Assembly: GCA_017536965.1 (NCBI GenBank)
Contig: JAFWCK010000126.1
Location: 709-64,708 of the forward strand
Direction: 5' to 3'
Length of the DNA: 64,000 nt
Source of the DNA: Lachnospiraceae bacterium
Lineage (GTDB): Bacteria > Bacillota > Clostridia > Lachnospirales > Lachnospiraceae
Shown here: piece by piece, positions 1-64,000 of the stretch
Layout of the letters: each line of letters opens with the position of its first letter
How positions within the stretch are numbered: position 1 is the stretch's first letter
Program-made: the position numbers and the translations under genes
Notes under the pieces: generated by a model
The model's input: only the letters and a program-made list of their open reading frames with translations
Told to the model about the DNA's origin: nothing
Databases searched by the model: none

Positions 1-531
1 ATGGAAAATAGCCTCCGGATGCAGATGTGAGCAGATATCTTCTGCTTTTTCAAGTTCGAAGTCCCTGATAACTTTGATAATGTCATGGACCTCATCCGGA
101 TACTCATACAGCGCGATCAGGAAACGCTGGATCTCCATAAAGTGATGGCAGTTTTCAAAGATGCCAGGCGCCATCATAACGGTAAGGAACTGGTTCTCTT
201 TATCAATTTTGTCAGCGATCATTTTAGGGAACTCCCATGCTTCATCCGGGAATCCGGATGCCTGTGGGGCATGCAGATAATCCTGCCAATGCTCGATATC
301 CTTGATCAGGATCTTATCCGGTGTGTGTACCGGGAATGCACCAGGCGTTCCTTCCGGCCAGGACATTGTAACACCCCAGGAATTGACGATTGGCTCTCCG
401 CCATACTTTGGCATTGCAACACCAACGCTAGGAGTAAATGTCATACCCAGATACTCATACTGGTTGACAAAACGATCCGGATGGCCGTCTTTTTTTAATG
501 TTTCTCTGACATTTTCTTTAACTGTTAACAT
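1..531 (-). CDS. Uroporphyrinogen-decarboxylase (URO-D / MtaA-CmuA-like) family protein, N-terminal 177 codons; gene continues past the left edge
   Basis: Absent from the ORF track because it is open at the window edge. My reverse-strand translation from ATG 531-529 reads MLTVKENVRETLKKDGHPDRFVNQYEYLGMTFTPSVGVAMPKYGGEPIVNSWGVTMSWPEGTPGAFPVH...HLHPEAIFH with no stop down to nt 1. GGAGAG RBS at 537-542. The family call is from memory, not a search. Confidence 0.55.
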   Translation of the reverse strand, partial: MLTVKENVRETLKKDGHPDRFVNQYEYLGMTFTPSVGVAMPKYGGEPIVNSWGVTMSWPEGTPGAFPVHTPDKILIKDIEHWQDYLHAPQASGFPDEAWEFPKMIADKIDKENQFLTVMMAPGIFENCHHFMEIQRFLIALYEYPDEVHDIIKVIRDFELEKAEDICSHLHPEAIFH

Positions 532-576
532 TTTTTCTCTCCTTCCAACGCTTATCCTATCCATTTGAACTGCGTA

Positions 577-861
577 TTATTTTTTTCTTTTATACTGCCT
601 AGCTCTTCTGGCAGCACGGTTTTCATATTCGGACTGCTGTTCCAGCCATTCTTTATGTTTCTTTTCCTGTGCACGACGAAGTGGGATACCAACGCCCAGA
701 GAGACACCCAGGATCACGGCAACGATAACAGCAATCATAATAATAAACATTTTATCTTCTGAAACTGTTTCAGCAGCCTTTTCTGCTAAAGAACAAGCTG
801 TTAGGAAAAATGTCATTAATACGCCAAAGCCTGCCAGCAGTATCAAATACCTTTTTTTCAT
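577..861 (-). CDS. Small membrane protein (signal/lipobox-like N-terminus, second TM helix, basic tail)
   Basis: ORF 577..933. The internal ATG at 861 is preceded by GGGAGG. Sequence MKKRYLILLAGFGVLMTFFLTAC..., then a hydrophobic helix and a KR-rich C-terminus. Confidence 0.5.
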   Translation of the reverse strand: MKKRYLILLAGFGVLMTFFLTACSLAEKAAETVSEDKMFIIMIAVIVAVILGVSLGVGIPLRRAQEKKHKEWLEQQSEYENRAARRARQYKRKK

Positions 862-984
862 TACAAACCTCCCTACTACTTTATGCTGAATTATTATACA
901 CCAATAATGAAAAGGGAAAAACAGTTTTTTCACGAACCTGTGAATATGTTATAATTTCATAGAATTTAAAAACAGAGGTGTCTT

Positions 985-1683
985 ATGACAAAAACAGATC
1001 AATTTCTCGATTTATATAAAAAGCTGGAGAACGCGGCAAATACTCACTATCATATCCGCGGCAGCGGAAGTGCGATCGCGAAACTGCAGCGCCGGCAGGA
1101 GTTTTCCAACATTCATCAGGAACTGGATTATATCCGTGATGTCCGCAACCTCCTTACTCATCGTCCAAGAATTGGTGAGTTCTATGCAGTGGAGCCAACG
1201 GATGCCATGCTTTCTCTGCTGGAAAAGCTGATCGACCGGCTGGAACATCCGCTCAGCGCCATACGCATTGCCGTTCCGCTTGAAGAGGTTCTGTCTGCAT
1301 CCCTGGATTCTCCTGTGCTTGATTCCCTGGAAAAGATGTATAAACGCGCTTTTTCCCATATGCCGATCTTAGAAGATGGCAAGGTGGTCGGTGTGTTCAG
1401 CGGAAGTTCTCTGATGAACTGTGTTTTGTATAAACATATTATGTTTTCAGGTGATCTGAAATTCAGGGATATCAAGGATACTTTCACATTTGACCAGCAT
1501 CCTTCGGAGACTTTCCGTTTCGTTTCCCGGGACACTTTGGTTTCTGACATCAGCGATATGTTCGATGAAACGCTTCAGCAGGAAGAACGTATTGGCATGA
1601 TTTTTGTTACAGAAAACGGGAAATCCGACGAAGAACTGCTTGGCATCATCACCGCCTGGGATGTGGCTGCCGCCATTAATTAA
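985..1683 (+). CDS. HEPN-like (RNLLTH = R-x4-H) N-terminal domain fused to a CBS pair
   Basis: ORF track. N-terminal about 90 aa helical region with IRDVRNLLTH; the C-terminal half has two CBS-like repeats (HMPILEDGKVVGVFS, LLGIITAWDV). Confidence 0.6.
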   Translation: MTKTDQFLDLYKKLENAANTHYHIRGSGSAIAKLQRRQEFSNIHQELDYIRDVRNLLTHRPRIGEFYAVEPTDAMLSLLEKLIDRLEHPLSAIRIAVPLEEVLSASLDSPVLDSLEKMYKRAFSHMPILEDGKVVGVFSGSSLMNCVLYKHIMFSGDLKFRDIKDTFTFDQHPSETFRFVSRDTLVSDISDMFDETLQQEERIGMIFVTENGKSDEELLGIITAWDVAAAIN

Positions 1684-2442
1684 ATGAGTCCGGACAAAGA
1701 ACGTGAATTCTTTCAGAAACGGATGCTTGACCTTTCCGACCGCGCGGAAAGACAGCAGATCTATACTTGCAGCAATTTCCTGACTCCTCTGGAACAGGCA
1801 TATCTGCTTTCATCCAAAGAACAATTCTTTCCTTTTTATCTGACTGGAGGAAGTGATCTTGCAACCCGGAAAATAGCTGTCTTTGGCAGCGAGGCTCTTT
1901 TGGGATACCCTTTTGACGATCCGATCCGCGTAATGCAAATATCTCCCAAATCCGAGAAATTTGCAGAAGATCTTACCCACCGGGATTATCTCGGCTCCAT
2001 GATGGCACTAGGAATCGACCGTTCCCTGACGGGCGATATCCTGGTCCGCGGGAAGGAAGCCTTTGTCTATGTATTGGAATCAATCATCCCGTTTCTTTCC
2101 GAAAACTTAACGACCATCAAACATTCTCAGGTGATCTGCAGGGAAACCAATACTGACATTCCGCAGCTGGAAATACAGTTTGAAACACTGACCGGAAACA
2201 TTGCTTCAGAAAGACTGGATCTTCTGGTTGCCTTTCTTTCCGGAAACAAACGGGATGCGGCAAAAGATCTTCTTTCTTCCCAAAAGGTTTTCCTGAACGG
2301 ATATCTAAAAGAATCTCCCGGTCAAAAAGTTGACCCGGGAGATGAGATCACGATCCGTGGATACGGAAAATTTATCTATGACGGCATCCGCGGAGAAAGC
2401 CGCAAAGGACGCCTCTTTATTTCTGTCAGAAAATATGTCTGA
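1684..2442 (+). CDS. ylmH: YlmH-like S4-domain RNA-binding protein
   Basis: ORF starts immediately after the stop of the previous gene. N-terminus ...QIYTCSNFLTPLEQAYL and a C-terminal S4-like segment match the YlmH pattern as I recall it. Confidence 0.6.
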   Translation: MSPDKEREFFQKRMLDLSDRAERQQIYTCSNFLTPLEQAYLLSSKEQFFPFYLTGGSDLATRKIAVFGSEALLGYPFDDPIRVMQISPKSEKFAEDLTHRDYLGSMMALGIDRSLTGDILVRGKEAFVYVLESIIPFLSENLTTIKHSQVICRETNTDIPQLEIQFETLTGNIASERLDLLVAFLSGNKRDAAKDLLSSQKVFLNGYLKESPGQKVDPGDEITIRGYGKFIYDGIRGESRKGRLFISVRKYV

Positions 2443-2447
2443 TCCCC

Positions 2448-3827
2448 TTACAGGCGGATCTTGCTTGTCTTCCATTTTCCCGAAAGAACAAAGATCAGCG
2501 CAGCCAGGCCGGACGCTACCGGTGCGCACACATATGCCCAGGCGATTCCGTTGAATCCCAATGTCGTAAAATGATCGAATACCCAGACCAGCGCAAACCG
2601 CACTACAATCGCGGAAAGGACCGCACACAGGAAGTTGTATAACGTGTTCCCTGATCCTGCTATCACACCAAAGAGACAGAACATAAGGCTCTCAAAAATA
2701 CCACTGGCTAAAAGGATCTGCAGATATCGGGTTCCGATAGCCAGTACTTCCGGCTCACTGGTAAAGATGCCAAGCATTGCTTTTGGAAAGAGCTGGGAAG
2801 CGCCCCAGAAAAGTCCGGCACAAACAAAACCAATCGCAAGGGCCACCAGCAGCCCTTTCTTGATCCGGTCGATCTTGCCACACGCGATATTCTGTGCTGT
2901 TAGTGTCATCATCGCCATCTGCACAGCCTGCGCCGGAAGGACTTCAAAAGACCAGATCTTGGAAGTTGCCCCGGAAGCAGCGCTTGCAAATACGCCATAT
3001 TGATTCACAAACCCGCTGATCAGAACGTAAGACATAACGGTCAGGCCAAACTGGCATGCCTGCGGGAGTCCGATCTTAACGACCGTTTTCAGTAATTTCC
3101 AGTTAATGCCAAAGGATTTGATCTTGAAATCAAAAAGTCCCGTTTTCTTAACATAAATTCCAATGATGATCATGCTGATGCACTGGGAGATGATCGTTGC
3201 CAGCGCAGCTCCTGCCACACCCATTTTCAACGGGCCAACGAACAAAAGGTCCAGGATCACATTCAGAGCCGCTGTCACGACTACGGCAACCATGCTCGGT
3301 GTCGTCTTTCCCACAGCCCTAAGGGATGCAGCGAGAACATTATACAGATAAACGAAAATAGTACCCGCGATATAGATTCCCAGATAGGTCACAGCCATTT
3401 CATAGGATTCCTTCGGTGCTTTCATTGCCTGAAAGATCAAACGTTCAAATCCAAGGATCAGACCAGTGACGATCAAGGCAAGGATCGCATAGCCGGTCAG
3501 CATAGTGCCGATTACAGGCTTAATCTGATCCTGCTTCCGTGCACCAAACAACTGGCCCATGAAGATAGCCCCGCCGTTGGCAAGCCCATTGACAATAGCA
3601 AAGACAACATTAATTATCAGGCCTCCCATGGTAACTGCGGACATACCGGCAGATCCGACAAAATGTCCCACTATTGACATGTCCGCCAGATTGTAAAGGG
3701 CCTGAACCAGGCTGGCGATCGCCACCGGAATGGCAAACGCGATAAGCTTCTTTGCCACATTTCCTTCCGTCATATCGCCTTTGGCAGCCTTTTTCTTTAT
3801 TATTTCTTCTTTTTGTGCCTCGTCCAT
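2448..3827 (-). CDS. MATE family efflux transporter
   Basis: 459 aa with a 12-TM-like hydrophobic profile and a typical MATE N-terminal region (LIAFAIPVAIASLVQALYNLADMSIVG). Confidence 0.8.
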   Translation of the reverse strand: MDEAQKEEIIKKKAAKGDMTEGNVAKKLIAFAIPVAIASLVQALYNLADMSIVGHFVGSAGMSAVTMGGLIINVVFAIVNGLANGGAIFMGQLFGARKQDQIKPVIGTMLTGYAILALIVTGLILGFERLIFQAMKAPKESYEMAVTYLGIYIAGTIFVYLYNVLAASLRAVGKTTPSMVAVVVTAALNVILDLLFVGPLKMGVAGAALATIISQCISMIIIGIYVKKTGLFDFKIKSFGINWKLLKTVVKIGLPQACQFGLTVMSYVLISGFVNQYGVFASAASGATSKIWSFEVLPAQAVQMAMMTLTAQNIACGKIDRIKKGLLVALAIGFVCAGLFWGASQLFPKAMLGIFTSEPEVLAIGTRYLQILLASGIFESLMFCLFGVIAGSGNTLYNFLCAVLSAIVVRFALVWVFDHFTTLGFNGIAWAYVCAPVASGLAALIFVLSGKWKTSKIRL

Positions 3828-3862
3828 TTTCTATTCAAATCCTTTTTTTTAGAAACAGCTTT

Positions 3863-5140
3863 TCAGATTTTCTCCAGTGCCTGCGTCAGATCTGCAATAA
3901 TATCCTCTGCGCTTTCCAATCCTACTGAGAAACGGATCAGATCTGGTGCAACGCCTGCTTCTTTCAGCTGCTCATCTGCCATCTGCCGATGTGTATGGCT
4001 GGCTGGATGCAGCAGACAGGTATGTGAATCCGATACATGCGTCTCGATGTTTGCCAGCTTCAGTGCATCCATAAATTTAATAGCATCTTCTCTGCTGCCC
4101 TTCACGCCAAAACACAAAACACCACAGGTCCCATTTGGCATATATTTTTCAGCCAGAGCATGTTCCGGATCATCTTCCAGTCCCGGATATTTCACCCAGG
4201 CCACCTTCTCATGCTGTTTTAAGAAGTTTGCAACCTTATAGGCGCTTTCACAGTGCTGTTTCATTCGAACGTAGAGAGATTCCAGACCAAGATTCAGATA
4301 AAACGCATTCTGTGGAGACTGTACCGCTCCGAAATCCCGCATCAAATGTGCAACTGCTTTTGAAATATAAGCATTTTTACCGAATTTTTCAGCGTAGACG
4401 ATCCCATGGTAGGATTCATCCGGTGTACACAGTCCCGGATATTTCTCTGCATGCGCCATCCAGTCAAAATTGCCGCTGTCAACGATCACTCCGCCAACCG
4501 TAGCAGCATGTCCATCCATGTATTTGGTCGTAGAATGTACAACAATATCCGCACCGAATTCAAACGGACGGCAGTTGACCGGTGTCGCAAACGTATTATC
4601 AATGATCAGCGGAACCCCATGGTTATGAGCAAGCTGCGCAAACTTATCAAAATCAAGAACATTGACGGTCGGGTTTGTCAGGGTCTCACCAAACAGGCAC
4701 TTGGTATTCGGACGGAAATATTTTTCTAATTCCTCATACGGCAGCGTCTGATCAACAAACGTACACTCGATGCCCATTTTTTTCATCGTCGTACCAAACA
4801 GGTTAAACGTGCCTCCATAGATACTCTGGCTGGCGATAAAGTGATCCCCTGCTTCGCAGATATTAAATACTGCAAAGAAGTTAGCTGCCTGTCCGCTGGA
4901 TGTCAGCACAGCAGCAACTCCACCTTCCAGTTCACAGATCTTCTTTGCCACATAATCGCATGTTGGATTAGCCAGACGGGTATAAAAATAGCCTTCTTCC
5001 TCCAGATCAAACAGTCTTCCCATAAAATCACTATCGTCGTACTTAAAGGTCGTACTCTGAATGATCGGCATCTGTCTAGGGTCACCGTTCCCGGCATAAT
5101 AACCGGACTGCACGCAAGTTGTCTCAATATGTTTTTCCAT
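3863..5140 (-). CDS. metY: O-acetylhomoserine/O-acetylserine sulfhydrylase (PLP-dependent Cys/Met metabolism family)
   Basis: 425 aa. N-terminal TTCVQSGY...IQSTTF and PLP-lysine motif HSTTKYMDGH. Confidence 0.8.
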   Translation of the reverse strand: MEKHIETTCVQSGYYAGNGDPRQMPIIQSTTFKYDDSDFMGRLFDLEEEGYFYTRLANPTCDYVAKKICELEGGVAAVLTSSGQAANFFAVFNICEAGDHFIASQSIYGGTFNLFGTTMKKMGIECTFVDQTLPYEELEKYFRPNTKCLFGETLTNPTVNVLDFDKFAQLAHNHGVPLIIDNTFATPVNCRPFEFGADIVVHSTTKYMDGHAATVGGVIVDSGNFDWMAHAEKYPGLCTPDESYHGIVYAEKFGKNAYISKAVAHLMRDFGAVQSPQNAFYLNLGLESLYVRMKQHCESAYKVANFLKQHEKVAWVKYPGLEDDPEHALAEKYMPNGTCGVLCFGVKGSREDAIKFMDALKLANIETHVSDSHTCLLHPASHTHRQMADEQLKEAGVAPDLIRFSVGLESAEDIIADLTQALEKI

Positions 5141-5316
5141 TATTATTACCTCTGAATGTTCTTACTTTTCCTTAATAATGTATTAAAGCATGTATGTTAA
5201 GACTATTCAATATTTATTTTCTGACGCTTTCGGTTGACAAAGGAATGCGCAGGTGCTATGTTGATTTTGTCGAAAATATCTATTACTTGTTTTGCTTTTT
5301 AATCAAAGGAGGCATC

Positions 5317-6189
5317 ATGGATACAGAGAAATATAAGATCCTGATCAAAACGATTCAAACCGGCAGTTTAAGTGTTGCGGCAGAAGAACTCGGCTATACG
5401 CCATCCGGTGTCAGCAGAGCGATTTCTTCACTGGAAGAAGAAGCAGATATCATTCTTCTTAACCGGACACACTCAGGTGTTACCCCAACCAAAGAATGCG
5501 AGGAGCTGCTTCCAGCCATCATCAAGATCGTCCGTCAGGAAGAAGAGTTTAACCAGATGGCATCCCAGTTAAAAGGACTGGAAAAAGGAGAGATCGTAAT
5601 CGGTACAGCCTATAACAACTTCTATCCGCAGCTCTCCAAAACCATCTATAATTTCACCCGTAAATATCCGGACATCACAGTAAGTATCGTGGAAGGAACA
5701 TCCAGCAGTCTGGTAAAAATGCTGGAAAACAATGCAGCAGATTTCTGTATCATCAGCAAACGAAAAGGCACCTATCACTGGGTCCATCTGCTGGAAGATG
5801 AATTAGTTGCCTGGGTTTCCAAGAACAGCCTATATGCAGGGAGAGAATACTTTGATATCCGTGATTTTGAGAAAGAACCTTTTATCGATGTCTACACCGG
5901 AATGGAAACAGATAATTCTATGCTCTTTGAAGAAAAGAAGATCCGTCCGAATACCAAATACCGTACAAGAGAACCATATTCTGCTTATGCAATGGTGGAA
6001 GCAGGCCTTGGTGTCACATTGATGAACAAGATCTGGCTGCAGTCCATGGGAGACGGTGTTGTCGCTCTCCCCCTGAATCCGCCGCAAATGATCAACATTG
6101 GCATTGCCATGCAGTCGGAAGAGAACGCTTCTCCGGCTGCAAAACGGTTCATTCAGTTCACTTCTGAACATCCGTTTCTGGCGGACTAA
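5317..6189 (+). CDS. LysR family transcriptional regulator, divergent from metY
   Basis: ORF 5194..6189. I prefer ATG 5317 because it is preceded by AAGGAGG. HTH segment SLSVAAEELGYTPSGVSRAISSLEE. Confidence 0.8.
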   Translation: MDTEKYKILIKTIQTGSLSVAAEELGYTPSGVSRAISSLEEEADIILLNRTHSGVTPTKECEELLPAIIKIVRQEEEFNQMASQLKGLEKGEIVIGTAYNNFYPQLSKTIYNFTRKYPDITVSIVEGTSSSLVKMLENNAADFCIISKRKGTYHWVHLLEDELVAWVSKNSLYAGREYFDIRDFEKEPFIDVYTGMETDNSMLFEEKKIRPNTKYRTREPYSAYAMVEAGLGVTLMNKIWLQSMGDGVVALPLNPPQMINIGIAMQSEENASPAAKRFIQFTSEHPFLAD

Positions 6190-6232
6190 CAAAATTGTTT
6201 TGGTAATTTGTCAGTCTTTATTCAAATATAAA

Positions 6233-6269
6233 ATCTGCCGGATCATAAGATCCGGCAGATTTCTTTTTT
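6233..6269. terminator. Bidirectional intrinsic terminator between the LysR gene and the folT-like gene
   Basis: ATCTGCCGGATC-ATAA-GATCCGGCAGAT hairpin (12-bp stem) flanked by an A-run and a T-run. Confidence 0.8.
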
Positions 6270-6299
6270 ATAGGATAGTTTAATTGCTAATAGGATATT

Positions 6300-6884
6300 T
6301 TAAGCAGCAGCCTCCTGCTTCTCCATCTTCTTCTGCTGACGGAATCCGCCCGGGCAGGACTTCAGCAATGCCTTGGTGATCGGGAATCCTACAATCGTGT
6401 AAACAATGGAAAGGCCAACCCAGACTAACAGTCTGAGTGGAATCAGCCCGATCAGGACTTCGATCGTCCAGTACTTGAAGAAGACAACACCGTCAAAGTA
6501 ACTTGCGATCCAGTTAAATATTACAAGTACCAGACCTGCTCCGAAAACTGTAACTGCAATCGGAACAAGTTTTGTTTTCCTCTTAAACGCCAGGAAGATC
6601 AGACCTGCTGCCAGCCCCTGCAGTGCTCCCGGAATGATCCAGAACGGGGTGGTGATGGTAATGCCGTAAGTGATGAGCTGCGAAAGGAATGTTCCGATCA
6701 GGCCGGTAACAAATCCTTCCAGTGGACCGCATAACAATGCCACAATGACAAACGGAAGAGTCGCAAAGGAAATCTTCAGGTCATTACCAATGCGGATCGA
6801 TGCAAACACTTCCAGAATAATGTGAAGCGCAATACATACAGCGCAAAGGCAAAGGCTAAGGACGGTCATTTTTTTCTTTCCCAT
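6300..6884 (-). CDS. folT: ECF transporter S component, probably folate family
   Basis: ORF 6300..6956. ATG 6884 has an AAAGGAG RBS. Multi-TM protein located directly downstream of a THF riboswitch. Confidence 0.65.
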   Translation of the reverse strand: MGKKKMTVLSLCLCAVCIALHIILEVFASIRIGNDLKISFATLPFVIVALLCGPLEGFVTGLIGTFLSQLITYGITITTPFWIIPGALQGLAAGLIFLAFKRKTKLVPIAVTVFGAGLVLVIFNWIASYFDGVVFFKYWTIEVLIGLIPLRLLVWVGLSIVYTIVGFPITKALLKSCPGGFRQQKKMEKQEAAA

Positions 6885-6942
6885 AAGAAAAACTCCTTTC
6901 TTTGCCCGCCGCAATAAAAAGGAGTGGATATCCATTCTATGG

Positions 6943-7062
6943 ACAGCGGGATGCAATCTACGAGACGCAAATAATGTAATACTTTTTAGACTTCATCTTT
7001 TTCGTCCCCGGGACAGCTCCCCGTTCCCGGCGGCACTTAACGCTCGTAAATCTACTCTGTTT
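6943..7062 (-). promoter_or_regulatory. THF (tetrahydrofolate) riboswitch
   Basis: The minus strand reads CAGAGUAGAUUUACGAGCGUUAAGUGCCGCCGGGAACGGGG...GGGGACGAAAAAG...UUGCGUCUCGUAGAUUGCAUCCCGCUG. This matches blocks of the THF aptamer as I remember them (AGAGUAGAU, CGCGUUAAGUG, GGGA, ACGAA, UUGCAUCCGCU). Downstream, ACUCCUUU can pair with the RBS AAAGGAGU. Confidence 0.8.
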
Positions 7063-7103
7063 TGTTCTCAAAAAACAATAGCATATTTGTATCGGAAATA
7101 CAA

Positions 7104-7139
7104 TAAAAAAACTGACCCGCCTGGCAAGTCAGTTTTTTT
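7104..7139 (-). terminator. Intrinsic terminator after the surface-protein gene
   Basis: ACTGAC...GTCAGT hairpin flanked by A7 and T7 runs. Confidence 0.5.
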
Positions 7140-7164
7140 GTTATAGAATCATAATATTTTTGTA

Positions 7165-8550
7165 TTACTCTTTCGGAGGATTATTATTTCTCCCTCTGTT
7201 TTCTCCCTGCGTTCTTCGTGCCTCCAACGCCTTTGCTCTCCTCATTGCGCGCAGCTTTTCTCTCTTCTTTCTCTGCTGTGTACGGACGATCAAGAGAATC
7301 ACGAACGCAATGACCAGGACTGCAATGATCGCAAGAATGGTAATAAGGACTTTATTGATACCTTTTTTCGCCGGAGCCGGAGACGGTTCTGCCCGCGAAG
7401 CCTCTTCTTCCGGGGTCAACTGAGGCTCTGGCTGAGGATTCGTTGTAAGCGCTGTATAAGCTGTTCTGTATGAATAGTCACAGTTGGTACAAGTGTATTC
7501 TGTGTAGCCATATTCAGTCTCAGTGCTGGCTACTACCCTGCTCTCCATATTTGGTTCATCGCAGGAATGAGGCTGCAAGACAAGATAGGTGTCTGTATCC
7601 CAGTCATAAAAATCATCGAAAAAGAGTTCATCGCGGTAAAAATTGTCTTCGTTAAAATCATCCTTTTCGAAATTCCAATTCATGATCTCTCCGATAAAGG
7701 CCTCGCAGTATGCCCTTCTGTCTTCATTATCCTCATAGAAAGTAATAAAGCCATCTACCGCATTGCCGGTCATCGTTCCATACTGACCATTATCTTCCGG
7801 ATAGAAGATATACATTCCAACCAGTCCGCCATCGTGGACATAACCATGGTCCGTGTCATATCCTTTGATACTGATATGATTATTTACCAGATCAATATAT
7901 CCTGCTGCGTAAGCACCGCCCATGAACTGTTCTTCTTTATAATCTACGTCTTCGTCAATACAAATTAAGGTCACGTTCGCATCAGAGTTCTCGATCCGTC
8001 CATATCCGTAACCGGCAAAGCCACCCGTGCCGAAACATTTAGCATTCGTGGAAACCTTTACTTGTCCTTCAACCATGCAGTTCGAAATAGTACTGTTTTC
8101 CATCATACCGGCAATACTGCCTGCAAAGCACGGATTTCCCGTATCCACATTCACATCCACACCCAGGAATTTCAGGTTCGATACATTCGCATTTTTCAGA
8201 ATATTAAAGAATCCGGAAAAATAAGTGTCATACTGAACCATATTTCCATCATAGGTAGAAGTACGTGTCGCACCGCATCCGTTCACTTTCAGATTCAGGA
8301 TCGCGTGATTATTACCATCCAAAGTCCCCCGAAAGTCAATTGGCGTCCAAATCTGTGAGGAACAGTCAATATCTGCCATCAGTTTAAACGACCCTTCCGG
8401 ATTTCTCCCCAACTGAAGCAGGTCTTCATACGTATAAATCTCCACTGCTTCGTCCGCTTTCACGTTCATGGTCCGGAATGTACCTGCAAACAGGAGCGAA
8501 AGCATCAGCAGCGCCGCAATATACAGATACCTCTTTTTTGTTCTTCCCAT
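7165..8550 (-). CDS. Secreted, C-terminally membrane-anchored protein with GLUG-like repeats
   Basis: Signal peptide (MGRTKKRYLYIAALLMLSLLFAG), repeated GGFAGY / GGLVG segments, Pro/Glu linker, TM helix and a basic tail. Confidence 0.5.
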   Translation of the reverse strand: MGRTKKRYLYIAALLMLSLLFAGTFRTMNVKADEAVEIYTYEDLLQLGRNPEGSFKLMADIDCSSQIWTPIDFRGTLDGNNHAILNLKVNGCGATRTSTYDGNMVQYDTYFSGFFNILKNANVSNLKFLGVDVNVDTGNPCFAGSIAGMMENSTISNCMVEGQVKVSTNAKCFGTGGFAGYGYGRIENSDANVTLICIDEDVDYKEEQFMGGAYAAGYIDLVNNHISIKGYDTDHGYVHDGGLVGMYIFYPEDNGQYGTMTGNAVDGFITFYEDNEDRRAYCEAFIGEIMNWNFEKDDFNEDNFYRDELFFDDFYDWDTDTYLVLQPHSCDEPNMESRVVASTETEYGYTEYTCTNCDYSYRTAYTALTTNPQPEPQLTPEEEASRAEPSPAPAKKGINKVLITILAIIAVLVIAFVILLIVRTQQRKKREKLRAMRRAKALEARRTQGENRGRNNNPPKE

Positions 8551-8577
8551 TTTGTTCCCTTCCTTAGCATTCTTTGC

Positions 8578-9525
8578 TCAATTAACAACATGAACTGCCG
8601 CACCATTTTTCCATGCAGCTATATTATCTGCAACCTCCAGCATCAGCCTTTTTCTGGCTTCCAGAGAGGCCCACCCGATATGTGGTGTGATCAGACAGTT
8701 CTTAGCCGTAAACAGCGGGTCATCTTTTTCCATCGGTTCCTTAACCAGAACATCAATTCCCGCTCCGCGTATTTTATCACAATTCAGGGCATTCGCCAAC
8801 GCCATAGAATCTATAACGCCTCCGCGTGAAGTGTTGATAATACAAGCTGTTTGTTTCATAAGGGAAAGCGTTTCTTCACAAACCAAATTTTGTGTACCTT
8901 CATTCAGAGGACAGTTTAAGGAAAGATAATCCGCCTCACTGAACAAGGTCTTTTTATCCACCTGTTCGTAAGGACAGTCTTCATACTTTCTTCGGGAATA
9001 GATCAGTATCTTCATCCCGACTGCATTTCCAATCTGCGCGACTTTCTTTCCAATATTTCCAAATCCTACAATGCCCAGCGTCTTTCCAGCCAGTTCCGAA
9101 AGGTGGTATGGAAAAAAGGCGAACGTCGGAGAATGAATCCACTCTCCTCTGTGTACTGCAGCATCATATTTTGCAATACTGGTCGCAAAAGAAAAAATGA
9201 AAGCAAAAACAAGTTGCGCAACGGAATCGGTACTGTATCCCGGCACATTGCAGACATCAATCCCTTTTTGTCTGGCAAATGAGATATCCACGTTATTATA
9301 TCCGGTCGCAAAAACGCCAATATATTTCAGGTTTGGAAGTGCCTCTATGACTTCTTTCGTCATCTCAGCCTTATTGATCAGCACCACATCCGCATCCTGA
9401 CAAGCGGCAACAACTTGCTCAGGAGGGAGTGCATCATAATAGGATACATCTCCCAATGCCTCGACCGGAGAAAAATCCAGATCGCCGATCGTCAATGTAT
9501 TGCGGTCTAAAATCGTTATTTTCAT
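8578..9525 (-). CDS. D-isomer-specific 2-hydroxyacid dehydrogenase (glycerate dehydrogenase-like)
   Basis: ORF 8578..9600. The start MKITILD at 9525 lies just after the stop of the upstream gene. NAD motif GIVGFGNIGKKVA. Confidence 0.8.
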   Translation of the reverse strand: MKITILDRNTLTIGDLDFSPVEALGDVSYYDALPPEQVVAACQDADVVLINKAEMTKEVIEALPNLKYIGVFATGYNNVDISFARQKGIDVCNVPGYSTDSVAQLVFAFIFSFATSIAKYDAAVHRGEWIHSPTFAFFPYHLSELAGKTLGIVGFGNIGKKVAQIGNAVGMKILIYSRRKYEDCPYEQVDKKTLFSEADYLSLNCPLNEGTQNLVCEETLSLMKQTACIINTSRGGVIDSMALANALNCDKIRGAGIDVLVKEPMEKDDPLFTAKNCLITPHIGWASLEARKRLMLEVADNIAAWKNGAAVHVVN

Positions 9526-9526
9526 C

Positions 9527-10894
9527 TTAATCAATCCCCAGGATCCTATCTGCAACAAAGACGCCGCTGGCAGAAGCATGCGATAAGGAATGCGTAACAC
9601 CGCTGCCGTCTCCGATCACATACAAACCTTTATACTTTGTTTCCAGATTGTGATCCACATCTACACCCATGTTATAAAACTTGACTTCCACTCCGTATAG
9701 AAGCGTATCGTCGTTGGCCGTTCCCGGTGCGATCTTATCGATTGCATAGATCATTTCTATGATGCCGTCCAGGATCCGCTTCGGCAGTACCAGAGAAAGA
9801 TCACCTGGTGTTGCCTGCAGTGTCGGACGTACCGTTCCTTCATCAATCCTCTTCTGGGTACTTCTGCGTCCGCGTTCCAGATCCCCGAAACGTTGGATGA
9901 TCACTCCTCCTCCAAGCATGTTGGATAGCCTTGCGATACTTTCTGCATAGCCGTTGCTGTCCTTAAAAGGTTCTGAGAAATGTTTGGAGACAAGAAGTGC
10001 AAAATTAGTATTTTCAGTCTTTTTAGCCTCGTCTTCAAAGCTGTGTCCGTTAACTGTAATAATACCTTTGGTGTTTTCATTAACAACGATACCTCGCGGA
10101 TTCATACAGAACGTCCGTACGTTGTCTTCATATTTCTGCGTCCGGTATACGATCTTGCTTTCATACAGCTCATCTGTGATATGCGCGAAGATAGGTGCCG
10201 GCAGTTCAATTCTTGCGCCAATATCCACACGGTTGGAACTGGTTGGAATATCCAGATCTGCACAGACATCCTCCAGCCAGTGGCTTCCGCTGCGGCCTAC
10301 AGACACAATACAGTTCTTGCAGTCAAAATTGCCATCATCTGTAACTGCGCGATATCCGCTTTTCAGAACACGGATCTTACGGACCGGTGTATGGAAGTAA
10401 AAATCGACCCTGTCTTTCAATTCATTATAAAGATTCTCCAGAACAACATAATTGATGTCTGTTCCCAGATGGCGGACAGATGCATCCAGCAGTGTCAGTT
10501 TGTTCTGCATACAGATTTTTTTCAGTTCCGTCCCGGCAGTGGAATACATGGATGTATTATCTCCGCCGTGAGTAACATTGATGTCATCTACATAATGCAT
10601 CAGTTCCAGAGCCTTTTCCCGGCCAATGTATTCATGCAGCGTCCCGCCAAAATCATTTGTAATATTGTATTTGCCGTCGGAAAAAGCACCAGCGCCGCCA
10701 AAGCCGTTCATAATGGAACAAGTCTTGCAGTTGATGCAGGATTTGATCTTTTTTCCATCAATCGGACAATGTCTCTGTTCCAGCGGAGCGCCTTCCTCCA
10801 GGACTGCTACTTTCAATTTGGATTTTTTTGCCAGCTCATATGCAGAGAATATTCCGCCCGGGCCAGCGCCTATGATCACAATGTCATATTTCAT
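9527..10894 (-). CDS. FAD-dependent oxidoreductase (COG2509-like)
   Basis: N-terminal dinucleotide motif DIVIIGAGPGGIFSA; 455 aa. Confidence 0.7.
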   Translation of the reverse strand: MKYDIVIIGAGPGGIFSAYELAKKSKLKVAVLEEGAPLEQRHCPIDGKKIKSCINCKTCSIMNGFGGAGAFSDGKYNITNDFGGTLHEYIGREKALELMHYVDDINVTHGGDNTSMYSTAGTELKKICMQNKLTLLDASVRHLGTDINYVVLENLYNELKDRVDFYFHTPVRKIRVLKSGYRAVTDDGNFDCKNCIVSVGRSGSHWLEDVCADLDIPTSSNRVDIGARIELPAPIFAHITDELYESKIVYRTQKYEDNVRTFCMNPRGIVVNENTKGIITVNGHSFEDEAKKTENTNFALLVSKHFSEPFKDSNGYAESIARLSNMLGGGVIIQRFGDLERGRRSTQKRIDEGTVRPTLQATPGDLSLVLPKRILDGIIEMIYAIDKIAPGTANDDTLLYGVEVKFYNMGVDVDHNLETKYKGLYVIGDGSGVTHSLSHASASGVFVADRILGID

Positions 10895-10935
10895 TTTTAC
10901 TACTCCTTAAAACCTGACATATTTTTCTTTCTCAA

Positions 10936-10969
10936 ACAAAAAAGCACCTAGTGCAAAAGACCAGGTGCT
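10936..10969 (-). terminator. Intrinsic terminator
   Basis: AGCACCT...AGGTGCT hairpin followed by a T-run on the minus strand. Confidence 0.6.
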
Positions 10970-10986
10970 CTTGCTAAAAGATTATA

Positions 10987-11781
10987 CTATCTGTTTCTCA
11001 ATTCTTCAACCTTTTGCGCAATTTCTGCCTGTGCAGCTTCCATGTCTTCTTTCCACCCATCTTCATAATCAAAGCAGATATCATATTCATCCTGTGCTGC
11101 TTCGATCCGTTTTACGTAGCCGTTTAACATTTCAAAATCTTTTTCATAACAATGAAAGCTGTTTGCACGATGGCTGTAAGTACCCATTTCCACACCCAGT
11201 TCATCTGCAAAGCGTTTTTGCAGCATGATCAATGCGAAAGCATTCATAAAGGCTGCCTTGCAGGCGTCGTTCGAACGGAACAAAACTTTACAGTGCAGTT
11301 TTCCGTCACGGATAAAGTACTGAATATGCTGCAGGCAGGCAGGATCATCCGATGCGGCATCTTTCTCCCAATCCCTCACCAGAATGACCGCTCTGCGGCT
11401 GGATGGATTGCGTTTCAGCTCATTCACAATAAATGAGAACTGTGTTTCCATTCTCTGATGGTAAGTATAAGCCCAGTTTCCTCGCTCCACCTCAAAATCC
11501 AGGATCCCGTCCAGCATTTCCTGACGGTACTGTTCCAGTTCTGTTGGTCCGCCGATAAACAATTTGCTGATCATCGGTTCTGCCAGCGGCTCCTGAACAT
11601 ACATGGTCATAGAGACTTCCTTCTGTCTGGTATTCCAATCATCACAAGGATAGATATTCGGATTATTGCCAAGCGCTGAGAGCGCCTTGTGATAGGCCTC
11701 CGGAAGGCTCTTGCCTTCTACCAGATATTCCTTTGTTGCGCATTCAAAATCTGACATTTCTGCCTTCCTTTCTTCCTTCAC
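10987..11781 (-). CDS. Thymidylate synthase family protein (divergent ThyA-like)
   Basis: Segments SSRRAVI, DPACLQHIQYFIRDGKLHCKVLFRSND and ANSFHCYEKD align with ThyA catalytic blocks (SRR, PC, DGKL.C...RS.D, H.Y). Confidence 0.7.
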   Translation of the reverse strand: MKEERKAEMSDFECATKEYLVEGKSLPEAYHKALSALGNNPNIYPCDDWNTRQKEVSMTMYVQEPLAEPMISKLFIGGPTELEQYRQEMLDGILDFEVERGNWAYTYHQRMETQFSFIVNELKRNPSSRRAVILVRDWEKDAASDDPACLQHIQYFIRDGKLHCKVLFRSNDACKAAFMNAFALIMLQKRFADELGVEMGTYSHRANSFHCYEKDFEMLNGYVKRIEAAQDEYDICFDYEDGWKEDMEAAQAEIAQKVEELRNR

Positions 11782-11828
11782 TTTTTATTTATCCTATCAT
11801 ACCGGGCTGAATGCATTCTATAAAAATA

Positions 11829-12854
11829 TTATAGAATCCTTATCAGTTCTTCCACGTCTTCCATTTTGGTTGCCCAGCTGGTCACAAAACGGATTGCGGT
11901 ATGATCTTCATCAATATTCCCCCAGAAGCTGAAGACTACTTTGTCTTCCAGTTCTTTCTTTTTCTCATTGGTTACTGTCACAAAAATCTGGTTTGTAGGG
12001 GAATCAATAAAGAACGTATAACCTTTCTCCTTCAATCCCTCTTTCAGCCGTGCCGCGGTACGGATCGCATTTTCGCCAAGTTTGAAATACAGACCATCCG
12101 TGAACAATGTATCAAACTGCAGTCCTAAGATCCTTCCTTTAGCGACCATGGCGCCGTGCTGTTTTACCATCGTATTGAAGCGGTACGGCATCGGCCATCC
12201 CGTAAACACCAGTGCCTCGCCAAACAGGGCTCCAACTTTTGTACCGCCGATGTAAAAAACATCTGTCAGTTTAGCAACATCTTCCAGCGTGACATCCGTT
12301 CCTTCTGCCATGAGGCCATACCCCAGTCTTGCGCCATCCAGATATAGCGGGATCTTGTACTCTGCACATACGGCATGCAGGTCCTGCAGTTCTGCTTTTG
12401 AGTAAAGCGTTCCCAATTCCGTCGGATGAGAAATATAAACAATGCCCGGTGCTACCATATGCTCATAGTTATCATCAGCATAATATCCAGCGAGCAGTTC
12501 TTTCAGTTCTTTTGCATCCATTTTGCCTTCGTGAGAAGGAAGGGTTAAGACTTTATGTCCGGAGTATTCGATCGCTCCTGCCTCATGCGTATTCACATGT
12601 CCTTCCACCGTCGCAACAACGCCTTCATATGGCTTTGTCAGCGTATCGATGACCAGCATGTTGGTCTGTGTGCCGCCGGTCAAAAAATAAACGCCCGCAT
12701 CCTCATTGCCGCAGGCAGTTCTTATTTTTTCTGCTGCGCTTTCACAATATTCATCCATCCCATATCCGACTGTTTTGATCAGATTGGTCTCTTCTAATCT
12801 TTTTAAGATCTCTGGTGCAACACCTTCACAGTAATCATTAATAAAACTCAGCAT
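11829..12854 (-). CDS. Threonine aldolase / beta-eliminating lyase family PLP enzyme
   Basis: 341 aa; FYIGGTKVGALFGEA PLP-lysine region; N-terminal FINDYCEG. Confidence 0.7.
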   Translation of the reverse strand: MLSFINDYCEGVAPEILKRLEETNLIKTVGYGMDEYCESAAEKIRTACGNEDAGVYFLTGGTQTNMLVIDTLTKPYEGVVATVEGHVNTHEAGAIEYSGHKVLTLPSHEGKMDAKELKELLAGYYADDNYEHMVAPGIVYISHPTELGTLYSKAELQDLHAVCAEYKIPLYLDGARLGYGLMAEGTDVTLEDVAKLTDVFYIGGTKVGALFGEALVFTGWPMPYRFNTMVKQHGAMVAKGRILGLQFDTLFTDGLYFKLGENAIRTAARLKEGLKEKGYTFFIDSPTNQIFVTVTNEKKKELEDKVVFSFWGNIDEDHTAIRFVTSWATKMEDVEELIRIL

Positions 12855-12865
12855 GATAACTCCTA

Positions 12866-13345
12866 TTATTCGTATTTGACCAGATGGTCTCCTTTATATA
12901 CACAGGTCATTTCTATGTTCTGTTTTCCTTCCACCAAAGGTCTTAAGAAATACTGGTCTCCCTCCCAGAGGTTCAGGGAGAATATGTCCTTTTTCGGGAC
13001 CCACTGCAGCATGCCTTCATTGCAGTCGAATCCTTCTATTCCTTTGCCGTCTTCCATTCCTTCCCAGGCAGTCGCTGTATAAAGATACATATCCTCATCT
13101 GGCAGCACATCCGACTGGAAATGGATCACTCCGCGAAACTGATAATCGGTCAGGGTAAGACCGGTTTCTTCAAACACTTCCCGCAGGCAGCATGCATCCG
13201 CATTCTCACCAGGTTCAAACTTTCCTCCGATACCAACCCATTTTCCCTCACAGGGATCCTTTTCCTTTTTGTTTCGGAAAAGCATCAGGTAGCAGTCGTC
13301 TTTTTCGATATAGCATAAAGTGGAATTGAAGAACCCTTCTTTCAT
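12866..13345 (-). CDS. NUDIX hydrolase (MutT-like)
   Basis: Nudix box GIGGKFEPGENADACCLREVFEETGL. Confidence 0.85.
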   Translation of the reverse strand: MKEGFFNSTLCYIEKDDCYLMLFRNKKEKDPCEGKWVGIGGKFEPGENADACCLREVFEETGLTLTDYQFRGVIHFQSDVLPDEDMYLYTATAWEGMEDGKGIEGFDCNEGMLQWVPKKDIFSLNLWEGDQYFLRPLVEGKQNIEMTCVYKGDHLVKYE

Positions 13346-14559
13346 ACTCTTTGTGCCGCCATTTCACAGATCGTTACGATCACATCAACCATCGTATCCA
13401 TCTGCTGGATCGAGACCAGCTCATGAATACCATGCGCATTCATTCCTCCGGTTGAAAGATTCGGACATGGAAGGCCCATAAAGGACAAAGTAGCTCCATC
13501 TGTTCCTCCACGGACAGGGAGTGATTTTGCCTCAATTCCTTTCTTTTGATATGCCGCCTTCGCCTGATCAACAATATACATGTGCGGAAGCACTTTCTCT
13601 TTCATATTGAAGTAGGTGTCTTTAATTTCAATCTCAGCAGTGCCTGCGCCGTATTCTTCGTTCAGATCATCGGTGATCTTCTGTGCAAGTTTTTTCTTCT
13701 CTTCGAATTTCTGCATATCATGATCACGGATGATCATGCCCATTTCTGCATTGATCACATCGCCTTTCATTTCGCCGACGTGGAAAAAGCCTTCTCTTGC
13801 AGTCGTTCTCTCCGGAATCTCATCCTGTGGAAGACGGGATACAAATTCTGCTGCGATACGGATCGCATTGATCATTTTTCCTTTCGCATCTCCGGTATGA
13901 CTGCTTACTCCATGTACCGTCAGTTTTGCAGAGGCTGCATTAAAGTTCTCATACTCCACTCCACCTACCGGGCCGCCGTCAACAGTGTATGCATATTCTG
14001 CTCCAAATCCGGCAATATCAAATTTCAACGGGCCTCTGCCTATTTCTTCATCCGGCGTGAATCCGACACAGATCTTTCCATGGCGGATCTCCGGGTGATG
14101 GATCAGATAATCCATCGCTTCAATGATTTCTGCAATACCAGCCTTGTCGTCTCCACCAAGCAGAGTCGTGCCGTCTGTAATGATCAGATCATCTCCGATC
14201 AATTTCTCCAGTCCTTTGAAATTAGCTGCTTTCGTAACGACATTCGGATTCAGTTGAATATCTCCACCTTCATAATGAATGATTCTAGGCTTCACATTTG
14301 TGCCCGATTCAGCTGGCGCCGTATCCATATGAGCAATAAACCCAATCGGTTTTGCATCTACTCCTTCGCTGGCTGGAAGATATGCATATACATAACCATA
14401 TTCGTCCATCCTGACATCAGACAGACCCATTTCTTTCATCTCACCAACCAGGTATTCTCCCAGCACTTTCTGTTTTGCGGTGGACGGAATGCTTTGGCTT
14501 TCTTCATCTGACTGCGTATCAAAACTGACGTATTTCAAAAATCTTTCAGCTGTTTTCAT
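13342..14559 (-). CDS. pepT: Peptidase T (tripeptide aminopeptidase, M20B)
   Basis: 405 aa; MKTAERFLKYVSFDTQSDE... and HMDTAP / GGDDKAG motifs typical of PepT. Confidence 0.85.
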   Translation of the reverse strand: MKTAERFLKYVSFDTQSDEESQSIPSTAKQKVLGEYLVGEMKEMGLSDVRMDEYGYVYAYLPASEGVDAKPIGFIAHMDTAPAESGTNVKPRIIHYEGGDIQLNPNVVTKAANFKGLEKLIGDDLIITDGTTLLGGDDKAGIAEIIEAMDYLIHHPEIRHGKICVGFTPDEEIGRGPLKFDIAGFGAEYAYTVDGGPVGGVEYENFNAASAKLTVHGVSSHTGDAKGKMINAIRIAAEFVSRLPQDEIPERTTAREGFFHVGEMKGDVINAEMGMIIRDHDMQKFEEKKKLAQKITDDLNEEYGAGTAEIEIKDTYFNMKEKVLPHMYIVDQAKAAYQKKGIEAKSLPVRGGTDGATLSFMGLPCPNLSTGGMNAHGIHELVSIQQMDTMVDVIVTICEMAAQRV

Positions 14560-14571
14560 TTTTGTCTCCTT

Positions 14572-15420
14572 CTAATCTAACAGATCCGGACGAATCTTCT
14601 TGGTCCGCTCCAGTGATTGTTTCCTTCTCCATTGCTCTATCTTGGCATGATCACCGGACAAAAGCACTTCCGGCACCTTTCTGCCCATAAAAACTTCCGG
14701 ACGGGTATACTGCGGATATTCCAACAATGTTATTTCTTCCTTCGCATCCGGATTGATCAAATCTCCATATACTTCTTTTCTTGCCTTACGGGTAAATTCC
14801 TCTTTCGGACGCACACTGGAAAAACTTTCTTCCTCTTTTGAATCTGCGTTTGTCAGTACATCCGGGATCATGCGGCTGATGGCATCCACCATGACCATAG
14901 CAGGAAGTTCTCCTCCTGTCAGAACATAATCTCCGATAGACACCGGCTCTGCCTCCATGATTTCCAGCACCCTTTCATCCACACCTTCATAATGGCCGCA
15001 TAAAATGATCAGATCTTCTTCTTTTGCCAGATCTTTTGCCATCTGCTGATGAAAGACTTTTCCGGCAGGAGAGGTATAGATCACCTTAGGCTTTTGAAAA
15101 CTCATCGCCTGAAAAGCAGGATCCAAAAGCGCTTCTTCAAAGGTCAATCCATTTGCTTTTGCAAAAGCGTTGACTTTTCCTGCTGCCAAAGTCCCCATGA
15201 CATCAATATAAGCATCATAAATTGGCTGGCACTGCATGACCATGCCCGCGCCTCCTCCGTAAGGGGCATCGTCTACATGACCGTGTTTTTCCAATGTATA
15301 ATCACGAATATTAATGATATTAACAGAAATCAGACCGGCTTCCTGTGCCCGTCCTATAATACTGGTATTCAAACCGGAAGAAATCATTTCCGGAAATAAG
15401 GTCAGAATATGAAAATGCAT
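14572..15420 (-). CDS. trmD: tRNA (guanine37-N1)-methyltransferase TrmD
   Basis: ORF 14572..15552. The start MHFHILTLFPEMI at 15420 overlaps the rimM stop by 1 nt. Motifs PYGGGAGMVM, CGHYEGVDERV, VLTGGELPA. Confidence 0.9.
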   Translation of the reverse strand: MHFHILTLFPEMISSGLNTSIIGRAQEAGLISVNIINIRDYTLEKHGHVDDAPYGGGAGMVMQCQPIYDAYIDVMGTLAAGKVNAFAKANGLTFEEALLDPAFQAMSFQKPKVIYTSPAGKVFHQQMAKDLAKEEDLIILCGHYEGVDERVLEIMEAEPVSIGDYVLTGGELPAMVMVDAISRMIPDVLTNADSKEEESFSSVRPKEEFTRKARKEVYGDLINPDAKEEITLLEYPQYTRPEVFMGRKVPEVLLSGDHAKIEQWRRKQSLERTKKIRPDLLD

Positions 15421-15950
15421 TAATCCAATAACCCTGGCAGAATGTGGACCAGAATTTCTCCTTTTTCTATGTCCACCTGTTTGATGCAGTCCTTGATCAC
15501 CGGAAGCAGGATCTCTTTCTCCCGCATTCCTTTTGCATCCGGTACACCGCATCCTACCACATATACATCATTCGCCCCCGTCTGCAGCACATCCCGGACA
15601 GTCCCCAGTTGGTTTCCATCCTCATCTTTCACAATGCACCCGATCAGGTCCGCGATATAGTATTCTCCTTCTTCTAATGGCTGGCCATCCTTGCGGTCGA
15701 TATAGATCTCTGCTCCCGTATATTTGGCAGCCTCCTCCGGACTGGAAAAACAGGTAAATTGAACAATAGCCAGATTTTTGAAAAACCTGGCCCCTGCTAC
15801 TTCTGTCCGGATTTCTTTTGTTTCGGTCTTGATCACGACATCTTTGACTTCACGGAACCGCTTGGGCGAGTCAGTCGTCGGAAAGACTTTGACTTCGCCC
15901 TTTATTCCATGTGTAGAGGTGATAACACCGATCCGTAAAAATTGTTCCAT
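15420..15950 (-). CDS. rimM: 16S rRNA processing protein RimM
   Basis: 176 aa; LRIGVITSTHGIKGEVKV start and conserved synteny. Confidence 0.9.
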   Translation of the reverse strand: MEQFLRIGVITSTHGIKGEVKVFPTTDSPKRFREVKDVVIKTETKEIRTEVAGARFFKNLAIVQFTCFSSPEEAAKYTGAEIYIDRKDGQPLEEGEYYIADLIGCIVKDEDGNQLGTVRDVLQTGANDVYVVGCGVPDAKGMREKEILLPVIKDCIKQVDIEKGEILVHILPGLLD

Positions 15951-15956
15951 AAATGG

Positions 15957-16190
15957 TTATTCCACAATATCCACTACCGTCTTGAGATTCTGCTTCATGG
16001 CAGCGGTCTTCACAACGGCCCGTATGGATTTTGCTATACGGCCCTTTTTGCCAATTACTTTTCCCATATCGTCTTTTGCAACACGCAGTTCAATAACGAT
16101 CGTTCCGTCGTCTTCTTTTCTTTCGGTAACGACAACTTCATCCGGTGAATCGACAAGAGCTTTAGCAATGACTTCTACTAACTCTTTCAT
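15957..16190 (-). CDS. KH-domain RNA-binding protein (YlqC-like)
   Basis: 77 aa; VIGKKGRIAKSIR KH motif; sits between rpsP and rimM. Confidence 0.85.
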   Translation of the reverse strand: MKELVEVIAKALVDSPDEVVVTERKEDDGTIVIELRVAKDDMGKVIGKKGRIAKSIRAVVKTAAMKQNLKTVVDIVE

Positions 16191-16203
16191 TCCGTCACCT
16201 CAC

Positions 16204-16449
16204 TTATTTGATAATGCCCTCTGCCTTCAGTAATTTGGCGACGACTTCTGTCGGCTGTGCGCCATTTTTCAGCCATTTTTCTGCTGCTTCTTTGTCGATT
16301 TTTACAGCACTTGGCTCCTGGTTCGGATCATATGTTCCGATCGTCTCAATAAATCTTCCGTCACGTGGAGCTCTTCCATCAGCAACGATGATTCTGTAGA
16401 AAGGTGCTTTCTTCTTTCCCATTCTGGTTAATCTGATTTTTACTGCCAT
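16204..16449 (-). CDS. rpsP: 30S ribosomal protein S16
   Basis: [24 protein letters not shown]... Confidence 0.95.
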
Positions 16450-16507
16450 TTTTGTGTCCTCTTTCCGCGGTGTTCCGCTGTTATTTTATTTATGTGAAAG
16501 TTGTTTA

Positions 16508-17872
16508 TTAAAATAACCCTTTCATTCCTCGTTTACCGAGCATGCCCCTCATGCCCTTTCCTCGTTTGCCGCCCATCAGGCCGCCTATGCCTCCCATCTG
16601 CTTGATGGCTTTCTTGGACTGTTCAAACTGTTTCACCATCCGGTTCACTTCCATAATGTCAACGCCGGCACCTTTTGCAATACGATTCTTGCGGGAGACA
16701 TTCAGGATCTTCGGATTACGTCTTTCTTTGATCGTCATAGAAGAAATAATTGCTTCCATCCGGGCAAGTTTTGTATCGTCGATCATCAATGAGCTGCTGC
16801 TGAATCCTGGCATCATTTTCAATACTTCCGCCAGGCCGCCCATCTGTTTCATCTGTTTCATTGAGACCAGATAATCTTCAAAATTGATCTCATTCTTTTT
16901 CAGACGCTCGGCCATATCACGGGCTTCTTCTTCATCCACTGCTGCTTCTGCCTTTTCGATCAGAGACAGCACATCGCCCATTCCAAGAATACGGCTGGCC
17001 ATACGGTCCGGATAAAACTGTTCCAGATCGGTGAGTTTTTCGCCCATACCGGCATAGATGATCGGAACGCCGGTCACTGCTCTTACTGAGAGAGCTGCAC
17101 CGCCTCTGGCATCACCATCCAGTTTTGTCAGGATCACTCCATCGATCCCGATCCGGTCTGCGAACCCCTGTGCGATGTTGACTGCATCCTGGCCGGTCAT
17201 AGCATCAACGACCAGCAGTGTTTTGGTCACATCGACCGTCTTCTTAATATCTTCCAGTTCCTGCATCATATCTTCATCGATCTGCAGACGGCCTGCGGTA
17301 TCGATAATGATCACATTCTTATTATTATCTGTCGCAAACTGAATTGCAGACTGCGCGATCGCAGAAGCTTTATTGCCGGTTCCCATCTCAAACAGAGGGA
17401 CGCCAACTTTTTCCGCATTGATCCGAAGCTGTTCGATTGCTGCCGGACGGTAAATATCGCAGGCAACCAGAAGAGGGCGTTTCCCCTGTTCTTTTAATTT
17501 TCCTGCTAGCTTGGCGGCTGTGGTGGTTTTACCGGAACCCTGCAGACCTACCATCATGATGATCGTTTTAGCCATGCCCGGAAGAAGTTCCAGCTCGACT
17601 GCTTCACCGCCCATCAGGCTGACCAGTTCTTCGTTGACGATCTTGATCACCATCTGTCCCGGCGTCAGGCTTTTCATGACGTCTTCGCCGATCGCACGCT
17701 CTTTCACAGCAGCATTAAACTGCTTCACGATCTTAAAGTTCACGTCTGCTTCCAGAAGAGCCATCCGGACTTCTTTTAATGCCACATCAACATCGGCTTC
17801 GGTCAGGATTCCTTTTCCGCGCAGTTTCTTAAAAACGTTCTGTAATTTATCCGATAAGTTTTCAAATGCCAT
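16508..17872 (-). CDS. ffh: Signal recognition particle protein Ffh
   Basis: 454 aa; GLQGSGKTTTAAKLA, DTAGR, Met-rich M domain. Confidence 0.95.
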   Translation of the reverse strand: MAFENLSDKLQNVFKKLRGKGILTEADVDVALKEVRMALLEADVNFKIVKQFNAAVKERAIGEDVMKSLTPGQMVIKIVNEELVSLMGGEAVELELLPGMAKTIIMMVGLQGSGKTTTAAKLAGKLKEQGKRPLLVACDIYRPAAIEQLRINAEKVGVPLFEMGTGNKASAIAQSAIQFATDNNKNVIIIDTAGRLQIDEDMMQELEDIKKTVDVTKTLLVVDAMTGQDAVNIAQGFADRIGIDGVILTKLDGDARGGAALSVRAVTGVPIIYAGMGEKLTDLEQFYPDRMASRILGMGDVLSLIEKAEAAVDEEEARDMAERLKKNEINFEDYLVSMKQMKQMGGLAEVLKMMPGFSSSSLMIDDTKLARMEAIISSMTIKERRNPKILNVSRKNRIAKGAGVDIMEVNRMVKQFEQSKKAIKQMGGIGGLMGGKRGKGMRGMLGKRGMKGLF

Positions 17873-17873
17873 A

Positions 17874-18188
17874 TTATAATAGTTCTAAAATATTCTCTGC
17901 TGCCTGTTTTGCCTCCTGCAGACTTCTGCAGTCTTCAATCTCTTTTACCTTTTGTTTCACTTCCTGAAACTTTTCCACCAGCTGCAGCTTTTTTTCATAT
18001 TCCTCCAGGATCCCCTCTACTCTGCGGACCAGGTCATGCACACCCTGCCGGCTGATATCATACTCCTGCGCGATCTCCGCATAAGAGAGATTATCCATAA
18101 CATATGCGCCGTAGATCTCCTTCTGATGTTCCGTCAGCAGATCTCCGTAAAAATCAAATAATAATGATCTTTTTACAAATTCTTCCAT
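17874..18188 (-). CDS. ylxM: YlxM/UPF0122 putative DNA-binding protein
   Basis: ORF 17874..18239; ATG 18188 has a GAGGAG RBS; LFDFYGDLLTEHQKEI signature; upstream of ffh. Confidence 0.8.
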   Translation of the reverse strand: MEEFVKRSLLFDFYGDLLTEHQKEIYGAYVMDNLSYAEIAQEYDISRQGVHDLVRRVEGILEEYEKKLQLVEKFQEVKQKVKEIEDCRSLQEAKQAAENILELL

Positions 18189-18324
18189 AGGCTCCTCTGC
18201 ACGCCCGGTTATCTTACTATTATTAGCACGATGTGTCAAGTATTTTTACTTGACAGTCTTTTCTCGTTGACGTTCAAAATAATAAATGCTTAAATAGGGT
18301 TATCACTTTAGGGGGATTATCATA

Positions 18325-19986
18325 ATGAAAAAAATACTATCTGTGTTAATCAGTCTGATGCTTGTTTCAGGGCTAATTCTGGCAGGCTGCAGCAAGGAAG
18401 AAGAACCAGAAAAAGAAATGTATCTGGCATCTGATTCTGCGACGGTCGTTACCTATACAAAGGATGATGATGGCAATCTTGTTCCTTCCGGCGAGGAAGT
18501 CCGCGGGACAAAAGTCGTCCTGAAAGGAAAAACGGTAACGCAGGATGAGATCAACTACGAACCGCTCAAGAAAGCAGAGGATGCGGAGAAAGATGACCCA
18601 ACGATCTACTTTGCCCAAAGCGATCTGGTGGAGACTCCGGAAGAGTGTGTCCGTGAAAAAGACAAATATGTCCGTACATCGGTCACGCCTGTTGCTGGTG
18701 TGGATGACTGTACGATCAAGGGCTTCATCTGGAAGGGTTCTCACGTATCCATTACTGGTTTTGATTCTCTTTCTTCCGATGGACTGGTCAACATGTATCA
18801 GGTAACTGCGGATGATGGTACCGAAGGCTGGGTCTATGCTAAATACCTGGTAGATACACAAGAAGATGCGAACGCAGTTAACCAGGAATACTATGAATTA
18901 AATAAAGACAAGATCTACGACGGTCTGGATCTGTATGGCGGCGATCCTGGAAACCTTGATTACTTCTATTATGATAAAGTCGTCAACTCATCCAGTGTGA
19001 TGCCGTCTGAATGCCGTGCTTATTACCTGAATGCCGGATGCATCGATGCGATGGATGATTATATTGACTGCTGCAGAGAAGCAAACGCGAATGCTGTAGT
19101 TATCGATATCAAGGACGGGGCTCTGGCATACCATGCAGAAATTGCAAACAGCTATACTCCTTCTTCTTATGAAACTGCTTATCATAATAACGCTGACTAC
19201 AAAGCAGGCGTCCAAAAAGCAAAAGATGCCGGCCTTTGGACGATTGGCCGTATCGTAGTCTTTAACGACAGTTTCTTTGCAGATGACAATCCGGGTGAAT
19301 GTATTCTGGAATATGGCGAGAATGCCGGCTGGCCTTCCGCTTATTCCCGGAAAGCATGGGAATATAATGTTAAACTGGCAATCTCTGCAGTACAGGAGAT
19401 GGGCTTTGACGAGATCCAGTTTGACTATGTCCGGTTCCCGGAAAACGCTTATGGTCTCTCTGATTCCGGAGCAGCGGACTTCAGGAATACCTATGGAGAA
19501 GAAAAAGCACAGGCTGTCCAAAATTTCTGCCGCTACGCTGCAGATTCAATCCATCAGGCAGGTGCGTATTTCTCGGTTGACGTTTTTGGTGAATGTTCGG
19601 ACGGTTATGTGACTACTTATGGACAATACTGGCCGGCAATCTCTAATGTAGTTGATGCCGTCAGCTCCATGCCATATATCGATCACTTTGGACGGGAAGC
19701 CTATACCTGGACAGATGGCTATTCCACCATGTACAACTGGGCAAGAGGCGCTTATGATTCACAGCAGTGGACACCGAATCCGGCACGGCCGCGGACCTGG
19801 CTCACCTGCTATTCGGTTCCTTACTGGGAGCCGGAGATTCCGGTGACCTCTCCATTCCTGGAAGACCAGATTCAGGCTCTCTGGGATGCAGGGATCGGCG
19901 ATGGAGGCTTTATCACCTGGAACGTAGCTTCCAATCTGGGAATCTACTATACAGTAGCTCCTGCCTTTGCACGAAGCTACCAATAA
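18325..19986 (+). CDS. Lipoprotein with SH3-like segment and putative glycoside-hydrolase-like TIM barrel (GHL/DUF4015-like)
   Basis: Lipobox LILAGCS; segments AVVIDIKD, GRIVVFND, EIQFDYVRFPE. Confidence 0.55.
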   Translation: MKKILSVLISLMLVSGLILAGCSKEEEPEKEMYLASDSATVVTYTKDDDGNLVPSGEEVRGTKVVLKGKTVTQDEINYEPLKKAEDAEKDDPTIYFAQSDLVETPEECVREKDKYVRTSVTPVAGVDDCTIKGFIWKGSHVSITGFDSLSSDGLVNMYQVTADDGTEGWVYAKYLVDTQEDANAVNQEYYELNKDKIYDGLDLYGGDPGNLDYFYYDKVVNSSSVMPSECRAYYLNAGCIDAMDDYIDCCREANANAVVIDIKDGALAYHAEIANSYTPSSYETAYHNNADYKAGVQKAKDAGLWTIGRIVVFNDSFFADDNPGECILEYGENAGWPSAYSRKAWEYNVKLAISAVQEMGFDEIQFDYVRFPENAYGLSDSGAADFRNTYGEEKAQAVQNFCRYAADSIHQAGAYFSVDVFGECSDGYVTTYGQYWPAISNVVDAVSSMPYIDHFGREAYTWTDGYSTMYNWARGAYDSQQWTPNPARPRTWLTCYSVPYWEPEIPVTSPFLEDQIQALWDAGIGDGGFITWNVASNLGIYYTVAPAFARSYQ

Positions 19987-20000
19987 AAGTAATAATTGAA

Positions 20001-20027
20001 AGCTGCCCTTAGGGGCAGCTTTTTTTA
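20001..20027 (+). terminator. Intrinsic terminator
   Basis: AGCTGCCC-TTA-GGGGCAGCT followed by T7. Confidence 0.8.
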
Positions 20028-20792
20028 TTGTCCGTAACAGCGGGTCAGATCATACAGCAGCCCCTCTGCCCCATTATAACGCTCTTCCGGATCTGTTTTT
20101 GTACATCGGATCAGAATTTGATAAAGAGGAGCGGATATATCCGGTCTAAGAAAACGTATATGCTGAAATGTTTTTTCTTTGCCATCCGGATCACGCCCTG
20201 TCAGCATGAAATACAAAATTGACCCAAACCCGTAAATGTCTGTCCGGGTATCACTTTGGCTGTGGCTGTCCTCATATTGTTCCGGTGCTGCATAACCAAT
20301 CGTGCCCAGACAGACCGCATCCTGATCCTCCCGGAGAACATAACGTTTTGCTGCGCTGAAATCGATCAGCTTTACAGCTCTGTCCTTCCCGATCAGAATA
20401 TTATCCGGTTTCAGGTCCCGGTAAATGATTGGCGGCTTCTGCTCATGCAGATAACATAAAGCGCCTCCAATCTGCAAAGCAATCTGCAGTGTCTCCTCTG
20501 CCAACAGGCGGCTTTGTTTTCTTACATGCTGCCGCAGACTAACGCCTGGGAAGAATTCCTCGACCAGCAAGATCCCTTCCGGGACCATTAACCTGCAAAG
20601 CGGGTGGATGATCCCTTCATGATGCAGTTCCTGCAAAAGTAATGCTTCCTGACTGTTTTTATCCTTCAGGACCTTCACGATGACCAGCTGATTCCTTTTT
20701 CGGTCTCTGGCCAGAAACACCTCTGTAGCTGCGCTGCTTTCAAACGGTCTGCCTAATTCAAACCGTCCTGCAATGACTTGTCCCATATACAT
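20025..20792 (-). CDS. Serine/threonine protein kinase, catalytic domain only
   Basis: 255 aa; VIVKVLK, YRDLKPDNIL, IDFS, GTIGYAAPE. Confidence 0.8.
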   Translation of the reverse strand: MYMGQVIAGRFELGRPFESSAATEVFLARDRKRNQLVIVKVLKDKNSQEALLLQELHHEGIIHPLCRLMVPEGILLVEEFFPGVSLRQHVRKQSRLLAEETLQIALQIGGALCYLHEQKPPIIYRDLKPDNILIGKDRAVKLIDFSAAKRYVLREDQDAVCLGTIGYAAPEQYEDSHSQSDTRTDIYGFGSILYFMLTGRDPDGKEKTFQHIRFLRPDISAPLYQILIRCTKTDPEERYNGAEGLLYDLTRCYGQ

Positions 20793-20912
20793 ATTATTAT
20801 GATTCTATAAAAGGTATCCGAATGGACATCCGAGAATAATAACCCTGCCAAAAATTAACACAGCCAAAATGGCTGTGTCAATTAAGAGAATATTACATTC
20901 CTGTTAATATTA

Positions 20913-21473
20913 TTATTCGATTGGGTTTCCCTCTCCGTCAAAAAGCGGAAGTTTTTCCAGGAACAGGATATCATCCCGGTCAGCTGCATCTCCTTCTGCC
21001 AGGATGGCCATTCTGCCCACAACAATACCTCCTGCCTGATTTACTAATGTTTCGACTGCAGCAATAGATTCTCCGGTAGAAATAACATCATCCAGAAGCA
21101 GGATCCGTTTTCCTTTCATCTTCTCTGCATCCGCGCCATCCATATAAAGCTTCTGTTCTGCTTTTGTGGTAATGGACTGCACCGTTGTCTCAAAGACGCC
21201 GTTCATATAAAGTTTCGGTGCTTTCCGGACCAGAAAGTATTCATTCTGTCCGCTCTGTCTTGCCATTTCATGGATCAACGGGATGGCTTTTGCCTCCGGT
21301 GCTACCATATAGTCATACTCCGGAGCAATCTTAAGAAGTGCCGCTGCTGCTGCCACCGTCAGTTCCACATCTCCAAAAATAACAAACGCACCAATCGACA
21401 GCGTATCAGAAGCTTTGCAAATAGGGAGCGCACGCTCACATCCTGCAATTGTCATTTTATACGTTTTGTTCAT
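20913..21473 (-). CDS. Phosphoribosyltransferase family protein (type I PRTase)
   Basis: PRPP-binding loop RILLLDDVISTGES. Confidence 0.75.
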   Translation of the reverse strand: MNKTYKMTIAGCERALPICKASDTLSIGAFVIFGDVELTVAAAAALLKIAPEYDYMVAPEAKAIPLIHEMARQSGQNEYFLVRKAPKLYMNGVFETTVQSITTKAEQKLYMDGADAEKMKGKRILLLDDVISTGESIAAVETLVNQAGGIVVGRMAILAEGDAADRDDILFLEKLPLFDGEGNPIE

Positions 21474-21484
21474 GTCATTCTCCT

Positions 21485-22690
21485 TTAATTATCTGTATCT
21501 TCTATTACCAGTATTTGACTCCATTTGCTTTTATCGACGGAATGCGGTTCATAAATCCATTGTGACGCTACGCAGGAGACTGCAGCAAAATGATCCTGAT
21601 CAAAGTGGACGGTTCCCAGGACCGTATCCAGATTCAGTTCTTCTGCCGCCTTGACAATGGAATCTGCATCCACCGCCATAGCCCTTTTCAAGGTCTCTAC
21701 CGTTACTTCCACGATACCATGTTTGTATCCCAAAGACTCCGGACAAGGTGTAATATATTCGCTATTCCACCAGTCTGCCAGATCTTTTCCATCCTGCTTT
21801 GTCAGAGAAGAGGTAAAAGAAAAGGAAGGTGCCCAGGCTTCTGCAGTATAAGTCTGATCGAATGCACTGCTGAGAGGATCTTTTTCCAGTGCATCATAGT
21901 AAAGATGTTCGTTCACCAGCATACTGGATTTCATTTCCAATCCGGCATCATGGATCATCCGCTTTGCATTCAGATAGTCATCTGTATCCAGAACACATAA
22001 AAGTGCATCCGCTTTTGCATCCCGCAATGCTTTTACATAATCATCTGAGAGCTGGACCTCTTTTGCCGTGATCCGGTTTTCAGCACAATATTTGAGCGTT
22101 TTCCCCGCAAAGGAATTTTCCGAAGAATCCTGGTCTGTAAGGATCACTAAAGATGTGATCCCTTTTTCCTGCCAGATCGGAAGGAAAGCATCCATCTGCT
22201 CCTGGGTTCCTGCCGAAACGAGAAAAGAATATGTATGTTTTCCCTGTGCTTCCCAAAGGGTTTCATCTGCATCTACGCAGAAACAAGGGACCTGTTTCTC
22301 TTCACAGATTTCTGCAACTGGAAGAACCGTACTGTCTGAATGAGAAACAATGATCACGTCTACGTTCTCTTCTTCAACCAGCTGCAGCGCTGCTTCCTTG
22401 GCGCCTCTTTCTGTCGACCCCGAATCACGCAGGAGATAACGAACCATCAGTTTTTTCTCTAGGGCATCGATAAAAATGCCCCCGCTCTGGTTCAGCTCCT
22501 CAACTGCAGCCTTTTCTGTCTCCAGCGTTCCCTCTGCATATTCTGCAAATTCTCCCGTCATCGGACAGATACGGCCGATCGTCACATAGTTCTTTTTTGA
22601 CGTTTTCGGAGCAGTCTCACAGCTGCACAGGCACAAAGCAGTGCATATGGATAAAAAGATGACTAGTACGGCTTTTTTCATATACCTCAT
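21485..22690 (-). CDS. Lipoprotein, periplasmic-binding-protein type I fold (ABC substrate-binding-like); no permease or ATPase adjacent
   Basis: Lipobox LCLCSCE; 401 aa; alternating beta-alpha pattern. The family call is tentative. Confidence 0.5.
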   Translation of the reverse strand: MRYMKKAVLVIFLSICTALCLCSCETAPKTSKKNYVTIGRICPMTGEFAEYAEGTLETEKAAVEELNQSGGIFIDALEKKLMVRYLLRDSGSTERGAKEAALQLVEEENVDVIIVSHSDSTVLPVAEICEEKQVPCFCVDADETLWEAQGKHTYSFLVSAGTQEQMDAFLPIWQEKGITSLVILTDQDSSENSFAGKTLKYCAENRITAKEVQLSDDYVKALRDAKADALLCVLDTDDYLNAKRMIHDAGLEMKSSMLVNEHLYYDALEKDPLSSAFDQTYTAEAWAPSFSFTSSLTKQDGKDLADWWNSEYITPCPESLGYKHGIVEVTVETLKRAMAVDADSIVKAAEELNLDTVLGTVHFDQDHFAAVSCVASQWIYEPHSVDKSKWSQILVIEDTDN

Positions 22691-22693
22691 ATA

Positions 22694-23560
22694 TTATTCT
22701 GCAAGCTCCGAGATCACGCGTACAGCTTCTCCGATTGCCTGGTTATCCACCTCTTCAAAGCGGCCTGCATCGGATAAAGCAGCCTGCTCCGGAATGATCG
22801 GCATCTTTCCAAGCACCGGAAGTCCAAGCGCAGAAGCAATGTCTTCAATATGGCTCTCGCCAAAGACATGGATCTTCTTTCCACAGTCCGGACACTCTAT
22901 ATAGCTATAATTCTCAACGATTCCAAGCACCGGAATGTTCATAGCAGTTGCCATGTTGTATGCCTTTTTCACGATCATCGTGACCAGGCTCTGCGGACTG
23001 GTGACGATCACAATTCCGTCCAGAGGAATGGACTGGAATACGGTCAGCGGCACATCACCGGTTCCCGGAGGAAGATCGACCAGGAGGTAATCCAATTCTC
23101 CCCAAATGACATCTGTCCAGAACTGCTTTACAACTCCTGCCAGCACGGGACCTCTCCAAATAACCGGAGTTTCCTCATCTTCCAGAAGCATATTGACGCT
23201 GATGATGCGGATCCCGCTAGCTGTCTCGCGCGGGAAGATCCCATCTTCGCTGCCTTCTGCATGCCCTTTAATACCAAACATCTTCTGAATGGAAGGGCCG
23301 GTAATATCTGCATCCAGGATGCCGACTTTATATCCTTTTTTGGCCAGTTCTACTGCAAGACTGCCGGTCACAAAGGATTTTCCGACACCGCCTTTTCCGC
23401 TGACCACACCGATCACCTTTTTAATATTGCTGAAGCGATTTTGCTCCTCTAAGAAGCTCTCCGGTCCATTCTTGCTTGGACAAGAGTCTGCGTGTTCACA
23501 TCCGGCGCAAGACTCTTCGCTGCAGCCTTCCTGTTCTCTGATATCTTTCTCGTCTGCCAT
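22694..23560 (-). CDS. Mrp/NBP35 (ApbC-like) Fe-S cluster carrier ATPase
   Basis: VSGKGGVGKS deviant Walker A; CxxC (CPDCGKK); Cys-rich N-terminus. Confidence 0.85.
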   Translation of the reverse strand: MADEKDIREQEGCSEESCAGCEHADSCPSKNGPESFLEEQNRFSNIKKVIGVVSGKGGVGKSFVTGSLAVELAKKGYKVGILDADITGPSIQKMFGIKGHAEGSEDGIFPRETASGIRIISVNMLLEDEETPVIWRGPVLAGVVKQFWTDVIWGELDYLLVDLPPGTGDVPLTVFQSIPLDGIVIVTSPQSLVTMIVKKAYNMATAMNIPVLGIVENYSYIECPDCGKKIHVFGESHIEDIASALGLPVLGKMPIIPEQAALSDAGRFEEVDNQAIGEAVRVISELAE

Positions 23561-23580
23561 AGTGATTCTCCTATCTTTTT

Positions 23581-25461
23581 TTACTTCGTCAATAATACCA
23601 TTATACGATTACTGCGCGCAATGAATTTCGACATCTCCTCCGGCGTCAGTGGTTCATTACCCAGTTTGGCCAGATCATAAAGTTGCTCCAGTACCATATC
23701 TGCGTTCTCCTCATCGTCCTCTGAATGAGAAAGGACATACTGAACCAGTTCGTTATTGTTATTCAAAACCAGGGTTCCCGGGGTACGCATTTGTTCAAAT
23801 TCTGTATTATCCATACCCATCATGCCCATCTGTATCATCATGTCTTCCATTCGCTTGCTTTCCTCAGAAACAGTAAGCATGGAGGATACGTCTGCGTTTT
23901 TCAGATTCTGCAGGGATACTTCCAATTTCTCCTTGCCCGTCAATTTTCTTAAGCGTTCCTGGAGTTTTCCAGCTTTTTCATCCAGTTCTGCCTGATCTTT
24001 TTTCGAGGTACGTTTACGGAACACACGATCCAGATCTGTATCAATCCGCAAGAACTGTACGCCCTCATTCTTCATTTCCAGCTGAGAAATGTAACTGGTA
24101 TCGATCACATGCTCCAGGTAGACTGCATCCAGTTTTGCTTTTTTGAACATGTCAATATACTGCCCCTGCTGGCGTCTGTCGGAAACGTAAAAGATGGTAT
24201 TTTCATGTTTCTCCTTATTCTCCTCCAGACACTCCTTAAATGTCAGATATTTTCCGCTGAGGTTTTGGAACAGTACATAATCATTCATTTTCTCTGCAAA
24301 TTTTTCGTCCCGCAAGCAGCCAAACTTAATAAACGGAGAAATATCATTCCAGTACTTTTCATATTCTTCCTTATCAGTCTTATACATACCAGAAAGCTTA
24401 TCCGCTACTTTTTTGGTAATATAATCAGAGATCTTGCTGACAAACCCGTCATTCTGCAGCGCACTTCTGGAAACGTTCAACGGAAGATCCGGACAGTCGA
24501 TCACACCTTTTAAAAGCAGCAGGAATTCCGGGATCACCTCTTTGATGTTATCTGCGATAAATACCTGATTGTTATATAGTTTGATCGTTCCTTCTATGCT
24601 GTCATATTGATTTGTAATCTTCGGAAAATAAAGGATGCCCTTCAGATTAAACGGATAATCCATGTTCAGATGGATCCAGAACAATGGCTCTTTATAGTCG
24701 TTAAATACTTTCCGGTAAAAATCAATATAATCGTCTTTTTTGCATGAATTCGGATGCTTGGTCCAAAGCGGATGGGTCTCGTTAACCGGTTTCGGCTCCT
24801 CTTCTCCTTCGGTTTCTTTTCCGACAGCATCTGTATTGACAAAGTAGATTTCCTCCGGCATAAAAGAACAATACTTATTCAGTACTTCTTTTACACGGTA
24901 CTCATTACTGAACTCATAGCAGTCCTCGTTCAGGTACAATGTCACTTCTGTACCAACTGTCGTTTTGTCAGAATCGCTCATTTCAAATTCGGTGCCGCCA
25001 TCGCATTCCCAATAAACGGCTTTTGCGCCTTCCTGATAGGAAAGTGTCTCAATGGTCACCTTATCCGCTACCATGAAAGCAGAATAAAAGCCCAGTCCGA
25101 AATGCCCGATGATCTGGTCTTCATTTGCCTTATCTTTATATTTTTCCAAAAAGTCTGTAGCTCCGCTGAATGCGATCTGGTTGATATATTCCCGGACCTC
25201 GTCTGCTGTCATACCAATACCGTTATCAATCACCTTTAAGGTCTTTTTGGTCGGATTGGCAATGACCTGAATAGAAAAATGATTTCCTTCCGGGAACTGA
25301 TATTCTCCCATGATCTCCAGCTTCCTAAGCTTGGTAATGGCATCACAGCCGTTGGAGACCAGCTCCCGCAGAAAGATATCATGATCCGAATACAGCCACT
25401 TTTTAATAATAGGGAATATGTTTTCACTGTTTATCGATAAGCTTCCCTTTTCTTTGCTCAT
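23581..25461 (-). CDS. htpG: Molecular chaperone HtpG (Hsp90)
   Basis: ORF 23581..25470; ATG 25461 lies 8 nt after AAGGAG; FLRELVSNGCDA, GHFGLGFYSAFMVA. Confidence 0.9.
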   Translation of the reverse strand: MSKEKGSLSINSENIFPIIKKWLYSDHDIFLRELVSNGCDAITKLRKLEIMGEYQFPEGNHFSIQVIANPTKKTLKVIDNGIGMTADEVREYINQIAFSGATDFLEKYKDKANEDQIIGHFGLGFYSAFMVADKVTIETLSYQEGAKAVYWECDGGTEFEMSDSDKTTVGTEVTLYLNEDCYEFSNEYRVKEVLNKYCSFMPEEIYFVNTDAVGKETEGEEEPKPVNETHPLWTKHPNSCKKDDYIDFYRKVFNDYKEPLFWIHLNMDYPFNLKGILYFPKITNQYDSIEGTIKLYNNQVFIADNIKEVIPEFLLLLKGVIDCPDLPLNVSRSALQNDGFVSKISDYITKKVADKLSGMYKTDKEEYEKYWNDISPFIKFGCLRDEKFAEKMNDYVLFQNLSGKYLTFKECLEENKEKHENTIFYVSDRRQQGQYIDMFKKAKLDAVYLEHVIDTSYISQLEMKNEGVQFLRIDTDLDRVFRKRTSKKDQAELDEKAGKLQERLRKLTGKEKLEVSLQNLKNADVSSMLTVSEESKRMEDMMIQMGMMGMDNTEFEQMRTPGTLVLNNNNELVQYVLSHSEDDEENADMVLEQLYDLAKLGNEPLTPEEMSKFIARSNRIMVLLTK

Positions 25462-25528
25462 GTCGATCACTCCTTTTTGTCGTCATTTACGTTTTCGCTC
25501 TTTTAAACGAAAACTCTCTGTTATTATA

Positions 25529-25555
25529 TTAGCACTCTTTTGATGAGAGTGCTAA
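25529..25555. promoter_or_regulatory. CIRCE operator (HrcA binding site) upstream of htpG
   Basis: Exact TTAGCACTC-N9-GAGTGCTAA. Confidence 0.9.
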
Positions 25556-25648
25556 TACTTTTTTGTGTTTTTTGTATGAAGTTTTTTTATCATTGAAAAA
25601 TCATGTATGATGTGCTATTTTATCTTAGTCCGCGGAAACGCGTGATAT

Positions 25649-25721
25649 GCCTCAATAGCTCAGTCGGTAGAGCACTTCACTCGTAATGAAGGGGTCGCAG
25701 GTTCAAGTCCCGTTTGAGGCT
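25649..25721 (+). tRNA. tRNA-Thr (anticodon CGT)
   Basis: GCCTCAA...TTGAGGC acceptor stem, AGCTCAGTCGGTAGAGC D-arm, anticodon loop CTCGTAA, GGTTCAAGTCC T-arm (one A-C mismatch in the T stem). Confidence 0.85.
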
Positions 25722-25731
25722 TCTCTTTAAA

Positions 25732-25765
25732 AAAGGAAAGTCTGCTGAAAGACTTTCCTTTTATT
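25732..25765. terminator. Intrinsic terminator after tRNA-Thr
   Basis: AAAGGAAAGTC...GACTTTCCTTT hairpin with a T-rich tail. Confidence 0.75.
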
Positions 25766-25766
25766 A

Positions 25767-26750
25767 TTACTGCTTGACCTCTATCTGTGAGCACATCTGT
25801 ATGATCAACTCTAAAAATTCCTTTCGGAACTCTTCATAGTGTTCCGGGTGTTTCGTTCCCATAGCATTTAGAGTCTTCCCATCATCAAATCCAAAACTCA
25901 TCTGGAACCACTCTTTATTTGCATAATCTTCATCCGTCTCATCATAATTGTACCAGGTGATCAGATCATATTTCTCAATTAATTCCTGGATCCCGGCAAA
26001 ATCGATCTTATCTGCTTCTACAGCCTCATAATACTGGTAGGTGCCTTCCGGAAGCAGTTCCCCGCTTACTGAAGATATCTGCACGTCAAAGTTTTTCTCT
26101 CTGACTCCAGGCATAGTAATAAAGATCTCATATTTATCGCTTCCAGATGCCCCTCTTTGCATATAATTGACCATCATAAACGTTAGTTTTCCCGATATGC
26201 CTTCTGCAATCTTCTCCTGTCTTTTCTCTTCCAGCATTTCCTGCTTCAGAGGGGAAAACAATGCTTCCATTTTTTCGCAAAAGTCCTTATAGCCCTCCGG
26301 GGTGCTGTTGCTTCCATATGCAGAAAGTGATCGTCCATCTCGAAACGTGATGGAAAGGGAAAAGCCGTCCCCATCCAATACATGGTCGTTGGTCTTGTCA
26401 AAACCGTCCCATGCTGCCAGATGGCAGTCCTGATAGAGCTGCGTCAGCTGGTCCAGAAACGCGCCATCCACTTCCCGGGTCAGTTCTCCGTAATCCGGAT
26501 ATAACATGCTCTCATAAACGAAGAAATGTTTCCCATCCTCTTCATTGATAGAATAAGAATAGGAGTCACCCCCTATCGACCCGTGATAAGCATAATAAAA
26601 CGTATCTACACCGCTTTGATCACCTTCCGCATTCATTCCTGCTCCGTCAGATCCGCTCATGCCGTTTTCCGGGTCCGGATTTCGCTTGCAACCGGCAAAT
26701 GCTCCGATGATTCCCATCGCTAACAAGATCGTGATAATACTTTTTTTCAT
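25767..26750 (-). CDS. Lipoprotein of unknown function with two internally similar domains
   Basis: ORF 25767..26792; start MKKSIITILLAMGIIGAFAGC at 26750. Two repeats share a W.G/Y.D...DG..F..S..F.DG..L.A.G...PE.Y..F pattern. Confidence 0.6.
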   Translation of the reverse strand: MKKSIITILLAMGIIGAFAGCKRNPDPENGMSGSDGAGMNAEGDQSGVDTFYYAYHGSIGGDSYSYSINEEDGKHFFVYESMLYPDYGELTREVDGAFLDQLTQLYQDCHLAAWDGFDKTNDHVLDGDGFSLSITFRDGRSLSAYGSNSTPEGYKDFCEKMEALFSPLKQEMLEEKRQEKIAEGISGKLTFMMVNYMQRGASGSDKYEIFITMPGVREKNFDVQISSVSGELLPEGTYQYYEAVEADKIDFAGIQELIEKYDLITWYNYDETDEDYANKEWFQMSFGFDDGKTLNAMGTKHPEHYEEFRKEFLELIIQMCSQIEVKQ

Positions 26751-26770
26751 TGTCCTTTCCTCAACAAACC

Positions 26771-27229
26771 CTACCGATTCCTTTGTTTCCAAACTTTTTC
26801 CAGGGTTTCATATACAACAGGATTCGGATGCCCTGTTTCAAAGTACCGTGAGTTATCTGCTCCAAGCATTTTGGCAGCAAACGCAGCTACCGCTCTGGAA
26901 CGTGACTCTCCTCCGTAACAGTGCACCAACAGAGTCTCTGCGGCTTTATTTTTCTGCAGGAAATCGATGATCTTCTCTGCATGTTCCTGATTGAATAAAA
27001 CCGCACCGTCCACTTCTTTCACAGTATCATCAAAATAAAGAGTCAGGACATCTTTGCAGTATTTATTTGTTCGAAATTCAAAACCGAATCCCTCTGTATG
27101 TGTATCCTGAATAGAGATCACCACATAGGTATCTTGTTTTTGAGCCATTTCCTCCATCCCTGCAGGCGCATAATGTGCCATTACATAGTCAAATGCGTCA
27201 TAGACGGAGCGCAGCATAATCCGTTTCAT
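26771..27229 (-). CDS. Cys-based phosphatase-like protein (HCx5R motif)
   Basis: LLVHCYGGESRSRAV fits the HC-X5-R(S/T) signature. Confidence 0.6.
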   Translation of the reverse strand: MKRIMLRSVYDAFDYVMAHYAPAGMEEMAQKQDTYVVISIQDTHTEGFGFEFRTNKYCKDVLTLYFDDTVKEVDGAVLFNQEHAEKIIDFLQKNKAAETLLVHCYGGESRSRAVAAFAAKMLGADNSRYFETGHPNPVVYETLEKVWKQRNR

Positions 27230-27243
27230 ATTTATACCACTCT

Positions 27244-27933
27244 TTAATATGTATTTTCCGTTCCGTAATAATCCGCTGCATTCTGCACTGGTTCACTCTT
27301 GTACCAGATCGGGCTGTCATTTCTGCGGACTGCAAACAGAAAGATCGGATAAAGGAATGAAAATACCAATGACAAAACAAACAGCACGATGTATTTCCCG
27401 GAGCAGCTTTTATATATGTGAAATAAACTGACATTGAGAAAAACCGTGGCAATTGCCAATAATATATAACTGATCGCAGCAATCGCCAGCCCAACATAAA
27501 AGACAGGATCAGAGACGGCCTCTTGTGCATGTCGCTGCAATATATCAAAGTCTCCCCGGTATATAGAATCGATCAGTTCCGGTGAGAAACGGATCGCAAC
27601 CAGATTCAAAAAAGTACTAACACCGGAAAGAACACCGCCGGCTATTAGAAAGATTGGATAAAGCGCAACGTAATGGCTCCTCCTGCCACGTTTTTTGAGC
27701 ACTGCATCATCTGCAATCTGCCCAAGTTTAAACATAGAAATGAATGGAATCCAGGCAAGCGCACTGGCACTAAGATGGCGCCTCCGGCTGATGGTATACA
27801 TCCCGATTCCCTTAAAGATATAAAAAACCAATGCAAAAACCAGCCAAAGCAGAACAAAAGCTGCGCATATAATGATAAGAATAGGTCCTACTGCCATTTT
27901 TACTTCCTCTTTTCTATTATTTAGCGAATCCAT
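27244..27933 (-). CDS. Multi-pass membrane protein, unknown function
   Basis: 229 aa with about 5 hydrophobic helices; preferred over the overlapping ORF 27198..27548. Confidence 0.55.
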   Translation of the reverse strand: MDSLNNRKEEVKMAVGPILIIICAAFVLLWLVFALVFYIFKGIGMYTISRRRHLSASALAWIPFISMFKLGQIADDAVLKKRGRRSHYVALYPIFLIAGGVLSGVSTFLNLVAIRFSPELIDSIYRGDFDILQRHAQEAVSDPVFYVGLAIAAISYILLAIATVFLNVSLFHIYKSCSGKYIVLFVLSLVFSFLYPIFLFAVRRNDSPIWYKSEPVQNAADYYGTENTY

Positions 27934-28295
27934 TTATTAGACAGAGTCGGATGGTCATATCCCCAACAGCTCTCCACCAATCGGATTCCGATACAGACTG
28001 CATGGATCGCATCTTTAAAGCCATAATACTCTGCAAGTCCGCAAAAACTCCCATCATCTTTCCTGCAGACAGCCAAAATCAGGGATTCTTTTGCAGCGAA
28101 ACATTCATCGTAGAGTTTACGGATCATTTCATGGATATCTTCATATTGCTGCTCAAATAAAAAAGTCGGCAGATACCGATATACTTTTTTACTCTGAATC
28201 ATCTTTTGTAATTCTTCAGCATCTGCGTCTGTAATTTTCCGGATTATGATATGCTCCCCTTCGATAAAAGGGATTTCATCAAATACTTTTTTCAT
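27921..28295 (-). CDS. GNAT (RimJ/RimL-like) N-acetyltransferase, apparently C-terminally truncated
   Basis: N-terminal GEHIIIRKITDADAEEL and CGLAEY...IGIRLVESCWG fit a GNAT fold, but the ORF ends about 50-60 aa early. Confidence 0.4.
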   Translation of the reverse strand: MKKVFDEIPFIEGEHIIIRKITDADAEELQKMIQSKKVYRYLPTFLFEQQYEDIHEMIRKLYDECFAAKESLILAVCRKDDGSFCGLAEYYGFKDAIHAVCIGIRLVESCWGYDHPTLSNKWIR

Positions 28296-28951
28296 GCTTT
28301 CTTTTTAAAGGAAAATTTGTTTTCTTTCCCTTGTGCAAGACGTTTCAGATTTTCCCTGTGAGTCCAGAAAACAAGAAGTGTCATCAACACCATAATAATG
28401 ATACAGTCAGGGTACCATCCCCGACTCACTTTTATCAGACCTGTCAGCAGAAAAACGATAAATAGAATGCATTCCGCTGTCATCATAGACAGAGATGCTA
28501 AAGAGACATATCGGGTCAGGACACAGATCCCAAAGAAAATGACGACGCCGATCACGATCATTTTCCAATCGCCCAACATAATAAGGAGCGCTGCAGAAGG
28601 CGCAACACCTTTTCCGCCTTTAAAATGCAGATAGAATGGAAAATCATGACCCAGGATCGCTCCAAAGCCTGTATACAGGTATAACGGGATCCGGTCGATA
28701 TCAACTTTAACCCCTTTTACGACAACAAAATAAACCAACAGTACAACAATAACGACCTTCAGCATATCTCCCACGCCAGTCGCAATGCCGCCGCCAATTC
28801 CAACGGTACGAAATGCATTTGTCGTACCCAGATTTCCGCTTCCCTTTTTTCGGATATCAACTTTCTTCGCCGTCCCAACAAAGAACGCCGCAACCATGCA
28901 ACCGAAAAAATAGCCGATGATCAAACCTGCAAAACAGATCAGTCGTTCCAT
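28292..28951 (-). CDS. plsY: Glycerol-3-phosphate acyltransferase PlsY
   Basis: GSGNLGTTNAFRTVG and HDFPFYLHFKGGKGVA motifs. Confidence 0.9.
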   Translation of the reverse strand: MERLICFAGLIIGYFFGCMVAAFFVGTAKKVDIRKKGSGNLGTTNAFRTVGIGGGIATGVGDMLKVVIVVLLVYFVVVKGVKVDIDRIPLYLYTGFGAILGHDFPFYLHFKGGKGVAPSAALLIMLGDWKMIVIGVVIFFGICVLTRYVSLASLSMMTAECILFIVFLLTGLIKVSRGWYPDCIIIMVLMTLLVFWTHRENLKRLAQGKENKFSFKKKA

Positions 28952-29105
28952 AAAAATCCTCTCCCAGTTTAACCGGTATCTCCTATTTCGGCAATTAAAT
29001 TATAATTTTATACGCTGCAAAGTTCAAGCAAATGTCCTGCATTAGACGTGTTTTTATTGCCGTACAAAGAAAACTTGAATGTTCCAGAAAAAGGAAGAGC
29101 TCTGC

Positions 29106-30320
29106 CTACCGATATAAAAACAGGGTCAGCAGCAGATAGATCACCAGCAGACTGCTAAGGATAATGATCTGTTTTCCTTTATGTCCTTTTAGCAGACCAA
29201 TAAATTCGCGCACTGCTGCATTTGGCCAGAAGTACCATTTTGTAGGGGCGCCCATGCCTACTGCCGGGAGTTTTACCCTTCTAGCATAAAGTCCGCTGCG
29301 GAAAACATGATAATTCGTAGTGGAAAATGCGGTCTTTCCATTCGGGTTGGTCTTCTGAATGATCTCCTTTGAAAAAGTCATATTCTCAAAGGTATTCGTG
29401 GATCGGTCTTCTTCTATGATCTGTTTTTCCGGGATGCCCTGTGACATCAGATACTGTTTCATGCATGCACTTTCTGATATTCTTTCATCAGATCCCTGTC
29501 CGCCAGACGTAATAAAGATCAGTTCTTTGCCCGTCTCCTTTTTTTGCTTCCGGTAAAAAGCAATTGCACGGTCGCACCGTCCTTTCAGGAGCGGCGTCGG
29601 CGTTCCATCCTTCCGAATACTGCAGCCTAAAATGATCAGAAAATCTTTGTCCTTTGCAGGATCGTGAAGCGCCGCGATCAGATCTGCTATGATCGTCCCG
29701 ATCATCATGCATTCCAGGTACAAATAGATTCCCGCAAACAGGTTGAAAATAATCTCATGAGCACGGATCTGAGCAATGCTCCCGGACAGGTTTGCAAAGC
29801 GGTCAAAAAGAACTATAACCGCCTCACCCGCTAGAAGAATAACTGACAGCAGAATTCCAAGGACATTGACAAACCGCCGTCCTTCATGCCGGATCAACGA
29901 GATATTGGATATACATAATGCGATAGAAAAAAACAGAATAAACGGAGAAGAAATCAGCATATAATTTTTAGCTGAATCAAGCAGGCCATGCAGCATCCCC
30001 TCGACAGAATAAACTGATGGAAACAACGCCATTCGGACGGTCAAAATAATAAGGGTTGTACAGATAGAAATAATAAACAGCGCAAATCCCATATAGTAAA
30101 TCGTATTATAAGAATACGGATTATACTTGAGCTGCTTAAAAAAAGTAATGATCAATTCTGCCAGAACCGCCAGAAAGAAAAGGGATAGACTTCCGCAGAT
30201 ATAAACTGCGTTTTGCTCAGTCCCAAATATTACAAAAACGACCACGAGCCCAACCAGAACAGCCAACCAGATCAGAATATTATAAAGAGTTGGTTTCTTT
30301 TTCGGAGTATCTACATTCAT
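29106..30320 (-). CDS. Membrane protein with C-terminal YdcF/DUF218 (ElyC/SanA-like) domain
   Basis: N-terminal TM helices; LIILGCSIRKDGTPTPLLKGRCDRA, ITSGGQG, STNTFENM. Confidence 0.7.
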   Translation of the reverse strand: MNVDTPKKKPTLYNILIWLAVLVGLVVVFVIFGTEQNAVYICGSLSLFFLAVLAELIITFFKQLKYNPYSYNTIYYMGFALFIISICTTLIILTVRMALFPSVYSVEGMLHGLLDSAKNYMLISSPFILFFSIALCISNISLIRHEGRRFVNVLGILLSVILLAGEAVIVLFDRFANLSGSIAQIRAHEIIFNLFAGIYLYLECMMIGTIIADLIAALHDPAKDKDFLIILGCSIRKDGTPTPLLKGRCDRAIAFYRKQKKETGKELIFITSGGQGSDERISESACMKQYLMSQGIPEKQIIEEDRSTNTFENMTFSKEIIQKTNPNGKTAFSTTNYHVFRSGLYARRVKLPAVGMGAPTKWYFWPNAAVREFIGLLKGHKGKQIIILSSLLVIYLLLTLFLYR

Positions 30321-31927
30321 TAAGCAAGGATCTTCTTCATCGTCAAAATATTTTGTCCATCCGTCCGCTCGTAATCGATCTCATCCATTACCTGTTTAGC
30401 AAGGAAAACACCCAAACCGCCAATATCTCTTTTATCGGCAGATAACGTCACATCAGGATCTTCCTTTGCAAGCGGATCATAAGGAATGCCCCAGTCAAGG
30501 ATACTGATCGTAATGGAAGAAGGCCTGTCAGAAAGCATGACACGAATAATGGCCTTCCCTTTTTCCTCTGTATAAGCATAGGATGCCACATTGGTGAAAA
30601 TCTCTTCAACTGCCAGAAGTATCTCCATTTCTGTCTTTACAGAGCACTCTGCAGCCTCCAGGTAACGACTGATAAAAGCATTGACTTCCGCCAGCTTTTC
30701 CGTATCTGCGTCTACGACAAGCTCATTTGCTGCTTCTGTTTTTTCCTCTTTCCGTTCAAAGAGAAGCGAATCCGTCTCATCAAGCAGCTTGAAAAGCTGT
30801 TCTTTTCGGAATTCAAATGCTTCTTTTCCCTGCTCTGTGCTGATCTCATCACGGCGGATCGCTCGGCGAATCAGACGAGTATAGCCCAGAATCCGGGCTT
30901 TATTTTCAACTGATTGGATATACGCTTCATCTTCGGTTCCCAGATAGGCAACTAAGACTTTATGCCAGAATGTTTCTGCGGTCGGATAATCAAACCCCTG
31001 GAATTCTTTAATAATGTTGTGGTCCAGTTCTGAAAAACCAATAAACGCATTAAACATGGACGCCAACTCAAAGATCGGATGACCGACTGCGAGTGTATCC
31101 ATATCGATCAGCAGAACCTCATCACCTTGCAGTTCCAGATTCTTGGTATGGTAATCACCATGAATCATATGATCATCATGAGGGACAGCTTCAATTAATG
31201 CCCGCAGTTTCTGTACTGGTTCATCAGGCAGATACCCTTTCAGGAAATCCGCATAGTCCAAAAATGTTTCCTTGAGATCCGGGAGTTTCCCTTCCGGTAC
31301 TAATGTGTTGTGGATGCGCTTCAGCATTTCCACATATTCATCCACACACCAGTCCATCTTTTCCGGCTGTGTAGAAAGTATCTTAGAAAAAGAGCTGGCA
31401 TTTAAAAGTTCGAAAACAGAGCCATAGCTGTCTCCTACTCTGACAACATCGTAAGAGATAGCTGTAGGGATTCCTAAAATAAGTGCAAGCTTTGCTACCT
31501 CCCGCTCATGCTGAATATCATCTAAAGCATCCGGATAATTGTACACCTTTACTACATTATCCTGATCGATACGGTAGATTGTTCCATTTGCACCCCGTCC
31601 AATTTCTTCACAGCCTTCTATAGAAACGACACGGTATGCTTTTCCGACTTTCATCATCTCTGTAAAGCCTGTCATTTCCAGGATCTCGTAGACTGCAGAG
31701 TTGGCATTCGTAATACAAAGATCAGGATTGATCTTTCTCATATGCAGGATCACACGAAGGCCGGCACTGGAAATATATTCCAGCTTTTCTGCGTCGATCA
31801 CAATTGGCAGGTGTTCTTTTCCTTCCAGCTGCGCAAAAATCTCTTTTTCTACTTCTGCCGCATTATTTGAATCGACACGTCCTTCCAGGCCGATCACAAA
31901 TCCCTGATTTGTCTGTTCAAAAGTCAT
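30320..31927 (-). CDS. Three-domain fusion: STAS (anti-sigma antagonist-like) + protein-kinase-like (APH/choline-kinase type) + RsbW/SpoIIAB-like HATPase
   Basis: ORF 30320..31972. ATG 31927 forms an ATGA overlap with the upstream stop. STAS: LEYISSAGLRVIL. Kinase-like: GRGANGTIYR, MIHGDYHTKNL, LIDMDT. HATPase: EEIFTNVASYAY, GGLGVFL. Confidence 0.7.
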   Translation of the reverse strand: MTFEQTNQGFVIGLEGRVDSNNAAEVEKEIFAQLEGKEHLPIVIDAEKLEYISSAGLRVILHMRKINPDLCITNANSAVYEILEMTGFTEMMKVGKAYRVVSIEGCEEIGRGANGTIYRIDQDNVVKVYNYPDALDDIQHEREVAKLALILGIPTAISYDVVRVGDSYGSVFELLNASSFSKILSTQPEKMDWCVDEYVEMLKRIHNTLVPEGKLPDLKETFLDYADFLKGYLPDEPVQKLRALIEAVPHDDHMIHGDYHTKNLELQGDEVLLIDMDTLAVGHPIFELASMFNAFIGFSELDHNIIKEFQGFDYPTAETFWHKVLVAYLGTEDEAYIQSVENKARILGYTRLIRRAIRRDEISTEQGKEAFEFRKEQLFKLLDETDSLLFERKEEKTEAANELVVDADTEKLAEVNAFISRYLEAAECSVKTEMEILLAVEEIFTNVASYAYTEEKGKAIIRVMLSDRPSSITISILDWGIPYDPLAKEDPDVTLSADKRDIGGLGVFLAKQVMDEIDYERTDGQNILTMKKILA

Positions 31928-33720
31928 AGGTCTTCCCTTCCTGCTGTGTTTGTTCCTTTGTATTCTACACAAAGCATTGTCACATCATCAAACTGCTCTG
32001 CCTCTCCTACGAAAGCATCAATTGCTTCCGTCATATTCTTAAGAGTCTGCTCCGGAGAAGCTGAAATGTCCTGATTCAATACAGAAAGCATACGTTCCGT
32101 ACCAAACAGCTGCTCATTTGTATCTGTTGCTTCCGGGACACCGTCCGTATACAGGAATAGTTTAGATCCCGGTTCCAGCTGTAACTCATATTCTTTGTAA
32201 TGAATACCTTCCATACCACCGACAACAAAACTATGCGGATCTTTGAATAATTCATATTGTCCATTGCCATGTTTGATGACCGGATACTCATGACCTGCAT
32301 TAGCTGCGATCAGTTTTCCTGTCGACAGCTCCAGAATTCCCAGCCAGATCGTTACAAACAGTTCTCCTCTGCTCCGCTGTATGAAAGCATCATTACTGCT
32401 TTCTAATGCCCTTCCCGGAGATAGTCCCATACGCACTCTATTAGCGATTGAAATCTGTGAAGCCATCATAAATAGCGCGGCCGGTATTCCTTTTCCGGCA
32501 ACATCGGCAATGACCATACATAAGTGATCATCATCGATCAGATAGAAATCGTAAAAATCGCCTCCTACCTCACGAGCAGGGTTCATACTTCCATATAGAT
32601 CAAAATCTGTCCGGTCCGGAAATGCAGGGAACTTGCTTGGGATCATGCCGGCCTGAATACGGCTTGCTACGGAAAGCTCGGTGTTCATTTTCTCCCTTTC
32701 CGCTGAAATAGTTTCAATGTCCTGCAGATACTGGTCAATTTCTTCTGTCAGAGTACCAATATCCTCTGCCAGCTGTCCGAGTTCATTATTTGAGTGAATC
32801 TCAGAGAGAGTTTTTTTGACCTTTTGACTATCTTTAGAAACTGTATATAAACGGATACTTTCCTGAAGTTTTTTTAATGGCTGAATGAAGAAAAATGCAA
32901 GAAGCGCAAGAGCGATCATCGAAAGAAGGACCTGGTATGCAACCGCCACCCCAGTTCCCTGCTTGGTTGACGTTGTTATATTGGTTCTTAATCCCGTCAT
33001 ATTAAAAGTCAGGCCGATTATTACATCCTGTTCTCCTTCCATCCCCATATATGCATAATAATCAGCATATAATCCGGCGTCCGCCAGGTGGCCTCTTTGT
33101 TCCCGCGCATTCCGCATAGCTTGCTGCTGACTTCCGCCTACAGTTGTCTTTGTCCCTAAAATATAAGCATTCTCATATTCTGTTCCGCGTACAGAATCCT
33201 CATCAGCAGCGCTGAAAAGAAAGAACTGATCTGTGTATGGTTCCTGTGAAAGGACACAAAAAACAAAGTCTATATTATAAGTTTTCTTTATTTGATTAAT
33301 ACGGGTAATAAGCCAGGAGTAGGTGATCTCCGCATATAGTTTCTGATCCTCCTGCGGAAGGGAGGCTATGGTCTCAGCGCTCACATACTTTAACTGGATA
33401 TCCGGATGTCGCTCACTAAAAAGGCGGACCTTCTCCTCTGTTTCAGTTCCTGGTCCGTAATCTACATCATATTCAATATCCAGATCATCTGCGTGCGTAT
33501 ACCAATAGTGGATCAACCAGTCTGAGGCAGGATATTCCCAGACAGACTCCATCACATCCGCTGCTGTTTCAGATGCAAGGAACTCCACTTGTTTTCTGAT
33601 ACTACGATAAGAAAGAAGACGCTGTGCAAAAAATGTCAGCATACCTATAATAAGAACGCTTGCCCCAAAAAGAGCAGCGACCTGTACAATGAGGCTGCCT
33701 CTTCTTTTTCTTCTTTGCAT
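31924..33720 (-). CDS. Membrane sensor PP2C (SpoIIE/RsbU-type) serine phosphatase with HAMP linker
   Basis: Two TM helices flank an extracytoplasmic domain of about 230 aa. Then a HAMP-like segment and a PP2C block (GGDFYDF, VIADVAGKGIPAALFM, LYTDGVPEA, DDVTML). Confidence 0.8.
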   Translation of the reverse strand: MQRRKRRGSLIVQVAALFGASVLIIGMLTFFAQRLLSYRSIRKQVEFLASETAADVMESVWEYPASDWLIHYWYTHADDLDIEYDVDYGPGTETEEKVRLFSERHPDIQLKYVSAETIASLPQEDQKLYAEITYSWLITRINQIKKTYNIDFVFCVLSQEPYTDQFFLFSAADEDSVRGTEYENAYILGTKTTVGGSQQQAMRNAREQRGHLADAGLYADYYAYMGMEGEQDVIIGLTFNMTGLRTNITTSTKQGTGVAVAYQVLLSMIALALLAFFFIQPLKKLQESIRLYTVSKDSQKVKKTLSEIHSNNELGQLAEDIGTLTEEIDQYLQDIETISAEREKMNTELSVASRIQAGMIPSKFPAFPDRTDFDLYGSMNPAREVGGDFYDFYLIDDDHLCMVIADVAGKGIPAALFMMASQISIANRVRMGLSPGRALESSNDAFIQRSRGELFVTIWLGILELSTGKLIAANAGHEYPVIKHGNGQYELFKDPHSFVVGGMEGIHYKEYELQLEPGSKLFLYTDGVPEATDTNEQLFGTERMLSVLNQDISASPEQTLKNMTEAIDAFVGEAEQFDDVTMLCVEYKGTNTAGREDL

Positions 33721-33731
33721 GATACTCCGAT

Positions 33732-34031
33732 TTACTCGATCGTCAGGATCTCGTTAAAACCGGTCACCTCGAAGATCTCCATGATGGTATCATTGACATG
33801 GATCACTTTCATGGTTCCCTGATTGTTAATGATTTTCTGTGCAGAAAGCAATACTCTAAGGCCTGCAGAAGAGATATAATCCAGTTTTTCAAAATCCAGA
33901 ACCAGATTAGTTGTCTCTACTAATGCCTCCTGAAGGGATGCCTCCAACTCTGGCGCTGTAACGGTATCCAGTCTCCCCTCCAGCTGGTAAAGAATGGAAT
34001 CTTTTTCCTGTGTTTTCTGAATATTCAGCAT
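33732..34031 (-). CDS. STAS-domain anti-sigma-factor antagonist (SpoIIAA/RsbV-like)
   Basis: 99 aa; LDYISSAGLRVLL phosphorylatable-Ser motif. Confidence 0.85.
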   Translation of the reverse strand: MLNIQKTQEKDSILYQLEGRLDTVTAPELEASLQEALVETTNLVLDFEKLDYISSAGLRVLLSAQKIINNQGTMKVIHVNDTIMEIFEVTGFNEILTIE

Positions 34032-34109
34032 AGTTTTCTCACTTTCTTAAATGCATTCTTACGTGTTTTTATTATGAAGATACAAGTTTTATTTGTCCAG
34101 TATTTTTGA

Positions 34110-34147
34110 AGATAGCGGAAACCCTGTTCCATGGATTTCCGCTATCT
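34110..34147. terminator. 12-bp-stem hairpin just 3' of tRNA-Leu(UAG)
   Basis: AGATAGCGGAAA-N14-TTTCCGCTATCT; no clean U-tract on the minus strand. Confidence 0.45.
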
Positions 34148-34150
34148 TTG

Positions 34151-34231
34151 TGCGAGTGACAGGACTTGAACCTGCACGGAAAGTCCACCAGATCCTAAGT
34201 CTGGCGCGTCTGCCAGTTCCGCCACACTCGC
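34151..34231 (-). tRNA. tRNA-Leu (anticodon TAG)
   Basis: The reverse complement folds as GCGAGTG acceptor, GCGGAACTGGCAGACGC D-arm, CCAGA-CTTAGGA-TCTGG anticodon arm, long variable arm, GCAGGTTCAAGTCCTGT T-arm, and CACTCGC-A. Confidence 0.9.
34209..34231. repeat. attL core (equals tRNA-Leu nt 1-23)
   Basis: Identical 23-mer at 41569-41591. Confidence 0.85.
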
Positions 34232-34257
34232 TTTGTAAAGCATTGTCGCTGTTTGTG

Positions 34258-34285
34258 ATTATATCTGAAAACCTTGATATTTCAA
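34258..34285 (-). promoter_or_regulatory. Sigma-A-like promoter inside the element, reading into tRNA-Leu(UAG)
   Basis: Minus strand TTGAAA (34285-34280) - 16 nt - TATAAT (34263-34258), about 27 nt upstream of the tRNA 5' end. Confidence 0.6.
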
Positions 34286-34346
34286 GCAAAATCACGCAAG
34301 TTCTTTTTCGTTTCTCTCTGTCTTGATTTATTACACTTTACCTTTT

Positions 34347-34389
34347 TACCTCAAAAATTGAGGTAAATTTTGAGGTAAAAATTGAGGTA
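34347..34389. repeat. Cluster of four TTGAGGTA octamers (one inverted), candidate integrase arm-type sites
   Basis: TACCTCAA 34347-34354; TTGAGGTA at 34359, 34370 and 34382. The same ATTGAGGTAAAAATTGAGGTA occurs at 41486-41506. Confidence 0.7.
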
Positions 34390-35562
34390 CTAGACCGCAA
34401 AGCTGATCTTGGACAGCTCTTCGTGCTTTGTATTCGGCATAACGTGTGCATATAAATCCATTGTCATTTTTAATGTGCTATGTCCTAACAGAGCTTTTAA
34501 GGTGTTCGGCTGCATACCCTGTTCAATACACCGGGTAGCGAATGTGTCCCGGAATCCATGTACTGTGAACGGAGCGAAGAATCCTTTTTCCTTTTCATTG
34601 ATCTTTGAGATTATATGCTCCAAACAGGCATCAACGGAATTGTAATGAGCCAGCGTTCCTTTTGTACTCGGAAAGACAATAGCGTTACTCGATCCGAACA
34701 GCATTGAATTTTTCTCTTTCTGATCCAGCAGAATCTTTTTGAGATCATCCGTCAGAGGGATAGTCCTGTTGCTGCTGCCTGTTTTCGGGGAATCTGACAA
34801 ACTATATTCTTTGTTTGAAACCTTTGAAACGGTTTTCCCGATGCGGATTTCATTTCTGTTGAAATCCACATCAAACCAAGTGAGGGCTGCTGCCTCTCCG
34901 ATCCGACACCCGGTAATAAGCAGAAATCGAAACAGATTATAGTAATAACTGCCCTCTGCGTTTTTCATCAGCAGCTTTGTTTCTTCAACCGTCAATGCTC
35001 TGTGATTTGTGAGAGCTGCTTTCGGCTTTTCAGATTTCAAAGTCTTTATGCCGTTGCATGGATTATAGTTGATGATCCTGTCATTAATTGCACTATTAAG
35101 AATCTGCTTGAGCAATCTTGTCACCCGGTTGATTGTGTCAGCCGTGAGGGTGATCTTTTCTCCGTTCTTGTCCGTTGCAAGTTCACCTTTCTTGTTCTTG
35201 CGATACTCTTTCTTCATGGCTGTTTGCATTTGCAGCACATCCATTTTTGAAATAGTGACAATCTGCCGTTTTCCTAAATACTTTTCAAGGTGTTGCCAAG
35301 ATTTCTTATAGCTGTATATTGTAGAGGTCTTAACCTCTTTCGCCTGTTCCTCAATCCAAAAGGAATAGTATTTTTCCAGCGTGATCTTGTGATTGTCAAT
35401 GTGCATACGATTCTTTAAGCGTTCCAGCAACTCGTCTTTTTTCTCTTCACATTCTGTCTGTGTATGTCCGTATACGAAATGCCGGACACCCTCAAAAGTA
35501 AAGGCTAATCTGTATAGCTGCTTTCCTCGATCGTAATAGAATCCTTTAGGTAATCTTTTCAT
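34390..35562 (-). CDS. int: Tyrosine recombinase (phage-type integrase)
   Basis: 390 aa; C-terminal catalytic blocks GCRIGEAAAL (Arg), HGFRDTFATR (H-x-x-R), LGHSTLKMTMDLYAHV (His...Tyr). Confidence 0.9.
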   Translation of the reverse strand: MKRLPKGFYYDRGKQLYRLAFTFEGVRHFVYGHTQTECEEKKDELLERLKNRMHIDNHKITLEKYYSFWIEEQAKEVKTSTIYSYKKSWQHLEKYLGKRQIVTISKMDVLQMQTAMKKEYRKNKKGELATDKNGEKITLTADTINRVTRLLKQILNSAINDRIINYNPCNGIKTLKSEKPKAALTNHRALTVEETKLLMKNAEGSYYYNLFRFLLITGCRIGEAAALTWFDVDFNRNEIRIGKTVSKVSNKEYSLSDSPKTGSSNRTIPLTDDLKKILLDQKEKNSMLFGSSNAIVFPSTKGTLAHYNSVDACLEHIISKINEKEKGFFAPFTVHGFRDTFATRCIEQGMQPNTLKALLGHSTLKMTMDLYAHVMPNTKHEELSKISFAV

Positions 35563-35676
35563 ATCTGCTACCCCCTTTGCTATGCGGATAGCAGAAACGT
35601 AATAACCACGATTCGGATTATATACTTTTTTTCTGTTATCTGCAAGTATTATCTTTTATTTTTGTTTGTGTTGTGG

Positions 35677-35939
35677 TATAATATTTTATTTTTCTTTATT
35701 ATGAAATTTCCTTTTGAAAGCCCCTAATTCGCCATTACAGGGCTTTTAGGGTCTTTGTGAAGGTTTTATTGTTTTTGGATTAATTGTCTGAAATCGCTTG
35801 CAATACGGCTGTAATTTGATAAGATAAAGACGGAAACACCGTTTCCAGCTGGCAAGTCTCTGACCCCGGCAACATCGTTTGGTCGGTGGGCGGTGTTTCG
35901 CTGACGGTTTTAGGCTACCCCCTTTGACCGTCTTTTTTT
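35677..35939 (+). ncRNA. Candidate about 250-nt non-coding transcript (extended -10 promoter to intrinsic terminator) between int and the upstream ORF
   Basis: TGGTATAAT at 35674-35682. Hairpins AAAGCCC...GGGCTTT and GAAACACCG...CGGTGTTTC. Terminator GACGGT-N18-ACCGTC plus T7 (35903-35939). No ORF longer than 8 codons. Confidence 0.4.
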
Positions 35940-35954
35940 ATGATCCGGCAGCAG

Positions 35955-36251
35955 TTATTTGATCTGCTGCCGTTCGTTTGCCTCAATGCCATAATCCCTT
36001 TTCATGGCTACTTTCCAGAGTTCATACTCAAGGGCTGCTATTGCTCTTGCTGCTGCCTCGGGTGTTTTAGCTCTGATTGTGTATTTCTCGTCACCAATCT
36101 CTGAATATGTCTCAAGTTCCAGCGTGATAGACACGGCATTTTCTTTTTTGCTCTTTCCGCTTGCAATACCGCCTTTTCGTCCCATTTCTGAAAGCTGTTC
36201 TTTCGTCCGCTGGCTGTTCGGAATCAGATTTTTTAAACTGTTCGGATTCAT
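35955..36251 (-). CDS. Hypothetical protein with N-terminal basic KGG-type segment (NPNSLKNL...GRKGGIASGKSKKE)
   Basis: ORF track with an AGGGA RBS; the N-terminal motif is seen in many phage/plasmid small proteins (recollection only). Confidence 0.5.
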   Translation of the reverse strand: MNPNSLKNLIPNSQRTKEQLSEMGRKGGIASGKSKKENAVSITLELETYSEIGDEKYTIRAKTPEAAARAIAALEYELWKVAMKRDYGIEANERQQIK

Positions 36252-36352
36252 ATTTCCCTTTCTGCTTCTTTATTCTCTCGTGCGTGCGTGCGTGAAAGCA
36301 TCCTTTAACTCTTTGAATCGGGGTGAATCGGGCTTTGAATTGCTTGCCGTTT

Positions 36353-36748
36353 TTAGGGGTCGGAAATCTTGCATATTGCTTTTTCAATATTATTCTTGAT
36401 CAACTGCAATCTATGTAGCTCCGTCCCGGGTGGAATGTCCCCGGCAACAATCGACATATCCTTTTTTATTTGTGGCAGCAGCTCCCGATCCCCTGTCATA
36501 AGCCCGATACACTCTACAGCTTTCAACAAAAGTACCTTTGTCTCTTTCCCTTGCTGTATGCCTTTTACAAGCTCCGTTCTGCACTCCCCAGCTCTTTTGA
36601 TATTCTCTTGGTATTCTTTATAGGCTTTCCGTATCTGCTGCCGTTCTGCCTGTTCCGCAAACAAGGAATTATCCGGCAAGCTCTCCGGCAGCTTATTTGA
36701 TCTGCTGCCGGGAGCAATCTTTTCAAGGGCTGTGAAATCTATCTGCAT
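36353..36748 (-). CDS. Hypothetical protein
   Basis: ORF track; AAGAGG RBS; the start overlaps the stop of the helicase gene. Confidence 0.5.
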   Translation of the reverse strand: MQIDFTALEKIAPGSRSNKLPESLPDNSLFAEQAERQQIRKAYKEYQENIKRAGECRTELVKGIQQGKETKVLLLKAVECIGLMTGDRELLPQIKKDMSIVAGDIPPGTELHRLQLIKNNIEKAICKISDP

Positions 36749-37926
36749 CGGTCAGCCTCTTTAAAATAATTAAACCTCGGATAGTACTGATACTTGATCC
36801 GGTCTCCTGTTCTGCCGTTTCTGTTTTTCAAAATAACCGCCTCGATTTCCCTAGGGTCTTTGCTCTTTGCCTCGGTAGGATCAAAATCAGCTTCACCAAT
36901 TCCGGCAAGGTCAAGCCCGATTACTACATCCGATCCATACTCAAGGCTGCCGGATTCTTTGAAACCGCTGAAATCAGCTTTCGTTTTATATCCGGCTCTG
37001 TTGAAACTGCTGATTGCAATTACAGGGCTTTTAAAGTCTCTGCTGATCCGCTTCAGTTCCAATACCGCCTTATCAATATTCTGCTTGTCGCTTGCCTTAA
37101 TATCGTAAGGGGCTAAAATCTGCACATAGTCAACTACCACAACCGGGATATTACCTAGAATTCTTGTGTGCCTTTCAACCGCCTCTCTGATCTGATTAAC
37201 CCCTATATCTCCTATCCCCTCATAAATGAAAATGTGTTCTGCGTATGTGCCGTACTCCTTTATAGCCGATTTGATCAACTGCCGTTCCTGTTCGGAATAA
37301 TTCTTATATCGTGATCCGTCTGTGATCCCTCTTGCTGTTTTTGCGTTATCCATTCCGGCTTTGAGCATTGTTAATCTCGAAACAGATTTTGAGATTAAGT
37401 CCTCTTTCGGCATTTCCATGGCAAATATGATCACATCATTTCCCTGTGCTGCGATCTGATCTGCCATCTGCATGATTAGCGTTGTCTTTCCCAGCGAAGT
37501 AATTGCCCCCACAACATACAGACCGCTATACAATCCACCGTCCAGCACTTGATCAAGTGTCGGAAATCCCGATCTGATCACCGGGGAATTCATTGAAGCA
37601 GCTATACCGTCAACAAACTCTTGTAAATATCCGGCAGCAGATTCTTTTTGCAACTGCTGCCGTTCTTCCTCAATCGTTTTCGCCTCGGTCTTTTCAACGT
37701 ACTCTTTCAAACTATTCTTTGTTTCCTCAATGCTTTGCCCTTTGCGTTCCGCATCAGTCAATATTTCAATCACGCTTGCCCCGGTCAGCCCTGTTCGGCT
37801 GGCATAGTCTGTGATTTCTTCCAATGTCAGCCCGAAGTGATCAATACCATAGGCTATAATTGCCCCGGTACTCGTCAAATCGTTCTGTTCTTCCCTCAAT
37901 ACCTCTTGTACTTCTTTTAGTTCCAT
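36739..37926 (-). CDS. DnaB-like replicative helicase (RecA-fold C-terminal domain with a unique N-terminus)
   Basis: Walker A GAITSLGKTT, Walker B VVVDYVQIL, SRDFKSPVIAISSFNR. Confidence 0.8.
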   Translation of the reverse strand: MELKEVQEVLREEQNDLTSTGAIIAYGIDHFGLTLEEITDYASRTGLTGASVIEILTDAERKGQSIEETKNSLKEYVEKTEAKTIEEERQQLQKESAAGYLQEFVDGIAASMNSPVIRSGFPTLDQVLDGGLYSGLYVVGAITSLGKTTLIMQMADQIAAQGNDVIIFAMEMPKEDLISKSVSRLTMLKAGMDNAKTARGITDGSRYKNYSEQERQLIKSAIKEYGTYAEHIFIYEGIGDIGVNQIREAVERHTRILGNIPVVVVDYVQILAPYDIKASDKQNIDKAVLELKRISRDFKSPVIAISSFNRAGYKTKADFSGFKESGSLEYGSDVVIGLDLAGIGEADFDPTEAKSKDPREIEAVILKNRNGRTGDRIKYQYYPRFNYFKEADRCR

Positions 37927-38138
37927 TATTTCTCCTGTCTCATATTCCAGCGTTCAACAACTCTCCGGCTTACCACATCAAGAGTATTAATCGGATTGTT
38001 GCCAACAGCCAGCCAATCGTTATTAATGCACCGGGTACACTTCACTTTGACAATGTGTCGGGGTTTTCCCTCGCTGTATTCTTCGATCAGCTCTGCCGGG
38101 CTGCCACAATATTTACAATTCGATAATTTCATATTCAA
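37926..38138 (-). CDS. Lar-family-like zinc-ribbon protein (restriction alleviation-like)
   Basis: 70 aa; CKYCG...CTRC plus C-terminal VVERWNMR, resembling the Lar CxxC...CxxC...AWNRR pattern. Confidence 0.5.
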   Translation of the reverse strand: MNMKLSNCKYCGSPAELIEEYSEGKPRHIVKVKCTRCINNDWLAVGNNPINTLDVVSRRVVERWNMRQEK

Positions 38139-38210
38139 CGATATTTCCTCATTTGTCTTTCTGATCCATCAAAGGGGAATCGCCTCTCTCAAAAGAGCGA
38201 TTTCCCCCTT

Positions 38211-38262
38211 TCTAGAAATTTCTAAAAATTTCTAAAAATTAAGAAAAATTTCTAACCTCGGA
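38211..38262. repeat. AT-rich tract with four AAATTTCTA(A/G) repeats, candidate DNA-unwinding element
   Basis: TCTAGAAATTTCTAAAAATTTCTAAAAATTAAGAAAAATTTCTAACC. Confidence 0.55.
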
Positions 38263-38301
38263 AACCCTAGGGGGACAAGGCTTTGCAGAATCGCCACCCG
38301 A

Positions 38302-38383
38302 AGTAATACGGAGCTTTAGCGGTAGTAATACGGAGCTTTAGCGGTAGTAATACGGAGCTTTAGCGGTAGTAATACGGAGCTTT
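38302..38383. repeat. Iterons: 22-bp direct repeat AGTAATACGGAGCTTTAGCGGT x 3.7
   Basis: Perfect copies at 38302, 38324 and 38346, plus a 16-bp partial copy at 38368 that abuts the Rep-like stop codon. Confidence 0.9.
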
Positions 38384-39259
38384 TTACTCTCCCGGCATCT
38401 CAAAAATCACAAGTCTTTCAGCAAAGGAATGATAGTTTTCGCCCGGGTCAATCGGCTTGTCATATCTCCAGTCATTGATCACCCCGGCTCTTTTGATCAC
38501 ATCTAAATTTGCTTCAAAAGGTTTTCTGATCCTGTCTCGCCAACTGTCACGCTGTTTTAAAACGTTCTCGTAATCCGGCAAGCTGGACACATTGAGCAGC
38601 GTTCCCACCTTTAACCGATCCGATGATCCTTTACCTCTGTTGCCCTTGTTCCCGGAATGGGTGATGATCTTTGAGGCTATAGCATAGGCTGTTTGATTCT
38701 TTCCGCTGATCCGCATCAGCTCTTTTGGAATTTTCACTAAAGGCTTTTTATGAAGATACTCCGCAAAAGTCTGTCCGAATCTCATTGTGATCCTGTTCCG
38801 TTTAACCTCTCCTACACTATCCAGCAGATTGACACTCTGCCACCTTTTGCCGTCATCCCACGAAAGCTGGACAGCCTGTAAGGTTTTCAAGTCCTGTCTA
38901 ATCTGCTCGTGTGCGTGATCTCTCCGGCTCTTTGTGCTTATGTCATATCCCACAAGGCAGCAGTACTCATCAAAAGGAATCGTGACAGGGCGGTTGATCG
39001 TCTTGCTTTTTCCGAATCCGTTTTGAATCGTGAAAGCAGCAAGCCCGGCAATCAGCAGATTATTTGTCCCAACGCCGAGACCGCTTTTCAATCCGAATTT
39101 ATGCAACCCGAAATCCACTCCGAGCTTATTAATCCTAACTTCGCCTGTGACAGAATCGGCAGCAGCCCTTTTGCTAGTGACTGCTGCCATTGCATCAATA
39201 GGCTTTGCGTGATGAATGGTCAGCACTTCCGGCATTGTTCCGGGCTTTTCATTCTTCAT
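38384..39259 (-). CDS. Putative replication initiator (Rep-like, winged-helix type)
   Basis: ORF 38384..39355. I prefer ATG 39259 (MKNEKPG), which overlaps the Xis-like stop by 11 nt. Adjacent to the iterons. Similarity to Rep proteins is only pattern-level (NQTAYAIASKIITH). Confidence 0.45.
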   Translation of the reverse strand: MKNEKPGTMPEVLTIHHAKPIDAMAAVTSKRAAADSVTGEVRINKLGVDFGLHKFGLKSGLGVGTNNLLIAGLAAFTIQNGFGKSKTINRPVTIPFDEYCCLVGYDISTKSRRDHAHEQIRQDLKTLQAVQLSWDDGKRWQSVNLLDSVGEVKRNRITMRFGQTFAEYLHKKPLVKIPKELMRISGKNQTAYAIASKIITHSGNKGNRGKGSSDRLKVGTLLNVSSLPDYENVLKQRDSWRDRIRKPFEANLDVIKRAGVINDWRYDKPIDPGENYHSFAERLVIFEMPGE

Positions 39260-39470
39260 CTGCTGCCTCAAGCTGTACGGTATCGTTTTCGGAAAAGTAC
39301 TCGTCAATTTTCCGAAGATCATATACACATCTTTTCCCAATCCGTTTTTCCGCACCGATCTTTACGGCTGTTACTTTTGCTGTTTGAGTTCCTACTCCCA
39401 TATAATCGGCAGCAGCTCTCAAGTTCACAAAGCGTTTGTCATTGTTTGCGTCAACATTTCTAAATTTCAT
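39249..39470 (-). CDS. Excisionase/AlpA-like small HTH DNA-binding protein
   Basis: 73 aa; FVNLRAAADYMGVGTQTAKV HTH; first gene of the leftward operon. Confidence 0.55.
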   Translation of the reverse strand: MKFRNVDANNDKRFVNLRAAADYMGVGTQTAKVTAVKIGAEKRIGKRCVYDLRKIDEYFSENDTVQLEAADEE

Positions 39471-39497
39471 TATTCTTTACCTCGTTTTTTTATATTT

Positions 39498-39542
39498 TGA
39501 AGTACTTCATGTTGACAGAATACAGTCCATAAGGTGTATAAT
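39498..39542. promoter_or_regulatory. Divergent switch region: 12-bp palindrome TGAAGTACTTCA plus a rightward TTGACA / TGTATAAT promoter
   Basis: Palindrome 39498-39509; TTGACA 39512-39517; TGTATAAT 39535-39542. Confidence 0.55.
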
Positions 39543-39587
39543 CAATTTGTCAATAGATTAAATTTTAGTGAGGTATATAAAAGAAAT

Positions 39588-40268
39588 ATGTCTAATTCAT
39601 TTTACACATTCACGCAAGAAGAATTGAAAACGATCAGCAACAGATTACAAGCAAAAATGCAAGCTGCCGGAATATCGCAGCGACAGCTTGCGAATAAGAG
39701 CAAGGTCTCTCGTGCCAATATCAACGACATGATAAACGGACATTATTCTTCTGACGGTAGCAACGAGAAAGTGTTCCGCAATCACAAGCCGGAAACATAC
39801 AAAAAAATATGTGACGGTTTTGATATATTAGGCGAAGTATGCAGCATGGAATATCTACTCGGAGAGGTGAGGCAATCGACACACGATCTACAATTCATCT
39901 GTGATTACACCGGGCTATCAGAGGAAGCTGTGAGAAAACTGCACGAACAGAAATCAGACCCTCTAAATCTGCTTCAACTACAAGTTTTATCTACCGCTAT
40001 TGCAAAAACCGATCTGTCTGCTCGTATGGCTGATTATTGGCAGCTACAGCCAGCAAGCGAATCAGCTAATATAACATTGGAATACCGAGAAAAAAATATC
40101 ATCAATCACACCATTACTACCGGGGCAACAGAAAGCAAACATACTGATCCGAGTATCAGAATCAATGGGGTGGACATAGGCTTGCAGACCGTCAAAGAAG
40201 TTGTTCTAAAGGAAATCCAAAAAGAATTAGAGCTTATGATTAAAGAGGATCAGAAGAAACCTCGCTGA
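39588..40268 (+). CDS. XRE-family HTH regulator with an uncharacterised C-terminal domain of about 150 aa (candidate element repressor)
   Basis: ORF 39534..40268, but its first ATG overlaps the -10 box. ATG 39588 follows GTGAGGT. HTH ISQRQLANKSKVSRANINDMINGH. Confidence 0.65.
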   Translation: MSNSFYTFTQEELKTISNRLQAKMQAAGISQRQLANKSKVSRANINDMINGHYSSDGSNEKVFRNHKPETYKKICDGFDILGEVCSMEYLLGEVRQSTHDLQFICDYTGLSEEAVRKLHEQKSDPLNLLQLQVLSTAIAKTDLSARMADYWQLQPASESANITLEYREKNIINHTITTGATESKHTDPSIRINGVDIGLQTVKEVVLKEIQKELELMIKEDQKKPR

Positions 40269-40292
40269 TTATATTTGACATTTGTTCACCTT

Positions 40293-40380
40293 GATTTTCC
40301 TTGTAAAATTTTTTCGGGGTCGTGTTTTTTCTGAAAATATTTTTCGGGGGTAATTTTCCCTTGAAAAATTTTTTGAGGGT
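40293..40380. repeat. Three tandem direct repeats of about 29 bp (TTG-AAAAT-TTTTCGGGGT type)
   Basis: Units at 40293-40323, 40324-40351 and 40352-40380. Confidence 0.8.
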
Positions 40381-40634
40381 CAAGGTACCATGGCATGTTT
40401 TTTTGCCTGCCTCTCACGTGCAATATACTCTTCCCCTTTTCCTCGGGGGTTCCCTACCGTTTCTCTTTTTCCTTTTTGGAGCAGCTTCACAAGGTGTTAC
40501 CGGGGTTTCACATACTCCATTTAAGTAAAGCAAAGGTATATTTCAAATCATAAAAAGGAGACAACACAAAAAGACAAACAAGAACAACACCACAGACCAC
40601 CAACAATATAGATCTAGAATGATGTAAACAGTAT

Positions 40635-40675
40635 AAAAAAACAGTCTCTTTTTAAGAAAAAAGACTGCTTTTTCA
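40635..40675. terminator. Bidirectional intrinsic terminator inside the element
   Basis: CAGTCTCTTTTT-AAG-AAAAAAGACTG with an A-run before it and CTTTTT after it. Confidence 0.65.
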
Positions 40676-41049
40676 TATAAAACAGCTGCAAAAAAGGTCA
40701 AAAACGATGCAATTTAATGCTGATTTGTGTCTATTTTATTCTATTTTCATGGCTCCTACGAATCGGTTAATTGTGTTTGATACGGTTAAGTATGATAGAG
40801 AATCTTTCCCTGTTTCTGTAAATGTTGGACACGGTATAGTCGACAGCAAGTATCATATCTACGATATAACAGAAAGCATAAAAAATACCGCCGTCTTGGA
40901 GCGGGTCGGAGACTTGCGCTCTGATAGCGATATTTCTTTAAATATTTTTTATCACAAGCAGTAGAAAATAGCAAGCTTTCTCGTTCCTTCAATTCGACGG
41001 GCAAACAACTACAATGGTTAAATCATTTGCAAAAATCGTACGTTGCAAT

Positions 41050-41250
41050 TTACTGCTGATTTGTGTCTATTTTATTCTTGTTTTTTTCGTAGCTCCTGCC
41101 AGAATTGAAGCCGACTACAAAACCGTAATCGATCAGTCTGAACGGTGTCCCTTCTGCCAGAGAATAGATGGCGCTCATATCCTTCGCGGTCAGCATTCTC
41201 GATTCAGGTATTTTTGTTTCGTCAACGATCTTCTTCACGTTTCTATTCAT
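41050..41250 (-). CDS. Hypothetical small protein (66 aa)
   Basis: ORF track; the start overlaps the stop of the upstream 63-aa ORF by 8 nt. Confidence 0.45.
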   Translation of the reverse strand: MNRNVKKIVDETKIPESRMLTAKDMSAIYSLAEGTPFRLIDYGFVVGFNSGRSYEKNKNKIDTNQQ

Positions 41251-41434
41251 GGTCTACCTCTCCTGTGATCCATTGTCTCTGCTGCATTTCCTGTATTCCT
41301 GCTTTTATTCCGGCTTCGTCCTTTGCAATTATCAATATCTGCCCTGTAATCAGATCAACGTGAAACCGATTCTCTGCTCCGGCATCAATAACTGCTGTTA
41401 CATTCTCTCCCATGTTCTGAATCTTTTCAACCAT
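41243..41434 (-). CDS. Hypothetical small protein (63 aa)
   Basis: ORF track; strong AAAGGAG RBS 9 nt upstream of the ATG. Confidence 0.5.
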   Translation of the reverse strand: MVEKIQNMGENVTAVIDAGAENRFHVDLITGQILIIAKDEAGIKAGIQEMQQRQWITGEVDHE

Positions 41435-41568
41435 GTTCTTATTCTCCTTTCAGTATGCCTCGATCTGATAACTTTTTCAGACCCGATTGAGGTAAAAATT
41501 GAGGTAATTGTTTGAACAAGACATAAAAAATGCTGGAAACTCAAGGTCTCCAGCATTATTATTACGTT

Positions 41569-41591
41569 TCTGCCAGTTCCGCCACACTCGC
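41569..41591. repeat. attR core: orphan 5' fragment of tRNA-Leu(UAG)
   Basis: Identical to 34209-34231. Lies 4 nt downstream of the stop of the 41596..43041 gene. Sequence diverges from the tRNA after nt 23. Confidence 0.85.
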
Positions 41592-41595
41592 CTTT

Positions 41596-43041
41596 TTATT
41601 CCTGTCCGGAGCTGGAAACATCCGGTGTTGGCACTGTCTCTGATTCCGGTTCAGTTTCCGGCTGTGCATCCCGGGAAAGAGTATCTACAAATACTACATT
41701 TCCTTCCAGGGCTTCCATTGCCTTATCATATTTGAAATCCAGGTTTGTGAATAAATACAGCCATTCTTCCCCGGACTGCTCCTTGAACTCTTCTAATGTA
41801 TAAGTATCGTTATATCCGCTTCTTGCCATATACTCTACGATTGCCTGATCTACTTCCTCGTCTGTATAGGTCAATTCTTTATCCTTAAAGATCTGATCGA
41901 TCAGCATGATCAGGTTCAGATAATAATGTGCTTCATCCAATGCATAGTCCTCTGCAGAGGTATAGCCATACATTTGTGCATAGGTATCTGCATCATAACC
42001 ATACATTGCAGCATTGTATTCCAGAGACTTTTTCGTATAATTCACCAGATTTGCTTCCTGCTCAGGATCATAGGTCTTTACAACTTGTTTCGCCTGCAGG
42101 TCCTGCATCATAGCTTCATGCAGATAAAAATGATAGATGTAATCACGGATATATTCTTTCAGTTCATCTACTGTATTCAGCTGCTTCGGCAGGTAGTTGT
42201 AAGAATAGTCTTTTACAAAATCATCATTGCACTCCGGCGTTTCATTCTTGGTTCTGGATTTGATCGTTATCTCAAACACAGCAGGTTTTCCAGCCAGATC
42301 TTTATTATCATAATCTTCCGGGAAGACGACGTTAACATTAACGGTCGATCCGATTTTCTGTCCAACAAGGCCTTCTTCAAATCCGGCAATATATCTGCCA
42401 GCTCCGACTGTACAGGATTGATTTTCTGCTGTTCCGCCAGCAAATTCTTCTCCTGTTGCAGTCAGTTTACCTTTAAAATCTATTGTCAGAAGATCTCCTT
42501 CTGCAACCGTTCCTTCAGTTTCCTGGATCTGTTTGGTTTGAGACTGCACCAGGCTCTGCAGATAACTGTCAACTGTTTCATCTGTTACTTCCACAGCAGA
42601 ATTCAGAACCTCGATGCGGGAGTAATCTGCCATTTCCATCTCTGCTTCGACCGGTTTTTCCGGGAATTTGATCCAGTTCAATTTATAAGCAACAAAACCA
42701 AGGCAAGCCAGAACGATCACTGCGCAGACAACGATGACGATCACATTCGTCTTGTCCAGTTTCTTTTTCTTTTTGATAATTGGCTTTTCCGCTGTTTTAC
42801 CAGTTGCTTGTTCCAGTTTCTCGGATGCTTCTTCTACTTTCTCAGCTGCCTCTTCCACTTTTTCTTCTGCAGCTTCTACTGCCGCTTCCGCTTCCTGAAC
42901 AGCTTCCTCAGCATTTTCCACTGTTTCTTCCACAGTTTCTTTTGCCTCAGCAACCGTCTCTTCAGCAGTTTCTGCTGCCTCAGCGACCGTCTCTTCTGCG
43001 GCATCTGTCATGTTTTCCAAGTCTTTTTTCATTTCTTCCAT
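41596..43041 (-). CDS. Membrane-anchored trigger-factor-like protein (acidic N-terminal repeats, TM helix, FKBP-type PPIase and TF C-terminal-like region)
   Basis: 481 aa; AEETVAEA-type acidic repeats; TM VIVIVVCAVIVLACLGFVAY; PPIase block GDLLTIDFKGKL...FAGG...IAGFEEGLVG. Confidence 0.6.
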   Translation of the reverse strand: MEEMKKDLENMTDAAEETVAEAAETAEETVAEAKETVEETVENAEEAVQEAEAAVEAAEEKVEEAAEKVEEASEKLEQATGKTAEKPIIKKKKKLDKTNVIVIVVCAVIVLACLGFVAYKLNWIKFPEKPVEAEMEMADYSRIEVLNSAVEVTDETVDSYLQSLVQSQTKQIQETEGTVAEGDLLTIDFKGKLTATGEEFAGGTAENQSCTVGAGRYIAGFEEGLVGQKIGSTVNVNVVFPEDYDNKDLAGKPAVFEITIKSRTKNETPECNDDFVKDYSYNYLPKQLNTVDELKEYIRDYIYHFYLHEAMMQDLQAKQVVKTYDPEQEANLVNYTKKSLEYNAAMYGYDADTYAQMYGYTSAEDYALDEAHYYLNLIMLIDQIFKDKELTYTDEEVDQAIVEYMARSGYNDTYTLEEFKEQSGEEWLYLFTNLDFKYDKAMEALEGNVVFVDTLSRDAQPETEPESETVPTPDVSSSGQE

Positions 43042-43143
43042 GTAATGACCTCACAATTATTATTTATCGTTTCGCATTCCAAACGATTCTACCACAGCAT
43101 TTTATATTTATAAAGTTAAAAAACTGTGAATCTTCCCGTGTAT

Positions 43144-46100
43144 TTATTCAGTCCGCAGGGCGATCACCGGATCTTTTTTTGCAGCTTTTCTGGACGGGAT
43201 CAGACCTCCTATGATAGTGATCACTATACTGATCGTGATCAGGATCAGCGCACTTGTCCACGGCAGTTTTGCGTTCAACGACAGGTTATCCGTAAGCGCA
43301 TGTATGATCGAATTGATTGGAAGGATCAGCAGCAGAGACACTCCAACGCCTATGATTCCTGACAGACACCCGATAATAAACGTTTCCGCGTTAAACACCT
43401 GCGAGATATTTGCTTTGGATGCACCAAGTGCCCGCAAAACACCTATCTCTTTTGTCCTTTCCAGGACGGATATATTCGTAATGACGCCAATCATAATACA
43501 CGAGACGAAAAGGGAAACTGCCACAAAGCCGATCAGTACATAAGAAATTGCATTAATGATCGTTGTAATAGATGATGTAAGCAGCGCCACGTAGTCCGTA
43601 TAGATGATCTTGTCTTCCTCTTCTTTGCCTGCGTTATAATGTTCGATCGATGCAGATATTCCATCTTTCGCCTCAAAGCTATCTGCGTATATGCTGATAG
43701 ATGAAGGAGCGTCATAGCTGACCAGGCCAAACTGTTTCATGTTATCGTCATAAGTGGAACGGCCCATATATTCTTCGTAAATCCGCACCAGTGACTCTTC
43801 TTTAGCGAAATTATCAAGCCAATATTGTACGATCTGCGCCATATCTTCTTCATCCATCGAGAAGTCGATTCCGGAAGCAACCGACCCAAGATCCAGATTT
43901 ATATTCAGATTATCTCCAAAGTTAAAAGAATACGGAATCTGGTCTAATGGGAGCTTTTCAAGCTCCTCCCGCAGTTTTTCCCAGTCGATCCGCGGAAGCG
44001 TACTGGTTTCTTCCGTCGGTTCCTCTGAGGTAGGCTCTTCCGAGGTCGGTTCCTCCGAGGTCGGCTCCTCCGAGGTCGGCTCTTCTGAGGTCGGTTCCTC
44101 CGAGGTCGGCTCTTCTGAGGTCGGCTCTTCTGATGGAGCCTCTTTGGTGGTTTCATCCGGCGGAAGCGTCGGGATCTCAATCGGCACAATACCTTCTCCG
44201 GTTACTTCCTCTATTGCTCCGGCGACAGCACCTCTGGCGGACTCGATTGCGGAATAGACCGCCTGATTCAGAGCCTGACGAATGGCATATTCAATATTGG
44301 CGCCAAGAACAGTACCTAATTCCCCCATTTGCGTCGTCATCAAGGCTTCCATACCGCCTTCATAATCCAGCATCATAACAAGTGAGAAGAAAGAGGCCTT
44401 ATCCGTCATTCCCAGATCATTGACATACTGTCTTGCCTTTTTTGCTTTATCAGAATCCTTCAGATCACTTTCTTCAAATTTTTGACCAGTCAGTACATTT
44501 ATATCCGGTGTTTCTTCCTGAGCTTTGATCACTTCACTTTCCGAACCATGATTGATCAGATAGTCCGTCAGCAAAGTGGTATACCCGATCGTCGCATTGA
44601 TTCCTTGTATGTCAGAGCCCTCTTTTCTTTTCACGAGACCAACGATCTTCAATTGAACACCCTTATCAGCTGCTGTTTTCAGTTTTGCTTTATCATCGCC
44701 TATATAAGAAAAGGTTCCGTTTTCCCGTTTTTCATAATAATCAGAAGCAGAAATCAGATAGAAAGTGCGGCCCATCAGCTGCTCATAACTAAAACGAACC
44801 TCTTGTGCTTCTTCCTGCTTTTTAATTTTATCGATCGCATTTTTGTATTGTTTTTCTGTCAGATAGCCCAACTGATACAATGTGCCGGAAAATAAAGTGT
44901 TGCTCCGATTCAATACCAAAACTACCTCATCATAAGCATCCGGCCAGCCGCCATAGACCACATCATAATTATCCTTGATCATCGGGCTGACGACATCATG
45001 ATTGGTGCCCGCAGGCATCTCGGCAAAGTTTTCTGCATGATTCGTCCCGGATCCTCCTGTCAGTGTGGACATATTGCTCATCATCAGGGAACGGACTTCC
45101 TCCAGGTTTCCAAAGATACTGTTCTCGGAAGAAAACTCACTTCTGGTATCCGCATCCGTGTCGACCAGTTTCCCGTCTTTGTCATAGGTGTACACTTTAA
45201 AATCCACATTGTAAGAATAAACGACCCCGTGCTCACCAATATATTGATGGATCTCGCTCTCCGGATCATCCAGATATTTCTTAAAGTCTGTCAGATTGTT
45301 TTCTTTGATACTGGCATTAACAGATGTGTTCAGTTCCAGATCCTGATAGTTGGCATAAACCATATCTTTTTCTCGTTCCGGTTTCTCTGCCGTTGTATCT
45401 TCCCGAATGTTCTGCGGATTTGGTCCCATCAAAGCAGACATATCAAAACTGGTTGACGTAATGGATATAGGATAACTGGTCAAAGTATCCTTCTGAATCT
45501 GATCAATATAATTGTTCACACCGGTTGAAAGAGAAAGAATCAGAGCAATACCAATGATGCCGATCGCCCCGGCAAAAGCGGTCAGAATGGTCCTTCCTTT
45601 TTTTGTTCTCAAATTGTGGAAGCTTAATACAAGAGAGGTCAGGAATGACATGCCGGACAGGCGTTTCCGTTTTGTCCCCGTTTCCGTATGTTCTTCTGTT
45701 TTGGCCAAAAGATCCGCCTGCACCTGTTCATCCGTATATGGCATACTATCATCGGTGATCTTGCCATCCTTCAGCTTCACGATCCGGGAAGCATATTCAT
45801 CAGCCAGGTCCGGATTATGTGTCACCATCACGACCAACCGGTCATCTGCCACTTTTTTCAAAAGGTCCATAACCTGAATACTGGTTTCCGTATCCAATGC
45901 GCCAGTCGGTTCATCAGCAAGCAGAATGTCCGGATCGTTTACAAGCGCCCTGGCCAGTGCAACACGCTGCATCTGCCCTCCGGAAAGCTGATTCGGTTTT
46001 TTATGGATCTGATCCGCCAGTCCAACATCTTCCAACGCTTTCATGGCACGCTCTTTCCGCTCTTTCGGAGAAATGCCTCCAATCGTCAGTGCCAGCTCTA

Positions 46101-46410
46101 CATTAGACAAAATGTTCTGATGAGGAATGAGATTATAACTCTGGAAAACGAATCCTACGGAATGGTTCCGATAAGTATCCCAGTTTCGGTCTTTATACTC
46201 TTTGGTCGAGGTTCCGTTGATGATAAGGTCACCTTCATCATAACGATCCAAACCTCCGATAATATTCAACAGGGTCGTTTTCCCGGAACCGGAAGGTCCC
46301 AAAATAGCGACAAACTCATTGTCGCGAAGATTCAGGCTGACGTCATCCAGTGCTTTTTGCAGGAGGTCACCTGTTTTATATTCTTTTCTGATATTTCGAA
46401 TCTGAAGCAT
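43144..46410 (-). CDS. MacB-type ABC transporter fusion (ATPase + FtsX-like permease with an extracytoplasmic domain of about 700 aa)
   Basis: GPSGSGKTTLLN, LSGGQMQRVALARAL, LADEPTGALD; C-terminal FtsX-like TM bundle; internal (EEPTS)x8 tract. Confidence 0.8.
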   Translation of the reverse strand: MLQIRNIRKEYKTGDLLQKALDDVSLNLRDNEFVAILGPSGSGKTTLLNIIGGLDRYDEGDLIINGTSTKEYKDRNWDTYRNHSVGFVFQSYNLIPHQNILSNVELALTIGGISPKERKERAMKALEDVGLADQIHKKPNQLSGGQMQRVALARALVNDPDILLADEPTGALDTETSIQVMDLLKKVADDRLVVMVTHNPDLADEYASRIVKLKDGKITDDSMPYTDEQVQADLLAKTEEHTETGTKRKRLSGMSFLTSLVLSFHNLRTKKGRTILTAFAGAIGIIGIALILSLSTGVNNYIDQIQKDTLTSYPISITSTSFDMSALMGPNPQNIREDTTAEKPEREKDMVYANYQDLELNTSVNASIKENNLTDFKKYLDDPESEIHQYIGEHGVVYSYNVDFKVYTYDKDGKLVDTDADTRSEFSSENSIFGNLEEVRSLMMSNMSTLTGGSGTNHAENFAEMPAGTNHDVVSPMIKDNYDVVYGGWPDAYDEVVLVLNRSNTLFSGTLYQLGYLTEKQYKNAIDKIKKQEEAQEVRFSYEQLMGRTFYLISASDYYEKRENGTFSYIGDDKAKLKTAADKGVQLKIVGLVKRKEGSDIQGINATIGYTTLLTDYLINHGSESEVIKAQEETPDINVLTGQKFEESDLKDSDKAKKARQYVNDLGMTDKASFFSLVMMLDYEGGMEALMTTQMGELGTVLGANIEYAIRQALNQAVYSAIESARGAVAGAIEEVTGEGIVPIEIPTLPPDETTKEAPSEEPTSEEPTSEEPTSEEPTSEEPTSEEPTSEEPTSEEPTEETSTLPRIDWEKLREELEKLPLDQIPYSFNFGDNLNINLDLGSVASGIDFSMDEEDMAQIVQYWLDNFAKEESLVRIYEEYMGRSTYDDNMKQFGLVSYDAPSSISIYADSFEAKDGISASIEHYNAGKEEEDKIIYTDYVALLTSSITTIINAISYVLIGFVAVSLFVSCIMIGVITNISVLERTKEIGVLRALGASKANISQVFNAETFIIGCLSGIIGVGVSLLLILPINSIIHALTDNLSLNAKLPWTSALILITISIVITIIGGLIPSRKAAKKDPVIALRTE
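44014..44133. repeat. 15-bp in-frame tandem repeat x8 encoding EEPTS
   Basis: CGAGGTCGGYTCYTC units with third-position variation. Confidence 0.9.
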
Positions 46411-47406
46411 TTATTTCATAGTACCTTTAAATGTTTCCAGATTATTCTGCATCAATTCCAGGTAAGTGATCTGGTTTTCAAAGTCCTCTTTGGACACATT
46501 ATGGCAGGAATGAATCATCGCCGTGGAAACGCCCGTCGATTCAGCGATCACATCAGCTATTTGATGATTCGACATCTCAATATAGTAAACTGTATCGACG
46601 GATGATGCTTTTGCCTCATCGATCAGTTTCGTAATGTCCGCTACAGATGGCTCGCTCCCTTCATAGCAGCCAGGGAAGGCAGCGTAATAAGTTAAGCCAT
46701 ACTCTTTTACAAAATACAGAAACGGAAAGCGGTCTCCAAAAAAGATGGTCCTGTTGGATACTGAATCAAAGAATTCCATAAAATCCTTATCCAGAGTTTG
46801 GACTGCCGCAATATATTGGTTTGCATTCTCTGCAAACATATCCGCAATCGGCACATAAGAATCGATGCCCATTTTCGTCTGTCTGGCATTAACGATCTCG
46901 CAGATCGCATCGCGGATCGATTCCAGCATTTTGATGGCATTAGCCGGTGATGTCCAGATATGTTCATCATACTCCGCCTCTTCTTCCTCTTCTCCTTCCT
47001 CTTCCAGAAGATTGACTGTTTCCATCAGGCGAAGAGCTTTTACCGGCTGATCCATTGAGGAGAGGATCTCCTCCACCCAGGCATCACTTTCCCCTCCGAT
47101 ATAGAGGAAGAGATCGCAGTCCTGGATTTTTATCATATCCTGCGGGGTCGGTTCATAAGAATGCGTTTCCATCCCAGGCGCTAAAAGCATGGTGATGTCT
47201 GCTGCAATAAACTGACTCCCATCTCCGCAGACCGCCCGTGCGAAATCGTACAGCGGGAAAATGGTCGTCACGATATGGATCGTACTATCCGTCTGTGTTT
47301 CTTCTGTGACCGGTTCCATTCCTCTTTTCTGGCATCCGCTCAATACCCAAATCAAGCATACCAAAAGAAAGAGGTATATTACCGGCAAAGTTTTTGCTTT
47401 TTTCAT
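46411..47406 (-). CDS. Metal (Zn/Mn) ABC substrate-binding lipoprotein, ZnuA/TroA family
   Basis: Lipobox VLSGCQ; acidic loop EEEGEEEEEAEYDEH; DEHIWTSP motif. The stop abuts the ATG of the MacB-like gene. Confidence 0.75.
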   Translation of the reverse strand: MKKAKTLPVIYLFLLVCLIWVLSGCQKRGMEPVTEETQTDSTIHIVTTIFPLYDFARAVCGDGSQFIAADITMLLAPGMETHSYEPTPQDMIKIQDCDLFLYIGGESDAWVEEILSSMDQPVKALRLMETVNLLEEEGEEEEEAEYDEHIWTSPANAIKMLESIRDAICEIVNARQTKMGIDSYVPIADMFAENANQYIAAVQTLDKDFMEFFDSVSNRTIFFGDRFPFLYFVKEYGLTYYAAFPGCYEGSEPSVADITKLIDEAKASSVDTVYYIEMSNHQIADVIAESTGVSTAMIHSCHNVSKEDFENQITYLELMQNNLETFKGTMK

Positions 47407-47539
47407 CCGTCCCCCCCTTAAAAATCTTTTTTATTATATCTTAAAAGAAGAAGAAAAAAAATATCTTTCTTGATGACATTTCGGGATGTCTGTGCTATTC
47501 TTGGGGGTAGTATTTTTATCAATAATCGAGGAGAAAACA

Positions 47540-49309
47540 ATGAAAGTTATTTTACAGGATGGCACCGTACAAGAATGTTCTTTTGATGATGAAGTAGGCA
47601 GAGAAGCGTTCCGCCATACAACATCCCATATCATGGCTCAGGCTGTGAAAAGATTATACCCGACGACAAAGTGTGCCATTGGCCCGGCTATCAAAGATGG
47701 ATTTTACTATGACTTCGAATTTGATTTCGATTTCACAGATGAAAACCTCTCTGCAATCGAAGCAGAGATGAAAAAAATCGTAAAAGAAAACCTGAAACTC
47801 ACGCACTTCACCATGGAGCGGGAAGAGGCGCTGAAGATCATGAAGGAAAAAGGTGAAGATTACAAAGTCGAACTGATCAATGATCTTCCAGAAGACGAAG
47901 TTCTTTCCTTCTATCAGCAGGGAGAGTACCTGGAACTCTGCGCAGGACCGCACGTCACATACACCAGTGCGATCAAGGCATTTAAGCTGACATCCGTTGC
48001 CGGTGCTTACTGGCGCGGCAATGAAAACAATAAAATGCTTACCCGTATTTACGGTACTTCTTTCCCGAATAAAGAAGCTCTGGAAGAAGAACTGAACCGT
48101 ATTGAGGAAGCAAAGAAACGTGACCACAGAAAACTCGGTAAAGAACTGGGTATCTTTACATTAATGGAAGAAGGACCGGGATTCCCGTTCTTCCTGCCAA
48201 AAGGCATGATTTTGAAAAATCTGCTTTTGGATTACTGGCGTCACATCCATACCCGTGATGGCTATGTTGAAATCTCCACCCCGATCATGCTTGATCGTGA
48301 ACTCTGGGAGACTTCCGGTCACTGGGATCATTATCGTGAAAATATGTACACGACCGTGATTGACGACGAAGACTTTGCCATCAAGCCGATGAACTGCCCT
48401 GGCGGCATGCTGGTTTATAAGATGGAACCGCACTCTTATCGTGACCTTCCGATCCGTATGGGCGAGATTGGTTTAGTCCACAGACATGAAAAATCAGGAC
48501 AGCTGCACGGTCTGATGCGTGTGCGCTGCTTCAATCAGGATGATGCACATATCTATATGACTCCGGAACAGATTCCTTATGAAATCAAAGGTGTTGTCAA
48601 ACTGATCGACGAAGTTTATTCCAAGTTTGGGTTCAAATACCATGTAGAGCTCTCTACCCGTCCGGAAAACTCCATGGGATCAGACGAAGACTGGGAAATG
48701 GCAACCAACGGCCTGAAGAACGCCCTGGATGACTTAGGCCTTCCATATGTGATCAACGAAGGGGACGGTGCTTTTTATGGTCCGAAGATTGACTTCCATC
48801 TGGAGGATTCCCTCGGACGTACCTGGCAGTGCGGCACCATTCAGCTTGACTTCCAGCTTCCGCAGCGTTTTGAAGCAGAATACATCGGACAGGACGGTCT
48901 GGCTCATCGCCCGATCATGATCCACCGCGTCTGTTTCGGATCCATCGAACGTTTCATCGGAATCCTGATCGAGCATTTCGCAGGCAAGTTCCCGTTCTGG
49001 CTGAGCCCGGTTCAGATTAAGATTCTTCCGATTTCCGAGAAATTTACGGGATATGCGGAAGTGGTCGAGGCAAAGCTGAAAAAACTCGGTTACCGCACAG
49101 AAGTAGATGAGCGTTCCGAAAAGATCGGTTATAAGATCCGTGCTGCAAGAAACGAGCGTGTTCCTTACATTCTTGTTGTCGGTGAAAAAGAAGAGGAAGC
49201 AGAAACGGTTTCTGTACGCCGTCGTGATGACGGAGAAAATCAGGATCTCGGAACTATTTCTTTCGATGAACTGGTTGCTTATTTAGAGAAAGAAGAAAAG
49301 GCTTACTAA
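47540..49309 (+). CDS. thrS: Threonine--tRNA ligase
   Basis: ORF 47486..49309; ATG 47540 follows GAGGAG; HTTSHIMAQAV, class II motifs (FRHEKSG..HGLMRVR), anticodon-binding domain. Confidence 0.9.
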   Translation: MKVILQDGTVQECSFDDEVGREAFRHTTSHIMAQAVKRLYPTTKCAIGPAIKDGFYYDFEFDFDFTDENLSAIEAEMKKIVKENLKLTHFTMEREEALKIMKEKGEDYKVELINDLPEDEVLSFYQQGEYLELCAGPHVTYTSAIKAFKLTSVAGAYWRGNENNKMLTRIYGTSFPNKEALEEELNRIEEAKKRDHRKLGKELGIFTLMEEGPGFPFFLPKGMILKNLLLDYWRHIHTRDGYVEISTPIMLDRELWETSGHWDHYRENMYTTVIDDEDFAIKPMNCPGGMLVYKMEPHSYRDLPIRMGEIGLVHRHEKSGQLHGLMRVRCFNQDDAHIYMTPEQIPYEIKGVVKLIDEVYSKFGFKYHVELSTRPENSMGSDEDWEMATNGLKNALDDLGLPYVINEGDGAFYGPKIDFHLEDSLGRTWQCGTIQLDFQLPQRFEAEYIGQDGLAHRPIMIHRVCFGSIERFIGILIEHFAGKFPFWLSPVQIKILPISEKFTGYAEVVEAKLKKLGYRTEVDERSEKIGYKIRAARNERVPYILVVGEKEEEAETVSVRRRDDGENQDLGTISFDELVAYLEKEEKAY

Positions 49310-49321
49310 GGAGCTTATCAG

Positions 49322-51556
49322 ATGACGCTGAAGGAAAGTTTTTTAGAATTCCTGCACCACGGCAAAACCTACAGTAAAAAACAAATAATAAGCGCGGCTA
49401 TCTTTCCCGCTGCGCTTATTTATTTTGAAGTTCTGTTTCGTATTATATCTGTAAAAGAATGGCCGGGCTTCTGGTGGTGGCTGGCTATGATCTGTGCTTC
49501 GATCGTAGGCGGGCTTCTTCTCACTATGCTCTGTACGATCACCAAAAATGAAAAGATCAATAATATTATTGGCTTGATCGTTCTGCAGGCAGCCAGCGTC
49601 ATATTTATGATCTTTCATTTCGTCGGATTTGAGTTCAATATCTATATTGGACCACAGGGGATTTTCGGCGGAGCCGGTGGCGTGGCCGGGGAAGCAAGTG
49701 ATTATATCTTTCAGATCATCCTTGGGAACTGGACCACGATCCTCATTTTTGAGATCCCGATCCTTCTCTATATTCTTTTCCTGGTCCTGAAAAAAATCAG
49801 TTTTCAACGTTTTCGGGGAACTGGTTATATTCAGATCCTGATGATCGCAACTCTGGTAGAAGTGATCGCTACCCTTCCAATCTGCAATCTGAATCCTTCC
49901 TGGAAAATTGCAACGCGGGAATTTACTTTTGATACATCCGTAAAGTTTTTTGGTGTTCAGACATCTACAAAGCTGGATACCTTATACGCGATTTTCAAAA
50001 ACCCTTTCAAAATGCATTTTATCATTGAGAATGATCCTCCGGTGATCACTAACAAGGATTCTTATCATATGACAGACATCGACTTTGATTATATTGCAGA
50101 TCACACAACAGAATTCTCCGTCCTGGAGATCAATAAATACGTCAAAAGCGAGATGCCTGCTAAAAAGAACGAATACACAGGAATGTTCAAAGGAAAAAAC
50201 CTGATTCAAATTACAGCAGAATCCTTTACACCGTATGTCGTCGATGAAGAGTTGACGCCCGTCCTGTATCGGCTTATTAATAATGGAATCCGTTTTGACA
50301 ACTATTATCAGCCTCTTTGGAACGGTTCCACAACCACAGGTGAATTTCTGATCATGACCGGGCTCCTTCCTGCAAACGGGTACTATTCCATGTTGGAAAC
50401 GGTTGGTGATAACATGCATCTGACGATCGGCAATCAGCTGATGAAAGAAGGATACACAAGTATCGCATATCATAACGGAACCTATGATTACTTCGACCGT
50501 AATCTGACGCACTGTAATCTGGGCTATTCCCGCTTTGTAGCAAACGGAAGCGGTATGTATGGTCTGTCAGGCAGAACCGCCTGGCCGCAAAGTGATGTGG
50601 AGATGATGCAGTTTTCTATCCCGCGGTATATAGATAAAACACCTTTTAATATTTATTACATGACATTAAGCGGGCACTCGAAATATGATTCCAAGAACTT
50701 TATCGTCAACAAAAATATCGCTGAAGTCCGCGCATGGGCAGAACGTAAAGGATATGACTATACAAATGCGGTTCTAAGCTATATCGCCGCAAACCTGGAG
50801 TTTGAAAAATCCATGGAATATCTGCTGCAGCAGCTGAAGGACGCCGGTCTTTTAGAGGATACAGTTATTGTTATGTCTGCCGACCATTATCCATACAGCC
50901 TCTCAGATGATTACGTCATCGATGAAAAAGGTCATGTGGATTACTTCAATGTTGAAGCAAACCTGATCAATATGTTTGGTTTTACCCCTGAATTCAACCC
51001 GGATTATCATCACAACGCACTTGTTATCTGGACACCATCTTTAGAGGGTGAAAACAGCATCGTAGTGACCGATCCGGTGCAGCCGGTTGATATTCTGCCA
51101 ACCGTTTCAAATCTTTTCGGTTTTGACTATGATTCCAGACTGCTTGCAGGAAGAGACGTACTGGATATGGAAACTGAGCCGCTGGTCATTTTCTCTGACT
51201 ACAGCTGGCTGTCCACTTACGGGTACTATGACTACAGAACAGAAACCTTCATCCCAATGGATGAACTGAAGACCTCCAAAGAAACCATTCCGAGATGTTT
51301 TGCAGATCACGGCCCGCTGAAAACCCTGACCTATGAAAATCCGATAGACAAGGCAAATGCTGCAAAAGGTATCACAACGTACGGCGGTTATGAAAAACTG
51401 GATGATTACATCAAGCATATCAGTAACGTTGTACAGAACAAGATGGTCTTATCGCAGAACGTTCCTTTGCAGGATTATTACGGTCTGATCTGGGGCAAGA
51501 TCCAAACGCAGGATGATGCTCTCGGGCAGGGTGCACATGGTCAGATAGACCAATAA
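49322..51556 (+). CDS. LTA synthase/sulfatase-family membrane protein (LtaS-like)
   Basis: N-terminal 5 TM helices plus an extracellular alkaline-phosphatase-superfamily domain (ITAESFTP, MSADHYPY). Confidence 0.7.
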   Translation: MTLKESFLEFLHHGKTYSKKQIISAAIFPAALIYFEVLFRIISVKEWPGFWWWLAMICASIVGGLLLTMLCTITKNEKINNIIGLIVLQAASVIFMIFHFVGFEFNIYIGPQGIFGGAGGVAGEASDYIFQIILGNWTTILIFEIPILLYILFLVLKKISFQRFRGTGYIQILMIATLVEVIATLPICNLNPSWKIATREFTFDTSVKFFGVQTSTKLDTLYAIFKNPFKMHFIIENDPPVITNKDSYHMTDIDFDYIADHTTEFSVLEINKYVKSEMPAKKNEYTGMFKGKNLIQITAESFTPYVVDEELTPVLYRLINNGIRFDNYYQPLWNGSTTTGEFLIMTGLLPANGYYSMLETVGDNMHLTIGNQLMKEGYTSIAYHNGTYDYFDRNLTHCNLGYSRFVANGSGMYGLSGRTAWPQSDVEMMQFSIPRYIDKTPFNIYYMTLSGHSKYDSKNFIVNKNIAEVRAWAERKGYDYTNAVLSYIAANLEFEKSMEYLLQQLKDAGLLEDTVIVMSADHYPYSLSDDYVIDEKGHVDYFNVEANLINMFGFTPEFNPDYHHNALVIWTPSLEGENSIVVTDPVQPVDILPTVSNLFGFDYDSRLLAGRDVLDMETEPLVIFSDYSWLSTYGYYDYRTETFIPMDELKTSKETIPRCFADHGPLKTLTYENPIDKANAAKGITTYGGYEKLDDYIKHISNVVQNKMVLSQNVPLQDYYGLIWGKIQTQDDALGQGAHGQIDQ

Positions 51557-51579
51557 CATCTAATTAAAAAAAATCCTTG

Positions 51580-51617
51580 CCGGTATGACATAGAAATGAT
51601 GTCATACCGGCTTTTTT
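51580..51617 (+). terminator. Intrinsic terminator
   Basis: CCGGTATGACAT-N7-ATGTCATACCGG followed by CTTTTTT. Confidence 0.85.
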
Positions 51618-51658
51618 ACAAGCAAAAATGCTTTTTTTCTATCTTTTTCACGTCCTGG

Positions 51659-52123
51659 TGTCATTAAATATATGTCGTTATGACATTATTTTTATGACGT
51701 TAATGAAAATTTTCCATTATTTTTGATTACTTTTTTGTCTTTTTTATGACAGATTGACACAAATTAATTGTCGTTCTGTCAAATTTTTATTCAAAAGATC
51801 TGTTTTTCTTTTTTATTTTTCTTCAATGTCAATCTAAAAATGACATTTTGTCATAATATCAATGTCGCAAATGTTATTATTACTTCTAATTATTCAATTT
51901 CTATTTACTTTTTTGTCGTTCTGACATTATTTTCATGTCACTTCGTCAATTTCCTTTTAAAATAAGCTCATTTTCCCTTTTGTTTTCAAAGAGCGTGAGT
52001 GGATTTATGCCATTTTGTCATTATTTTTTTGTCATTTTGTCACTTTTTAAATATTTTTTTAATTTACCTATTGACATTTATGTCGTTATGTCATATAAAT
52101 AATGACGTACTGACAAACAGTCA
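51659..52123. repeat. Phased array of about 24 TGWCR pentamers in six clusters (nine 13-bp TGWCR-N3-TGWCA units)
   Basis: Pentamer starts: 51659, 51673, 51681, 51695, 51736, 51747, 51755, 51769, 51777, 51827, 51841, 51849, 51863, 51914, 51922, 51936, 51944, 52016, 52030, 52038, 52072, 52081, 52089, 52103, 52111, 52119. Confidence 0.8.
52071..52099 (+). promoter_or_regulatory. Candidate glnA promoter
   Basis: TTGACA (52071-52076) - 17 nt - TATAAA (52094-52099). Confidence 0.55.
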
Positions 52124-52289
52124 GTCTCCAAAACTCATTTTCAGAGCCCTATCTGAAAAAATATCGAGATTGAGGCCTGTGGTGTCTGGCACCGTGAACT
52201 TTTTCTTTAATGATCTAATCTAAAGTCCAATCATTAATTCGCCCTAACCCTTTTTCAAGTTCACGGGGTCAGACACCTTCGAAGGTACC

Positions 52290-53618
52290 ATGAAGTACAC
52301 AAAAAACGAGATCAACAAAATAGTGCACGACGAGGACGTCAGATTTATCCGTTTACAGTTTACGGATATTTTTGGTTCTATGAAAAATGTTTCTATTACC
52401 CCTAGCCAGCTGGAAAAGGCTCTGGATAATAAGATACGTTTTGACGGCTCCTCTATTGATGGATTTGTTCGGATTGAAGAATCTGATATGGCTCTTTACC
52501 CGGATCTGGATTCTTTTGCAATCCATCCTTGGGGCCAGGAGCGCGGGAAAGTTGCACGGTTGATCTGCGATGTATATAAAATCGACGGAAAACCATTTGA
52601 AGGCGACCCGCGCTATGTGCTCCGCAAAGCACTCGCTCATGCTTCGGATATGGGCTATGAATTTAATGTCGGCCCGGAGTGTGAATTCTATCTGCTGAAA
52701 AATGATGAAAAAGGCAACCCTACTCTGGATGCATATGATAAAGGCGGCTATTTCGACCTGGGACCAAATGATCTGGGGGAAGAAGCCAGAAAAGATATTG
52801 TTCAGGCATTAGAAGCCCTCGGATTTGTCATTGAGGCTTCTCATCATGAATGCGGTCCTGCACAGCATGAGATCGATTTCATGTACGCTGAGGCTTTGCA
52901 GGCGGCTGACAGTATCATGACGTTTAAATACGCCGTTAAAACAGTTTCTGAGCAGCACGATCTGTATGCCACTTTCATGCCAAAGCCAATCTCAAATGAA
53001 GCTGGAAATGGAATGCATTTAAATATGTCCCTATCGAAAAATGGAAAAAATGCTTTCATTGACGATAAAGATAAAAATGGTCTGAGCAAGGAGGCCTACT
53101 CTTTTATGGCCGGAATCATGCGTCATATCGAAGGCATCTCCATCGTGACAAATCCGCTGGTTAATTCTTATAAACGTTTAGTTCCGGATTTTGAAGCCCC
53201 GGTCTATATCGCGTGGTCTGCCCAGAACCGCTCTCCTCTGATCCGTGTTCCAAGCAGCCGTGGACAAAGTACGCGAATCGAACTCCGTAGTCCGGATCCT
53301 TCGGCTAATCCGTATCTTTCTCTTGCACTCTGTCTGGAGGCAGGTTTGGAAGGTATCCAAAAAGAAATGGTTCCTCCTGCTTCCATTGATAAAAACATTT
53401 TTGAAATGAGCCGCAGGGAATTAACACGAAGCGGTGTCAAAAAGCTTCCTGCGAACCTGTTTGAGGCAATCAGTAAAGTAGAAAAAGACCCATTCATCGC
53501 CCACGTTTTAGGTTCTCATATTTATGATCGTTATGTGGAAGCTAAAAAAAGAGAATGGAACGAATATAGTATGTGTGTCTCCGATTGGGAGATTGATAAT
53601 TATCTGTTCAAATACTAA
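52290..53618 (+). CDS. glnA: Glutamine synthetase, type I
   Basis: 442 aa; FDGSSI, GPECEFYL, HHECGPAQHEIDF, NGMHLNMSL, RSPDPSANPYL. Confidence 0.95.
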   Translation: MKYTKNEINKIVHDEDVRFIRLQFTDIFGSMKNVSITPSQLEKALDNKIRFDGSSIDGFVRIEESDMALYPDLDSFAIHPWGQERGKVARLICDVYKIDGKPFEGDPRYVLRKALAHASDMGYEFNVGPECEFYLLKNDEKGNPTLDAYDKGGYFDLGPNDLGEEARKDIVQALEALGFVIEASHHECGPAQHEIDFMYAEALQAADSIMTFKYAVKTVSEQHDLYATFMPKPISNEAGNGMHLNMSLSKNGKNAFIDDKDKNGLSKEAYSFMAGIMRHIEGISIVTNPLVNSYKRLVPDFEAPVYIAWSAQNRSPLIRVPSSRGQSTRIELRSPDPSANPYLSLALCLEAGLEGIQKEMVPPASIDKNIFEMSRRELTRSGVKKLPANLFEAISKVEKDPFIAHVLGSHIYDRYVEAKKREWNEYSMCVSDWEIDNYLFKY

Positions 53619-53627
53619 AGAATCCAA

Positions 53628-54062
53628 ATGCCACATGCTTATGTAGATGGAAGTTATAATGTCTCAACAAAACGATTCGGATACGGAATCGTTTTGTTTA
53701 CAGATGCATATAATGCGGACGGGACGCCACAGGAGATCCGCATGTCAAAAGCTTTTTCCCATGATGAGCTAGCTGAAATGCGCAATGTCGCCGGGGAGAT
53801 CATGGGGGCCGCCCAGGCAATGAAGACCGCAAAAGCTTTGGGTTTAAAAGAACTGACGATTTATCATGATTACGAAGGTATCGCAAAATGGTGTACCGGA
53901 GAGTGGAAGACAAAAAAAGAATGGACCAAAAAATACAAAGCCTTCTACGATGAGATCAGTCAGGATATCACTGTAACCTTTCAAAAAGTTGAAGCACATT
54001 CCGGAAATCAGTATAATGACATTGCTGATAAACTGGCAAAGGAGGCTGTGGGGAACAAATGA
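53628..54062 (+). CDS. RNase H type 1-like protein
   Basis: YVDGSY...E...YHDY...HSGNQYNDIADKLAK fits the DEDD RNase HI pattern. Confidence 0.7.
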   Translation: MPHAYVDGSYNVSTKRFGYGIVLFTDAYNADGTPQEIRMSKAFSHDELAEMRNVAGEIMGAAQAMKTAKALGLKELTIYHDYEGIAKWCTGEWKTKKEWTKKYKAFYDEISQDITVTFQKVEAHSGNQYNDIADKLAKEAVGNK

Positions 54063-55075
54063 AGCGTAAAAGAATCATACCTATCTGCATTACTCTGCTC
54101 TTGATCTTTGTTATGGTCCTTACGGGGTGTAGAAAGAAAAATGAAGAGCCGGTAACATCGCAGACCGAAACAACTACAGAAAAGAAACAGCAGGAAACCA
54201 CAACCAAAAAATCACAGGAAACAACCGCAGAGGCTACGACGGCAGACTCTGCGACGGCAGAGCCTGCTACAGAAGAAGCTATAGATTGGACGCAGGAAAA
54301 GGACCCTGGATATTATGCAGGTGATACTTATTTTACAGGCTATTCGATCTGGGTCAATCTGGCATATTGCACCGTAACAGTTTATGAATGCTATTCTGAC
54401 GGAGGGCAATACCCAATCCGGTCGATGGCATGCTCTTGCGGTCGTGCCGGTCAGGAAACTCCAGAGGGAGTTTTCTATACCAGCGACAAATACGATTGGG
54501 GTTATATGGCAGACGGGTCATGGGCATCTTATGTCACAAGATTCAATGGGGATATCCTCTTCCACTCAGTTCCAAGCTGGGAACCGGACTCTGGAAATAT
54601 CGAGATTGGAGAATACAATAAGCTCGGAGGACCGGCTTCATTAGGCTGTATTCGTCTCTGTGTAGCAGATGCTGCCTGGATCTACTATAACATGCCTTGG
54701 GGAACGCAGGTTGTTGTTTACACAGATTACAGCAGCGCCGGACCATGGGGAATACCGGGAGCCTACAAAGTACCAGATGATATCCCACAAGTACGCCAAT
54801 GGGATCCAACTGATCCGGACCCACGCAATCCATGGCCTTATTATACGATATCCATCGGCCCGGATAATGTGTCCCTGCCAGCAGGCAGTTCTTTCGAATC
54901 TTTGTATAACGCTCTTTCCATCACAGATAACTACGGAAACAGCGTAAAGCATTATGCATACATAAATACCGATGCAGTTGATTTCAGCACGCCTGGCAGT
55001 TATGATGTGTACATCAACATTTATCTGGGATCTTCCTATGCAGAAAAATACATTTCAGTAACTATTACCGAATAA
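54059..55075 (+). CDS. L,D-transpeptidase (YkuD domain) lipoprotein
   Basis: Lipobox VLTGCR; FHSVP...ASLGCIRL catalytic motif. Confidence 0.8.
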   Translation: MKRKRIIPICITLLLIFVMVLTGCRKKNEEPVTSQTETTTEKKQQETTTKKSQETTAEATTADSATAEPATEEAIDWTQEKDPGYYAGDTYFTGYSIWVNLAYCTVTVYECYSDGGQYPIRSMACSCGRAGQETPEGVFYTSDKYDWGYMADGSWASYVTRFNGDILFHSVPSWEPDSGNIEIGEYNKLGGPASLGCIRLCVADAAWIYYNMPWGTQVVVYTDYSSAGPWGIPGAYKVPDDIPQVRQWDPTDPDPRNPWPYYTISIGPDNVSLPAGSSFESLYNALSITDNYGNSVKHYAYINTDAVDFSTPGSYDVYINIYLGSSYAEKYISVTITE

Positions 55076-55090
55076 AAAGGAGTCATCTAT

Positions 55091-56203
55091 ATGGCAAACA
55101 GACCAAACAGGCCAACCAGCCAGCCAGTCAGGCGACAGCCGGGGCGAACCAGCAGTCAGGCTGCTGCCGCAAGAAAAAGACAAAAACAAAGACAGTATAC
55201 TCGGATCCGCATCTTTACGGTCCTGGCTCTTATCCTTTTGATTGCGATCATCGTGGTGATCATAGTAGCCTGCCGGAACAAAAAGGCCAATCCAAACATA
55301 CCGGAAAAACAATCTGAAACCATGACAGAGCAATCCGGTAATAGCGGCATCCCGACCGAATATGTGGAGCCTACCTACCGGAGAGATAATATTGAGATCA
55401 ACGATGACTGGCCGACAGTCGGAGACAGTACTGACTACTCTCTTCACGTGAATACCGCATTAAACGCTACCATTGTTTATTCCAAAGATGGCGATGGCAA
55501 TCTGACGCCGCTGCGCGTCCTCGCCTGCTCCACCGGACGCAGAGACGGACATGAAACACCAGAAGGTGAATTCTACCTGGGCGAGTGGATCATTGGCCCT
55601 GCCAACGAATGGTGCTATATGGCCGATGGTACAGAAGGGCTTTATGCTTATCGTATCATCGACGGTGTTTATAACGATATCATGTTCCACTCTGTTCCGT
55701 ATTATGAAACAGACCATGGGACTCTGGAATATGAAGAATATAATAAACTCGGTAATTATGCTTCTATGGGATGCATCCGGATGTGCTGCGCTGATGTCAG
55801 ATGGCTTGGTCAGCTTTGCGCAGGCGGTACAGAAGTAATCGTTTATTACGATGAAAATGAAGTTCTGCCGATGGAAAAACCGACACCACTCTTTATTCCG
55901 GAAACAGTGGAAGAAGTCCGCGGATGGGACCCGACTGATCCGGAAAGCGCAAACCCATGGCATTCCTACACATTTACCATGGAAGTGCCAAATTCAATCG
56001 AGTTAAGCGTTGGCGCAAATTACGAGGAAGATCCGATAACCAGCAAATTCCATGCAGTTGACTGCTACGGCAACGATGTGACCCAATATATGAAGTATTC
56101 CGGAACCTATGATCCAGCAACAGCAGGAAATTATCCAATCACTGTAACATTGGATCTCGGTCAGTATCACGCAACGAAGGATGTCGTCGTTGTTGTCAAA
56201 TAA
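55091..56203 (+). CDS. L,D-transpeptidase (YkuD domain), N-terminally membrane anchored
   Basis: Basic N-terminus plus TM helix; FHSVP...ASMGCIRM. Confidence 0.8.
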   Translation: MANRPNRPTSQPVRRQPGRTSSQAAAARKRQKQRQYTRIRIFTVLALILLIAIIVVIIVACRNKKANPNIPEKQSETMTEQSGNSGIPTEYVEPTYRRDNIEINDDWPTVGDSTDYSLHVNTALNATIVYSKDGDGNLTPLRVLACSTGRRDGHETPEGEFYLGEWIIGPANEWCYMADGTEGLYAYRIIDGVYNDIMFHSVPYYETDHGTLEYEEYNKLGNYASMGCIRMCCADVRWLGQLCAGGTEVIVYYDENEVLPMEKPTPLFIPETVEEVRGWDPTDPESANPWHSYTFTMEVPNSIELSVGANYEEDPITSKFHAVDCYGNDVTQYMKYSGTYDPATAGNYPITVTLDLGQYHATKDVVVVVK

Positions 56204-56237
56204 TCATCTTAACTGAAACAATTCTGAAGTCAGAAAA

Positions 56238-56265
56238 AGATCCGCCTTCTTCAAAGGCGGATCTT
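56238..56265. terminator. Bidirectional intrinsic terminator
   Basis: AGATCCGCC-N10-GGCGGATCT flanked by A and T runs. Confidence 0.8.
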
Positions 56266-56302
56266 TTGTTATTGTCATTATTGTCTTATTTCTTTCAGGA
56301 CG

Positions 56303-57298
56303 CTATCGGTCTTCCCTGAAGTAGGATAAGCCCAGACTTCCAGGCGGCTGATTTTCTCTCTTATTCCGCAGAGAGGTAATGATCAGCACGATGATCGTTA
56401 CGACGTATGGAATACCCTTATATAATTCCTTAACTGCCAGTTCTGTACCGGTCGGAAGGAAGATATGCAGAATATACAACCCGCCAAACAGGATCGAAGC
56501 CCAGATGGAATGACCTGGACGCCAGATCGTAAAGATAACCAGTGCGATAGCCAGCCATCCTCTGTCTCCGAATGCATCGTTTGCCCAGATACCGCTGGAA
56601 TAATCCATAACAAAGTACAGACCGCCCAGACCAGAAACCATTGCACCAAGACAGGTGGCAAAGTATTTATACCTGGTCACGTTGATACCAGCTGCATCAG
56701 CCGTACCCGGATTCTCTCCTACTGCACGCAGACTTAAACCAGTCCTTGTGCGCGATAAGATAATAGCTGCAATAATTGCCAGAATGATGGCGACATAAGC
56801 CAGGAATCCATAGGAGCAGAAAATGGTGCCAAACCAGCCCAGTCCTTTTGCAAACGGCAATTGTGTTTTAAAGAATTTACCAGTCTGATTTAAAACGATG
56901 GATGGAACTTCACTGTTCGTGATCTTAATCAAAGAACCGCCGAAGAAGTTACCGATGCCAATACCAAATGTCGTCATGGCAAGACCGGTCACGTTCTGGT
57001 TTGCTCTGAGCGTAACTGTCAGGAAACAGTAGATCAGACCCATCAAAAGACTGCCAACCAGACAGCACACCAATGGGATCGTAATTCCCAGAAAGGCTGT
57101 CATATTCTGGGCCCCAACTTTTGTTTCATAGAAGAAGGAGCCGATAACTCCGCAGATACCACCGACATACATAATACCTGCTGTACCAAGGTTCAGGTTA
57201 CCGCTCTTCTCTGTGATCGTTTCACCGACACAGCCAAACATCAGCGGGATACCCTGTGTCACTGCACGAGGAATGAAGGCAAGAAGAAACTTAAGCAT
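56303..57298 (-). CDS. ABC transporter permease (BMP/nucleoside system)
   Basis: 331 aa polytopic protein; last gene of the BMP operon. Confidence 0.75.
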   Translation of the reverse strand: MLKFLLAFIPRAVTQGIPLMFGCVGETITEKSGNLNLGTAGIMYVGGICGVIGSFFYETKVGAQNMTAFLGITIPLVCCLVGSLLMGLIYCFLTVTLRANQNVTGLAMTTFGIGIGNFFGGSLIKITNSEVPSIVLNQTGKFFKTQLPFAKGLGWFGTIFCSYGFLAYVAIILAIIAAIILSRTRTGLSLRAVGENPGTADAAGINVTRYKYFATCLGAMVSGLGGLYFVMDYSSGIWANDAFGDRGWLAIALVIFTIWRPGHSIWASILFGGLYILHIFLPTGTELAVKELYKGIPYVVTIIVLIITSLRNKRENQPPGSLGLSYFREDR

Positions 57299-58421
57299 CG
57301 ATCTTTACCTCCTTCCTTGTTTTTTTCAGTGCAATTTGATAGTTCAGGAAGAACTCGCACCCGATAATAAAGAACAGCAGGATCCCGGCAAGGATCGAAC
57401 CGAAGGAATCATTCAGTCCGTAAATCGTGGAGATTTCAGAAGCACCACGGCTTAAGAACACAAGCAAAAGGCTGGTCAGGATCATAAAGATTGGATTGAA
57501 TTTGGCCAGCCACGCAACCATGACGCCGGTAAAACCTCTTCCGTTGACAATTGTTGTGGTCATTGTATGGCTTGTTCCAGATACTAACAGGAATCCAACC
57601 AGACCACAAATAGCTCCAGACAGAAGCATCGTCCGAAGGATAACGCGCTTCACCTTGATCCCGACATATCTTGCTGTCGGCTCGCTCTCACCAACGACAG
57701 ATATCTCATATCCATGCTTGGTGTATCGCATATAAATATAGATCGCAACTGTCAAAACAAGGACAATGAGAATATTCAAAAGATATTGATTATTGCCGAT
57801 TTGCGGAAGCCATCCAGCCATTGTATCTTGATTGATGATACCAATCTTGCTGGCACCTTTCGGGTTTTCCCAAACAACAACGAAAAATGAAACGAGCTGT
57901 ATGGCAACATAGTTCATCATCAAAGTAAACAGTGTCTCATTTGTATTCCACCGTGCCTTAAATGCAGCCGGAATAAGTGCCCAAATGGCACCCGCAACAA
58001 CTGCACAAACAAGCATAATAAGAATAAGAATAATGTTAGGAACTTTTCCGCCAAGAAGGATCATCGGTGTCGTTGCTCCGAGAACACCCATCAATGTCTG
58101 TCCGTCACCGCCAAGGTTCCAAAAGCGCATCTTAAAAGCAGGCGCCAAGGCAAGAGAAATTCCTAAGAGGATTGCCATATTCTGTGCAGTGACCCAGATC
58201 CGCCGGCTTGTACCGAAAGCACCCGACAGCATCGTCTTATAGACATCCAGCGGATTGATCTTCACCAAAAACATCGTAATGATACCACAGAGGATCAGTC
58301 CCATGATCACGGCGATAACCCGGATCAGCCATGCACGATACCACGGCAGTTCCTTGCGTCTGGTAATATGAAACAGAGGTACTTTGCTCAGAGAGTTATT
58401 CATCTGCTTCACCACCTCCAA
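57291..58421 (-). CDS. ABC transporter permease (BMP/nucleoside system)
   Basis: 376 aa polytopic protein; the start may instead be the ATG at 58403. Confidence 0.75.
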   Translation of the reverse strand: MEVVKQMNNSLSKVPLFHITRRKELPWYRAWLIRVIAVIMGLILCGIITMFLVKINPLDVYKTMLSGAFGTSRRIWVTAQNMAILLGISLALAPAFKMRFWNLGGDGQTLMGVLGATTPMILLGGKVPNIILILIMLVCAVVAGAIWALIPAAFKARWNTNETLFTLMMNYVAIQLVSFFVVVWENPKGASKIGIINQDTMAGWLPQIGNNQYLLNILIVLVLTVAIYIYMRYTKHGYEISVVGESEPTARYVGIKVKRVILRTMLLSGAICGLVGFLLVSGTSHTMTTTIVNGRGFTGVMVAWLAKFNPIFMILTSLLLVFLSRGASEISTIYGLNDSFGSILAGILLFFIIGCEFFLNYQIALKKTRKEVKIDA

Positions 58422-59937
58422 TCTTAGTCATCATCAGGCCAACTTCGTTCTTTGTAGCCGTTCTTCCATCTATAATGCCGCTCACTTCTCCGCCGCAAAG
58501 AACCAGGATCTTATCAGAAAGTTCCAACAAAACATCCAGATCTTCACCCACGTAAATCACAGCAACTCCGGCTTTCTTCTGCCGGTTGATCAGATCATAA
58601 ATGGTATAAGAAGAGTTAATATCCAACCCTCTGACTGCATACGCGGTCAAGAGAACAGTAGGTGCTGAAGATATTTCTCTGCCGACCAGAACTTTCTGCA
58701 CATTACCTCCAGAAAGTTTTCGCACCGGCGTTTCCACACTAGGCGTATTAACTTCCAGCTCTTCCACAACGCGCTCTGCCAGCTTATGAGGCGACTTTCG
58801 GTCGGTGAAGATCCCTTTTCCCTGCCTAAAAGATCGCAGCATCATATTTTCAGAAAGATCCATACTGCCGACCAGGCCCATACCAAGTCGATCTTCCGGG
58901 ACAAACGAAAGTGAAACACCCATTTCGGCTATCTCCAAAGGATCTTTTCCGATCAGTTCTTCTTCGCTTCCGTCATCATTCACGTACGCAATACTGCCTG
59001 TTTCCACTGGCTGCAGACCGGCAATCGCCTCCAACAGCTCTTTCTGGCCGTTTCCGGCAATTCCTGCAATTCCAAGGATTTCACCACTGCATGCAGTAAA
59101 GCTGACATGATTCAGACGAACAACGCCATCTATACTGCGGATCGTCAGGTCTTTGATCCGGATCCTTTCCTTTGGATCTACTGGTTCCGGTCGGTCAATG
59201 TTCAGTGTAACAGCATGTCCAACCATAGCATCCGTCAGTTCCTGAGCGGTCACGTTCTTGGTTTCATAATCGCAGATATATTTTCCTTTGCGCAAAATTG
59301 CTACACGGTCAGAAATATCCAGAACCTCATGAAGCTTATGGGTAATGATGATGATCGACTTTCCATCTGCTTTCATGTTACGGAGAACTGCAAATAATTT
59401 ATCCGTCTCCTGTGGTGTCAGAACAGCGGTTGGTTCATCCAGGATCAGAAGGTCTGCACCTCTGTACAGGACTTTTACGATCTCGACCGTCTGTTTCTGA
59501 GAAACGCTCATCTCATAAATCTTCTGATACGGATCTACTTCAAATCCGTATTTCTGGCAGATTTCGGTAATTCTTTCTGCTGCAGCTTTTACATTCAAGC
59601 CGCCTTTTTCCTTCAACCCCAGGATGATATTTTCTGCTGCTGTCAGTACATCAACCAGTTTAAAATGCTGGTGGATCATGCCGATTCCAAGATTGAAGGC
59701 ATCTTTCGGATCACGAATGCTGACCAGGTTTCCATTTACATATATTTCACCTTCATCCGGGAAATAAATGCCGCTCAGCATATTCATAAGTGTTGTTTTT
59801 CCGCTTCCATTCTCACCCAGCAGAGCCAGGATCTCTCCCTTATAAACATTCAGGGAAACATCATCATTTGCGACGACTTTATCACCAAAGCGTTTTGTTA
59901 TATGTTGTAGTTCTAATATCGGAGACTTATGATCCAA
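58396..59937 (-). CDS. ABC transporter ATP-binding protein with duplicated ATPase domains
   Basis: GENGSGKTTLMN, LDEPTAVL, second LSGGNVQK signature. Confidence 0.85.
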   Translation of the reverse strand: MDHKSPILELQHITKRFGDKVVANDDVSLNVYKGEILALLGENGSGKTTLMNMLSGIYFPDEGEIYVNGNLVSIRDPKDAFNLGIGMIHQHFKLVDVLTAAENIILGLKEKGGLNVKAAAERITEICQKYGFEVDPYQKIYEMSVSQKQTVEIVKVLYRGADLLILDEPTAVLTPQETDKLFAVLRNMKADGKSIIIITHKLHEVLDISDRVAILRKGKYICDYETKNVTAQELTDAMVGHAVTLNIDRPEPVDPKERIRIKDLTIRSIDGVVRLNHVSFTACSGEILGIAGIAGNGQKELLEAIAGLQPVETGSIAYVNDDGSEEELIGKDPLEIAEMGVSLSFVPEDRLGMGLVGSMDLSENMMLRSFRQGKGIFTDRKSPHKLAERVVEELEVNTPSVETPVRKLSGGNVQKVLVGREISSAPTVLLTAYAVRGLDINSSYTIYDLINRQKKAGVAVIYVGEDLDVLLELSDKILVLCGGEVSGIIDGRTATKNEVGLMMTKIGGGEADE

Positions 59938-60037
59938 GATAATTCTCCCTCCTCTTAATCTCTATCCATACGATACAGGCAAAACGAAAAAACCGTTTTC
60001 GGTTTGCCTGTGCCGTTCGGTTTGTTAAAAACAAGAT

Positions 60038-60066
60038 AGGGAGGCTTTACAAGAAAGCCTCCCTAC
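60038..60066 (-). terminator. Hairpin/attenuator between the binding-protein and ATPase genes
   Basis: TAGGGAGGCTTT-N5-AAAGCCTCCCTA with a T-rich tail on the minus strand. Confidence 0.6.
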
Positions 60067-60082
60067 GTTGTTTTCTGTGAAA

Positions 60083-61318
60083 TTAGAATGCGGTATCAAG
60101 CAGTGTGATGCCATCGATCTGAATATCAAAGTACGGAGCGGAACGGAATTTGGATTCTGCAAATGCGCCGTCAATGATAACTTCAGTATCTGGTTCATAA
60201 GCCGGATCGCTGTCAACGTCAGCCTTGTAAGAGGTAACCGGTGCACCATCTTTTGTAAATGCAGCGGTATCAAATACTTTAAGTTCGCCGGAAGCAAGTT
60301 TTGCTTTTACTTCTTCGATAGCTGCTGCGGTGCCTTCTGCTGCAACTGCTTCATTTACTTCGGTCAGCTGAACGCTGTCTGTCTCCAGAGTTCCTGTCCA
60401 ATCTTTGTCAACCGGTTTGCCAGCTTTCACACACTGGATAGCGTATTTGTAATATGGAGCCCAGTTGATTCTGGAAGAAACGATGAATGTGTTCGGGCCA
60501 GCTGCCTGCGTAGAGCCATTGTAGGAAACGTTCGGGACACCTGCATTCTCGCAAGCGGTCGGAGCGCCAAGGGAGTCAGCATGCTGAGAAATCAGAGCAC
60601 ATCCTCTCTTGATAAGGTTTTCAGCACCTTCCTGCTCAGCTGCCGGATCATACCAGGAACCGGTAAAGGTTACATCCATGGTAACGGTCGGGCATACGCT
60701 CTTTGCGCCAAGATAGAAGGAAGTATATCCGGAGATAACTTCTGCGTAAGTGAAGGCGCCAACATAACCCATCTTAGCCTGATCTGCAGTGATCTTGCCA
60801 GCTGCGATCATCTCGTTCAGTTTCATTCCTGCTGCAACGCCTGCAAGGAAACGTCCTTCATAAATAGATGCAAATGCGTTTGCATAGTTTGGTAAATTCT
60901 CGGTATGCGCTTTTGTTCCTGTTGCGTGGCAGAACTGCACATTCGGGAATTCCTTAGCAGCCTGGATCATATAATCCTCATGTCCAAAGCTGTCTGCACA
61001 GATCAGTGTGCATCCTTTGTCAGCCAGGTCGACTGCGGTATCGTAGCAGTCCTGTGTTTCGCCGATATTGGTTCTGATCAGATACTCAACGCCCTCTGCT
61101 TCGCAAGCCTCTGTGAAGCCATTGATAAAGTTAAGGTCGTAGGTGGAGTTCTCATCATGTAAGCAGATGAGGCCAACCTTCATCGTTGATGCTGCAGGAG
61201 CTGCAGAAGATCCTGAGCCAGCCGGTGCCGGTTCTTCTTTCTTTCCGCATGCTGCCAGCATTCCAACTGCAAAGATCGCAACCAGTACCAGTGCGAATAC
61301 TTTTTTCATGCCTTTCAT
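60083..61318 (-). CDS. BMP-family (PnrA-like) ABC substrate-binding lipoprotein, probably purine nucleoside
   Basis: Lipobox MLAACG; BMP-like blocks (KVGLICLHDENSTYD, GYVGAFTYAEVISG). Confidence 0.75.
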   Translation of the reverse strand: MKGMKKVFALVLVAIFAVGMLAACGKKEEPAPAGSGSSAAPAASTMKVGLICLHDENSTYDLNFINGFTEACEAEGVEYLIRTNIGETQDCYDTAVDLADKGCTLICADSFGHEDYMIQAAKEFPNVQFCHATGTKAHTENLPNYANAFASIYEGRFLAGVAAGMKLNEMIAAGKITADQAKMGYVGAFTYAEVISGYTSFYLGAKSVCPTVTMDVTFTGSWYDPAAEQEGAENLIKRGCALISQHADSLGAPTACENAGVPNVSYNGSTQAAGPNTFIVSSRINWAPYYKYAIQCVKAGKPVDKDWTGTLETDSVQLTEVNEAVAAEGTAAAIEEVKAKLASGELKVFDTAAFTKDGAPVTSYKADVDSDPAYEPDTEVIIDGAFAESKFRSAPYFDIQIDGITLLDTAF

Positions 61319-61393
61319 TTTCCCTAATCCTCCATGTTTTTAAAATTATTTTTAACTAATATTTCAAAGGGAATATCCCTTTATTGCACAATA

Positions 61394-61969
61394 TCAATCA
61401 ATAAATTCAATTCCTGTTTCCGGATCCATACGAATGATCCGCGCTAAGCTTTCTACTCTTACGCCCATTTCGCGCAGCTTCTGACCTCCGTCCTGGAAAG
61501 CCTTTTCGATGACGATCCCACAGCCCACGCACTTTGCTCCAGCCTGTTCGATCAGATCCATAAGCCCCACCAATGCGCACCCGTTTGCCAGAAAATCATC
61601 AATGATCAGAACGGTATCATCTTTGGAAAGATACTGCTTTTCAATCCTTGCCTGGTAAGAATTACCATGTGTATATGACATGATCTCCGTACAGTAACAA
61701 TCATCGGAAAGATTTTTAGTCTGATGCTTTTTTGCAAACAAAACAGGCACGTTAAAACAGACTGCCGTCATACAGGCAATCGGAATCCCGCTTGTTTCTA
61801 TCGTTAATACCTTTGTGATTTTTTCGTCCTGAAAAAGACGGTGAAATTCTTCCCCGATCTGCTGCATAAACGGAACGTCGATCTGATGGTTCAAAAAAGA
61901 ACCCACCTTCAGGACATTTCCCGGGTATACCTTCCCTTCACGACAGATTTTTTCTTCCAGTGCCTTCAT
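61394..61969 (-). CDS. xpt: Xanthine phosphoribosyltransferase
   Basis: MKALEEKICREGKVYPGNVLKVGSFLNHQID and VLIIDDFLANG are typical Xpt blocks. Confidence 0.85.
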   Translation of the reverse strand: MKALEEKICREGKVYPGNVLKVGSFLNHQIDVPFMQQIGEEFHRLFQDEKITKVLTIETSGIPIACMTAVCFNVPVLFAKKHQTKNLSDDCYCTEIMSYTHGNSYQARIEKQYLSKDDTVLIIDDFLANGCALVGLMDLIEQAGAKCVGCGIVIEKAFQDGGQKLREMGVRVESLARIIRMDPETGIEFID

Positions 61970-62009
61970 TATGTTAATCCCCGAATCTTTGCAAAGGCCT
62001 CAAAGAATG

Positions 62010-62181
62010 AAAAAAAGATTTCAAATGCGTTTTAAGCAGCAACTACGATTAAGCCTTACACATTCTGAAATCTCAGAACTTTGAGCCGGTAGTCGTAACT
62101 TCCAGGCGTTACGGTAGAAACATTTGGGCCTGTGAGTTGAACTCCTCGAATCCAAAACACACTATCCAAACCTATACTGGC
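62010..62181 (-). promoter_or_regulatory. Guanine/xanthine-class purine riboswitch (aptamer 62085-62181, apparently with an insertion in L2) plus terminator (62010-62073)
   Basis: Minus strand reads GCCAGUA-UAG-GUUUGG-AUA[about 30 nt]AGG-CCCAAAU-GUUUCUAC-CGUAAC-GCCUGGAA-GUUACG-ACU-ACCGGC. Downstream is AGAUUUCAGAAUG...CAUUUGAAAUCU plus U7. Confidence 0.6.
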
Positions 62182-62246
62182 AAGTATAAAATTGTCAAAA
62201 TTCTCACCCTAACTGATAAAGATTTCCTTAAAAATCTTACGGAATG

Positions 62247-62275
62247 ATAATATCAGCCGATGTGGAAAAAGTCAA
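62247..62275 (-). promoter_or_regulatory. Candidate promoter for the xpt leader
   Basis: Minus strand TTGACT (62275-62270) - 17 nt - TATTAT (62252-62247). Confidence 0.5.
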
Positions 62276-62327
62276 TTGAACTTTCTGGTTTTTTCCACAT
62301 TTTGTGTATTATTTTGGTACACCATGA

Positions 62328-62771
62328 CTAAATATGGTGGTTTTCCTCTGATTCAAGCTTTAGCTTTTTCATCTGTCTGGTTCCCAGCTCCGTTGCCTGC
62401 TTCTCAAACCAAATGTCATCATATGGTTTGGATGGTTTTTTACCCAATTTCTCACTGATCCGCCTAAACCAGTACCTAAGGGATGACGGCAATGAGACCA
62501 ATGGGATCATAAGCGGCCCATAACAGCAATTCTGGATCGCATGTCCGAATTCATGGTTTTTCAGGTTGTCTCCGGAATATTTATCCTTTAAAAAGATCAA
62601 TCCCCATTCTGCTCCGCCCCACGGCTTTTTTCCGGTCTCAAAATACCAGCTCCATCCCCATTTTTTGGGCTTATGACCGGTCAGGAGCATGATCAGTGCT
62701 ATAAACAGGCCTGCTGTAGTATACAAAAGGCCCCATGTAAATGATAAGAAATAAAATGTCTTTTTTGTCAT
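62328..62771 (-). CDS. Small membrane protein with an HExxH motif (putative Zn-metallopeptidase-like)
   Basis: 147 aa; two N-terminal TM helices; NHEFGHAIQN. Confidence 0.5.
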   Translation of the reverse strand: MTKKTFYFLSFTWGLLYTTAGLFIALIMLLTGHKPKKWGWSWYFETGKKPWGGAEWGLIFLKDKYSGDNLKNHEFGHAIQNCCYGPLMIPLVSLPSSLRYWFRRISEKLGKKPSKPYDDIWFEKQATELGTRQMKKLKLESEENHHI

Positions 62772-63286
62772 TCGGATTCTGTATGTTTTCCTGGCAGTAT
62801 TTTTTTAGGAAGGGATTTATTTACAGCAGCGATCCTGTTATCTGAAACTGTAATGATCCCATATTCTCCATTCGCAACACTTCCCGGATTAAACAGCAGC
62901 AGACCATTCTTTTTTTCTTTTAAAGGTCTATGTGTATGTCCAAATAGAACGACCCGGCAGTTTTCTAAAGCGGCGCGCTCCGCTATTTTATCCGTTCCAT
63001 ATTTTACCCCCTGTTCATAGCCATGGGTAATGTAAAAACGGACCCCATTAATCGGACGAATCAGCGTAACTTCCTCAAAGCTGTCCCTATCGCAATTTCC
63101 CTTCACCTGCATCACCTTCGGATCATCCCCGCAAATATCAATGTGAAGGTCCGTCAGGACTGCTTCCAGGTCTTTTTCTCCGTCTCCAAGGTAAATGATC
63201 ACATCTGCAAGATTTGAGATTATGATGTTTTTCAGTTTTCCAACACGCCCATGCGAATCAGAAAGTATCAGTATTTTCGTATTCAT
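62768..63286 (-). CDS. YfcE/MJ0936-family metallophosphoesterase
   Basis: ORF 62768..63349; start MNTKILILSDSHG at 63286; GDGEKD, GNCD, ITHG, LFGHTH motifs. Confidence 0.8.
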   Translation of the reverse strand: MNTKILILSDSHGRVGKLKNIIISNLADVIIYLGDGEKDLEAVLTDLHIDICGDDPKVMQVKGNCDRDSFEEVTLIRPINGVRFYITHGYEQGVKYGTDKIAERAALENCRVVLFGHTHRPLKEKKNGLLLFNPGSVANGEYGIITVSDNRIAAVNKSLPKKILPGKHTESE

Positions 63287-63340
63287 GCGAGTATTGTACA
63301 CGCGAGCAGGCGCATTCGCAAGCATCGAAAAAGAATCATA

Positions 63341-63457
63341 GCAAAGCACGCATTCGCAGACTTCGTCTGCTCATGCATTTTGCTTCGCAAAAATTCATAA
63401 CCAAAGCAAAGCTCGCATTCGCAGACTTCGTCTGCTCATGCATTTTGCTTCGCAAAA
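63341..63457. repeat. Two 52-bp direct repeats (51/52 identical, 65-bp period), each with an internal GCAGAC-TTC-GTCTGC hairpin; REP-like
   Basis: GCAAAGC[A/T]CGCATTCGCAGACTTCGTCTGCTCATGCATTTTGCTTCGCAAAA at 63341-63392 and 63406-63457; a third degenerate copy lies around 63311-63335. Confidence 0.85.
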
Positions 63458-63472
63458 TGTAATCAAAAGAAA

Positions 63473-63510
63473 AAGAAAACAGTCTCATAAATGGACTGTT
63501 TTCTTTTTCT
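63473..63510. terminator. Bidirectional terminator downstream of tRNA-Leu(UAA)
   Basis: GAAAACAGTC-N10-GGACTGTTTTC flanked by A and T runs. Confidence 0.75.
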
Positions 63511-63534
63511 TCCGATTTCGCTTTGCTCAACAAG

Positions 63535-63618
63535 TGCCGCAGATCGGAATCGAACCGATACGATGTTGCCACCACGGGATTTTAAGTCCCGCGCGTCTGC
63601 CAGTTCCGCCACTGCGGC
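63535..63618 (-). tRNA. tRNA-Leu (anticodon TAA)
   Basis: Reverse complement: GCCGCAG acceptor, GCGGAACTGGCAGACGC D-arm, CGGGA-CTTAAAA-TCCCG, long variable arm, ATCGGTTCGATTCCGAT, CTGCGGC-A. Confidence 0.9.
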
Positions 63619-63769
63619 AGTCACGTTTTTTTAACGCGATTCGTATTATATCTGAAAAGTATTGATTTTTCAAGGAAAATCGCACAAATATTGTTGTTTC
63701 TTTTTTTATCCATCCGTGCATACTTTCAGCATTGTTTCTATTAATAATGTGTAATAGAATACAGGAGAA

Positions 63770-64000
63770 ATGGCAATTCAAATTGAAACAGTAAAAACCG
63801 ATAGCTTTGACATGAAGTTCTTTCGTTTTGGGAAGGGAAAGAAGCCTTATGTCATCATTCCCGGAATTAGTATTCAAAGCGTCATGAATTCAGCAGACAC
63901 AATTGCCGAAAACTACGCTGTCATGGCCGACGAATATGAAATATATGTATTTGATCGACGGGAAGATCTGCCGGCATCTTACTCCATCCAGGAAATGGCT
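63770..64000 (+). CDS. Alpha/beta hydrolase-like protein, N-terminal 77 codons; runs off the right edge
   Basis: ATG 63770 after AGGAGA. MAIQIETVKTDSFDMKFFRFGKGKKPYVIIPGISIQSV... is open to the window end. The family guess is weak. Confidence 0.45.
   Translation, partial: MAIQIETVKTDSFDMKFFRFGKGKKPYVIIPGISIQSVMNSADTIAENYAVMADEYEIYVFDRREDLPASYSIQEMA

Follow-up and report, generated by a model that had tools for sequence, protein, structure and literature searches.

An active integrative self-replicating episome in a rumen Lachnospiraceae chromosome, probably a phage satellite, with a phage-type integration switch and a plasmid-type replication origin

Several kinds of small mobile element are the closest described systems to the one presented here. 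PICI/SaPI elements are taken as defined in PMC10085698, PICIs having a median size of 9.5 kb. Capsid-less integrative elements that are packaged as concatemers have been documented, and VEIMEs are defined by their physical recovery from virions as concatemers (PMC9618062). In K. pneumoniae, the arg2 and leu5 islands integrate at the 5' end/D-loop of the tRNA (bioRxiv 10.1101/2020.11.02.365908). Small theta plasmids of the pSMQ308 type and streptococcal "satellite prophages" also bear comparison. Here, we analyse an element in the chromosome of an uncultured rumen Lachnospiraceae, contained in a 64-kb window (the whole stretch of DNA analysed, 64,000 nucleotides). As a whole, it is best explained as an active integrative self-replicating episome that is probably a phage satellite, a reading to which we give a probability of about 0.6.

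The original prediction that an exact 23-bp direct repeat brackets 7.36 kb is borne out. The repeat, TCTGCCAGTTCCGCCACACTCGC, has two copies, at 34209-34231 and 41569-41591, and these identical copies at the two element ends are its only occurrences in the whole 64-kb window even with up to 3 mismatches allowed (matches in 0/100 shuffles), which speaks against a general intergenic repeat. It had been taken for the 3' part of the tRNA, but it equals the 5' part, nt 1-23, of tRNA-Leu(UAG). Since the intact tRNA (ARAGORN; Rfam tRNA, 57 bits; sequence) lies on the minus strand at 34150-34231, the element therefore occupies 34232-41591 (7,360 bp), upstream of the tRNA. The attL core (34209-34231, minus strand) is the first 23 nt of the tRNA, derived from the element side of the crossover, while the attR core (41569-41591) is the displaced original 5' 23 nt. 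Between this core and the stop codon of the host gene for an FKBP-type isomerase (41596-43041) are 4 nt, the distance at which the native tRNA follows that gene. Arm-type repeats are present on both sides: in the P arm on the integrase side (34343-34389), TTGAGGTA occurs four times at intervals of 12 bp, once inverted, and in the P' arm on the far side (41487-41507), TTGAGGTAA occurs twice. The window contains 5 exact copies of TTGAGGTAA, all at the two element ends, versus 0.49 expected, and the attP layout of a circular relative (L120) matches that of the window element. Moreover, relatives of the integrase at 59-63% identity likewise lie just upstream of tRNA-Leu(UAG), and this integrase clade targets the 5' end of that tRNA repeatedly. 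As in the arg2 and leu5 islands, the recombination site takes in the 5' acceptor strand and the D-arm, with the island upstream of the tRNA. The phylum, the integrase clade and the element type are different, and, unlike in those islands, the tRNA here follows a host gene at a distance of 4 nt, and a replacement promoter and terminator appear to come with the element.

Three states occur in nature: the site without the element, the integrated element and the attP circle. An empty-site allele with an uninterrupted tRNA-Leu and a circular junction had been proposed as things to look for, and public assemblies contain both: the empty site (L008), with the attR point joined straight to the tRNA body, and the circular attP junction in two independent assemblies (L011 and L114), L114 being a full-length permuted contig of the circular form. 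The integrated form is present in L001 and L012-L014. In SRR31077496, the unitig of the flank (L009) runs to 34231 and that of the element (L019) begins at 34202, with a k-1 overlap, implying that attL and attB reads coexist in that dataset. The element is real and still mobile, and all the originally proposed checks that could be run supported the original interpretation. Note also that the circular contigs are compatible with an ordinary plasmid state as much as with an induced state, which counts against the satellite reading.

The tyrosine integrase gene int (34390-35562, minus strand, 390 aa; PF00589 1e-27, phrog_1 7e-70) is the last gene of the leftward array, which begins with a gene for a small DUF6462 HTH protein (39249-39470, minus strand; PF20063 4e-5, phrog_66 0.003). 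In the prophage-like loci L122 and L123, homologues of the latter directly precede int, and homologues are found in every sibling element, making DUF6462 a candidate excisionase. Across a divergent control region (39471-39587) lies the gene for an XRE-family regulator with an N-terminal HTH (39588-40268, plus strand, 226 aa; HTH_3 8e-6, phrog_8, phrog_3). The control region contains a perfect 12-bp palindrome, TGAAGTACTTCA, at 39498-39509, a putative operator, and a promoter-like site, TTGACA-19 nt-TATAAT, pointed at the XRE gene. An XRE-type regulator facing the leftward genes across a palindrome had been proposed, and this arrangement stands. Profile searches found no S24 peptidase (autocleavage) domain in the regulator, and its C-terminal ~150 aa have no family match. 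The leftward genes had also been read as one operon. They are co-directional, but int is preceded by a 392-nt gap (35563-35954, minus strand) that contains a hairpin resembling a terminator (35847-35831) and a site resembling a promoter (35705-35678), both consensus matches only, so that a single operon is not established. It is also noted that, according to gene calls, the start codons of Rep, XRE and the Lar-like gene are probably internal to the longest ORFs.

The replicon had been likened to an iteron theta plasmid rather than to a SaPI pri-rep module, and the present results agree with this. Rep (38384-39259, minus strand, 291 aa) is a WH1-WH2 iteron-binding initiator with a Rep3_N match above the Pfam cut-off (4e-5). 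Searching its AlphaFold2 model (pLDDT 90.9) with Foldseek against PDB returned iteron-binding replication initiators for all of the top 40 matches, at probability 1.0, mostly RepE54 but also Pi, a Rep-DUE complex and RctB; the modelled fold thus shows a RepE/Pi-fold initiator, and it adjoins perfect iterons. The origin predicted from the sequence (38175-38383) comprises a hairpin (38175-38208), an A/T-rich 10-bp x 4.7 repeat adjoining the iterons (38209-38255) and, directly after the rep stop codon, 22-bp iterons with 100% matches (38302-38383). The 22-bp unit and its place next to an A/T-rich tract are as predicted, while the copy number is 3.7 rather than 3.5. The assemblies break at the origin, and the iteron number differs between them. 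Further along the array are a 70-aa zinc-ribbon protein, weakly Lar-like (37926-38138, minus strand; Pfam 0.003, below the cut-off; phrog_599 8e-6), a DnaB_C-type replicative helicase (36739-37926, minus strand, 395 aa; PF03796 4e-35, phrog_19 2e-37) and orf131 (36353-36748, minus strand), a conserved partner gene by synteny. Profile and fold searches, as had been proposed, thus confirm the integrase, the DnaB-like helicase, the iteron-type Rep and the XRE regulator. The helicase is without a primase domain, and its alignment with primase-helicases of 640-720 aa falls in their C-terminal two thirds; it descends from such fusions, the ancestral primase domain having been lost. Homologues of orf131 follow the helicase in pSMQ308, in L022, in the sibling element L119 and in 17 GTDB loci, with no Pfam, PHROG or PDB match for orf131. 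In one assembly (L016), orf131 is split in two.

The module of helicase, orf131 and Rep is common to circular 7-12 kb plasmids including pSMQ308, also occurs in streptococcal chromosomal elements carrying DUF3173-int modules, and hardly ever occurs in phages. By lineage, the replicon belongs with plasmids/IMEs and not with phages, which counts against the satellite reading. With the pSMQ308-type plasmids (S. thermophilus NC_005322 and 7-12 kb circular contigs of Clostridia and streptococci), the window element shares the helicase (54-61% identity), an orf131-like gene, the Rep family and a related gene order. By contrast, these plasmids have the primase fused to the helicase, a ParA-RHH partition pair, an HTH_17 protein, an XerC-like recombinase of ~310 aa and a large unknown protein. 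None of these is in the window element, which thus lacks partition genes and primase; in their place it has a phage-type integrase of 390 aa, an XRE repressor and att sites in the chromosome. The sibling L119 keeps XRE, xis, Rep, the primase-less helicase, orf131 and int at 30-59% identity, and the core genes of the window element are all intact.

At the tRNA side, a promoter candidate, TTGAAA-16 nt-TATAAT (34258-34285, minus strand), is the best sigma-70 match (11/12) within 34000-41800, with its -10 ending ~26 nt upstream of the tRNA 5' end, and it lies inside the block GCGTGAT.TT.CTTG..A..TCAA.GTTTT, which is conserved in siblings L115, L119 and L120. We infer that a near-consensus promoter borne by the element faces the rebuilt tRNA. 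Likewise, a strong terminator-like hairpin with a 12-bp stem and a T-run at the far end (41529-41557, minus strand), with an analogous hairpin at the equivalent place in L120, appears positioned to block read-through from the host FKBP gene into the element. These promoter and terminator roles, like those of operator and excisionase, are proposed from sequence pattern and synteny only. Between the XRE gene and this hairpin are three tandem copies of a 30-bp unit beyond the XRE stop codon (40294-40380), the flanking segment of which aligns with L114 at 98% up to 40477, and a variable segment (40478-41206) with no family matches. Within the latter are orf85 (plus strand, 40707-40964), the 3' portion of orf66 and two direct copies of a 44-bp sequence (40704-40747 and 41040-41083), and circular variants have ~370 bp of different sequence in its place. 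The overlapping orf66 (41050-41250) and orf63 (41243-41434), both on the minus strand, are retained in the variants (in L011 at 97% and 68% identity, respectively), again with no family matches; the cargo is about 1 kb of such small ORFs.

The absence of capsid, terminase-large, relaxase and T4SS genes noted before agrees with our profile searches of the element, which found no capsid, TerL, relaxase or T4SS gene and no PADLOC defence match. The mobilisation route had been considered not evident, and there is now a lead in orf98 (35955-36251, minus strand, 98 aa; phrog_2412 1.7e-8), a candidate packaging or hijack factor. Its residues 7-39 match an N-terminal motif shared by phage proteins at the small-terminase position, with 63% identity to Javan488_0023 across 32 aa, and an ORF with this motif lies directly upstream of TerL, overlapping or abutting, in 8/8 phage contexts tested. 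Short ORFs with the motif occur in small satellite-like elements with scaffold and major head genes, and the records Javan106 and Javan248, deposited as "Streptococcus satellite phage", include a phrog_2412 family member. It is probable, then, that the element is a phage satellite, needing a helper phage to spread. A repressor in which no S24 domain was found, the absence of relaxase and T4SS genes, and the precedent of capsid-less integrative elements packaged as concatemers also favour this. Against this reading, the similarity covers only ~33 residues, overlapping a sub-threshold KGG motif; Javan106 has a separately annotated small terminase alongside its phrog_2412 protein; and L119 is without orf98. 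Pfam does not name the phage proteins with the motif as terminases, and the AlphaFold2 model of orf98 is too poor for use. No helper phage was identified and no prophage is evident in the 64-kb window; searches of IMG/VR and the phage collection turned up neither the element nor its Rep or integrase.

Like PICI/SaPI elements, the window element has an end integrase, a divergent repressor, an xis-like regulator and its own replication module followed by an iteron origin, is without tail or lysis genes, has a candidate for a small-terminase-related gene and is near the median size. Unlike them, it has a RepE-fold initiator and a primase-less DnaB_C helicase rather than pri-rep, has no capsid-morphogenesis gene, carries int as the last gene of a long array rather than paired with the repressor, and is linked to small terminases by no more than a motif at the N-terminus of a 98-aa protein. 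Under the logic of SatelliteFinder, it would at most be classed as "Type C", having three core components. Javan106, Javan248 and the small head-gene-bearing elements L108, L213 and L218 resemble it in that their 6-13 kb include a phrog_2412 protein or one with the orf98 motif, a repressor and a replication module, but they have either scaffold and major head genes or a loader of DnaI type, together with other replicases, and no further genes in common with it. The VEIMEs are likewise integrase-bearing and without capsid genes, some with plasmid-like RepA and ParA and some with small-terminase homologues; however, they are known from virions and the window element from sequence alone, and the hosts and gene families differ.

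Based on our model, the XRE repressor would keep the leftward array off, and since no autocleavage domain was found in it, induction would probably be by an outside factor. On relief, DUF6462 (Xis-like) and Int would recombine attL with attR using the TTGAGGTA arm sites on both core sides, and the excised circle would replicate from the element origin. There, Rep on the iterons may open the adjacent A/T-rich tract and load the element's own helicase, perhaps with orf131; the host would do the priming, since the ancestral primase domain has been lost. In the integrated state, the element promoter would drive the rebuilt tRNA and the far-end terminator would stop host read-through. The element has no transfer genes; packaging by a helper phage, probably as concatemers, is the most likely transfer route, at roughly even odds, and orf98 would be the hijack or packaging factor in it.

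The strongest competitor, possible but distinctly less probable than the satellite reading, is a phage-independent integrative plasmid that alternates between chromosomal and plasmid states and spreads by in-trans mobilisation from an unrecognised oriT, by natural transformation, by vesicles or by chance generalised transduction, orf98 having an unrelated DNA-binding role. The replication module, common to pSMQ308-like circular plasmids and streptococcal DUF3173-int elements and nearly absent from phages, is what such a plasmid would have; a circular contig of full length has been seen, a helper phage has not, and the orf98 evidence is a short motif. However, the element lacks partition genes, though free plasmid relatives keep ParA and an RHH protein, and no relaxase was found in it. 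Its switch is moreover of phage type, comprising an XRE repressor transcribed divergently, a gene like xis and an integrase gene with relatives in prophages, and the motif of phage small-terminase-position proteins recurs in small elements with head genes.

That the element is a decayed, immobile remnant of a prophage or satellite is very improbable: its small size, its lack of structural genes and the split orf131 of L016 would fit decay, but both att cores are identical, the iterons are perfect, the core genes are intact and kept in a sibling at 30-59% identity, and the attB and attP contigs, with empty and circular forms in independent samples, contradict immobility. As for ordinary chromosomal genes flanked by a repeat that is due to chance or generally intergenic, nothing beyond the prior favours this, and the 23-mer unique to the two element ends, the mobile-element gene content and the observed site polymorphism have already refuted it.

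What the present analysis adds to the original prediction is the shared helicase/orf131/Rep module, the target of the integrase clade, the putative tRNA-facing promoter and terminator and the orf98 motif. The element, which we read as probably a phage satellite, joins a phage-type integration switch to a plasmid-type replication origin.

The 64-kb window has two exact copies of the 23-mer TCTGCCAGTTCCGCCACACTCGC (34209-34231 and 41569-41591) and no further copy at up to three mismatches. A chance repeat is rejected, since the 23-mer is confined to the two element ends and 0 of 100 shuffles matched it. A tRNA-Leu(UAG) gene, the sole match in the Rfam search, was placed at 34150-34231 on the minus strand by both ARAGORN and Rfam, and the repeat therefore corresponds to nucleotides 1-23 of the tRNA, i.e., the 5' acceptor strand and the D-arm. 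The element bounded in this way covers 7,360 bp (34232-41591) upstream of the tRNA, with a G+C content of 41.9% compared with 44.5% in the flanks.

The mobility of the element was examined with contigs of public assemblies that were retrieved via the neighbouring host STAS protein, and these contigs are of three kinds. One (L001) carries the whole element at 99.5% identity. Another (L008) has the empty site, with window position 34237 joined to 41569 at 97-99% identity and the tRNA followed directly by the host FKBP-type isomerase gene. The third kind comprises five contigs that end exactly at 34231. The predicted circular junction, running from the right end through the 23-bp core into the left end, was found in two further assemblies: in a 6.5-kb contig (L011), with a Rep 93% identical to that of the window, and in L114 (run SRR094437), which holds all element genes in circularly permuted order and of which both ends lie inside the iterons and overlap by 22 nt. 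With the integrated, the empty and the circular contigs, all three states of an excising element are thus seen. Moreover, the flank unitig (L009) of sample SRR31077496 stops at 34231 and its element unitig (L019) begins at 34202, giving an overlap of 30 nt, or k-1. Because such an overlap in a de Bruijn graph demands both kinds of reads, we infer from the assembly logic that attL and attB reads coexist in this sample. For the integration and excision that characterize integrative mobilizable elements (IMEs), an Int, the att sites and both the attB and attP products are therefore at hand. A search of metagenome and viral contigs for the exact attL and attP junction patterns gave none. The host is a Lachnospiraceae MAG from the ruminant gut. 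An 8.3-kb element contig (L014, GCA_017515185.1) has proteins named 'Aeriscardovia sp.' by NCBI, with the flanking host proteins named 'Lachnospiraceae bacterium'; this MAG assignment is probably a mis-binning, which is frequent with mobile DNA.

The original prediction had read the ORFs as an integrase, a DnaB-like helicase, a Rep, a Lar-like protein, an Xis-like protein and an XRE regulator, and the domain searches bore out these families, with a DnaB_C helicase and, for the Xis-like protein, a DUF6462 HTH protein. The integrase is a tyrosine recombinase (PF00589, 1e-27; phrog_1, 7e-70), the initiator is of Rep3_N type, the Lar-like zinc ribbon is a weak likeness and the XRE regulator is divergently oriented. 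No capsid, large terminase, relaxase, T4SS or known defence family was found in the element by the family searches and PADLOC. A prophage, either intact or defective, is rejected, with no structural, lysis or large-terminase genes or remnants matched in Pfam and PHROGs, and so is a relaxase-bearing IME, with no relaxase, coupling-protein or T4SS family match. At the DNA level the element has no match among phages and plasmids except a 550-bp stretch of the helicase in the plasmid pSMQ308, with none in 50,697 phage records.

Besides the core repeats, the element ends carry short repeats that are putatively recognized by the integrase. The five exact copies of TTGAGGTAA that the 64-kb window contains are all at the ends of the element, compared with 0.49 expected. 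Together with one further TTGAGGTA unit, which lacks the trailing A, they form a group of four next to int and a group of two at the opposite end, with a spacing of 12 bp. Such end-confined, regularly spaced repeats have the pattern of arm-type integrase sites, as read from the sequence. Integration into the 5' or D-loop part of a tRNA gene is rare, although it has been reported (bioRxiv 10.1101/2020.11.02.365908), and the Islander criteria for tDNA islands permit integration on the 5' side (PMC4383910). In the arrangement described by those criteria, the tDNA here is intact, the displaced 5' fragment lies upstream in the same orientation and int is adjacent.

The same site is used by relatives of the integrase. 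Those of 63% identity (L115-L118, at this very locus in related strains) and that of 59% identity (L119, another genome) lie immediately upstream of tRNA-Leu(UAG) and are co-directional with it, and a family of modular elements has its hotspot at the tRNA-Leu(UAG)/STAS site. In L115, another small element at this locus of related Lachnospiraceae strains, int is at 4147-5307 and the tRNA at 5512-5593; the XRE repressor and DUF6462 are present in the L115-L118 element, and its middle module differs (91 aa and 246 aa). The sibling in L119 (5865-11358) has an XRE regulator, xis, a Rep of 282 aa, a primase-less helicase of 396 aa, an orf131-like gene and int, and the tRNA-Leu(UAG) comes next. The 10 kb upstream gave no displaced tRNA fragment, and thus the L119 element is either longer or fixed in place. 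A more distant relative, L120, is a circular contig of 7,287 bp with a terminal overlap of 30 nt, which encodes an integrase of 54% identity together with DUF6462 and a D5_N/DUF5906 primase-helicase. Its attP layout is the same as that of the window element (arm repeats, conserved block, core, hairpin and arm repeats), with repeats and a core (GCGGATATGGCAGA) of different sequence. In the integrase relatives of 46% identity, DUF6462 is immediately upstream and int is the last gene in a long run of small genes, all in one direction, within a prophage-like region with reverse transcriptase, HNH and DUF6273 genes; it is chiefly this synteny of int and DUF6462 that supports a role of DUF6462 as the excisionase. 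The distant relatives in metagenomes (28-48% identity) are not beside tRNAs and lack the other element genes, and therefore the targeting of tRNA-Leu is limited to the close integrase clade. The element integrase was not found in IMG/VR.

The insertion may have a further consequence for the tRNA. In the empty site the tRNA starts 4 nt past the stop codon of the FKBP gene, and because of this spacing the native tRNA probably shares the transcript of that gene or is transcribed from a start inside it; the insertion splits the two. The best sigma-70 match in 34000-41800 (TTGAAA, 16 nt, TATAAT; 11/12) is on the tRNA strand at 34258-34285, with the -10 of this predicted promoter ending about 26 nt upstream of the tRNA and the -35 region falling within a block that is conserved among otherwise divergent siblings. 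The strongest terminator-like hairpin (41529-41557, with a 12-bp stem) lies just inside the far end and faces the host gene. We infer that the element may rewire the tRNA by a promoter and a terminator of its own.

Close to the far end, two repeat-rich segments are observed. Three 30-bp tandem repeats (40294-40380, consensus ATTTTCCCTTGAAAATATTTTTCGGGGGT) follow directly after the XRE stop codon, in a part of the element that aligns with L114 at 98%. The segment 40478-41206, from XRE to orf63, is replaced in the circular variants (L114:2126-2497, and L011); in the window it contains a direct repeat of 44 bp (91% identical, 336 bp apart), an additional ORF of 85 aa (40707-40964) and a different C-terminus of orf66. 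It looks like a cassette-exchange spot beside attR.

With regard to replication, the element is by its make-up a true iteron replicon, with a WH1-WH2 initiator, tandem iterons by rep and an A/T-rich region. The iterons (38302-38383; 22 bp x 3.7, 100% matches) adjoin the stop codon of rep, and beyond them lie an A/T-rich 10-bp x 4.7 repeat and a hairpin. The Rep has a Rep3_N match above the Pfam cut-off, and its relatives fall into 963 representative clusters by HMMER; a word-index search gave one cluster of 93% identity only, which the full HMMER scan shows to be a limit of sensitivity. A scan of genome contigs with the Rep alignment found nothing, and the Rep was not found in IMG/VR. The Rep profile had no match among PDB sequences, and fold comparison alone succeeded: with an AlphaFold2 model of pLDDT 90.9 and pTM 0.89 (33 aligned relatives), the top 40 PDB matches of Foldseek are all iteron-binding initiators, mostly RepE54 together with Pi, a Rep-DUE complex and RctB, at probability 1.0 and a target TM-score of about 0.6. 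Autonomous replication of the circle is consistent with the permuted circular contig L114, which agrees with it and falls short of proof. The number of exact iteron copies varies from one to three between assemblies (the window, L001, L015, L016, L020 and L114), and several contigs break there; either true variation in copy number or a collapse during assembly could account for this.

In GTDB genomes 284 relatives of the helicase were found, and those examined are primase-helicase fusions of 640-720 aa, with which the helicases of the window and L119 align solely in the linker and helicase parts, the primase domain being absent. No tRNA was found in the scan of the helicase-bearing loci. The adjoining orf131 (36353-36748) had no named family in Pfam, and its family gave nothing meaningful against PDB sequences; in L016 (3647-4042) two ORFs, of 65 aa and 58 aa, stand in its place, owing to a frameshift or a sequencing error.

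Thirteen loci of helicase relatives are contigs of 7-12 kb with terminal overlaps (L024, L026, L027, L031, L034, L037, L039, L043, L046, L048, L080, L096 and L097, to which L023, pSMQ308, is added), which suggests that they are circles; the hosts are Clostridia, streptococci and mis-binned MAGs. Several have the common order of Rep, primase-helicase, orf131-like protein, XerC-like recombinase, ParA, RHH, HTH_17, HTH and a large protein of 480-630 aa with no family match. pSMQ308 of S. thermophilus, which appears to be the only named member of this plasmid family, shares with them the Rep, primase-helicase, orf131-like, recombinase, HTH and large-unknown genes, and its six genes in PLSDB include neither ParA nor RHH. 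The window element is like the pSMQ308-like plasmids in its helicase, orf131-like and Rep families, whereas it lacks their primase-helicase fusion, ParA-RHH pair and XerC-like recombinase of about 310 aa. In streptococcal chromosomes the Rep and primase-helicase are paired with a DUF3173 protein and a 403-aa integrase. Because the replicon family has these plasmid and streptococcal relatives and is nearly absent from phages, gene comparison places the replicon in a plasmid or IME lineage, with its primase and partition functions lost and the remainder grafted onto a phage-type backbone of int, xis and repressor. In phage records the Rep and primase-helicase pair is present only in two 74-kb S. 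suis 'rum' entries (one is MN270266.1, phage phi-SsuFJZZ32_rum, 66672-69551), which may consist of a prophage with an integrative element inside it or next to it instead of a single phage.

Phage-inducible chromosomal islands (PICIs) are defined by five core components (PMC10085698), of which the element has one, the integrase. It would work like a PICI but is not to be filed as one. For the regulation module (alpA, merR or stl), the divergent XRE HTH repressor and the DUF6462 HTH protein are candidate analogues. For the primase-replicase, the RepE-fold Rep and the DnaB_C helicase, without a primase domain, are analogous in function only. Pfam and PHROGs gave no match to a head or packaging family for the capsid-morphogenesis component, and for the small terminase the candidate is orf98 (35955-36251), with a likeness confined to residues 7-39 and no match to a named terminase family.

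The element has no genes for making a particle or a mating pore, and orf98 is the sole lead on transfer. Its residues 7-39 match phrog_2412 (1.7e-8) and share 63% identity with the Javan488_0023 N-terminus, a likeness that is short and overlaps a sub-threshold KGG motif. In both streptococcal phages and all six phage-scale IMG/VR contigs tested, the motif ORF (126-169 aa) abuts or overlaps a large-terminase gene, which is the small-terminase position; Pfam gives these phage proteins no named family and no terminase, and a phrog_2412 phage protein gave nothing meaningful against PDB sequences. Short motif proteins (67-83 aa) are present beside scaffold and major head genes (phrog_422) in contigs of about 6-9 kb (L108, L213 and L218), each with a primase-helicase, with a sigma factor in L213 and L218 and a repressor in L108 and L218. 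L105 has a 138-aa motif protein with a phage replisome-organiser gene and a sigma factor, and these four contigs look like miniature capsid-forming satellites. The phrog_2412 family also has a member in the 'Streptococcus satellite phage' records Javan106 and Javan248. The AlphaFold2 model of orf98 is of unusable quality (pLDDT 59.8), and the sibling L119 lacks orf98; these points, together with the shortness of the likeness and the lack of a Pfam name, speak against helper dependence. In the XRE repressor no S24 autocleavage domain was found by domain and profile searches. In SaPIs, a non-self-cleaving repressor accompanies derepression by the helper phage.

We give a probability of roughly 0.5 to the dependence of the element on a helper phage. 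Further points against this dependence are that no helper phage is known and that the element is absent from IMG/VR, phage records and viral contigs. It might instead live independently of phages as an integrative plasmid; the small-terminase-position motif of orf98 and the finding of no relaxase genes speak against such a life, and we regard it as less likely. Capsid-less integrative elements that are packaged as concatemers, some with plasmid-like Rep genes, have been described in the sea (PMC9618062). Returning to helper dependence, we tentatively propose an undescribed family of capsid-less phage satellites of about 7 kb in rumen and gut Clostridia. Its members would share a backbone of integrase, Xis-like DUF6462 protein, repressor and a fixed attP layout at the tRNA 5' end with its own tRNA promoter and terminator, and would freely swap replicons (the window element and L119 have the iteron Rep with a helicase, L120 has a D5-type primase-helicase and L115 another module). 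They might hijack the helper by a miniature mimic of the N-terminus of its small terminase and be packaged as concatemers.

In conclusion, the element is real, active and explained well in outline as a satellite-like integrative replicon. With all three states observed, it offers a clean case from nature of a plasmid-type iteron replicon driven by a phage-type lysogeny switch, the host being an uncultured Firmicute of the rumen. It brings together the widespread, unstudied pSMQ308-like plasmids, an integrase clade that uses the rare 5'/D-arm sublocation of the tRNA, and a short motif common to phage proteins at the small-terminase position and to small satellite-like elements. For genetic work in Lachnospiraceae, the integrase, its 23-bp attB and the compact replicon might be of use as tools. 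Should helper dependence fail to be confirmed, an ordinary integrative plasmid remains. Should it be confirmed, the 98-aa protein would become a testable hijack factor and the satellite concept would reach very small capsid-less elements of gut anaerobes.

What the first reader, a model, noticed from the sequence alone, without database searches (positions are those of the whole stretch)
34209..34285. Integration into the 5' end of tRNA-Leu(UAG), with the element supplying both tRNA nt 1-23 and a promoter
The duplicated 23-mer is the first 23 nt of the tRNA (acceptor 5' strand through the D-loop), not the 3' part that is usually duplicated by tRNA-targeting integrases. The orphan fragment (41569-41591) sits 4 nt after the stop codon of the trigger-factor-like gene. 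Before integration the tRNA therefore probably lay directly behind that gene. The intact tRNA is now 7.4 kb away from that context. It is preceded by element DNA carrying a good TTGAAA-16-TATAAT promoter about 27 nt upstream of its 5' end. The element appears to have taken over expression of a host tRNA.
Basis: partly seen in the sequence, partly recalled or inferred. Interest (0 to 1): 0.62.

Follow-up and report, generated by a model that had tools for sequence, protein, structure and literature searches.

The report
Mobile element re-promoting a host tRNA
A 7.4-kb self-replicating mobile element of an uncultured gut Lachnospiraceae bacterium has inserted at the front end of a leucine tRNA gene, and it brings its own copy of the first 23 tRNA bases, a promoter-like sequence in front of them and a terminator behind them; this is a rare but already reported insertion geometry, seen here in a new integrase group.

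Summary
tRNA-Leu(UAG) lies at 34150-34231 (-). Its first 23 nt recur perfectly at 41569-41591, 4 nt after the stop of a trigger-factor-like gene. A TTGAAA-16-TATAAT match ends 26 nt upstream of the tRNA.

The repeat is the recombination core. Two same-genus genomes have the uninterrupted site. Public metagenome contigs show the empty site (attB), both junctions (attL, attR) and the circular junction (attP), all with these boundaries. In one sample the element is a free circle at about 2x chromosome depth.

All 13 examined elements with an integrase at least about 44% identical place a tRNA-Leu 5' segment 160-230 nt after int. More distant integrases do not.

attP reads promoter, then tRNA nt 1-23, then terminator. 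After insertion, tRNA transcription must start inside the element, and host transcription stops at the element's terminator.

Two cautions apply.
- The -10 element is not conserved across the clade, and the -35 lies inside a conserved arm motif.
- No RNA data set contains the element, so promoter use is inferred.

Insertion at the 5' end or D-loop of a tRNA gene is already published for Klebsiella islands and pelagiphages.

Verdict: real, a new variant of a known kind, of moderate interest.

The parts
34150..34231 (-). Intact tRNA-Leu(UAG). Its 3' part (34150-34208) is host DNA; nt 1-23 are the attL core.
   Evidence: ARAGORN; identical tRNA in the empty-site genomes L001 and L002.
34209..34231 (-). 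attL copy of the 23-nt core, equal to tRNA nt 1-23 (acceptor 5' strand, D-stem 5' strand, D-loop).
   Evidence: Exact direct repeat D17; joint '41568 -> 34209 goes back 7360' with 23 shared letters in circular-form contigs.
34258..34285 (-). Element-borne sigma-70-like promoter TTGAAA-16-TATAAT. The -10 ends 26 nt upstream of tRNA nt 1; the start site is predicted at about 34250.
   Evidence: Scores 11 of 12 and is the best site in the region; shuffle P about 0.001; same hexamers and spacing in L280 attP. Function is inferred, not measured.
34267..34297 (-). Conserved P-arm block GCGTGATTTTGC-TTGAAATATCAA-GGTTTTC, a palindrome followed by a T run. It overlaps the -35.
   Evidence: Lies at a fixed distance from the core in at least 8 related elements. 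Its function is unknown; a binding site for an accessory protein is suspected.
34346..34389 (.). Arm-type repeats (TTGAGGTA units) of the P arm, directly after the int stop codon.
   Evidence: Repeat family D2. Every relative has its own repeat word at the same two positions.
34390..35562 (-). Tyrosine integrase, 390 aa.
   Evidence: PF00589 E=1e-27; phrog_1 integrase E=7e-70; invariant R220, H335, R338, H361, Y371 across 35 clade members.
35591..35605 (.). Perfect inverted copy of the core-P' junction (GCAGAAACGTAATAA), 29-43 nt upstream of the int start. Candidate Int core-type site for autoregulation.
   Evidence: Inverted repeat I10. L280 has the equivalent pair with a matching base change.
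36739..37926 (-). DnaB-like helicase of the element.
   Evidence: PF03796 E=4e-35; phrog_19.
38302..39355 (-). Replication module: 22-bp iterons (38302-38383) and a Rep3-like initiator (38384-39355).
   Evidence: Repeat family D1; PF01051 Rep3_N at 24.1 bits against a cut-off of 22.4; circular-form contigs break at the iterons.
39249..40268 (.). Divergent pair: a DUF6462 small protein (39249-39470, minus strand, excisionase-like position) and an XRE-type HTH regulator (39534-40268, plus strand).
   Evidence: Pfam hits; the same gene pair in relatives L014, L016, L281 and L285.
41487..41506 (.). Arm-type repeats of the P' arm (TTGAGGTAAAAATTGAGGTA).
   Evidence: Repeat family D2, 100% identical to 34370-34389.
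41529..41557 (-). Element-borne intrinsic terminator (12-bp stem plus T run), starting 11 nt after the orphan tRNA fragment. It ends host transcripts from the trigger-factor-like gene and shields the element.
   Evidence: Best terminator in the region; folds at -20.9 kcal/mol; equivalent hairpin plus T run in L280 and L014.
41569..41591 (-). attR copy of the core: orphan tRNA nt 1-23, next to the host flank.
41596..43041 (-). Host trigger-factor-like gene: an FKBP PPIase with an acidic coil and a membrane segment in place of the ribosome-binding N-domain. Its stop codon lay 4 nt before the tRNA in the empty site.
   Evidence: empty-site genomes.

Best explanation
The segment 34232-41568 is a 7.36-kb integrative, self-replicating element. 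It carries an iteron/Rep origin, a DnaB-like helicase, an XRE regulator, a small excisionase-like protein and a tyrosine integrase with arm-type sites.

Its integrase belongs to a clade, so far seen only in gut and rumen Clostridia assemblies, that recombines in the D-loop region of tRNA-Leu genes. attP holds a copy of tRNA nt 1-23. Insertion therefore rebuilds the tRNA from its 5' side and leaves the element upstream of the tRNA.

In this element attP is a cassette: a near-consensus promoter, 26 nt, tRNA nt 1-23, 11 nt, then an intrinsic terminator. After insertion the promoter faces the rebuilt tRNA and most likely transcribes it with a leader of about 19 nt. The terminator sits behind the orphan fragment, ends the host gene's transcript and keeps host transcription out of the element.

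- Shown: the geometry, the core, the four att forms, the circular form, and the clade-wide target.
- Inferred: that the promoter fires, that the terminator stops transcription, and that the crossover lies in the D-loop.
For: - Exact 23-nt repeat equal to tRNA nt 1-23.
- Uninterrupted sites in two same-genus genomes at 94% identity, with the tRNA 4 nt after the stop codon.
- Contigs from public runs:
  - X10 holds a 6982-nt contig at depth 26.5 that crosses the attP joint, plus an attB contig at depth 15.2, against host flanks at about 14.
  - X9 also holds the attP joint.
  - X1 holds attL and attR at depth 80-85, against host flanks at 181-206, and an attB 37-mer at depth 168.
  - X13 holds both attB and attR.
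- In 13 of 13 elements with an integrase at least about 44% identical, a tRNA-Leu 5' segment (anticodons UAG, CAG, CAA) lies 160-230 nt after int and on the same strand. None of the roughly 240 more distant loci shows this.
- L014 repeats the 23-nt duplication at a tRNA-Leu(CAG) gene.
- The promoter scores 11 of 12 with shuffle P about 0.001. L280 attP has TTGATT-17-TATAAT at the same distance, followed by core and terminator. Phage-borne attP sites (L282, L284) have TTGACA-18-TAAACT 9-10 nt before the core.
- The host flank that used to feed the tRNA is now followed by a 12-bp-stem terminator.
- RNA contigs of empty-site strains run from 36-72 nt inside the host gene through the tRNA. The native 5' leader is therefore host DNA that the element has displaced.
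Against: - No transcript data exist for an occupied site.
- The -10 hexamer is not conserved. L016 (same site, int 63% identical) scores 6 of 12, and L281, L127, L014, L286 and L287 score 7-9 of 12, no better than shuffles.
- The -35 lies within a conserved palindromic block that also occurs in the P' arm and may serve recombination.
- int is on the same strand 159 nt upstream, so read-through could supply the tRNA.
- The MAG holds a second tRNA-Leu(UAG) on a small contig, so selection on this copy may be weak.
Confidence: 0.72

Rival explanations
1. The geometry is as described, but the promoter match is incidental. The TTGAAA is part of a recombination-architecture motif of the P arm, and the TATAAT is a chance AT-rich hexamer. 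The tRNA is fed by read-through from the int operon or from weak starts.
For: - The conserved block containing TTGAxx lies at a fixed distance from the core in at least 8 elements, and a similar palindrome lies in the P' arm.
- The -10 is absent or poor in about half of the clade, including L016 at the same tRNA site.
- int and the tRNA are on the same strand with no strong terminator between them.
Against: - An 11 of 12 match with a perfect TATAAT at 16 nt is rare in shuffles (P about 0.001).
- The closest relative keeps TATAAT at the same position although the leader behind it has diverged.
- Phage members carry a separate TTGACA promoter next to the core.
- int is expected to be kept low in the integrated state.
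Confidence: 0.2
2. The promoter-core-terminator cassette serves the element in its circular state, and feeding the tRNA is a side effect. It could make an RNA of about 90 nt, or set the 3' end and stability of int mRNA differently in the free and integrated states, as the lambda sib site does.
For: - In attP the promoter is followed within about 60 nt by a strong terminator.
- The element does exist as a free circle at about 2 copies per chromosome.
- A copy of the core-P' junction upstream of int, with a matching base change in L280, points to att-linked control of int.
Against: - No RNA data exist.
- A short RNA made of a leader plus 23 tRNA bases has no evident target.
- The cassette's two halves each have an obvious job after insertion.
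- The terminator is also present where the promoter is weak (L014).
Confidence: 0.06
3. The 23-nt repeat is not a recombination core. It would be a remnant of a tRNA duplication or an assembly artefact, with the element inserted by other means.
For: None beyond the fact that the window comes from a metagenome-assembled genome.
Against: attB, attL, attR and attP are all seen in independent runs with breakpoints at exactly these 23 nt. Empty sites exist in two other genomes. The same layout recurs in 13 related elements.
Confidence: 0.01

Closest known systems
Klebsiella genomic islands integrated upstream of the arg2 tRNA gene ('D-loop sublocation'; bioRxiv 10.1101/2020.11.02.365908)
   Same: A tyrosine-integrase island lies upstream of the tRNA. 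[quoted passage not shown]
   Different: The phylum (Proteobacteria), the tRNA (Arg) and the island sizes differ. That paper mentions promoters only for host transcription units and describes no element-borne promoter or terminator at attP. Whether the integrases are related was not tested.
HTVC019P-type pelagiphages whose core overlaps the 5' end of tRNA-Cys or tRNA-Leu (bioRxiv 10.1101/410191)
   Same: The attP core equals the 5' end of a host tRNA, including tRNA-Leu, and the tRNA is unchanged after integration, which was verified experimentally there.
   Different: These are lytic-capable podoviruses of SAR11. Some carry whole tRNA genes instead. The word 'promoter' does not occur in the text.
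Classical tDNA integration sublocations (anticodon loop, T-loop, 3' end; Williams 2002, as summarised)
   Same: An integrase with arm-type sites, a core that rebuilds the tRNA, and a loop flanked by stem symmetry as the likely crossover site.
   Different: It is the mirror image. The 5' rather than the 3' part is duplicated, and the element lies upstream, so the tRNA loses its promoter instead of its terminator.
dusA-associated integrases (NAR 2015, PMC4482086)
   Same: The element replaces the 5' end of its target gene with its own copy. Putative -35 and -10 elements are found upstream of the rebuilt gene after insertion.
   Different: The target is a protein-coding gene, and no terminator behind the displaced fragment was described there.
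Lambda sib retroregulation (general knowledge, not tested here)
   Same: A transcription or RNA-processing signal lies across attP from int, so its linkage to int depends on the integration state.
   Different: sib acts through an RNase III site on int mRNA. Here the signal is an intrinsic terminator, and its effect on int is unknown.

Membership tests
Tyrosine recombinase / phage integrase family | C-terminal catalytic domain with the R..H-x-x-R..H..Y residues | tested here: met
   PF00589 E=1.1e-27 over residues 190-375. R220, H335, R338, H361 and Y371 are invariant in 35 clade members.
Heterobivalent (lambda-type) integrase system | Arm-type repeats in both the P and P' arms, distinct from the core | tested here: met
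   TTGAGGTA units lie at 34346-34389 and 41487-41506. Each relative has its own repeat word at the same two positions.
Heterobivalent (lambda-type) integrase system | N-terminal arm-binding domain that binds those repeats | not tested
   Pfam names only SAM-like and catalytic domains. The first 60 residues or so have no family hit. No structure was predicted.
tDNA integration at the 5' end / D-loop sublocation | The direct repeat equals the 5' part of the tRNA, the element lies upstream of the intact tRNA, and the orphan 5' fragment lies at the far end | tested here: met
   The same layout is seen in L014 and in attP of 10 relatives.
tDNA integration at the 5' end / D-loop sublocation | The repeat is the actual crossover region (attB x attP gives attL + attR) | tested here: met
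   All four forms appear in public contigs with 23 shared letters at the joint, and empty sites exist in two genomes. The position of strand exchange inside the 23 nt is not resolved.
Classical 3'-side tDNA integration (anticodon loop, T-loop, 3' end) | The 3' part of the tRNA is duplicated and the element lies downstream of the tRNA | tested here: not met
   The repeat covers nt 1-23 only, and the element faces the tRNA 5' end. Distant relatives L193, L196, L199, L274, L278 and L279 show the classical arrangement.
Iteron-type (Rep3) theta replicon | Rep initiator with a WH1 domain next to tandem iterons, and existence as a free circle | tested here: met
   Rep3_N scores 24.1 bits against a cut-off of 22.4, which is weak. 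22-bp iterons abut the rep gene. The circular form is at about 2x host depth with an empty chromosomal site in X10. Replication itself was not shown.
Phage satellite (PICI-like) | Genes that redirect helper packaging (capsid, small terminase, or similar), plus int, a regulator and a replication module | tested here: not met
   The int, regulator and replication modules are present. No capsid or packaging family was found among 10 element proteins in Pfam or PHROGs, although several small ORFs have no hits. Relative L287 does carry a capsid gene.

The most novel reading that the evidence does not exclude
The promoter, tRNA(1-23) and terminator cassette is a purpose-built 'transcription adaptor' of a clade that targets tRNA 5' ends.

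- In the free circle it would make an RNA of about 90 nt holding a tRNA-Leu 5' fragment, with a regulatory role of its own.
- After insertion it would put the supply of a host leucine tRNA under the element's control. The host's decoding of CUA/CUN codons would then depend on the element, which amounts to a form of addiction or host tuning.
- The terminator would insulate the element from the host's tRNA or upstream-gene promoter.
Probability: 0.12. Interest if true: 0.7.

Novelty: new variant of a known kind. Interest (0 to 1): 0.42.

Why it matters
Elements that insert at the 3' side of a tRNA gene only need to replace the gene's tail. One that inserts at the 5' side cuts the tRNA off from its promoter and exposes itself to host transcription.

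This locus and its relatives suggest how that double problem may be solved, by an attP site built as promoter, core and terminator. They also define a previously uncharacterised integrase clade in gut and rumen Clostridia. The clade is shared by small replicons, a capsid-bearing satellite-like element and large phages, and all of them target the conserved D-arm of tRNA-Leu.

The practical value is modest:
- a new, predictable attB (the tRNA-Leu 5' end) for integrase tools in Lachnospiraceae;
- a caution for island finders that expect 3' fragments;
- a testable case of a mobile element controlling expression of a host tRNA.

Tried and rejected
- **Single-protein search of species-representative genomes.** It found no relatives.
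- **Profile searches of genome, metagenome and viral collections.** They returned mostly integrases below 46% identity, which are not next to tRNA-Leu 5' fragments. Clade members had to be fetched one by one from assemblies.
- **Search of 401 genomes of the same order.** It gave only distant integrases with no adjacent tRNA, apart from one classical tRNA-Thr case.
- **RNA evidence.** Three RNA-run searches found metatranscriptomes holding only the empty-site form. The element itself is in no run labelled RNA. X9, of unknown kind, holds it at a depth too low to be informative.
- **Characterised phages.** The best integrase match in 50,697 records is 31% identical.
- **Literature searches for the phrase "5' end of tRNA".** They failed because the prime sign cannot be searched. 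A search for "provides a promoter" together with tRNA gene, integrase and attP found nothing. Williams 2002 is not held.
- **Hypothesis that a native tRNA promoter is retained.** Rejected. The only candidate (TTCACA-15-TATGAT, 133 nt upstream, inside the host gene) stays with the orphan fragment.
- **Hypothesis that the promoter is a universal clade feature.** Rejected.

Full report
**1.

ARAGORN places tRNA-Leu(UAG) at 34150-34231 on the minus strand. The 23 bases at 34209-34231 recur exactly at 41569-41591, and identity stops on both sides (family D17). On the tRNA strand the repeat reads GCGAGTGTGGCGGAACTGGCAGA. This is nt 1-23: the acceptor 5' strand, nt 8-9, the 3-bp D-stem 5' strand and the whole D-loop.

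The orphan copy ends 4 nt after the TAA stop of the ORF at 41596-43041. That ORF has an FKBP_C domain. It scores 174.5 bits against TIGR00115 trigger factor, just under the 180.2 cut-off, and matches only profile positions 101-390. 'Trigger-factor-like' is therefore a fair name.

The promoter match TTGAAA-16-TATAAT spans 34285..34258 on the minus strand and scores 11 of 12. It is the best of 16 promoter-like sites in 9.8 kb, although the total number of sites is no more than shuffles give. Only about 1 in 1000 shuffles of the 110 nt upstream of the tRNA reach 11 of 12.

The best terminator-like site in the region (12-bp stem, T run, 41557..41529, minus strand, -20.9 kcal/mol) begins 11 nt after the orphan fragment and lies in element DNA.

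**2. What lies between the repeats**

The segment 34232-41568 encodes:
- a tyrosine integrase (34390-35562, PF00589 E=1e-27);
- a DnaB-like helicase;
- a weak Rep3-type initiator that abuts 22-bp iterons;
- a small Lar-like protein;
- a small DUF6462 protein in the position of an excisionase;
- a divergent XRE-type regulator.

No capsid or packaging family was found. TTGAGGTA repeats sit directly after the int stop codon (34346-34389) and again about 60 nt inside the other end (41487-41506), which is the layout of arm-type sites.

**3. The 23-mer is the recombination core**

A query made of the two joined flanks found uninterrupted matches at 94% identity in two other species of the same genus. 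In both, the tRNA's first base lies 4 nt after the stop codon of the trigger-factor-like gene.

Public metagenome contigs give all four att forms:
- **X10 (bovine gut).** A 6982-nt contig at depth 26.5 runs across the joint 41568 -> 34209 with 23 shared letters. It covers the whole element and breaks only at the iterons. A 48-nt contig at depth 15.2 shows the empty site. Host flanks are at about 14. The element there is a free circle, or less likely a tandem array, at about two copies per chromosome.
- **X9.** It shows the same joint.
- **X1.** attL and attR contigs are at depth 80-85, host flanks at 181-206, and an attB 37-mer at depth 168. The population is mixed.
- **X13.** It has both attB and attR.

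These contigs come from an assembler, and their depths are rough.

**4. The target is a property of an integrase clade**

The 5.8-billion-protein search gave 880 relatives. I fetched the contigs of twelve of them.

Every element whose integrase is at least about 44% identical to the window's has a tRNA-Leu 5' segment 160-230 nt after the int stop, on the same strand.
- **Integrated copies:**
  - L016-L021 sit at the same UAG tRNA, with the same STAS gene behind it.
  - L013 sits at another tRNA-Leu(UAG).
  - L014 sits at tRNA-Leu(CAG), with tRNA nt 1-23 repeated 5 kb upstream.
  - L289 sits at a tRNA whose anticodon loop reads CAA.
- **Free attP forms:** L280, L281, L127, L286, L287, L288, and the large phage contigs L282/L283 and L284.

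Among about 240 loci with more distant integrases, none has this pattern. Several of them show the classical arrangement, with the tRNA 3' end facing the element.

The clade's cargo ranges widely. It includes 5-7-kb Rep/helicase or primase replicons, an element with a capsid gene (L287), and phages on 80-87-kb contigs. No characterised phage has an integrase closer than 31% identity.

**5. attP architecture**

Aligned on the core, the elements share the following order:
- the int stop codon;
- three or four copies of an element-specific repeat word;
- a conserved block GCGTGATTTTCC-TTGAWAWATCAA-GKTTTTC that ends about 35 nt before the core;
- the core;
- about 22 nt later, a related palindrome;
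- two more copies of the repeat word.

In the window and in L280 (int 69% identical) the block is followed by a perfect TATAAT, 16-17 nt after TTGAAA or TTGATT. In both, the P' palindrome is the loop of a strong hairpin followed by a T run. attP therefore reads promoter, tRNA nt 1-23, terminator. In the free circle this would give an RNA of about 90 nt.

After insertion the promoter faces the rebuilt tRNA. The terminator follows the orphan fragment and whatever host promoter used to feed the tRNA.

L014 illustrates the second point. A plausible native promoter (TTGCAC-17-TGtTATTAT) now points into the orphan fragment, and the element's hairpin plus T run follows it.

**6. How far the promoter claim goes**

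Bacterial tRNA genes have no internal promoters; this is general knowledge. All native upstream DNA has moved 7.4 kb away and is now followed by a terminator. If this tRNA is expressed, its transcription therefore starts in the element.

In empty-site strains, metatranscriptome contigs (X25, X27) run from 36 and 72 nt inside the host gene through the tRNA, while the rest of the host gene is not assembled. The native leader is thus host DNA, fed either from the gene's own promoter or from a weak internal candidate 133 nt upstream. DNA carry-over in these libraries cannot be excluded.

Whether the 34285..34258 site is the start point remains untested, because no RNA run holds the element. Three findings weaken the claim:
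- The -10 is not conserved. L280, L288, L282 and L284 score 10 of 12. L016, L281, L127, L014, L286 and L287 score 6-9 of 12, no better than shuffles. L016 sits at the very same tRNA site.
- The -35 is part of the conserved arm block, which may exist for recombination.
- int lies 159 nt upstream on the same strand.

I put the dedicated promoter at roughly two in three. The broader statement that the element now controls the tRNA's transcription is much more likely.

**7. Where the crossover lies**

Identity ends exactly at the last D-loop base. In L281, L287 and L288 it runs 4-5 nt further, into the D-stem 3' strand.

A perfect inverted copy of the last 5 core bases plus 10 P' bases lies 29-43 nt upstream of the int start (inverted repeat I10). 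L280 has the same arrangement with a matching base change, ACGC in place of ACGT. This looks like an Int core-type half-site reused at the int promoter. It places one core site at the right edge of the 23-mer, and so places the overlap region in the D-loop. This is inference only.

**8. Comparison with what is known**

Insertion at the 5' side of a tRNA gene is rare but published.
- A Klebsiella survey describes islands upstream of arg2. Their recombination site is the 5' acceptor half plus the D-stem and D-loop, and the authors call the D-loop a novel sublocation.
- Pelagiphage cores overlap the 5' end of tRNA-Cys and tRNA-Leu.
- The Islander pipeline allows 5' fragments upstream of the tDNA.

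Neither the Klebsiella nor the pelagiphage paper discusses an element-borne promoter or terminator. The nearest parallel is the dusA-specific islands, where putative -35 and -10 elements were noted upstream of the rebuilt gene. My searches for a description of promoter supply to a tRNA found none, but the library is incomplete.

**9. Verdict**

The feature is real and the geometry is proven. The mechanism is plausible but rests on sequence alone. It is a new variant of a known kind: a new Clostridia integrase clade using the tRNA-Leu D-loop/5' sublocation, with a promoter-core-terminator attP in some members. Interest is moderate.

Noticed in passing
window 35591-35605 and 41559-41573; L280:2158-2171: A 15-nt perfect inverted copy of the core-P' junction lies 29-43 nt upstream of the int start. 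The closest relative has the same pair with a matching base change. It is probably an Int core-type site that autoregulates int.
   Followed up: partly
window 34267-34297 and 41529-41550; same positions in L013, L014, L016, L127, L280, L281, L286: A conserved palindrome-plus-T-run block (GCGTGATTTTCC-TTGAWAWATCAA-GKTTTTC) lies at a fixed distance before the core, and a related palindrome lies about 22 nt after it. Its function is unknown; a site for an accessory or bending protein is suspected.
   Followed up: partly
window 34232-41568, as seen in runs X10 and X9: The element exists as a free circle at about 2x chromosome depth while the chromosomal site is empty. The X10 variant has the 855-nt segment 40351-41207 replaced by 498 other bases.
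   Followed up: partly
window 33977-34231 and 41592-41663, as seen in RNA runs X25, X26 and X27: Metatranscriptome contigs join the 3' end of the trigger-factor-like gene to the tRNA in the empty-site form, and join the tRNA to the start of the downstream STAS gene. This suggests read-through on both sides of the tRNA.
   Followed up: partly
genome contig C37:59-142: A second tRNA-Leu(UAG), 88% identical and with an encoded CCA, lies on a 3.4-kb contig of the MAG. It is either a second gene copy or contamination; the MAG has 4% contamination.
   Followed up: no
window 41596-43041: The trigger-factor-like protein lacks the ribosome-binding N-domain. In its place it has an acidic, repeat-rich coil and a membrane segment, which suggests a membrane-anchored PPIase chaperone.
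   Followed up: no
L282:13521-14702 and L283:8307-9488: The large phage that carries a clade integrase has a reverse-transcriptase gene (RVT_1) close to tail-fibre-like genes, possibly a diversity-generating retroelement.
   Followed up: no
L286, about 160 nt after int (core GCGGATATGGCAGAC): This attP core lacks 9 D-loop bases compared with the tRNA-Leu it resembles. It is either a variant core or an assembly collapse.
   Followed up: no
L287:6263-7156 and 7427-8221: A relative with a clade integrase carries a D5-type primase, a capsid-family gene and a sigma-70-like gene, so it resembles a capsid-forming satellite.
   Followed up: no

Follow-up and report, generated by a model that had tools for sequence, protein, structure and literature searches.

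Why does a 7.36-kb mobile element carry 15 exact copies of a single octamer where about 1.4 are expected? The copies lie at 34772-39415 of the window, by which we mean the whole 64-kb stretch of DNA analyzed, and read GGCAGCAG on the plus strand (6 copies) or CTGCTGCC (9 copies). Chi is a signal that stops a DNA-end-degrading enzyme and starts repair. From the sequence comparisons below, we estimate a probability of about 60% that GGCAGCAG is a Chi-like signal of the Lachnospiraceae, read by a helicase-nuclease of the AddAB type, and that the element has gathered copies of it so that its DNA ends are protected or recombined.

An integrative replicon dense in one octamer

All 15 clustered copies fall inside an element (34232-41591) inserted in tRNA-Leu. 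Integrative and self-replicating, it has genes for a tyrosine integrase, a DnaB-like helicase, an XRE repressor, and a Rep that binds iterons; its host is an uncultured gut or rumen bacterium of the family Lachnospiraceae. The integration target, tRNA-Leu(UAG) (34150-34231, minus strand; ARAGORN, and Rfam tRNA at 57 bits), supplies its 5′ 23 nt as the left att core, and this 23-bp sequence (TCTGCCAGTTCCGCCACACTCGC, attL, 34209-34231) is repeated exactly and directly at the right end of the element (attR, 41569-41591). A circular-form contig, L006, contains the junction of both element ends, and three metagenome contigs (L147, L148, and L151) all break exactly at attR. Three arm-type repeats of AAAAATTGAGGT (34353-34389, located by tandem repeat finder) are probable integrase arm sites and are matched at 41487-41506, giving 20 bp common to both ends.

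The minus-strand operon begins with a small helix-turn-helix protein that resembles an excisionase or regulator (DUF6462 by family matches, 39249-39470), followed by the Rep initiator (38384-39355; Rep3_N winged helix, Pfam 5e-5), which the gene caller gives as 291 aa from an ATG at 39259. Iterons of 22 bp (3.7 copies of AGTAATACGGAGCTTTAGCGGT with 100% matches by tandem repeat finder, 38302-38383) are the probable replication origin, and an A+T-rich array of 10-bp repeats adjoins them at 38209-38255. Also on the minus strand are a 70-aa zinc-ribbon protein (37926-38138), a 395-aa DnaB-like replicative helicase lacking a primase domain (36739-37926; Pfam DnaB_C 4e-35, PHROG 19), two genes with no assigned function (orf131, 36353-36748, without a family match; orf98, 35955-36251, with a weak match to PHROG 2412), and the 390-aa tyrosine integrase (34390-35562; Pfam Phage_integrase, 1e-27). 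The XRE-family repressor-like gene (39534-40268, plus strand; Pfam HTH_3, PHROG repressors) diverges from the operon, and with it begins a region free of the motif. This continues through a right arm (40269-41568) that is mosaic relative to L006, carries 30-bp repeats at 40294-40380, and holds small open reading frames at 40707-40964 (plus), 41050-41250 (minus), and 41243-41434 (minus).

A recount placed every one of the 15 copies at the position and strand given in an earlier sequence-only reading, which had found about four more outside the cluster; there are seven, every one on the minus strand (4092, 6605, 15180, 17897, 21347, 42972, and 55161). The window contains 22 copies in all; 100 shuffles that preserved dinucleotide composition gave 1.43 ± 1.15, and not one reached 22. 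Density is 3.2 per kb in 34772-39415, 2.0 per kb across the whole element, and 0.12 to 0.13 per kb in the host flanks, which are 16 to 26 times sparser than the element. Copies fall into 5 to 6 clusters along the element, and their orientation shows no polarity (P = 0.19), which counts against the Chi reading. No copy occurs in the 2.2-kb right arm, the gap between the integrase gene and orf98, the origin, the att arms, or the divergent promoter region (39471-39533); were loading uniform, an empty right arm by itself would have a P of ∼0.005. The copy-free right arm, integrase-orf98 gap, and origin also speak against Chi, because selection should act most easily on noncoding DNA.

The enriched unit is an exact word

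Among the dispersed 8-mers of the element, GGCAGCAG ranks first (P = 6e-14). In seven control chunks of host DNA, the leading 8-mers had P values of just 3e-6 to 1e-4. It is the octamer, not CAGCAG, that is enriched (17-fold versus 2-fold): G follows GGCAGCA in 15 of 15 cases and precedes GCAGCAG in 15 of 16. The ratio of exact copies to one-mismatch variants is 15:6 in the whole element and 15:2 in its motif-rich span, versus 7:95 in host DNA.

This exactness bears on the earlier suggestion of an EcoP15I-like Type III substrate (CAGCAG in head-to-head orientation) or, similarly, a methylation-based regulatory motif. The octamer does contain CAGCAG, its close pairs are all head-to-head, and the zinc-ribbon protein weakly resembles the restriction alleviation protein Lar. 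However, it is the whole octamer that is enriched, the resemblance to Lar falls short of the threshold (E = 0.003), and Pfam identifies no methyltransferase in the element. A mobile element would be expected to shed restriction substrates, not to build them up, and we regard a restriction-modification role as very improbable.

The word is under selection as DNA

The sequence-only reading had proposed selection on DNA rather than on protein, and this is borne out by synonymous shuffling, the sparse flanks, and the excess of exact copies over near-misses. The excess is a DNA-level, exact-word signal. As that reading had noted, the octamer is translated differently across genes, and three consecutive genes have GAACGGCAGCAG in common. 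The translations are RQQ, GS[RS], xAA, LLP, and CC, with copies on both strands and in all three frames. Eight of the 15 copies are single, as exact as the paired ones. They lie in the integrase gene at codons 262 (GSS; 34772-34779, minus) and 223 (EAAA; 34887-34894, minus); in orf98 at codon 65 (EAAA; 36050-36057, minus); in orf131 at codons 90 (antisense, LLP; 36474-36481, plus) and 36 (RQQ; 36635-36642, minus); in rep at codon 131 (antisense, CC; 38956-38963, plus); where the 3′ end of the DUF6462 gene overlaps the 5′ end of rep, directly upstream of the Rep ATG (39260-39267, minus); and in the DUF6462 gene at codon 19 (antisense, AAAD; 39408-39415, plus).

The excess might be suspected of arising from biased codon or dipeptide usage (Ala-Ala, Gln-Gln) in the genes of the element: only one of the element's copies lies outside coding DNA, the octamer overlaps common codons (GCA GCA, CAG CAG), and codon-level composition predicts ∼4 to 5 host copies per 56 kb. 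Shuffling synonymous codons within each gene, however, averaged 2.2 copies over 2,000 trials and never gave more than 8, against the 15 observed. Together with the spread over three frames and both strands and the depletion of one-mismatch variants, this refutes composition as the source to near certainty.

Head-to-head pairs

The four inverted pairs described earlier exist, one with a truncated left arm. Pair 1 (CCGGCAGCAG-TTATTTGAT-CTGCTGCCG, 35945-35972) spans the orf98 stop codon and forms a predicted DNA hairpin of −11.2/−11.7 kcal/mol (z of ∼−5.5 to −6.2). Pair 2 (CCGGCAGC-TTATTTGAT-CTGCTGCCGG, 36685-36711), with the truncated arm CCGGCAGC, has the loop TTATTTGAT in common with pair 1 and reaches −14.2 kcal/mol, its stem extending to 12 bp. 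Pair 3 (CCGGCAGCAG-N13-CTGCTGCCG, 37631-37662; −10.9 kcal/mol) lies within the helicase gene and pair 4 (GGCAGCAG-N15-CTGCTGCC, 39158-39188; −8.7/−10.3 kcal/mol) within rep. Every close pair in the element is head-to-head, and the excess is real (3 full pairs within 40 bp versus 0.28 expected, P = 0.0008 to 0.0017). It is specific to the window element, being absent from the replicons L155, L158, L161, and L168, and it counts against the Chi reading because Chi does not predict pairs.

The hairpins themselves could be the functional units, serving as single-strand origin or priming signals, recombination sites, or determinants of operon mRNA processing or stability, with single copies as decayed or incidental half-palindromes. 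All four are stable (−8.7 to −14.2 kcal/mol, z from −2.5 to −6.2), pairs 1 and 2 have a whole 27-bp module, loop included, in common despite different reading frames, the pair 2 stem runs past the motif, and in L006 the pair 3 right arm is mutated to CTGTTGCC, which on the plus strand replaces G-C by G-T. Yet the unpaired majority of copies is equally exact, none of the four pairs scores as an intrinsic terminator or matches Rfam, and pair 3 is dispensable in L006. Stem-loop function would also fail to explain why the word by itself is enriched on Butyrivibrio plasmids and why relatives without pairs are similarly loaded, and we consider it improbable.

Alternatively, the octamer may be bound by an element protein (Rep, the XRE repressor, the DUF6462 protein, or the product of orf98 or orf131), with inverted pairs as dimer operators and single copies as half-sites acting in copy-number control, handcuffing, silencing, or partition. 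Initiators of the Rep3 family are known to recognize parts of their iterons when these form inverted repeats. The enriched pairs, the clustering, and the occurrence of the motif only in the operon these regulators would govern are consistent with such binding, as is the iteron's CGGTAGTA, two transitions from the motif core CGGCAGCA, although this 6/8 likeness has an estimated chance probability of ∼0.1. Against it, the word is strictly exact, unlike typical degenerate operator families, pair spacers differ (9, 11, 13, and 15 bp), and pair 3 is broken in L006. The copy-free zones include all regulatory intergenic regions, with the divergent promoter, origin, and att arms among them. Rep has just two homologues among 5.8 billion proteins, whereas the octamer is enriched on Butyrivibrio megaplasmids, unrelated replicons not known to share the element's proteins. 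An operator role is therefore unlikely, although it deserves some weight.

The octamer follows the host lineage

On Butyrivibrio proteoclasticus pCY360, 28 octamers (13 plus, 15 minus) occur in 150 kb versus 5.9 expected (P = 4e-11), ranking third among all 8-mers behind only ribosome-binding-site words; B. hungatei pNP144 has 8 versus 2.0 expected (P = 0.001). The octamer is absent from a fourth Lachnospiraceae replicon, pCY186. It thus goes with the host lineage, not with the window element. The lack of replichore-type strand polarity on pCY360 counts against the Chi reading.

The 56.6 kb of host flank show no over-representation (7 copies versus 4.4 expected, rank 882 of 1,356 under a strand-specific third-order Markov model). 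Including one copy in contig L162, all 8 host copies are on the minus strand, which is G-rich, gene-rich, and presumably leading, but this 8:0 skew is not significant against a baseline of ∼75% for GCAGCAG. Both results weigh against Chi. The flank density of 0.13 per kb is nonetheless close to that quoted for Chi in Staphylococcus aureus (335 per 2.82 Mb).

A Lachnospiraceae word read by some other host maintenance, defense-evasion, or self-marking system and mimicked by some elements would also fit enrichment on three unrelated replicon types (the window element, pCY360, and pNP144), absence from pCY186, and exact recognition, and the data point to no particular reader protein. Such a word would require a new system, whereas helicase-related replicons of Staphylococcus and Streptococcus load known Chi specifically, and the flanking copies are like Chi in their density and in their bias to one strand. 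Signals of the DNA-uptake type would be dense in the chromosome (∼1 per kb), unlike the flank density here, which is not above expectation, and polar words of the FtsK/SpoIIIE type would be senseless on both strands of a 7-kb circle. We judge a non-Chi lineage signal unlikely to much the same degree as an operator.

Helicase-related replicons load known Chi

The helicase served as a marker for finding the replicon family, yielding 3,950 relatives. Small replicons with a related DnaB-like helicase load the known Chi of their host as the top or near-top word on both strands (Chi assignments from PMC5959072, Table 3, and bioRxiv 10.1101/2021.07.08.451572). GAAGCGG ranks first of 4,357 words in the Staphylococcus epidermidis replicon (L155; 6 plus, 6 minus; P = 1e-13) and first in that of S. 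haemolyticus (L158; 7 plus, 6 minus; P = 1e-14). Two other plasmids of the same two strains have no copy in 27 and 24 kb; exact to one-mismatch ratios are 12:10 and 13:8 in the loaded replicons versus 0:14 and 0:13 in controls. GCGCGTG occurs 7 times (3 plus, 4 minus) in Streptococcus thermophilus pSMQ-316 and pSMQ308, at ranks 1 and 2, and 4 plus, 3 minus in Streptococcus sp. p29887, at rank 9. Two relatives whose hosts are not named carry GAAG[A/C]GG 19 times in 6.3 kb (L010) and GAGCGGG 19 plus, 20 minus versus 4.5 expected (L168; P = 1e-20). These words contain AGCGG, the Bacillus subtilis core.

The earlier note had listed protein binding, packaging, recombination, Chi-like, and modification signals without distinguishing among them; the Chi-like option is favored because related replicons load known Chi and Lachnospiraceae plasmids carry the octamer. 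Three differences count against it. The window element combines Rep3 with a stand-alone helicase, whereas the loaded plasmids have a primase-helicase fusion; helicase identity is 48 to 54% to the named-host plasmids (∼62 to 64% to L010 and L168); and some relatives, L160 of B. cereus and also L167, show no loading. We found no Chi reported for Clostridia in the literature.

Between the window element and the 89%-identical L006, one site has been lost and another gained elsewhere, which favors maintenance of copy number over position. Positional conservation is marginal (P = 0.05 to 0.13), a further point against Chi.

A possible benefit to the element

If AddAB recognizes GGCAGCAG, the element would be expected to benefit as follows. 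Once excised, it may at times be linear double-stranded DNA: a fork may collapse, replication may be of the sigma or concatemeric type, or transduction may bring the element into a new cell. AddAB would then load at each end of the linear DNA and degrade it. At a correctly oriented Chi, AddAB would instead produce a RecA-loaded 3′ tail, and the molecule could be repaired or circularized rather than destroyed. Because the molecule is small and can spare little DNA, either end can be attacked, and each Chi is recognized only sometimes, many copies in both orientations (6 and 9) would be needed. By a published rule, Chi is over-represented in phages that lack a recombination module (PMC3784561; PMC12315714), with P1 as a further instance. 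The window element, in whose proteins Pfam and PHROG detect no recombinase and no inhibitor of a RecBCD/AddAB nuclease, fits this rule. Speculatively, a dense Chi load might also mean that fewer CRISPR spacers are acquired, or fewer Argonaute guides produced, from the element.

Carrier element

A 23-bp direct repeat corresponding to the 5′ end of tRNA-Leu(UAG) is present at 34209-34231 and 41569-41591 and bounds a 7.36-kb element with TTGAGGTA-type arm repeats inside both of its ends. On the minus strand, Pfam and PHROGs searches place a tyrosine integrase (34390-35562), orf98 (35955-36251) and orf131 (36353-36748), neither with an assigned function, a DnaB-like helicase (36739-37926), a 70-aa zinc-ribbon protein (37926-38138), a Rep3-type initiator (38384-39355), and a DUF6462 HTH protein (39249-39470). 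A divergent XRE repressor-like gene lies on the plus strand (39534-40268, also Pfam and PHROGs), an array of 3.7 22-bp iterons occupies 38302-38383, and a 1.3-kb arm with small ORFs (40269-41568) forms the right end. No recombinase, nuclease inhibitor, methyltransferase, packaging, or mobilization genes were recognized in the element by Pfam and PHROGs, which left orf98, orf131, and the right-arm ORFs unannotated.

The 23-bp att repeats, the tyrosine integrase, and the attP junction found in an 89%-identical relative (L006) identify an integrative element at a tRNA gene; because L006, from another assembly, carries the joined ends, it is the excised circle of a related element. Several metagenome contigs (L145 to L150) hold the element at the same site with 99.9% identity, and three contigs stop precisely at the right repeat. 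The host, an uncultured Lachnospiraceae bacterium, belongs to a species known solely from fragmented metagenome contigs. The helicase belongs to a very large family carried on 5- to 14-kb contigs; the Rep protein is almost unique, with just two homologues, and no close integrase relatives were found in viral contigs, phages, or plasmids. L006 is the one usefully diverged relative of the element. The size (∼7 kb), tRNA-associated integration, integrase, divergent XRE repressor with a small HTH gene, Rep with iterons, helicase, and excised circular form all recall SaPI/PICI-like islands; unlike those, the element has no recognized packaging, capsid-redirection, or mobilization genes, and its integrase sits at the operon end, far from the repressor.

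A near-consensus sigma-70 promoter (TTGAAA-16-TATAAT, 11/12) lies at 34258-34285 on the minus strand, inside the left end of the element and upstream (∼27 bp) of the 5′ end of tRNA-Leu; since the 5′ portion of this tRNA was exchanged on integration, the element may now provide its promoter. Among L145, L146, L149, and L150, which are otherwise 99.9% identical, the distance from rep to the gene after it changes by 44 bp, the length of two 22-bp iterons, and iteron copy number thus apparently varies in the population. The 390-bp noncoding gap between the integrase gene and orf98 (35563-35954) has no Rfam match; an extended −10-like TGGTATAAT near 35676-35684 and a hairpin with a T7 run near 35897-35932 (GACGGT...ACCGTC TTTTTTT), both on the plus strand, could delimit a small plus-strand transcript of ∼240 nt.

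An exact octamer under selection at the DNA level

A pattern search returned every coordinate that the sequence-only reading had listed for an octamer cluster at 34772-39415, namely, six copies of GGCAGCAG on the plus strand and nine of its reverse complement CTGCTGCC. The rest of the window holds seven further copies rather than the "about four" counted by eye, every one on the minus strand, and the 22 copies in the whole window compare with 1.43 ± 1.15 in dinucleotide-preserving shuffles. The octamer is 17-fold denser in the element than in host DNA, CAGCAG merely 2-fold, and the flanking G is nearly constant in the element (after GGCAGCA in 15/15 cases, before GCAGCAG in 15/16); the repeated unit is therefore the octamer and not CAGCAG. 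Its 8-nt core is invariant, with weak preferences at the flanking bases. These counts bear on the suggestion that head-to-head CAGCAG pairs mark a substrate for a Type III restriction enzyme of the EcoP15I type. Beyond the modest enrichment of CAGCAG itself, mobile elements would be expected to avoid such pairs, and the accumulation seen here is the opposite, so this explanation is not supported.

The motif falls in all three reading frames and both coding orientations, and GAACGGCAGCAG is common to three consecutive genes, both as originally described. When synonymous codons were shuffled within each gene (2,000 trials), the mean was 2.2 copies and the maximum 8, compared to 15 observed, which rejects a composition artifact and bears out the general claim of selection at the DNA level. 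In an unbiased scan the octamer was the top dispersed 8-mer of the element (P = 6e-14); the best 8-mers in seven host chunks of element size reached 3e-6 to 1e-4. Exact copies and one-mismatch variants stand at 15:6 in the element, 15:2 in the motif-rich span, and 7:95 in host DNA, an all-or-none exactness suggesting that the reader is an enzyme or a base-pairing partner and not a typical degenerate operator family.

Copies are scattered through 4.6 kb of coding sequence; the promoter regions, the origin, the right arm (2.2 kb), and the gap between the integrase gene and orf98 have none. In comparison with L006, the right arm has a mosaic structure and may have been acquired recently. Copy orientation showed no significant polarity, whether taken along the whole element or relative to the origin or the motif-free arm (P = 0.19). 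Positional conservation against L006 is marginal (1 change in 56 motif positions versus 4.65 expected, P = 0.05; permutation P = 0.13) and carries no weight in our reading; one site was lost and another gained elsewhere. The copy at 39260 lies directly between a GAGG Shine-Dalgarno-like sequence and the gene-caller ATG of Rep (291-aa version), within 39257-39267, and overlaps the Rep translation-initiation region. We also note that GGCAGCAG falls within the conserved 16S rRNA region of the 341F primer, an overlap that we judged to be coincidence.

Short words repeated in either orientation on small replicons that encode Rep and a helicase are also known as the iterons and initiator operators of Rep3-family plasmids (pPS10, F, R6K) and from satellite phage P4, whose dispersed octamer TGTTCACC occurs at ori and crr; P4, like our element, integrates in a tRNA-Leu gene. 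The octamer of our element could be the binding site of an element-encoded protein, a reading favored by its clustering, its head-to-head pairs, and a 6-of-8 resemblance to the iteron (CGGTAGTA versus CGGCAGCA in the motif), the last being a partial match with a chance probability of ∼0.1 and hence a lead. We consider it unlikely, as the motif is strictly exact, the regulatory regions have no copies, and the same word is enriched on Butyrivibrio plasmids (see below). In pPS10, F, R6K, and P4, the sites are somewhat degenerate and form regularly spaced clusters in noncoding DNA of the origin or control region; the octamer of our element is exact, dispersed in coding DNA, and present on unrelated plasmids. 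An iteron or Rep operator cluster was rejected, since the 22-bp × 3.7 array represents the true iterons and the octamer avoids origin and promoters.

Some replicons with related helicases carry the Chi of their hosts

Distant metagenome relatives lack GGCAGCAG, and some have a dense word of their own on both strands: two contigs carry GAAG[A/C]GG 19 times in 6.3 kb (L010) and GAGCGGG 39 times (L168; 19+/20−, 4.5 expected, P = 1e-20). The same helicase family is present on complete small replicons of named hosts, whose Chi assignments are published (PMC5959072 Table 3; bioRxiv 10.1101/2021.07.08.451572). GAAGCGG, the staphylococcal Chi, ranks first of 4,357 7-mers on a Staphylococcus epidermidis replicon (L155; 6+/6−, P = 1e-13) and first on one from S. 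haemolyticus (L158; 7+/6−, P = 1e-14). The streptococcal Chi GCGCGTG ranks first on S. thermophilus pSMQ-316 (3+/4−, P = 1.9e-5), second on pSMQ308 of the same species (3+/4−, P = 2.4e-5), and ninth on Streptococcus sp. p29887 (4+/3−, P = 4e-4). Other plasmids of both staphylococcal strains, with different replication systems, contain 0 GAAGCGG in 27 and 24 kb. Exact Chi and near misses stand at 12:10 and 13:8 in L155 and L158 versus 0:14 and 0:13 in these controls, a pattern resembling that of our element. Such loading is not universal in the helicase family; a Bacillus cereus plasmid and the phage-like contig L167 have nothing comparable.

Lactobacillus delbrueckii pLL1212 (L161), which encodes a related helicase, carries GCTGAAG 20 times, and a 52-kb plasmid of Anaerotruncus colihominis (L159), also with a related helicase, carries GCTTGAC 40 times and CGTCAAGC 22 times. 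The dominant words of L161, L159, L168/L169, and L010 may be Chi candidates for their hosts. L155 and L158 are circular records that lack plasmid Rep typing and encode DUF1474, a primase-helicase, a small HTH protein, and a site-specific integrase; they resemble excised elements of an island or satellite type more than they do ordinary plasmids.

The octamer on Lachnospiraceae plasmids and in host DNA

If the octamer is a word of the host lineage, it should occur on unrelated Lachnospiraceae replicons, and two Butyrivibrio plasmids show that it does. In the first 50 kb of pCY360, a megaplasmid of B. proteoclasticus B316, GGCAGCAG is the top strand-specific 8-mer (9 copies versus 0.91 expected); in 150 kb it occurs 28 times (13+/15−, 5.9 expected, P = 4e-11) and ranks third of all 8-mers, after two Shine-Dalgarno-derived words. 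B. hungatei pNP144 has 8 copies (4+/4−) versus 2.0 expected (P = 0.001). The same word is thus selected in unrelated replicons of the host lineage. pCY186, a conjugative plasmid of B316, has 0 copies in 50 kb versus 2.2 expected, and this split into loaded and bare plasmids echoes the staphylococcal controls as well as published Chi-rich and Chi-free phages and plasmids. What decides the interpretation of GGCAGCAG is the comparison with the helicase relatives and their known host Chi; a Lachnospiraceae-specific signal other than Chi is an improbable alternative for the word shared by these plasmids.

Host DNA available to us comprised 56.6 kb of flank and an extra contig of 4.9 kb. All eight host copies, seven in the flank and one in the extra contig, fall on the minus strand, the one that is G-rich, gene-rich, and presumably leading (origin and terminus are outside the view); this skew is not significant against a ∼75% baseline for GCAGCAG. 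Density is 0.12 to 0.13 per kb (∼1 per 8 kb), close to that of Chi in S. aureus (335 per 2.82 Mb; bioRxiv 10.1101/2021.07.08.451572). A strand-specific Markov model of the 56.6-kb flank, with low power, gives 7 minus-strand copies versus 4.4 expected (rank 882 of 1,356); the observed/expected ratio of E. coli Chi is itself only about 2.3 (PMC3784561). The host data are compatible with Chi and do not establish it. The top skewed host 8-mer, GAGGTCGG, derives from a 15-bp tandem coding repeat (GAGGTCGG[C/T]TC[C/T]TC...) at 44030-44135, within a gene for a 1,088-aa ABC-transporter/FtsX protein.

The octamer also shares features with DNA uptake sequences (Neisseria DUS, Haemophilus USS), which are exact short words found on both strands, in coding DNA, in several frames, and as inverted hairpin pairs. 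Uptake sequences saturate the host chromosome, at ∼1 per kb. This candidate was rejected, as the host flanks are not above expectation and the mobile element is saturated instead; we are aware of no similar system of uptake signals among Lachnospiraceae.

A candidate Chi of Lachnospiraceae

Of the options raised by the sequence-only reading (a protein-binding, packaging, recombination, Chi-like, or modification-related motif), the Chi-like one gained support from the helicase relatives and the Butyrivibrio plasmids and the Type III one lost ground. We put the probability that GGCAGCAG is a Chi-like word of Lachnospiraceae AddAB at roughly 60%, which makes it the best supported of these options, and the most economical reading is that the element, like its helicase-family relatives, accumulated this word on both strands. 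GGCAGCAG is short (within 5 to 8 nt), exact, and nonpalindromic, as is Chi; in the Staphylococcus and Streptococcus relatives the loaded word is the known Chi, and in our element it is a putative one. It matches the Chi words defined in Firmicutes (AGCGG in B. subtilis, GAAGCGG in S. aureus, GCGCGTG in L. lactis and streptococci) in being 5 to 8 nt, exact, nonpalindromic, and purine- or G-rich, and its host-flank copies lie on the presumed leading strand at ∼1 per 8 kb, with the nonsignificant skew given above; unlike those words, it is a candidate from sequence alone, and it resembles no known Chi.

E. coli Chi is recognized ∼30 to 40% of the time (quoted in PMC5959072). Because each Chi would be recognized at only that rate, a 7-kb molecule attacked from either end would need ∼6 to 9 correctly oriented copies per direction for reliable rescue. 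This predicted need is close to the 6 and 9 copies observed here and the 6 to 7 per strand in the staphylococcal replicons.

Phages without a recombination module of their own over-represent host Chi (PMC3784561, PMC12315714), and phage P1 carries 50 Chi sites (bioRxiv 10.1101/2021.07.08.451572); Chi loading of small replicons would extend this principle. Like the Chi-rich phages (the lambdoid LLS with its relatives, Zheng et al. 2025, PMC12315714; Rec-minus lambdoids, Bobay et al. 2013, PMC3784561; P1), our element has no recombinase or nuclease inhibitor detectable by Pfam or PHROGs and carries a short, exact, asymmetric word far above composition, which in the checkable relatives is the host Chi. 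Unlike those phages, the hosts are Gram positive, with AddAB/RexAB instead of RecBCD, and the Chi identity of GGCAGCAG is inferred. The replicons are also smaller (6 to 12 kb, integrative or plasmid, versus 40 to 95 kb) and denser in Chi (1 to 3 per kb, 10 to 25 times host density, versus ∼0.2 to 0.5 per kb and roughly host density in lambdoids), and both orientations are equally represented, compared to 20/23 one way in phage LLS (PMC12315714).

Whether small helicase-encoding Firmicute replicons form a "Chi-saturated" class, carrying the host AddAB/RexAB word on both strands at 10 to 25 times chromosomal density, with GGCAGCAG as the first proposed Chi of Lachnospiraceae and Clostridia, we regard as evenly balanced. 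In such a class the most over-represented word of a replicon could be read as the Chi of its host. GAGCGGG, GAAG[A/C]GG, and GCTGAAG would then be Chi candidates for other hosts, the top dispersed word of such replicons would offer cheap computational Chi discovery in uncultured bacteria, and ∼4,000 related contigs could yield a Chi atlas for them. Small Gram-positive replicons would also exceed described phages in Chi density, on both strands, and so dense a load would imply either dependence on or evasion of host AddAB/RecA. Chi governs double-strand break repair, the treatment of incoming DNA, and the sites of CRISPR spacer pick-up. Among cultured species it is known for only a few, and for no member of the Clostridia, and the main value of the analysis is a concrete, testable candidate, GGCAGCAG, for a family abundant in gut and rumen, together with a possible route to Chi discovery from small replicons. 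In practice, genetic work on Lachnospiraceae could benefit from vectors or linear DNA equipped with the host Chi.

Head-to-head pairs

Head-to-head motif pairs occur at 35945-35972, 36685-36711, 37631-37662, and 39158-39188 and are predicted to form stable hairpins. Close full pairs number 3 in the element versus 0.28 expected (P = 0.0008), and this enrichment is seen in our element alone and not in L155, L158, L161, or L168. The third pair is broken in L006. A terminator scan reported none of the four, and we rejected them as intrinsic terminators; the first pair is followed on the mRNA strand by an A-run, not a T-run, and neither promoter scan nor Rfam returned anything for the hairpins. In the viral contig collection, CGGCAGCAG-N5-20-CTGCTGCCG has at least 120 matches; among the matches listed, none comes near the density of the element, and most are lone hairpins in high-GC phages. 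The pairs would be a further adaptation peculiar to our element, one for which the Chi reading does not account.

The first two pairs share a 27-bp module that includes the loop and lies in different reading frames. This palindromic module of ∼27 bp, CCGGCAGC[AG]TTATTTGATCTGCTGCCG, has two copies separated by 740 bp (35945-35975 and 36685-36711); the first copy spans the stop codon of orf98 (ERQQIK*) and the second occupies codons 12 to 21 of orf131 (GSRSNKLP). The module looks like a duplicated DNA unit and not a protein similarity. On pCY360, one tight head-to-head pair, GGCAGCAG-N6-CTGCTGCC, is found at 341535-341556 (∼30136-30157 of the segment L173), with the plasmid's cas12a gene ∼1.1 kb away.
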